Part shown: one piece after another, positions 1-26,628 of the stretch
How positions within the stretch are numbered: position 1 is the first letter of the stretch
How the letters are laid out: each line of letters starts with the position of its first letter
Assembly: GCF_006345805.1 (NCBI RefSeq)
Contig: NW_021834744.1
Span: 1 to 26,628, forward strand
Direction: 5' to 3'
DNA: 26,628 bases
DNA from: Octopus sinensis
Taxonomy: Eukaryota
Made by a program: the position numbers and the translations under genes
Notes under the pieces: model-generated
What the model was told of the DNA's origin: nothing
The model's database searches: none
The model's input: the letters and a program-made list of their open reading frames with translations, nothing else

Positions 1-250
1 AATACGAATTTCACCCAAACAATTTCACATAAACAAAGCTCTCATTCTTTACACGTTTTATGAAATTTTGCGAACTATCTAATATAAATTTAGCTCTTTA
101 TAATTCTATAACCCTGCACTATAAATATCAACTATGGAGGAAATATTTACTTACACACGATTTTCGAAATTATACCATGTGCTGCTGATATCAATTTGGT
201 TTAAATATACCCAAGTAAAAAGGACACGCCTCAATCTTGTCAATTGTTGT

Positions 251-477
251 GGTACTCCGTCGGTTACAACAACGAGCATCGGAACAACCTGCTCGTGAAA
301 TTAACGTGCAAGTGGCTGAGCACTCCGCAGACAAGTGTACTATTAACGTAGTTCTCGGGGATATTCAGTGTAACATAGAGTGTGACAAGGCTGGCCCTTT
401 GAAATACAGGTACAGCAGAAACAGGAAGAAAGAGTGAGAGAATACAGCAGGGTTCGCCACCACTCCCTGCCGGAGCC
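251..477 (-). mobile_element. 5'-truncated tRNA-derived SINE (OR-like family, tail type X)
   Basis: Reverse complement aligns to the body and tail of the full copy at 23653-24040 (ggctccggcaggg...gtaaccgacggagtacc). Confidence 0.85.
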
Positions 478-480
478 AAA

Positions 481-955
481 AGTTTTCCTTCATGGCAGAA
501 TTTATAGTCAAGACTAAGCATTTTATCTTATCAAATTTGTCCTATGGTTGCGGAACTGTTTCCGGAGTGAAAAACCATCTTTCAGGATGATAATGCATCA
601 ATTCAAGCAACTAAAGTTGTTACCGAACGACACGAGGAACATTCTAGTGAAGTTGAGCATCTTATCCGGTTAACAGAGTCCCCAGATCTCAATATTATTG
701 AACATTTATGGTGCATTTATAAGAAAAGAAAAACAAATAAAGAGTGGTTATCCTCCACCATAATCTCTACAAGAACCGGAGATTGTTTTAGCTGAAGAAT
801 GGACAAAAATTCCTTCAGAAACAATTCAAAATTTGTACGACACAATACCTCATTGAATTCAAGGTGTAATTATTGCACAAGGCGGTCCTACTTCATATTA
901 TAATAAATTTGTTTGAAATTTGAAAGTGTTTCCATCATTTTCTCCAAGCCGTGTA
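481..955 (+). mobile_element. Decayed Tc1-like transposon 3' half (DD36E spacing) with right TIR and TA
   Basis: The frame from 541 reads ...IFQDDNASIQATKVVTERHEEHSSEVEHLIRLTESPDLNIIEHLW, with an in-frame TGA at 568-570. The C-terminus GGPTSY* ends near 901. TIR-like gtgtttccatcattttctccaagccgtg is followed by TA at 954-955. Confidence 0.9.
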
Positions 956-965
956 TATGTATATA

Positions 966-1086
966 GTAGAAGAGCGTAGACTCGAAACGTAAAATACTTT
1001 TTCTATTCCTGAGCGTTATACTAATACATCTGTTTGTTTTGTACACCACCTATCTTCGTCTTTTGTTTTTTTCGTAAACTCTCCCT
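966..1086 (+). mobile_element. Truncated Penelope-like terminal module with 3' half of an HHR (type C)
   Basis: GA-A-GAGC-GTAG-ACTC-GAAAC-GTA at 969-991 gives stem II, GAAA and a GUA triplet, but the CUGA half is missing. About 95 nt of tail follow, ending in (TA)n. Confidence 0.5.
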
Positions 1087-1088
1087 AT

Positions 1089-1130
<42 letters not shown>
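1087..1130. repeat. (TA)n microsatellite
   Basis: Directly visible; further TA/TACA arrays at 1320-1381 and 1582-1730. Confidence 0.95.
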
Positions 1131-1133
<3 letters not shown>

Positions 1134-1320
1134 GTGTCCCACCATCGCTTAACAACCGACGCTGGTGTGTTTATGTCCCCGTGACTTAGCGGTTCGGCCC
1201 TAAGTGACTGATAGAATAAGTACTAGGGTTACAGGTTCCTGGAGAAGATTTGTTGACTAAAATTGGTGTTCCAGGATGGCCATAGTCAGACGACTGAATC
1301 AAATATAAAAGAATAAAAGT
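1131..1320 (+). mobile_element. 3' half of SINE family B (family with internal TA microsatellite)
   Basis: Diverged match to the reverse complement of 19854-20060 (aaccgacgctggtgtgtttatgtccccg...ccaggatggccatagtc). Confidence 0.8.
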
Positions 1321-1321
1321 A

Positions 1322-1386
<65 letters not shown>

Positions 1387-1396
1387 ATATAGAAGG

Positions 1397-1447
1397 AGCT
1401 TCTACAGGACTAGTACTGTTTCATTCAAGAGAAATCTTCAGGAAGCT
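1397..1447 (-). ncRNA. Type I hammerhead ribozyme motif (type A)
   Basis: Minus strand: AGCUUC-CUGAAGA-UUUC(UCUU)GAAU-GAAA-CAG(UACUAGUC)CUG-UA|GAAGCU. It has a 6-bp stem I, the full core and a 4-bp stem III with a GUA triplet. Confidence 0.75.
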
Positions 1448-1495
1448 TCCTGAAGATTTCTCTTGATATGAAACAGTACTAGTCCTGTAGAAGCT
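1444..1495 (+). ncRNA. Type I hammerhead ribozyme motif (type A, 1-nt insertion in stem II)
   Basis: CTGAAGA 1450-1456, GAAA 1470-1473, GTA 1487-1489. Stem II 3' strand reads GATAT instead of GAAT. Confidence 0.65.
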
Positions 1496-1692
1496 CCTTC
1501 TATATATAATAAATTAATTTTACTCTGCTATGTATTGAGTACCTTACTTACTGTGGTTAACCCGGATCAACCCGGGACCTACATATATATATATATATAT
1601 ATATAATATACATACATACATATACATATACTTATATATATACTATATATATATTATATATATATACATACATACATATACATTTATATACA

Positions 1693-1730
<38 letters not shown>

Positions 1731-1732
<2 letters not shown>

Positions 1733-1990
1733 GGATAGTCCCGTCGAAGACATCGTTTGTGTGTTCGGCCTTTGCCGTACTACCTTCAAATCATTTGTTT
1801 AATAGTGAACGAATGTATGTGTTGTACATTAGCTGACTCACCCCATCAAATTGCAAATTGACGTTACCTGGACAGGTGCACTGTGTACCACACGTCAGGT
1901 GTTGAAGTGATCGCAGAGCAAGGGGAGATTAAATGTTTTACTCAGAAACACAACGCACCACCCGGTCAAGGGACTGAAACCACGATCTCC
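1731..1990 (-). mobile_element. SINE with 'gcgttgtgttcttgagc' body and tail type W
   Basis: The reverse complement has B-box-like ggtttcagtccc. The body resembles 7610-7650 and the 3' end resembles 18600-18678. Confidence 0.65.
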
Positions 1991-2039
1991 ATAAGGCCAC
2001 ATATATGCGTGTGTGTGTATTTTGTTGCTGTGTGTTCCT

Positions 2040-2690
2040 TCTCCAGCCATGCCTGGGTCAGAAGGGCCGGTTTTCCGGTATCATTAGTGTATAGGTTCCC
2101 TACGTGGAAGCGACGCCGGTCCGTCGCAGGTGAGATGCTAGATAGAAGAGGAAAGAGTGAGAGAAAGTTAGGAGCACTCCGTCGGTTGCGACGATGAGGG
2201 TCCCAGCTGATACGATCAACGGAACAGCTTGCTCGTGATATTAACGTGCAAGTGGCTGAGCACTCCACAGACACGTGTACCCTTAACGTAGTTCTCGAGG
2301 AGATTCAGCGTGACACAGAGAGTGACAAAGCTAGCCCTTTGAAATACAGGTACAAGAGAAACAGGAAGAAAGAGCGAGAGAAAGTTGTGGTGAAAGAATA
2401 CAGCAGGGTTCACCACCACCCCCTGCCGGAGCCTCGTGGAGCTTTAGGTGTTTTCGCTCAATAAACACTCACAATGCCCGGTCTGGGAATCGAAACCGCG
2501 ATACTCCGACCGCGAGTTCGCTACCCAAACCACTGGGCCATTGCGTCTTCAGTGAGAGAAAGTTATGGCGAAAGAGTCAGCAGAAGTTCGCCATTACCTT
2601 CTGCCGGAGCCGCGTGGAGCTCAGGTTTTTCGCTCATAAACACACCATTATCACCCGGTTTGAGATTCGAGCCACTATATCCATTACACC
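2040..2690 (-). mobile_element. Older OR-like SINE (tail Y variant) split by a younger SINE
   Basis: 2040-2170 and 2566-2690 join across the 15-bp duplication into one diverged body plus Y-type tail. Confidence 0.7.
2171..2550 (-). mobile_element. Full-length OR-like SINE (tail X) with 15-bp TSD
   Basis: tRNA-like head with A box TGGCCCAGTGG and B box GGTTTCGATTCC. TSD agtgagagaaagtta at 2156-2170 and 2551-2565. Confidence 0.92.
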
Positions 2691-3039
2691 TACATTGCTG
2701 TGAAAGAAGCCCCTCGCCTCACAGCTTGCTTTAAGGAAGTATCGTGGATAAAATTTGCTCATTTTCTAATTTAGATATTTCTAAAAGTTTAATTATATAC
2801 TAGTATTATATTAATACGAACAATTTCATGGACATTTAACTGCCCTACACAAATTGTTCATACTGTGTATGTAATCTCATTAATAATATTTTAAACGCAA
2901 ACAGCCTCAAGCAAATCATATTTGTTCTTCATTATTATATTAAATAATTCTTCCACCCGATCATTTCTATCAAGTCCCACCATTATTGATATTTCTATCA
3001 TGTTTGAATACGACAAACATTTGCTCTTCACAGCAGTTG

Positions 3040-3935
3040 GATACGATTACTTGAGGAAAGTTCGAATTAAATGTCAACGTTTAAAATGTGTGCATGTTTA
3101 TACCTAACGTAATATCTATTTACAAACGGTAGATGACTTCAGTTCTACGGTAAGAATGAAAGGAATCTCCGATCATTGTCAATTCCGTGAGTGTGTTTAT
3201 CAGTGACGTCAGAATTGAATATGGCATTTCTAAGTGTGGAATCTTTGTTAAGGAGGTAAAAGAAATACCATAAAAGTGAAGGAATAAATGATTGAATATG
3301 TTCACCGGGTGAGATACGGAAGCTCGACGGAGATAATGGGTAGGAATGAATATATGGACGTCGTGAAACCTGACAGTGTAAAGGATAAAGCATTGAAAGT
3401 GAAAGTAGAACACAATATTTCTGAAGGATTAGGAAAATATTATAAGAAATATTGAATTTCTAAATCTCTCGTAGAGACATGTACGGTGGTGGGGCGATAG
3501 AATGGTTGTATACTGTCAATCTAACAAGAACGTGACAGTAGGGGGTACACCACCGCTGTATAGCCCTAGGAAGCATCGAACGTCTCCTGATGGCTTTGAC
3601 ACATTTTTTCCCTCGGACAACGATCCTGAAACACGGTGTCCCTAGATGCAGTTCCGGCGGCCGGGGGTGTTTGTCTCCCCTTCGTATATGTATATAAGGA
3701 CACAGGGAAACATGTGTCAAAGCCATCAGGAGACGTTCGATGCTTCCTAGGGCTATACAGCGGTGGTGTACCCCCTACTGTCACGTTCTTGTTAGATTGA
3801 CAGTATACAACCATTCTAGGAAAATATTAAAATCCAAAATTAGTGGTGTAAATATCCTCACTGCAAAACATTCAAAATTCTTACCAATCTTTAAGTGCAG
3901 TGCCGAAATAAATATGCAAAGGGAAAAACATTGAG
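3040..3935 (+). mobile_element. Degenerate non-LTR reverse transcriptase fragment (R4/Dong-like), interrupted at 3443-3816
   Basis: Frameshifted peptides: GYDYLRKVRIK, VDDF/FYGKNE, NSVSVFISDVRIEYGISKCGIFV, DGDNG, RIRKIL. After the insertion it resumes as KILKSKISGVNILTA...PIFKCSAEIN, which resembles R4-clade KILKSKLNGGNxIxAIN...YSAGII. Confidence 0.7.
3443..3816. mobile_element. 374-bp insertion with 13-bp TSD and ~115-bp internal inverted repeat
   Basis: taggaaaatatta at 3430-3442 and 3817-3829. Arms 3498-3613 and 3704-3818 differ by about one substitution and one indel, with a 90-bp spacer. Confidence 0.85.
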
Positions 3936-4010
3936 GAAGTAGATAGAAAAGAAAAAAAAGCAAATAAGAAAATTGCTGATAACCTACAGTAATTTTTCTC
4001 TACGGGTAGA

Positions 4011-4162
4011 TGTTGGCAGATTTCGAACAAGGGTTCTCATTCCTAAGGTATTTTAGAGGTTGTTATTATTATTTTTTCTATTATTATTATTCAGGTCACT
4101 GCCTGGAATCGATCGCGGAATCTTGGGGTTAGTAGCTCGCGCTCTTAACCACTACGCCATAT
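4011..4162 (-). mobile_element. tRNA-head + (AAT)n + body SINE (family D), 3'-truncated
   Basis: Reverse complement: atggcgtagtggttaagagcgcgagctactaaccccaagattccgcgatcgattccaggcagtgacctg, then (AAT)n, then aaataccttaggaatgagaaccc...gttcgaaat, as at 6091-6126. Confidence 0.8.
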
Positions 4163-4519
4163 TCTTTTTCTTCCTCATTTTCAAGATATTTCACTGCTTA
4201 TTCCACCACCAAGATGAAATAAACTTTGGGTGTGATTTTTTTATTTATATATTTTTCTGCCGACATTAAAAAAAATATTATTTGCATTCCTTTATTTTAT
4301 TGACCATTATAAAATCATTCACAAAACAAATGAGAAAAAAATGAAGGTGAAAGGAAAGAAATATTTAATTTTTTGTCATACAATACTGTATAAAAACCAT
4401 TTAAAAAAAAGAAAAAACCCACGGGCATATGGCGTAATGGTTAAGAGCGCGGGCTACTAACCACCCCCAAGATGCCGAGCTCGATTCCAGGCAGTGTCCT
4501 TACTACTAATAATAATAAT

Positions 4520-5997
4520 CTATCTATGGCAATCCCTCAAGGTCGAGGATGATGGTCTTCGCGCAAATTTATTGGTGAGTCCGCAGGTGACTGATAAGAC
4601 CAATTCTTGCTCGAAAACATCGGTCACAGTGCGGACATCTAGTGCCGGAAGGTTGTTGTTGGCGCTCCTTCCGTCGTCGTCTTTTCTCCTCCAGCTCTGC
4701 AGACCTTTTCGACTCGAAATTCGCCGTTCCCTCATGGATGGTGGTTTTCCAGCGTAGTCTGTTTTTTGCCGTTTCCTCCCAGTTGGTGAAGTCAATGTCA
4801 CACTTTTTGAGGTTCGATTTCAGGGAGTCCTTGTAGCGTTTCTTCTGGCCTCCTTTTGTACGCTTGCCGTCTTTGAGTTGGGAGTAGAAGATCTGTTTGG
4901 GAAGTCGTTCGTCAGCCATTCTAACCACGTGGCCGTTCCATCTTAGTTGGCCTTTGATGACATAGGCTTCGATGCTGGTCATTTTTGCTTCTTGTAGCAC
5001 GCTGACGTTAGTTCTTCTGTCTTCCCAGCTGATGTTGAGGATCTTCCGAAGACAGCGTTAGTGAAATTTCTCGAGCGTTTTCAGGTGGTGACTATACGGG
5101 GTCCAGGTTTCGGATGCGTAAAGGAGGGTTGGAATAATGACTGTCCTGTGCACCATGAGTTTGGTTTCGGTTCGGATGTCCCGATCAGCAAAAACTCTTG
5201 TTCGAAGCTTGCCGAAAACTGTTCCTGCACACTTCAGACGGTGTTGGATTTCATCGCTGAGGTCTACCTTTGCTGACAGATGGCTCCCAAGGTAGCAGAA
5301 GTGGTTCACATTTTCCAGTGGATTTCCTTCGAGTTGAATCGATGGCGGGTTGTCAACACGGGCATTGGGGGGGGGGAGGTTGGTAGAGTAAGTGAGTCTT
5401 CTTGATGTTGATGCTCAGTCCAAGTTTAGTATATGCATGATGAAAAGCATTTAGGATCTGTTGGAGGTGATCTTCTCTGTAAGCTGCTACACTGTTGTCG
5501 TCGGCATATTGGAACTCTAGCAAGCTTCGCACCATTGTCTTTGACGTACTTTTGAGGCGAGCGAGGTTGAAAAGCTTGCCGTCCATTCTGTACGAGATCT
5601 CGATGCCAGGTGGAAGGTCATCTCGTATGATGTGCAACACTGTCGCCATAAAGATGGTAAAGAGAGTTGGCGCTATCACGCAGCCTTGCTTCACTCCGGA
5701 GGTGACTTTAAAGGGCTCAGAACTGCCTCCGTCGGTCTGGACTCTGGCGTGCATATTGTCGTGGAGGAGTTTGAGGATCCGGATGAACTTATCTGGGTAT
5801 CCATACTGGGCGAAAATATCCAGAGGAGCTCTCGCGGACACGATCAAAGGCTTTGGATAGGTCGATAAAGGCCAAGTAGAGCGGTTGGTGTTGCTCACGA
5901 CATTTTTCTTGTAGCTGTCGCAGCATGAATATCATGTCGGTTGTGCTTCGTGATGGCTTAAAGCCGGTCTGTGTCTCAGGAAGGATCCTCTCTGACA
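4520..5997 (-). mobile_element. 5'-truncated, disrupted RTE-clade LINE (RT, thumb, C-terminal CCHH finger, 3' UTR)
   Basis: QTGFKPSRSTTDMIFMLRQLQEKCREQHQPLYLAFIDLSKAFDRV, GVKQGCVIAPTLF, FQYADD, YLGS, WNGHVVRMADERLPKQIFY, CPHCDRCFRARIGLISHLRTH. Frameshifts near 5825 and the G-run at 5367-5378; in-frame stop at 5058-5060. Confidence 0.96.
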
Positions 5998-5999
5998 TA

Positions 6000-6034
<35 letters not shown>

Positions 6035-6083
6035 AATAATGATAATAATGATAATAATGATAATAATAATAATAGTAATAATA
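5998..6083. repeat. (TAA/TGA)n trinucleotide tract internal to SINE D
   Basis: Directly visible; source of the poly-Ile ORFs. Confidence 0.95.
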
Positions 6084-6133
6084 ACATTGAAAAATACCTT
6101 AGGAATGAGAACCCAGGTTCGAAATTTGCTCAA

Positions 6134-6179
6134 GACACCTGATGAAGGCTGGAGGGTATATCAGCGGCAACGTTGTGTT
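6134..6179 (+). ncRNA. Degenerate minimal type I HHR in the SINE D tail
   Basis: GACAC-CTGATGA-A-GGCTG(GAGGGTATAT)CAGCG-GCAAC-GTT-GTGTT. Stem I GACAC/GUGUU is present, but GAAA has become GCAA and the base of stem II is mismatched. Confidence 0.6.
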
Positions 6180-6899
6180 AACAACAAACAAGATGAGGAC
6201 AAATATCCGTCAAATGTAAATAAAGTAAATAATGTACAGCTAGGATTATCAGACATGAACTAGATACTTGAAGAGGAGAAATAGCATTGTGCCGTAGGCT
6301 ACAAATAGCAAGCCCTCTACTCATGGAATATTCCAGGTGTTCTAAGAAAACACCTGAGCTAAAAGAGCAATGATAATGGTTTCTAATATTCAGGTGTGGT
6401 ATTGGTGACCAATTGTTCAGAATATTTGAGCAAATCTGTTGAAAATTCAAGTAAGCACGGTAAATAATTAACGGGAAAAGAAGGCAAGAAAAGGAAAAGC
6501 AGGGGAGAGAGGAATATTGAGTCTTATCGGAGAGTAATATCGGAAGGGTTGATGGGCAGTTATTAATGTTTATATGCTGGCTGACCTTTGGAATTGTATA
6601 GAGGTTTGATGATAAATTGTAAGTTACAAATTGTGCGGTCAAGTATTCATTTTCACTCCGGCCATGGGCATTGCAGGGAAAGTGACGGAATGTAGGAGAA
6701 ATAAAGTTTAGTTTCACACCATTAAATTTTTCAATTAATCAACTACACCATAGAGATTATATGCGGAAGATAGACAAATTAAGTGTTATGTAGAAGGATC
6801 ACGGTTAAATTCACTCGAGATAAGGGGCTTCTGTTTACGTTGTATTGTCGGGAAGACAAGACAATTTCAAAACATGAGGACTTTATCTTGTATGTTAGA

Positions 6900-6949
6900 T
6901 ATACATCATATATATATGTGGGTGTGGGGGGGCTGTGTATGTATGCATT

Positions 6950-6981
<32 letters not shown>

Positions 6982-7282
6982 GAACAATGTTCAATACTGT
7001 ATCGTTGCTTAAAATTTATTTATTTGTGTACTATGTCTACCATTAGTTTCATGTTGATAAAATATCTTAATAGCTTAATAAATGTTCAAGCCGATCAGAT
7101 TGAGAAATGGTATTCGTCATCCAAAATGTAGACGAACACCATTTCCTCATGAGATCGGCTTGAAGATTTGTTACGGTATTATATGTTCTTAACGTGAAAC
7201 GAATGATAGCCTTAATATACAAATAAAACACACCACACACACACACACACACACACACACCACATATATATATATATATATA

Positions 7283-7328
<46 letters not shown>

Positions 7329-7330
7329 AT
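6900..7330. repeat. TA/TG/CA microsatellite blocks (6900-6980, 7220-7330)
   Basis: Directly visible. Confidence 0.9.
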
Positions 7331-7609
7331 AATTTGATAAGCGTTTGACTCAGTTCCACGCAATTTACAGTTTCGTTGGAACTTGGAACATAGCAGACAC
7401 GTCTGCATCCATCTGCTTAAATAGCGAGGAAAAAAAGGATAGTGGCAGTTAAATTAGCAGTGCCTCAGTCTCTATTAGTTTCGGGAGGTACTCCAGAAGA
7501 AAAGAGAAATATTCCTGATCATTGAAATGTTCCCTACCGTGATCTTTGCAAAGATAAAACCTTCTATCCTCTAAGTATATTCATTTCTATTCTAGACATA
7601 AGGCTCGAC

Positions 7610-7780
7610 GCGTTGTGTTCTTGAGCAAAACACTTCATTTCACGTTGCTCCAGTCCACTCAGCTGGCAAAAATGAGTAACTCTGCGATGTACTGGCGTCT
7701 CGTCCAGCTGGAGAACAAGTACGCCATTGAAACCGGGAAACCGGGCCCATGAGCTTAGCTAGGTTTTAAAAGGGCGCATT
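7610..7780 (+). mobile_element. 5'-truncated SINE: 'gcgttgtgttcttgagc' body + tail Y
   Basis: Tail aactctgcgatgtactggcgtctcgtccagctgg...gaaaccgggaaaccgggcccatgagc...aaagggcgcat matches 23100-23207. Confidence 0.8.
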
Positions 7781-7912
7781 TATTTTATTATATACCCTAC
7801 TGAATCTAAATTTATCTTATATTGCGCCTGTAACGGTGTGAACTTCCTAGCCACGTTATTATTTCCATATTAATATTATTAATAACGGCAATTGTACTTT
7901 TCTATATATAAA

Positions 7913-8312
7913 GGCGGCGAGCTGGCAGAAACGTTAGCACACCGGACGAAATGCTTAGCGGTATTTCATCTGCCGCTACGTTCTGAGTTCAAATTCCGCC
8001 GAGGTCGACTTTGCCTTTCATCCTTTCGGGGTCGATTAAATAAGTACCAGTTTCGCACTGTGGGTAGTAAAGAAACGGGTATTACGTCTGAGTTCAAGAA
8101 AAGGCATTTCGTCTGAGTTCAACAAAAAGACATTTCGTCTGTCTTTACGCTCTGAGTTCAATTTCCGCCGAGGTTGACTTTGCCTTTCATCCTTTCGGGG
8201 GTCGATTAAACAAGTAGAAGTTGCGCACTGGAGTCGATGTAATTGATTTAATCCTTTCGTGTGTCCTTGTTTTTCCCCTCTATGTTTAGCCCCCTGTGGC
8301 CAAGAAAGAAAT
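7913..8312 (+). mobile_element. SINE family C (ggcggcgagctggcagaaac head) with internal duplication
   Basis: Matches 18871-19100. The block tctgagttcaa...gcctttcatcctttcggggtcg...cgcactg occurs twice (about 7982-8060 and 8151-8230). Confidence 0.85.
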
Positions 8313-8485
8313 ATATATATATATATATATAGTTTTTATCTTTATTAAACTTTTAATACTTTTTGATAGTTATATATATATTTTTTAAATTATTAATATA
8401 AATAAAAAATAAAAATAATAATATATATATATAATATATATATATATATTATATATATATATATATAATATATATATACTTATAT

Positions 8486-8657
8486 ATATATAGACCTGAG
8501 TAAACACATAAATGTGAAACAAGGTGAAAAAAGAGTACTCAAATACCAGTGGTAGAGTAATATGCTTTATTTTAAGCAGCAGAAAACTGTCTGATGAACG
8601 GCAACGAGAAACTCAGAGTAACAGATTTTGTTGAATTTTCTGCTGCTTAAAATAAAG
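8486..8657. mobile_element. Inverted Penelope-like terminal module (type B) between TA arrays
   Basis: Perfect 22-bp inverted repeat at 8565-8586 and 8636-8657 encloses an HHR. The left arm extends a further ~80 bp. Confidence 0.75.
8583..8629 (+). ncRNA. Type I hammerhead ribozyme motif (type B)
   Basis: AAAACTGT-CTGATGA-ACG(GCAA)CGA-GAAA-CTC(A)GAG-TA|ACAG(A)TTTT. The core is intact, with a GNRA loop II, a 1-nt loop III and an A-A mismatch at the base of stem II. Confidence 0.75.
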
Positions 8658-8689
<32 letters not shown>

Positions 8690-8864
8690 AATTTATAAAA
8701 ATAAATTAATAATTTTAAATTTTTAACTTTAAATTTAAGTAATTTAAATTTAAAATTTTGTATTTTACATATTTTGTATATTATATTAATTATTTTTATT
8801 TCTATGTTTTGGTTTGTGTTTTTCACTGTTTGATTTGTCTAATAGTGGTTTTATCTCTAATTTA

Positions 8865-8902
<38 letters not shown>

Positions 8903-9419
8903 CTGTTTGCTTTTTTAACATTTTATGAGCACATTATTGTATATTATTGGTTCTATAGATATTCATTTTTGTTAGCAAGCAAAATTAATTTTAGTTATCT
9001 ATACTATTCTAATTATAGAATATTCGTAAGCATAAATTTTCTGGAAATATAATTATTCAATATGTTCCAATTTATTCCATTCAGTTACAATAAATGCAAA
9101 AATTATATGGTTATATTTATTATTGTATATCATGAAAGATATGTTTTTTAATAGATGATTAATCCCACCAAATCGATATATCTTCGTACTACACAAATAA
9201 ATTTTGCAGTTATACTGACGAACACTTATTAGTATGAAATGGTGCTATACACGATTAGCTATGATCAGAAATTCTATGTTTTTAACTACAATTGATTAAA
9301 TGCAGAATACGCAAGATATTTGAGGAGCGGTTTATGTTTATAAAAAAAATACAGATATATAATAACTGTATTTATTAAAAATACTATGAGGATAAAAATA
9401 AACCTTCTTTTCTATAATG

Positions 9420-10440
9420 TTATTCAATAAAGCCATCTTCAGTTTCAACAACTGCTTCTGTATGAGATCTAAATCATCTACATGCTCGAATCAAGTGGCC
9501 CTAATTCCTTTTAGAAATTACTCTGAATATGGAACATTTCATAGAATCTTTCGTACTCTGGGCGTGTACTTTGACCTCTCTCTCAACAACGCTCTACGTG
9601 TAATAGTCCAATGGATTGAGATCTGGGGAATTAGGAGGCAAAATGTTAGCAGCTATGTGATCATCCATTCAGCCATCCATTCCTGTGTTACTAGAGCTAT
9701 ATGTGATAGTGCAGAGTCTTACTGAAACACATATGGCCTTCCATTGCATACACTGTCTATCCGGGGATTAGCAATTATTTTCAGGACCTCAAGGTAGGTG
9801 GCAGAGTCAACTCTTAGACCTTGTGGTAAGAAGTAAGGAGGCATCACATATCCTTCATTACTGCCAACTCCTAAAACCATGACAGTTGCAGGAACTTTTG
9901 TGTGCACAACACTTGGAACTTCAGAAGTCTCTGCACACAAGCACCGGTCATTTCTTCTGTTAACTTTCTGATCTTGGTCGAGGTTTTTCGCGCTTGAGCA
10001 AAACAAAATCAATTCTGCTGGATTTTTCAGTTTGTTTAAGTGTCTTTTAGATCTGATGTAATGATTTTCTTTTGCTTTTTCGGACAAACAAACCTTTCCT
10101 CATCATATAAGATTTATAACTGATATCTTCGTAGACAACATTTCTGAATGTTCCTACTGGCACATGGAGATCTTTTGTAATTTACCTCATGGACTTTCTG
10201 GCATTGTAATCAATGGTTTGTTGAACTTGCTGGATAAATTCAGGTGTTCTGGTGATTTCAGAGCGTTTAGAATGCTTTTCATGCTTTGATATTGGGGAAA
10301 CCTTTTCCATCTTCAGTCTCTAGCGCCTTACAAACTATGTAAACGAAAGATCTGGCAAATTTTAAAACTCGAGATATTTCTATTAGTTTGTTCTGAAAAT
10401 AATGATCGCTCTACGTGTCGTGTTTTGAAATGCAATTTCA
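9420..10440 (-). mobile_element. Decayed mariner-like transposase (maT/DD37D-like)
   Basis: RTPEFIQQVQQTID, DQKVNRRNDR, TKVPATVMVLGV, YVFQ*DSA, PPNSPDLNPLDYY and a terminal GFIE*. Several stops and frameshifts; TIRs not located. Confidence 0.88.
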
Positions 10441-10610
10441 CATAGTATTTTAATTATATTCTAGGTTAATTTCGATACACTTAATAATTAATGTATGCTC
10501 TTTAATAATTTACTACTTATTTCAAACAGAAAAAAAACATTCTTGAAGTATAGGCGCCCTTCATTGTGAACATTAAAAAAAGGACCTTGACTTACTTTTC
10601 TTGCATTCCC

Positions 10611-10979
10611 CAGATACCAAACTTAGTTCACCACTTTGAGCTAGAATTCCAAAGGCAGAGTATAGAGCCTAGAATCACCCCGCAAAAAAGGAACTCAAGA
10701 CCGAGCCTTCTGCAGGAAATGTGAGGCTAATTATTTTATGGAACTCCAAAAGACCTATACTGGTGTACTATCTGGAAAAGTTGTCTACTGTCACCAGTTT
10801 AAGCTACAGTGAAATGCTAGTAAACAAACTGAAATAGGAAATTCAGCGATGTGTATTGCCAAAGCAAGTGTTATTGTTGCACGGGAATACGCGACCACAT
10901 TGAAATCATTGAAAGATTGAGTTTCGAGTTGCTGAGATATCCTGCATATAGTCCAGTCTTGCCTCTTTTGACTATCATT
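10611..10979 (+). mobile_element. Decayed mariner transposase fragment (DD34D-like)
   Basis: VHHFELE, TEPSAGNVRLIILWNSKRPILVYYLEK, VLLLHGNTRPH, FELLRYPAYSP and a terminal DYH-like motif. Cut off by the SINE at 10980. Confidence 0.8.
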
Positions 10980-11198
10980 GACGCCAGTCCATCGCAACCT
11001 TACACAAGAAACGGGAAGAGAGAATGAGAGAAAGTCGGGGTGAAAGAGTACAACAGGGGTCGCCACCCCCACCCCCCTGCCGGAGCCTAGTGGAGCTTTT
11101 ATGTGCTTTCGCTCAATAAACACACAAAATCTGGAATCGAAACCGCAATCCTCCGACCGCGAGTCCGCTGCCCTAACCGCTGGGCTATTGCGCCTCTA
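10980..11198 (-). mobile_element. OR-like SINE with partial tail Y
   Basis: tRNA-like head (gaggcgcaatagcccagcggttagggcagcggactcgcgg on the minus strand), the shared body and the first part of tail Y. Confidence 0.85.
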
Positions 11199-11664
11199 CG
11201 CCTTTATATATAGAAATCATATAGAATTATATGATTGTTCAACTCGTGATATTGTTTTAATAAACTGCATTAAAAAGTGTGTATATTCTCGATATACCAT
11301 CGTATTACCATTTTATCAATCTATTTTCAATAAAATATGCTGAATTTACCCCTTACGATTGGATACAGTTACATCATATAGATACATCACGTTCTACGCA
11401 CAGTAGAAGTATATTATTTTTTAAACTACGTTATTCTTGACGGATAATCACATAATCTATTTAATAACTTATCCTGAAGCAAAATAATAAATACTGTGAT
11501 TTAATATTCAGTCAGGATAAGTTTAATGTCTGTTGTTTTACCGTTATCTTTGTGGTCTTATTTCGCTTAATATAATAAATCACTACAGATATTAATCTTC
11601 TTGAAACTGAATATAATTCAAGATAATTCCTGATACACGCACATATATACACACATATACTTGT

Positions 11665-11699
11665 GCATGTATGTATGTATGTATATATATGTATGTATG

Positions 11700-11731
<32 letters not shown>

Positions 11732-11788
11732 TGTATGTATGTATGTATGATGTATGCATGCTGTACTTTTGTATGTATGTATTTATGT

Positions 11789-11837
<49 letters not shown>

Positions 11838-11862
11838 AGTGTGTGTGTGTGTGTGTGTGTGT
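11665..11862. repeat. (TATG)n/(TA)n/(TG)n compound microsatellite
   Basis: Directly visible. Confidence 0.95.
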
Positions 11863-12024
11863 AGGCGCAGGAGTGGCTGTGTGGTAAGTGACTTGCTTAC
11901 CAGCCACATGTTCCGGGTTCAGTACCATTGCGTGGCACCTTGGCAAGTGTCTTCTACTATAGCCTCGGGCCGACCAAAGCCTTGTTAGAGGATTTGGTAG
12001 ACGGAAACTGAAAGAAGCCTGTCG
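11863..12024 (+). mobile_element. 5' half of SINE family B
   Basis: aggcgcaggagtggctgtgtggtaag...ggttcagtacc...ccttggcaagtgtcttc...gaagcctgtcg matches the heads at 20100-20271 and 22055-22218. It ends in the family's internal TA tract. Confidence 0.88.
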
Positions 12025-12046
12025 TATATATGTGTATATATATTAT

Positions 12047-12082
<36 letters not shown>

Positions 12083-12097
12083 TTATTATATAGAAGG

Positions 12098-12148
12098 AGC
12101 TTCTACAGGACTAGAACTGTTTCATTCAAGAGAAATCTTCAGGAAGCT
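12098..12148 (-). ncRNA. Type I hammerhead ribozyme motif (type A) at the left end of the 6.4-kb inverted repeat
   Basis: Exact reverse complement of 18435-18485. Confidence 0.75.
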
Positions 12149-12301
12149 AGTTAACAAGAATTGTATTGGCATTTATACATTTAGGCAGGTTTAAAGGGGT
12201 GTTGGTGGGGGACTTTTTGGGGGTAGGCATAGCGCAAAATATCATACTTGGGGGAGTGGTCAGGGAGTCAGTGTTAAATTACATAGAAAAAAAAAAGAAA
12301 A

Positions 12302-12333
<32 letters not shown>

Positions 12334-13403
12334 GAAAAAATGGGGGAGTAGAGTGTTAGGTAAATAAGGAGATTCTCACTTATACCTATGCACATATGTA
12401 TACATATATACACAAACATACAAACATATATACATATACATACACACATACATACACACACATATATATACATATATATACACTTACACATACCTATACA
12501 TATCTACACATACACATATATGTATACATACACACACTCACATGCATACACGTACACACATGTATATATACACACACGACCACACATAATATACACAAGA
12601 AATATATATACACATACACACACATAGTCACATACACGCATACACACACATATCCACACACACACATGCACACACAGCACACTAGTCCCTATATACACAT
12701 ATATACACATACACACATATATACATACACACGCATACAATACAATACTATATATATAATATATATATATACATATGTGTACCTATGCATACCTACACAT
12801 ACACACATATATATATATATACACATACAAATACAGACCCATCCCTAATTTTAATTTTATTATCTTCGTTTATTACTTTTGTTATCTTTGGCCGCTTGGT
12901 CACAAACATCTTGGCTATGACAGCCAGTCCATATATCTGTCTACTGGGAAACAAGCACTCATTCACTCACGCACACTCTTTAGCACGTACACTCACTCAT
13001 TCGTACACTCACACATAACACGCACGCACGCGTTATATTCATACATACATACATCTACATACATTCACGTATATAACACATACGTACGCGTACTACAGAT
13101 TCATGTCTATACTTAGAAGGCTAGTCTATACATATACACCAATAAATATAAATACACACACATACATATACACCTACATACAAATACATACATGTATATA
13201 TATATATATATAATATATATATATATATAATTCACATATATATACATATATATATATATACACATATATACACACATACACACATATACATATATATACA
13301 CACATACACATACCAAATACACACATACACATACATACGTATACATACATCCATACATACATACATTTATACACATACACACACCCAGATACATACATAT
13401 ATA

Positions 13404-13436
<33 letters not shown>

Positions 13437-13814
13437 TACATTCACACACACACATACATATACATACACATACATAACAATATACGCACACACATACATA
13501 CATACACATACACGCACCTACACATGTACATGCGTACCCATACACACACACACACACACGCGCGCATCCATATATACAATAAGTACACACATGCGTAAAA
13601 GTATACATATATCTATGCTTACACATACACACACACACACGCGCCTCCTTATATTCATACTTACATGCATACTCAAAAATAAGTAAATAGTAAAATATAT
13701 ATACGCGCAGTTATTCATACATGCATACTCAAAAAATAAATAATAAATATTAAGTATATGTACGTTGCAGTTACCTATTATATAGACGGATACATACATA
13801 TAACTTACACACAC

Positions 13815-13845
<31 letters not shown>

Positions 13846-14136
13846 CATACATATATACACATATATATACATATACATATATACACATATATATACACAC
13901 ACACACATACACATATATATATATATACATACTTACACACATGTACAAATATATACACACATAGATAACTCTACGTACCTACATATACATAAACACACGA
14001 GCGTTCGCGTATATGTACATATACACATACACATACACACGCATATATATACATACATACATACACATACACACATATATACACACACACATACACACAT
14101 ATATACACACACACACATACACACATATATATATAC

Positions 14137-14189
<53 letters not shown>

Positions 14190-14414
14190 CACACACATAT
14201 ACATGTGTGCAAACATACATACATACTCATACAAGCACACACACTTACACACATATATACATACACATATACATACATACATACATATATGCATACATAC
14301 ACACACACACATATATTATATATACATACATACACATACACATACCTATAACATATAATTACACACATATATATACACATGCACATTCTTATATCTCTAC
14401 ATTACTCGCACTAT

Positions 14415-14459
<45 letters not shown>

Positions 14460-15207
14460 CATATACACACACTTACATATATATACACATCTACAATTTG
14501 TATCTACACTCACATACATGCACATACACATAACTCTACATACATACTATACATCGACATACTTCGCGTACACTCATATATATACACATATACATATACA
14601 CACACACATACATATACATATATATATACATAAATATATCATATATAATACACATATACCACACACATACATATTATATATATATATATAATACACAAAC
14701 ACACACACACACAACACACACACACACATACATATATATACATACCTACACATATACATACATGTACATATATATATACACACACATATATACATACACA
14801 CACATACATATATCAACAATTGAGGGTAAAGTTAATTAGTTATTAATCAATTTCACCAAGTATTCAGTATGTAAAAGGACCATTATTTTTTTAAGGAGAG
14901 GGCCTTAACAAAATCTCAGAACACTCCCCAAATTGTATGCATAAGAAGTATGCGAACTACAAGAACTATAGACCTACCCGGCAACCAGATTGATGACACC
15001 CCACCCACAAACCCCCCCCCCAATCCCACCGTTCCCCTAGCACCCCCGATTACCTTTTCTCCTAAGACCTTTCACATATGTGTATGTGCACGCTTGTATA
15101 TGTGTATCGTATATATGTATAGAAATGGGGTATAGTAGGAATATACGCATGTATTATGTGTGTGTGCGTGTGTATGTATGTAAAAATATATATATATATG
15201 TATGTGC

Positions 15208-15238
<31 letters not shown>

Positions 15239-15596
15239 TATATGTATGTATGTATAAATGTATATATGTGTGTATGCATATGTATGTGTATATGTATGTG
15301 TGTATGTATGTGTATGTATGTATAAAATATTATATAATTAGGGCTTAGTAAAATAAATTACTTTGCCACATACTGAACTTTCTAGAAATAGCAGCCAAAT
15401 AAGTTTTTTAGCCTCTTCCACTACTTAGAGAATATCTTCCCTCAGACACTGTTTACTCAAAAAAATAATGGTCCTTTTACATACTGAATACTTGGTGAAA
15501 TTGATTAATAACTAATTAACTTTACCCTCAATTGTTGATATATGTATGTGTGTGTATATATATATGTACATGTATGTATATGTGTATGTATGTATG

Positions 15597-15627
<31 letters not shown>

Positions 15628-15628
15628 T

Positions 15629-15671
<43 letters not shown>

Positions 15672-15728
15672 ATATGTGTATTATATATGTATATATTTAT
15701 GTATATATATATGTATGTGTGTGTGTTT

Positions 15729-15764
<36 letters not shown>

Positions 15765-15994
15765 ATATGTGTATTATATATGTATATATTTATGTATATA
15801 TATATGTATATGTATATGTATGTGTATATGTATATATGTGTATATATATGAGTGTACGCGAGTATGTCGATGTATATGTAGGTATGTAGAGTTATGTGTA
15901 TGTGCATGTATGTGAGTGTAGTAGATACAAATTGTAGATGTGTATATATATGTAAGTGTATATATACATGTATATAGGTATATGTATGTGTGTG

Positions 15995-16040
<46 letters not shown>

Positions 16041-17135
16041 GCGAGTATGTAGAGATATAAGTATGTGCATGTGTATATATATGTGTGTATATATATATAG
16101 GTATGTGTATGTGTATGTATGTATATATATATATGTGTGTGTGTATGTATGCATATATGTATGTATGTATATGTGTATGTGTAAGTGTGTGTAAGTGTGT
16201 GTATATATGTAAATGTAAGTGTGTGTGCTTGTATGAGTATGTATGTATGTTTGCACACATGTATATGTGTGTGTATGTGTATATATATATATATATGTAT
16301 ATATATATAAGTATATATATATGTATATATATATAAGTATATATATATGTATATATATATAAGTATATATATATGTATATATATATAAGTATATATATAT
16401 ATGTGTATATATATAAGTATATATATATGTGTATATGTGTGTGTGTGTATATATGTGTATATGTGTGTATGTGTATGTATGTATGTATATATATGCGAAC
16501 GCTCGTGTGTTTATGTATATGTAGGTACGTAGTTATCTATGTGTGTATATATTTGTACATGTGTGTAAGTATGTATATGTGTGTATGTGTGTGTGTAAGT
16601 ATGTATATGTGTATGTGTGTGTGTGTATATATATGTGTATATATGTATATGTATAATATGTGTATATATGTATGTATATATATGTATATGTATATATATG
16701 TGTATATATGTATGTATATATATATAATATAATATATATATATATAATATATTATATATATATGTGTGTTGTAAGTTTATATGTATGTATCCGTCTATAA
16801 ATAGGTAACTGCACGTACATATACTTAATATTTATATTTATTTTTTGAGTATGCATGTATGAATAACTGCGCGTATATATATTTTACTATTTACTTATTT
16901 TTTGAGTATGCATGTAAGTATGAATATAAGGAGGCGCGTGTGTGTGTGTGTATGTGTAAGCATAGATATATGTATACTTTTACGCATGTGTGTACTTTTG
17001 TGTATATATGGATGCGCGCGTGTGTGTGTATGGGTACGCATGTACATGTGTATGTGCGTGTATGTGTATATGAGTATGTATGTATGTGTGTGCGTATATT
17101 TGTATATGTATGTATGTATATGTATGTGTGTGTGA

Positions 17136-17178
<43 letters not shown>

Positions 17179-17316
17179 TATATATGTATGTATCTGGGTG
17201 TGTGTATGTGTATAAATGTATGGATGTATGTATGTATGTATACGTATGTATGTGTATGTGTGTATATGTATGTATGTGTATGTGTGTATATATATGTATA
17301 TGTGTGTATGTGTGTA

Positions 17317-17365
<49 letters not shown>

Positions 17366-18434
17366 GTGTATTGTATGTATGTAGGTGTATATGTATGTGT
17401 GTGTATTTTATTTATTGGTGTATATGTATAGACTAGCCTTCTAAGAGTATAGACATGAATCTGTAGGTACCGCGTACGTATGTGTATATACGTGAATGTA
17501 TGTAGATGTATGTATGTATGAATATAACGCGTGCGTGCGTGCGTGTAGTGGATGAGTGTACGAATGAGTGAGTGTACGTGCTAAAGAGTGTGCGTGAGTG
17601 AGTGATGAGTGCTTGTTTTCCAGTAGACAGATATATGGACTGGCTGTCATAGCCAAGATGTTTGTGACAAGCGGCCAAAGATAACAAAAGTAATAAACGA
17701 AGATAATAAAATTAAAATTAGGGAATGGGTCTGTATTTGTAGTGTATATATATATATGTGTGTATGTGTAGGTATGCATAGGTACACATATGTATATATA
17801 TATATATATATATATGTATTGTATATGTATGTGTGTGTATGTATATATGTGTGTATGTGTAATATGTGTATATAGGGACTAGTGTGCTGTGTGTGCATGT
17901 GTGTGGTGTGGATATGTGTGTGTGTATTCGTGTATGTGAGTATTGTGTGTTATGTGTATATATATTTTTCTGTGTGTATATGTATGTGTGGTCGTGTGTG
18001 TATATATACATGTGTGTATACGTGTATGCATGTGAGTGTGTGTATGTATACATATATGTGTATGTGTAGATATGTATATGTATGTGTAAGTGTATATATA
18101 TGTATATATATGTGTGTGTATGTATGTGTGTATGTATATGTATATATGTTTGTATGTGTGTGTATATATGTATACATATGTGCATAGGTATAAGTGAGAA
18201 TCTCCTTATTTACCTAACACTCTACTCCCCCATTTTTTCTATATATATATTTTTTATATATATTTTTTTATTTTATTTTTTTTTTTATTTATTCTTCTAT
18301 CTAATTTAACACTGACTCCCTGACCATTCCCCCAAGTATGATATTTTGCGCTATGCCTACCCCCAAAACGTCCCCCACCAACACCCCTTTAAACCTGCCT
18401 AAATGTATAAATGCCAATACAATTCTTGTTAACT

Positions 18435-18485
18435 AGCTTCCTGAAGATTTCTCTTGAATGAAACAGTTCTAGTCCTGTAGAAGCT
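18435..18485 (+). ncRNA. Type I hammerhead ribozyme motif (type A) at the right end of the 6.4-kb inverted repeat
   Basis: AGCTTC-CTGAAGA(18441-47)-TTTC(TCTT)GAAT-GAAA(18460-63)-CAG(TTCTAGTC)CTG-TA|GAAGCT; predicted cleavage after 18479. Confidence 0.75.
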
Positions 18486-18570
18486 CCTTCTATATAATAA
18501 ATTAATTTTACTCTGCTATGTATTGAGTACCTTATTTACTGTGGTTAACCCCGAATCAACCCGGGACTAC
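18486..18570 (+). mobile_element. Type A terminal tail with AATAAA and terminal CCCG/CGGG hairpin, then (TA)n
   Basis: Nearly identical to 1496-1582. Confidence 0.8.
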
Positions 18571-18599
18571 TATATATATATATATATATATATATTATG

Positions 18600-18678
18600 T
18601 GTGTGTATATGTTTGCGTGGTTGTTTGATAAATTGTCGAACCCTCATACGTCGTTTAACAACGGGAGAGTCCATCATA
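18600..18678 (+). mobile_element. Isolated 3' end of SINE tail W
   Basis: gtcgaaccctcatacgtcgtttaacaacgggagagtccat resembles the reverse complement of 1731-1770. Confidence 0.5.
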
Positions 18679-18685
18679 GTTACAC

Positions 18686-19199
18686 AGATAGATAGATTGA
18701 TAGATAGATAGATAGATAGGTAGGTAGGTAGGTAGGTAGGTAGGTAGGTAGATAGATAAATAGATAGATAGATAGGTAGGTAGGTAGATAGATAGATAGG
18801 TAGATAGGTAGGTTGCAAGGTAGGTGGATGGATGGATGGACGGATGGATGGATGGATGGTAAGTAAGTAAGGCGGCGAGCTCGTAGAAACGTTTGCATGC
18901 CGGGCGAAATGCTTAGCGGTATTTCGTCTGCGTTACGTTGTGAGTTCAAATTCCGCCGAGGTCGACTTTGCCTTTCATCCTTTCGGGATCGATAAATTAA
19001 GTACCAGTTACGCACTGGGGTCGATGTAATCGACTTAATACCTATGTCTGTCCTTGTTTGTCCCCTCTGTGTTTAGCCCCTTGTGGGTAATAAAGAAATA
19101 GATAGATAGATAGTAGATAGATAGATAGATGGATGGATAGATAAATAGATAGATGGATGGATAGATAAATAGATGGATAGATAGATAGATAAATAGATG

Positions 19200-19235
<36 letters not shown>
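18686..19235. repeat. (GATA)n/(GGTA)n/(GGAT)n tetranucleotide array split by a SINE
   Basis: Directly visible at 18686-18870 and 19097-19235. Confidence 0.95.
18871..19100 (+). mobile_element. Full-length SINE family C
   Basis: Head ggcggcgagctcgtagaaac with B-box-like gagttcaaattcc, core gcctttcatcctttcgggatcgataaattaagtaccag and tail ...taataaagaaata. Confidence 0.88.
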
Positions 19236-19313
19236 CTGGTACTAGTTAACAATAGTAAACACTTGTACTTTTAGTCATATGTAACATTTAGAGTCTAGAA
19301 CACGATATTAATA

Positions 19314-19436
19314 TGAGCGGTGTATGAAAAGTCTTGAGCCTTCAAGGCCGTTGAGCCTCGGAGTCTTGTACCTTCATCAGAAGACTTGTACCATGTTTTG
19401 TTTTTCTGAGGCTCAAGATTTTTCGTTTACCCCTTG
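19314..19436. mobile_element. Mariner-type MITE with TA TSD
   Basis: Imperfect ~28-bp TIRs tgagcggtgtatgaaaagtcttgagcct and aggctcaagatttttcgtttaccccttg, with TA at 19312-13 and 19437-38. Confidence 0.7.
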
Positions 19437-19853
19437 TATTTGTTTGTTACATTTAAAATCCTATTATCTTTAGTAGGATAACCTTAAGCAACATTTTTGC
19501 TGAAAAATTGATAGCTCTCTTTCTCCATAGTTGCGTTTTAATTTCAAGTTCAATAAATTTAAATCTTTTATTTATTTCAGCTTCGAAATAATGAAATGTA
19601 TTCTACGCTAATTATGACGCGTACTGCTATGAAATGTAACTTAGAACGTTGATTAATTTATATTAGATTATTAAATTATATTAATCTTACGCAAAACTCT
19701 TATTATCACCTGAATAATATGTTTTTTTCTTTTCACGATTTCATAACTGCAATTAATCTCTATGCATAAAAATAAAACAACAAAGTTTATAATATATTTC
19801 TTTAAAATGTCTGCAATAGTATTTGTCATAAACATTATCATAATTTTTTATAA

Positions 19854-20271
19854 ACTCTTACTCTCTATTCTTTTACTTGTTTCAGTCATTTCACTGCGGC
19901 CATGCTGGAGCACCGCCTTTAGTCGAGCAAATCGACCCCGGGACTTATTCTTTGTAAGCCCAGTACTTATTCTATCGATCTCTTTTGCCGAACCGCTAAC
20001 TGACGTGGACATAAATACACCAGCATCGGTTGTCAAGCAATGCTAGGGAGACAAACACAGACACACAGACATATACACACACACACATATATATATATAC
20101 ATATAGACGACAGGCTTCTTTCAGTTTCCGTCTACCAAATCCACTCACAAAGCATTGGTCGGTCCGGGGCTATAGCAGAAGACACTTGCCCAAGATGCCA
20201 CGCAGTAGGGCTGAGCCCGGAACCATGTGGTTGGTTAGCAAGCTACATACCACACAGCCACTCCTGCGTCT
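19854..20271 (-). mobile_element. Full-length SINE family B with internal CA/TA tract
   Basis: Head, internal microsatellite (about 20055-20105) and 3' tail ggcggtgctccagcatggccgcagt...gaaacaagtaaaag. Collinear with 21792-22218. Confidence 0.9.
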
Positions 20272-20448
20272 AGAGATTATTAACTAAAATTGCATATATT
20301 AAAGTATCACCTCAACGAACATACACACACATACACACACACATACACACACACGCACACGTACACGTAAACACACAATTCGTTCAATAAAGTTTTAATC
20401 CATAAATCATCAGAGCCCATAGCGTCTCGTATTAAACATATATTGCAC

Positions 20449-20854
20449 CTTTTCGGTTTGAACGGCAGTTTTTAACATAATTTCTAGGTAACTAAAACAT
20501 TTTAAACTTCGTATACTAGTAGAATGTGTTTATAAAACATCTTTTTCTCTTGGCTTTATTGAGAAAATTCGATGGTTTGTAAGATATTTGTTGTTGTTTT
20601 TTCTCCAATTTCTGCAATTTCAGCCAATCAATGACGTCTATTGAGGTAAAAAAAAAAAACATTCTGTGCTATATGAATATGTCCCAAAACAGATTGGGTT
20701 TATTTACATTTGTGAAGAAAAAAAGATACCCTTCCCCCACCCCTAACCCTAAAACAGATTGAAATGCAATAGATCGATACTAGGTCATAATTATGGGTGA
20801 TAATTTCATATGACACCGCTAGAAAAATACTGCCGTTCAAACCGAAAAGATCCC
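20449..20854. mobile_element. MITE-like element with perfect 21-bp TIR
   Basis: cttttcggtttgaacggcagt (20449-20469) and actgccgttcaaaccgaaaag (20829-20849). No TSD recognised. Confidence 0.75.
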
Positions 20855-21101
20855 ATATAACGGCCCAATTGATTATTTATGGCGAATCTTTTTATATCTA
20901 ACAAAAGCTTCCCTTCATGAATTTCTACAGGTTAGCCTGTGGTCTATATTCTGAGCATATTTAAATACGAAATAAATTTATTTCTCACGTGTATCTGAAT
21001 AAAACTATTTCTTGAACAGTCAACATTACAGGCGTATCGTAACACACACTCACACGTATGTATGCATACATCTAAGCATGTATGCATGAATATATACTTT
21101 A

Positions 21102-21134
<33 letters not shown>

Positions 21135-21137
<3 letters not shown>

Positions 21138-21436
21138 CCCAGTAATTAGGGGAGCGGACTCGCGGTTGTAGGATCGTGGTTTCTATCCCTAGACCGGCCG
21201 TTGTGAGTGTTTATTGAGCGAAAACACCTAAAAGTTCCACGAGGCTCCGGCAGGGGGTGGTGGTAATCCCTGCTGTCCTCTTTCGCCACAACTTTCTCTC
21301 ACTCTTTCTTCCGTTGGCCTGCTCGCTTAGCCAGCGGGGTGGCGTCATTTGAAGGCTAAAACAATGTGAAGCGCATTGTGACCAGCGATATGTAGCAACA
21401 CCTGATAGCCAAGTCGGTCACGGTGATCGCGGTGAT
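21135..21436 (+). mobile_element. OR-like SINE with a third tail (type Z)
   Basis: Same head and body as 23653-23830, then an unrelated tail ggcctgctcgcttagccagc...cacggtgatcgcggtgat. Confidence 0.8.
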
Positions 21437-21791
21437 ATATATATATATAATTTCTGTTTTTAATACTTTTAATACATGATTATATCTACAGGCAATCAAG
21501 CATTGATTGAAAGATCACTAAGTTTTATCTAATGATTTCATTTCTACAATAAACGGTCTTAAAAGCTGCAACTGTTTAAGGGGTTACAAGATGCATCAGT
21601 TGCGGCTATACACACAGGCACACGTACGTGCGCATACATATAAAAATAGAAAGAGAGAGAGAGAAAGAAAGTGAGTGAGAGACAGAGGAAGGGAATGAGC
21701 GAGAGGGATAAAAGACGAGTAAACAGCGAGACAGATGAACAAATGGAAGAAAAGACTTCTCAACAAGTTTAGGCAAACTTTGGTATTTGTA

Positions 21792-22007
21792 TTTACTCTT
21801 TACCCTTTTACTCTTTTACTTGTTTCAGTCGTTTGACTGCGGCCATGCTGGAGTACCGCCTTTAATCGAGCAAATCAACCCCGGGACTTATTCTTTTGTA
21901 AGCCCAGTACTTATTCTATCGGTCTCTTTTGCCGAACCGCTAAGTAACGGGGACATAAACACACCAGCATCGGTTGTCAAGCAATGCTAGGGGTACAAAC
22001 ACACACA

Positions 22008-22053
<46 letters not shown>

Positions 22054-22218
22054 TCGACGGGCTTCTTTCGGTTTTCGTCTACCAAATCCACTCACAAGGC
22101 TTTGGTCGGCCCGAGGCTATAGTAGAAGACGCTCGCTAAAGGTTCCACGCAGTGGGACTGAACCTGGAACCATGTGTTTGGTAAACAAGCTACTTACCAC
22201 ACAGCCACTCCTGCGCCT
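21792..22218 (-). mobile_element. Full-length SINE family B
   Basis: Collinear with 19854-20271. Confidence 0.9.
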
Positions 22219-22898
22219 ATGTGTCACTATTTCCATGACGGTGAATTACCTCATGTGTCACATCCCTTTTTGATAATCCTTATTAGGTAGCAAAGCTCGT
22301 TTAATCATGCGAATCAGATTATGTTTTAGAGTCAGTATTCTAGCGAATTCTAGTTGCTGATAAATAGAGCCAATTCTCGTACAGTGTTAAATTGTATCTT
22401 CATTTAATTTCGTTAAATAATTTTACTGAATTTCCAAATGAGTTTTGAAAACTTAGTCGCCCATTAAACTTTTAGATTTAAGCTTATATACAATTGAGAT
22501 TTTTTCAAACAATTTCAGGTAATGCCTTTGTACATCTCTCTGCTGATATGAATAAAATATTTAAATCATAAATATATATTGAGAATGCATTCGTTTTTAT
22601 AAATGTTTGCGGAATCGGTCCACACGCTTCTGGGTCGTTTCTGTGGACGAAGAATATACTGGGCCCCAATTATATACGAAGAACATACATTTGAAAATTG
22701 ATTGGTATCTGCTTTTCCGTGTGACATAGGGCATCACAACGCCATCTATGAAAACCTGTACGATGCATTTTAGAAAAAGAAAACGTAAAGTATATCCACG
22801 TGGCTGTGCCGGAAGCCTCACTGCATCAAAAAACCCACAAGTACATCCGTAGAAATATCTGACTCACGAAAGTATTTCATTGTATGTATTACTGAGAT

Positions 22899-23217
22899 GT
22901 GGAAGCGCAATGACCCAGTGGTTAGGGCAGCGAACTCGCGGTCGGAGGATCGCGGTTTCGATTCCCAGACCGGGCGTTGTGTGTGTTTATAGAGCGAAAA
23001 CACCTAAAAGCTCCACGAGGCTCCGACAGTGGGTGGTGGCGACCCCTGTTGTTCTCTTTCGCCCCAACTCTCTCTCACTCTTCCTTCCTGTTTCTTGAGT
23101 AACGCTGCGATGGACTGACGTTGCGTCCAGCTGGGGGAGGATCACATACGCCACAGAAACCAGGGAAACCGGGCCCATGAGCCTGGCTAGGCTTGAAAAG
23201 GGCGCATAAATAAATAC
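22899..23217 (+). mobile_element. Full-length OR-like SINE (tail Y) with 11-bp TSD
   Basis: TSD attactgagat at 22888-22898 and 23218-23228; A and B boxes present. Confidence 0.92.
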
Positions 23218-23652
23218 ATTACTGAGATAACGTTGGAACAGAGTTAATTATCAAATTTAAATAAAAAACACACCTGCTGCCCTACTACAGATCTCTTCCA
23301 AGATCATTGAACGATTACATGACATTTTACAGACACTCTTCTTGTAAACACATTCTTATAGTTAAATCAAAAAGACGTATATTAAACAAACAACCCTGAA
23401 TGCGACATAAGACTGATAAAGGGTATCGACAAAAGCTTACAAGAAAACTCGTATTGGATGGTACGGTATTAACACTGAAGCAAGGGAGGTTTCACTTAGT
23501 TGAAGCTAGAAGGTCGCAAGGATCGTATTGATATTCGACACCCACGTCTCTGTTAAGGGCCACATATTTAATATTAAATTTTTCCAGACCTAAATGCACC
23601 AGTACACAACGGTGGTACAAACATTATTGAATGATACCATAGTACTGGGAAG

Positions 23653-24040
23653 TGGAGGCGCAATGGCCCAGTGGTTAGGGCAGCGGACTCTCGGTCGTAG
23701 GATCGCGGTTTCGATTCCCGGACCGGGCGTTGTGAGTGTTTATTGAGCGAAAACACCTAAAGCTCCACGAGGCTCCGGCAGGGGGTGGTGGTGATCCCTG
23801 CTGTACTCTTTCACCACAACTTTCTCTCTCACACTTACTTTCTGTTTCTGTTGTACCTGTATTTCAAGGGGCCGGCCTTGTCACTCTCTGTGTCACGCTG
23901 AATATCCCCGAGAACTACGTTAAGGGTACACGTGTCTGTGGAGTGCTCAGCCACTTACACGTTAATTTCACGAGCAGGCTGTTCCGTTGATTCGGATCAA
24001 CCGGAACACTCATCGTCGTAACCGACGGATGCTTCCATCC
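23653..24040 (+). mobile_element. Full-length OR-like SINE (tail X) with 12-bp TSD
   Basis: TSD agtactgggaag at 23641-23652 and 24041-24052; A box TGGCCCAGTGG, B box GGTTTCGATTCC. Confidence 0.93.
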
Positions 24041-25842
24041 AGTACTGGGAAGGAAAAGATAACTTACAAATTCATTGAATCCGATAAAGGTATAACATCG
24101 AAATAACTCCTCTTCAATGTTCTTTCAGAGCTTTATCACTATCATGAGCGACCTCGGCATTCAAGGAATTTTGAATGTTACGCAGTTCAGTTTTCTATCA
24201 CAATATGTCGACATGTCTCAAACGACAAGCTGATGTCCTAGTCGAGAAATATGGTATGCTGCCGAAGGAAAAAGATTTCGTTGGATTAGACCACATTTAA
24301 AAAATGTGTACTGTACGTATCTCGAGCGTATTCCCAGACGACCGCATCGAAATCCGAAGCAATTTTATCCTTGACACTGTCGACAAATGTAAGATACTTC
24401 AAACCGTCGGATGATAGTTTCTAATATATTGTCACAATTTAACCATTCTCAGCTTTGGGGTTGAGGATTTGATACTAGATACAGCTATAAAATATCGTTA
24501 AAGAAAAATTAAGTTTATTTAATTCTATTTAATTTAACTCATTTTAACTGTAGTAAACCTATTTACGGAATGGACTAGAGATCCGGTTAATTAATTTTAC
24601 ATGCAAATATTATATATTCAGTTAAACTACGCCGTCCCATCTTTCTCTACTTATATTAAACTATTATCCGTTCATAGTTTGACCGAAATCGCGATCCTCC
24701 GACCGCGATTCCGCTGCCCTAACCACTGGGCCATCGCAGTAATAGATACAATGAAATACTTTCGTGAGTCAAATATTTCTGCGATGTACTTGTGTTTTTT
24801 TTGATGCAGTGAGGCTTCCGGCACATCCACCTGGATATACTTTACGTTTTCTTTTTCTAAAATGCATCGTACAGGTTTTTATAGATGGCGTTGGGATGCC
24901 CTACGTCACACGGAAAAGCAGATACCAATCAATTTTCAAATGTATGTTCTTCGTATATAATTGGGGCCCCGGTATATTCTTCGTCCACAGAAACGACCCA
25001 GAAGCGTGTGGACCGATTCCGCAAACATTTATAAAAACGAATGCATTCTCAATATATATTTATGACTTTAAATATTTTATTCATATCAGCAGAGAGATGT
25101 ACAAAGGCATTACCTGAAGTTGTGTGAAATTTTAGTAATTTTCCTAAGACTTTGTTCTCGCAGGAAAACAAAATACACTCGACTGTTTGATGGTAACTTG
25201 ACAACCCAGGGCCCAGAATTTAGTAACCATACGATAAATGAAAGACGGTAATTTGATATGTCGATTACTTAGAAAAATTCTTCCGAAAATGTTTGTTAAA
25301 AAAATATGCGAAAAGACATCACCATAACATTACGATTCGAGGGAATGGTTCAGGGCTAATTACTTCATTAATTAGACGAATAACTGTTTAGTTTTTTTTA
25401 ATAGATTACGCATACGAGATGTATAACGATGAAAGAGTCCCCTAAGTCATTTGAACATTTGAAAGTGTTGTACATACGCATAAAGTTATGTAGAAATATA
25501 AATTATCATTCTTTTTCTTGTATGGCATACACATATACACACACAAGCACACACACACATACACACATACATCCGTACGTACATACATACATACATACAT
25601 GCATGCATGCATACATACACCGAGTAATGAGAGAGACAAAGTGAATGTTTAAACGGGTGCTGAAGATCGCTAACACAGGAGTGGTATAGATATCCTTCAA
25701 GTATGTCTCAGTTAAATCCGAAATTTAAACTCCAAATCCATCATCTGAGAGAGACGGTTCCGGTCCGGAAATTCGACTATAAGAATAGTCTCCGGGTATG
25801 GAAGTTAAATGGCAGATATATCCTCCTATTTCTACTTTTATA

Positions 25843-26035
25843 TAATAATAATAATAATAATGATGATGATAATAAAAATAATAATAATAATGATGATGAT
25901 GATGATAATAAAAATAATAATAATAATAATGATGATGATGATGATAATAAAAATAATAATAATAATAATAATAAAAATAATAATAATAATAAAAAAATAT
26001 AATAATAATAATAAAAATAATAATAATAATAAAAA

Positions 26036-26063
<28 letters not shown>
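25843..26063. repeat. Compound (AAT)/(GAT) trinucleotide array
   Basis: Directly visible; the unit (aat)n(gat)n-aataaa occurs three times, then (aat)n-aataaa units follow. Confidence 0.95.
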
Positions 26064-26066
<3 letters not shown>

Positions 26067-26076
26067 GTCACCAACT

Positions 26077-26200
26077 GCAGCGAGCTAGCAGAAACGTTAG
26101 CGCGCCTGGTGACATGCTGAACGGTATTTCACCTGTGTTTACATTTCAAATGGCGGTTCCCCAGCATGGCCACAGCTCATGAGCTGAAACTAGAATCAAT
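26077..26200 (+). mobile_element. Family C head joined to a family B-like 3' tail
   Basis: gcagcgagctagcagaaacgttagc...ggtatttc is followed by ggcggttccccagcatggccacagctc...gctgaaactag. Confidence 0.65.
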
Positions 26201-26628
26201 CAAAATCTGCGTAAACAACATGAAATGTGTAGATAAACGAGTGAAATACGTAAACAACGAGAGAAAAAATGGAAAGCAGAACAAGTAAATAAAGAGAAAC
26301 GAATGTTCATCAGTTGTCGGCTGTCTGTCTACACTTCAGTGACAATAGGTGTTTACAAAGAGAGTTGTTACCATAAATTCTAAAATAAAATTTAGGATTT
26401 ATGGAGGGTGAAAGGTGGGAACCAAAACAGGACAGTAGAAACATATAAGGAAACCGAACGAAAACAAACATGGAGGTTCGTTAGACCAGAACGAGAGGAA
26501 AATAGCGAACACTGGAGAAATATTTTCTTTGAAAAGACAAAAGATAGAAGACAGAGAGAAACCAAAGAGAGAGAGAGACGGGAATAGAGAGAGATATAGA
26601 AATTGGTGAAACAGGGAGGAGAGAAAAA

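What the first reader, a model, noticed from the sequence alone, without database searches (positions are those of the whole stretch)
12081..18570. 6.4-kb foldback element capped at both outer ends by outward-facing hammerhead ribozymes
Seen: ~2.8-kb and ~3.0-kb arms, made of microsatellite-like sequence with unique islands, mirror each other around a 566-bp spacer. Each outer end carries the same 51-nt type I HHR, and only the right arm has an extra ~70-bp tail ending in (TA)n. Established: Penelope-like elements (PLEs) carry type I HHRs in their pseudo-LTRs, which can be inverted with one copy bearing a tail extension. Inference: this is a large non-coding, non-autonomous PLE-type element, or a host segment copied by PLE machinery. 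A transcript of either strand would self-cleave at its far end and could fold into a ~3-kb dsRNA hairpin. No clear RT or GIY-YIG ORF remains.
Basis: partly seen in the sequence, partly recalled or inferred. Interest (0 to 1): 0.85.

Follow-up and report, generated by a model that had tools for sequence, protein, structure and literature searches.

The report
Penelope-type head-to-head retroelement insertion
The 6.4-kb foldback is real and looks like a non-coding passenger sequence copied into a (TA)n repeat by Penelope-like retrotransposon machinery; this is a known kind of insertion, and its "hammerhead ribozymes" have the right catalytic core but remain unproven.

Summary
Arms 12077-14895 and 15456-18506 are inverted copies around a 560-bp spacer. 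Each outer end carries the same 51-nt hammerhead-like motif facing outward. Only the right end has a 64-bp tail (18507-18570), and (TA)n lies on both sides.

The main new evidence is a second, miniature insertion of the same family at 1381-1582. It consists of two ~66-bp 3' ends joined head-to-head at a palindromic AGCT, followed by the same tail, again inside (TA)n. So both insertions have 5'-truncated copies sharing one 3' end, an adjacent inverted copy, a one-sided tail and a microsatellite target. That is the published insertion signature of endonuclease-containing Penelope-like elements (PLEs). It argues against an assembly artefact or a foldback DNA transposon.

No PLE RT/GIY-YIG gene is present; the only RT in the window is LINE-type. 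The element is therefore non-autonomous.

The hammerhead call is weaker:
- The core, helix I (6 bp) and helix III (4 bp) are intact.
- Helix II is 3 bp with a U·U where G10.1-C11.1 is normally conserved.
- Rfam finds nothing.
- The ribozyme fold is not the predicted minimum.
- A hairpin transcript would sequester it.

Verdict: a new member of a known kind, of moderate interest.

The parts
12025..12076 (.). Left (TA)n-rich target tract. It is the internal microsatellite or tail of a SINE-like repeat at 11862-12020.
   Evidence: TRF row 12025-12092; sequence; SINE paralogues
12077..14895 (-). Inverted, 5'-truncated copy of the element (2819 bp). It keeps the 3' end but lacks the tail.
   Evidence: blastn and global alignment to the reverse complement of 15456-18506
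12098..12148 (-). Hammerhead-like motif of the inverted copy, identical to the one at 18435-18485.
   Evidence: Descriptor scan; alignment
14896..15455 (+). Spacer. It is most simply read as the extra 5' part of the longer (+) copy, because its simple sequence (15080-15325) is TG-type like the right arm. A small AAGG...CCTT inverted repeat sits at the junction.
   Evidence: Sequence; no other copy in the window; the assignment to the right copy is inference
15456..18506 (+). Right arm. With the spacer it forms the main copy, 14896-18506 (~3.6 kb). The body is non-coding and TG/TA-rich with unique islands. The 3' module at ~18190-18506 holds a T-rich tract, a C-rich unique segment, the hammerhead-like motif and a UA-rich tract.
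18435..18485 (+). Hammerhead-like motif. Helix I is AGCUUC/GAAGCU (6 bp). The core is CUGAAGA...GAAA. Helix II is UUC/GAA closed by U·U. Helix III is ACAG/CUGU with loop UUCUAGUC. The implied cleavage follows GUA, between 18479 and 18480.
   Evidence: Manual reading; descriptor scan with 0 of 300 shuffles giving a hit; core pattern 6 hits vs 0.10 expected; no Rfam hit
18476..18494 (+). Competing 8-bp hairpin (UGUAGAAG/CUUCUAUA) that spans the implied cleavage site. It is present in the predicted minimum-energy fold in place of helix I.
18507..18570 (+). One-sided 64-bp tail. It is 95% identical to the tail of the mini copy.
18571..18595 (.). Right (TA)n target tract, followed by (TG)n.
   Evidence: TRF; joined flanks compared with SINE paralogues
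1381..1445 (-). Mini insertion: inverted copy of the last ~66 bp of the element, carrying the hammerhead-like motif at 1397-1447(-). No tail.
1446..1518 (+). Mini insertion: direct copy of the last ~70 bp. It is joined to the inverted copy at the palindrome AGCT (1444-1447), which is the 5' edge of helix I. The motif at 1444-1495 has a 1-nt insertion in the 3' strand of helix II.
1519..1582 (+). Mini insertion: the same 64-bp tail, followed by (AT)n. (TA)n lies on the left at ~1325-1380.

Best explanation
The window holds two independent insertions of one non-autonomous retroelement family, made by the reverse transcriptase/GIY-YIG endonuclease of a Penelope-like element (PLE) acting in trans. 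One is 6.4 kb (12077-18570) and one is 0.2 kb (1381-1582).

**Shown**
- Each insertion consists of a direct copy and an adjacent inverted copy.
- Both copies are 5'-truncated to different extents (3.6 kb and 2.8 kb; ~70 bp and ~66 bp) and share the same 3' end.
- Only the direct copy carries a 64-bp tail.
- Both insertions sit in (TA)n.
- The two arms of each insertion share private variants, so they were made from one template at insertion.

**Inferred mechanism**
1. The endonuclease nicks a (TA)n tract.
2. The TA-rich 3'-OH anneals to a UA-rich stretch of the RNA, either after the tail or at the internal UAUAUAAUAAAUUAAU tract 64 nt upstream. It then primes cDNA synthesis.
3. A second priming event or self-priming/template switch produces the head-to-head partner. 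The mini copy has a palindromic AGCT at the junction, which fits this.

**Body and motif**
- The 3.6-kb TG/TA-rich body is non-coding. It is either this family's own body or host sequence carried along upstream of the 3' module.
- The hammerhead-like motif near the 3' end is the PLE-type ribozyme module. If it is active at all, it is probably weak.

**Consequence**
Any read-through transcript would form a long hairpin, which would hide the ribozyme.
For: **Second copy.** The mini insertion has the same architecture, tail and target.

**Arms come from one template.**
- Both big arms have U in loop 3 and both mini arms have A.
- The big arms are ~97.7% identical at aligned positions.
- Big and mini copies differ by ~5-6%.

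**Inverted-copy endpoints.** The inverted copies end inside the UA-rich tract at slightly different points in the two insertions. This fits microhomology priming.

**Hammerhead core pattern.**
- It is over-represented: 6 hits vs 0.10 expected.
- The full descriptor hits only this family, and 0 of 300 shuffles give a hit.

**Target site.** The joined flanks recreate the (TA)n(TG)n tract seen in uninterrupted SINE paralogues.

**Literature on PLE insertions.**
- They are 5'-truncated and often have an adjacent inverted 5'-truncated copy.
- They have a 30-40-bp tail at one end only, an HHR near the 3' end, and (TA)n target bias (PMC8557442).
- Also reported: a 31-bp tail on one of the inverted pLTRs, palindromes at inverted junctions read as self-priming, and head-to-head as the most frequent arrangement.
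- Terminal repeats are sufficient in cis to move unrelated, even non-coding, sequence in trans (PMC3846280).
- Paired min-HHRs on opposite strands occur in Schistosoma (PMC4209133).
Against: - **No PLE gene.** The window has no PLE RT or GIY-YIG ORF. The RT at ~4500-6800(-) is LINE-type. No autonomous partner with a matching 3' end could be sought.
- **No direct pLTR.** There is no tandem direct pseudo-LTR.
- **Tail length.** The tail is 64 bp, against the published 30-40 bp.
- **Hammerhead-like motif.**
  - Rfam does not recognise it.
  - It lacks the G10.1-C11.1 pair and the long helix II typical of PLE min-HHRs.
  - It is not the favoured fold.
  - One of the four copies has an indel in helix II.
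- **Sample size and TSDs.** Only two insertions are available. Target-site duplications cannot be read inside (TA)n.
- **Antisense poly(A).** The strand antisense to the motif carries a 33-nt A run (12287-12319), which is unexplained.
Confidence: 0.7

Rival explanations
1. A foldback- or MITE-type DNA transposon with long terminal inverted repeats made of simple sequence. It inserts at TA, and the mini copy is an internally deleted derivative.
For: Long inverted arms rich in simple repeats around a unique loop resemble Drosophila FB elements (my own knowledge). The flanks are TA-rich. The mini copy is a near-perfect 66-bp hairpin.
Against: The true ends are not inverted repeats of each other. 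Both insertions have the same 64-bp tail at one end only. The arms are not regular sub-repeat arrays: TRF gives 62-72% matches with mixed periods. The inner ends of the copies vary while the outer (3') ends are fixed, which is the pattern of 5' truncation. No transposase is present.
Confidence: 0.08
2. The 6.4-kb palindrome is a long-read fold-back or chimeric assembly artefact built around a single real copy.
For: Differences between the arms are dominated by indels: 90 gap events, 41 of them 1 bp and many of those 1-vs-2 homopolymer changes in unique sequence, against 64 substitutions. This looks like consensus noise. PLE tandem/inverted structures are known to trouble assemblies (PMC8557442, PMC3846280).
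Against: The left arm stops at the element's own tail-less terminus and joins (TA)n and a SINE flank, as in the independent mini copy. The junction is asymmetric, with a 560-bp unique spacer rather than a point of symmetry. The same head-to-head design at a second locus shows it is a property of the family.
Confidence: 0.05
3. A host-driven palindromic duplication (replication fork-switch or fold-back repair) of a segment that happened to end in a solo element, unrelated to the insertion mechanism.
For: Large inverted duplications with a short unique centre arise this way (my own knowledge). The arms are nearly identical.
Against: It needs the duplication boundary to coincide with the element terminus minus the tail. 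It also needs the same coincidence at the mini locus, where the duplicated unit is only 66 bp.
Confidence: 0.05
4. A short retroposon family mobilised by a non-PLE (LINE-type) enzyme, in which the hammerhead-like core is a fortuitous or decayed motif without function.
For: A LINE RT is present in the window. There is no Rfam hammerhead hit. Helix II is weak and the ribozyme fold is disfavoured. An A-rich run lies on the antisense strand.
Against: LINE twin priming gives an inverted 5' segment joined to a non-overlapping 3' segment. It does not give two copies of the same 3' end (my own knowledge). There is no terminal poly(A) at either outer end. A one-sided tail, a palindromic junction and a (TA)n target are PLE traits. 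The chance of the full motif is <1/300 per window.
Confidence: 0.1

Closest known systems
Insertions of endonuclease-containing Penelope-like elements (Penelope/Poseidon, Neptune, Hydra, Naiad) and their non-autonomous or trans-mobilised derivatives (PMC8557442; PMC3846280)
   Same: 5'-truncated copies anchored at a common 3' end; an adjacent inverted copy in head-to-head orientation; a palindrome at the inverted junction (mini copy); a short tail at one end only; a (TA)n target; a hammerhead-type core near the 3' end on the sense strand; the ability to carry unrelated non-coding sequence.
   Different: No RT/EN ORF and no direct tandem pLTR. The inverted part is 2.8 kb, not a ~200-bp pLTR. 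The tail is 64 bp rather than 30-40 bp. The body is almost entirely microsatellite-like. The autonomous partner is unknown.
PLE minimal hammerhead ribozymes (Cervera & de la Pena 2014, PMC4209133)
   Same: Type I topology; intact CUGANGA/GAAA/UH core; a partly palindromic loop 3 (CUAG); paired motifs on opposite strands, as seen in Schistosoma; expected low activity as a monomer.
   Different: Helix III is 4 bp with an 8-nt loop rather than 0-2 bp. Helix II is only 3 bp, against 6-8 bp. U·U replaces the highly conserved G10.1-C11.1. An unpaired base lies on both sides of helix II rather than only 5'.
Naiad 'HHR_core' motifs (PMC8557442)
   Same: CUGANGA and GAAA are separated by 7-17 nt (here 12) near the 3' end of an element that targets (TA)n. 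Naiad remnants are reported in cephalopods.
   Different: This motif also has good helices I and III. Clade assignment is impossible without an RT.
Metazoan non-LTR retrozymes (PMC7229834; bioRxiv 10.64898/2026.07.22.740005)
   Same: Non-autonomous, non-coding, hammerhead-bearing, and thought to derive from PLE terminal regions.
   Different: Retrozymes are direct tandem repeats of ~170-400 bp that yield circular RNAs. Here the copies are inverted, there is no tandem array, and the unit is up to 3.6 kb.
Drosophila Foldback (FB) elements
   Same: Long inverted arms rich in simple repeats around a unique centre.
   Different: Asymmetric termini (one-sided tail), 5'-truncation pattern, no regular sub-repeat arrays, no transposase.

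Membership tests
Penelope-like element (autonomous) | ORF with PLE-type RT and GIY-YIG endonuclease | tested here: not met
   The element has no long ORF outside simple sequence. The only RT in the window (~4500-6800, minus strand) is LINE-type with a C-terminal C2H2.
PLE-type insertion (mobilised by PLE machinery) | Copies variably 5'-truncated but sharing one 3' end | tested here: met
   Four copies of 3.6 kb, 2.8 kb, ~70 bp and ~66 bp all end in the same 3' sequence.
PLE-type insertion (mobilised by PLE machinery) | Adjacent inverted 5'-truncated copy (head-to-head), often with a palindrome at the junction | tested here: met
   Both insertions have it. The mini junction is the palindrome AGCT. 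The big junction is asymmetric.
PLE-type insertion (mobilised by PLE machinery) | Short tail extension at one end only | tested here: met
   A 64-bp tail lies at 18507-18570 and 1519-1582 (95% identical) and is absent from both inverted copies. It is longer than the published 30-40 bp.
PLE-type insertion (mobilised by PLE machinery) | Microsatellite, typically (TA)n, target | tested here: met
   (TA)n lies on both sides of both insertions.
PLE-type insertion (mobilised by PLE machinery) | Direct pseudo-LTR (partial tandem) | tested here: not met
   No direct repeat of the 3' module occurs in the spacer or elsewhere.
PLE-type insertion (mobilised by PLE machinery) | 3' end shared with an autonomous PLE of the same genome | not testable with these tools
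   The source genome is not available. Collection scans and a peptide search found no other copies.
Hammerhead ribozyme, type I | Conserved core C3-U4-G5-A6-N7-G8-A9, G12-A13-A14, A15.1-U16.1, H17 | tested here: met
   CUGAAGA ... GAAA ... U-A is present in all four copies.
Hammerhead ribozyme, type I | Three helices around the core, with G10.1-C11.1 closing helix II | tested here: inconclusive
   Helix I is 6 bp and helix III is 4 bp. Helix II is 3 A-U/G-C pairs with U·U at 10.1/11.1, and one copy has an indel there.
Hammerhead ribozyme, type I | Match to the Rfam hammerhead covariance models | tested here: not met
   No hit at gathering score on the whole window. No hit at E<=10 on 18400-18520.
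Hammerhead ribozyme, type I | Covariation supporting the helices | not testable with these tools
   Only four copies from two events are available. The only changes are one loop substitution and one helix II indel.
Hammerhead ribozyme, type I | Self-cleavage | not testable with these tools
   This needs in vitro transcription. The predicted fold does not favour the ribozyme.
Metazoan non-LTR retrozyme | Direct tandem repeats of a ~170-400-bp hammerhead-bearing unit | tested here: not met
   The copies are inverted and there is no tandem array.
Foldback-type DNA transposon | Symmetric terminal inverted repeats reaching both ends, built of regular sub-repeats, with TSDs | tested here: not met
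   The right end extends 64 bp beyond the repeat in both insertions. Simple sequence in the arms is irregular. TSDs are unreadable in (TA)n.
LINE twin-priming inversion | An inverted 5' segment joined to a non-overlapping 3' segment with poly(A) | tested here: not met
   Both arms duplicate the same 3' end, and there is no terminal poly(A).

The most novel reading that the evidence does not exclude
This family may be a dedicated PLE parasite whose insertions are obligatorily head-to-head, so that every insertion creates a hairpin-RNA gene with a stem of 66 bp to 2.8 kb. Its transcripts would be trimmed by a relaxed hammerhead (U·U at 10.1/11.1) and fed into siRNA or A-to-I editing pathways. 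The tail-less inverted copy ending in a UA-rich tract would then directly show that PLE second-strand synthesis is primed by microhomology with the (TA)n target.
Probability: 0.1. Interest if true: 0.6.

Novelty: new member of a known kind. Interest (0 to 1): 0.35.

Why it matters
PLE integration is the least understood retrotransposition mechanism, and no in vitro system exists (PMC8557442). This window holds two insertions of one family. One is truncated almost to the ribozyme and the other carries 3.6 kb of non-coding cargo, and together they expose several junction details:
- a palindromic AGCT at the head-to-head join;
- inverted copies that end inside a UA-rich tract;
- a constant 64-bp tail.

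Genome-wide, these details could be counted to test the self-priming and microhomology-priming models. Such insertions also create long inverted repeats that can break assemblies and could produce dsRNA. As a single locus it is an ordinary example of a known phenomenon.

Tried and rejected
**Searches that found nothing or were uninformative**
- **Rfam, three ways**: whole window at gathering score, 11800-18900 at E<=10, and 18400-18520 at E<=10. None gave a hammerhead hit. The many mir-297/mir-466-type sub-threshold hits are artefacts of TG/TA simple sequence.
- **Other copies outside the window:** exact-pattern scans of viral contigs and metagenome contigs gave 0 hits. Searching the protein collection with a 46-aa ORF from the 3' module found nothing.
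- **Organism identity:** a search with the LINE C-terminus returned a LINE family spread across many animals, so it was uninformative. From memory, the SINE at 11862-12020 looks like an octopus SINE. This is unverified.
- **Hidden pLTR:** I looked for a direct repeat of the 3' module or tail in the spacer and found none.

**Readings rejected**
- **Helitron:** no 5'-TC and no CTRR 3' end with a subterminal hairpin.
- **LINE twin priming:** the arms overlap completely.
- **SINE with the poly(A) at 12287-12319 as its tail:** the mini copy keeps the wrong end for that.

**Other core-pattern hits**
- The hit at 792 (+) lies inside a mariner-like transposase remnant and lacks helices.
- The hit at 9395-9446 (-) has only a 2-bp helix II.

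Full report

Yes. With the low-complexity filter off, blastn aligns 12077-14813 to the reverse complement of 15654-18506 (85% identity over 2911 columns). It also aligns 14794-14895 to 15456-15557 (99%). The arms are therefore 12077-14895 (2819 bp) and 15456-18506 (3051 bp), around a 560-bp spacer.

GC skew changes sign at the centre, from about -0.5 to -0.8 on the left to +0.6 to +0.8 on the right. The arms are cryptically simple CA/TA and TG/TA sequence interrupted by unique islands.

A global alignment gives 2685 matches, 64 substitutions and 90 gap events. Of the gap events, 41 are single bases, and many of those are 1-versus-2 homopolymer changes inside unique sequence. This indel-dominated pattern looks like long-read consensus noise plus microsatellite slippage. 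The arms are probably even more alike than they appear.

The same 51 nt sit at 18435-18485 (+) and 12098-12148 (-), each reading outward. The right arm alone continues for 64 bp (18507-18570) before (TA)n. The left arm abuts (TA)n directly.

**2. The decisive new evidence: a second, miniature copy**

A self-comparison of the window found the element's termini again at 1381-1582. That locus reads, left to right:
- (TA)n;
- the reverse complement of the last ~66 bp of the element;
- the last ~70 bp in direct orientation;
- the same 64-bp tail (95% identical);
- (AT)n.

The two halves meet at the palindrome AGCT (1444-1447), which is also the 5' edge of helix I of the hammerhead-like motif. The locus folds as an almost perfect 66-bp hairpin (-119 kcal/mol, z = -19).

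The flanks beyond the microsatellites differ between the two loci, so these are separate insertions. Within each insertion the two arms share a private variant: U in loop 3 in both big arms, A in both mini arms. The arms of one insertion therefore come from one template, not from two independent hits.

Joining the flanks of the big insertion recreates the (TA)n(TG)n tract seen in uninterrupted paralogues of the flanking SINE-like repeat.

**3. What it is**

All four copies share one 3' end and differ in how far they extend 5': 3.6 kb, 2.8 kb, ~70 bp and ~66 bp. Each insertion pairs a direct copy with an adjacent head-to-head inverted copy. Only the direct copy has the tail. Both targets are (TA)n.

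The literature describes these same features for endonuclease-containing Penelope-like elements:
- strong 5' truncation;
- an inverted 5'-truncated copy next to the element;
- a 30-40-bp tail at one end only;
- hammerhead motifs near the 3' end;
- (TA)n preference (PMC8557442);
- a 31-bp tail on one of the inverted repeats;
- palindromes at inverted junctions, interpreted as self-priming, with head-to-head as the commonest arrangement;
- terminal repeats that suffice in cis to move unrelated, even non-coding, sequence in trans (PMC3846280).

Paired min-hammerheads on opposite strands were also noted in Schistosoma (PMC4209133).

The element has no RT or GIY-YIG ORF. The only RT in the window (~4500-6800, minus strand) is a frameshifted LINE with a C-terminal C2H2 finger. 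The element is therefore non-autonomous. Its body is either its own or host sequence carried along, and two copies cannot decide which.

**4. The hammerhead claim**

The motif reads AGCUUC-CUGAAGA-UUUCUCUUGAAU-GAAA-CAGUUCUAGUCCUG-UA|GAAGCU.

*For:*
- The core is complete.
- Helix I is 6 bp.
- Helix III is 4 bp with a partly palindromic loop (CUAG).
- The implied cleavage site is 18479/18480.
- A descriptor requiring helix I >=5 bp, helix II >=3 bp (tolerating a 10.1/11.1 mismatch) and helix III >=2 bp finds only this family. It finds nothing in 300 shuffled windows.
- The bare core pattern occurs 6 times against 0.10 expected.

The descriptor was written after seeing the motif, so these numbers are generous.

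*Against:*
- Rfam gives no hammerhead hit, even at E<=10 on a 121-nt slice.
- Helix II is only UUC/GAA, with U·U where PLE and canonical hammerheads conserve G10.1-C11.1.
- The mini direct copy has a 1-nt insertion in helix II.
- In context the ribozyme fold is 4-5 kcal/mol above the minimum. An 8-bp hairpin (18476-18494) competes for the 3' strand of helix I.
- Four copies from two events give no covariation information.

I conclude that it is a core-complete, PLE-positioned hammerhead-like module of uncertain and probably low activity. Published PLE min-hammerheads also cleave poorly in vitro.

**5. How it most likely works** (inference except where marked)

1. A PLE enzyme supplied in trans nicks (TA)n.
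2. The TA-rich 3'-OH anneals to a UA-rich part of the RNA and primes cDNA synthesis.
3. There appear to be two such priming sites: beyond the tail, and the internal UAUAUAAUAAAUUAAU tract 64 nt upstream. *Shown:* both inverted copies end inside that tract, at points a few bases apart. This would explain why the tail is one-sided.
4. The partner copy arises by priming from the other nick, or by self-priming or template switching. The palindromic AGCT junction of the mini copy fits the latter.

The copies extend 27-91 nt past the implied cleavage site. The template RNA was therefore not cleaved at this ribozyme, as is true for PLEs generally.

A transcript through either locus would fold into a long hairpin. 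In that state the ribozyme strand is base-paired to its complement.

**6. Rivals**

- **Foldback/MITE DNA transposon.** It is contradicted by the asymmetric, conserved tail, by the 5'-truncation pattern, and by the irregular simple sequence in the arms.
- **Assembly fold-back artefact.** It is made unlikely by the asymmetric 560-bp centre. The left arm also ends at the family's own tail-less terminus and joins normal flank. The same design recurs at a second locus. It still deserves read-level confirmation, because the assembly looks noisy.
- **Host palindromic duplication.** It needs two coincidences of boundary.
- **LINE-driven retroposon with a chance motif.** It does not explain duplicated 3' ends, the tail, or the absence of a terminal poly(A).

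**7. Comparison and novelty**

It works like, and is best filed as, a non-autonomous or trans-mobilised PLE-type insertion. It is not an autonomous PLE (no ORF), not a retrozyme (no tandem array) and not an FB element.

It is unusual in four respects:
- the 2.8-kb length of the inverted part;
- the almost wholly microsatellite-like body;
- the 64-bp tail;
- the non-canonical helix II.

These are variations within a known kind. Penelope elements and Rfam hammerhead hits are already reported in a cephalopod genome (PMC6962438). The window appears to be cephalopod, but only from my memory of the SINE.

**8. Limits**

No other copies could be retrieved. Family-wide architecture, the autonomous partner, covariation and activity all remain untested.

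Noticed in passing
window 8495-8657: A small unique insert sits between two (TA)n tracts. Its ends form a 25-bp stem (8561-8587 with 8634-8660; fold -37.7 kcal/mol, z = -6.9). Inside is a second hammerhead-like core, CUGAUGA-ACGGCAACGA-GAAA-CUCAGAGU-A at 8587-8624 (+). It has a 3-bp helix III, a 2-bp helix II flanked by A·A, and a 4-bp helix I that continues into the long stem. There is no Rfam hammerhead hit. It may be another PLE-derived short element.
   Followed up: partly
window ~4500-6800, minus strand: A frameshifted LINE-type reverse transcriptase (RVT_1, YADD box) with a conserved C-terminal region ending in a C2H2 zinc finger. Relatives are 50-70% identical in fish, lizard, mantis shrimp and many unnamed contigs. 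It is not PLE-type.
   Followed up: partly
window 11862-12020; 22230-21805 (-); 20280-19845 (-); also 1130-1319: Copies of a tRNA-like-headed SINE whose full form has two parts separated by an internal (TA)n(TG)n tract. Both PLE-type insertions sit in (TA)n tracts belonging to such repeats. From memory this SINE resembles the abundant octopus SINE; this is unverified.
   Followed up: partly
window ~700-900 (+): The translation resembles the C-terminal end of a Tc1/mariner transposase (...EEWTKIPSETIQNLYDTIP...). The CUGAAGA...GAAAC match at 792-822 lies inside it and is a chance hit.
   Followed up: no
window 3498-3613 vs 3818-3704: A 116-bp inverted repeat, 98% identical, with ~90 bp between the arms. 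It may be a MITE or a hairpin locus.
   Followed up: no
window 22503-22960 vs 25129-24684: A 460-bp inverted repeat pair at 93% identity, about 1.7 kb apart, in a nest of SINE-like repeats (21136-24734).
   Followed up: no
window 12077-18506 (arm comparison): Differences between the arms are mostly 1-2-bp indels, many in short homopolymers within unique sequence, with few substitutions. This suggests an unpolished long-read assembly. Small indels anywhere in this window should be treated with caution.
   Followed up: partly
window 12287-12319 (+) / 18232-18307 (+): A 33-nt A run on the strand antisense to the hammerhead-like motif, which is T-rich on the sense strand. It is the most divergent part of the outer arms. 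Its origin is unexplained.
   Followed up: no
window 18686-18860 and 19098-19235: Long (AGAT)n/(TAGG)n/(ATAG)n tetranucleotide arrays just right of the insertion.
   Followed up: no
window 11800-18900: There are more than 200 sub-threshold Rfam 'miRNA' matches (mir-297, mir-466, mir-1277, mir-3149). All lie in TG/TA simple sequence and all score well below the gathering score. They are composition artefacts.
   Followed up: yes
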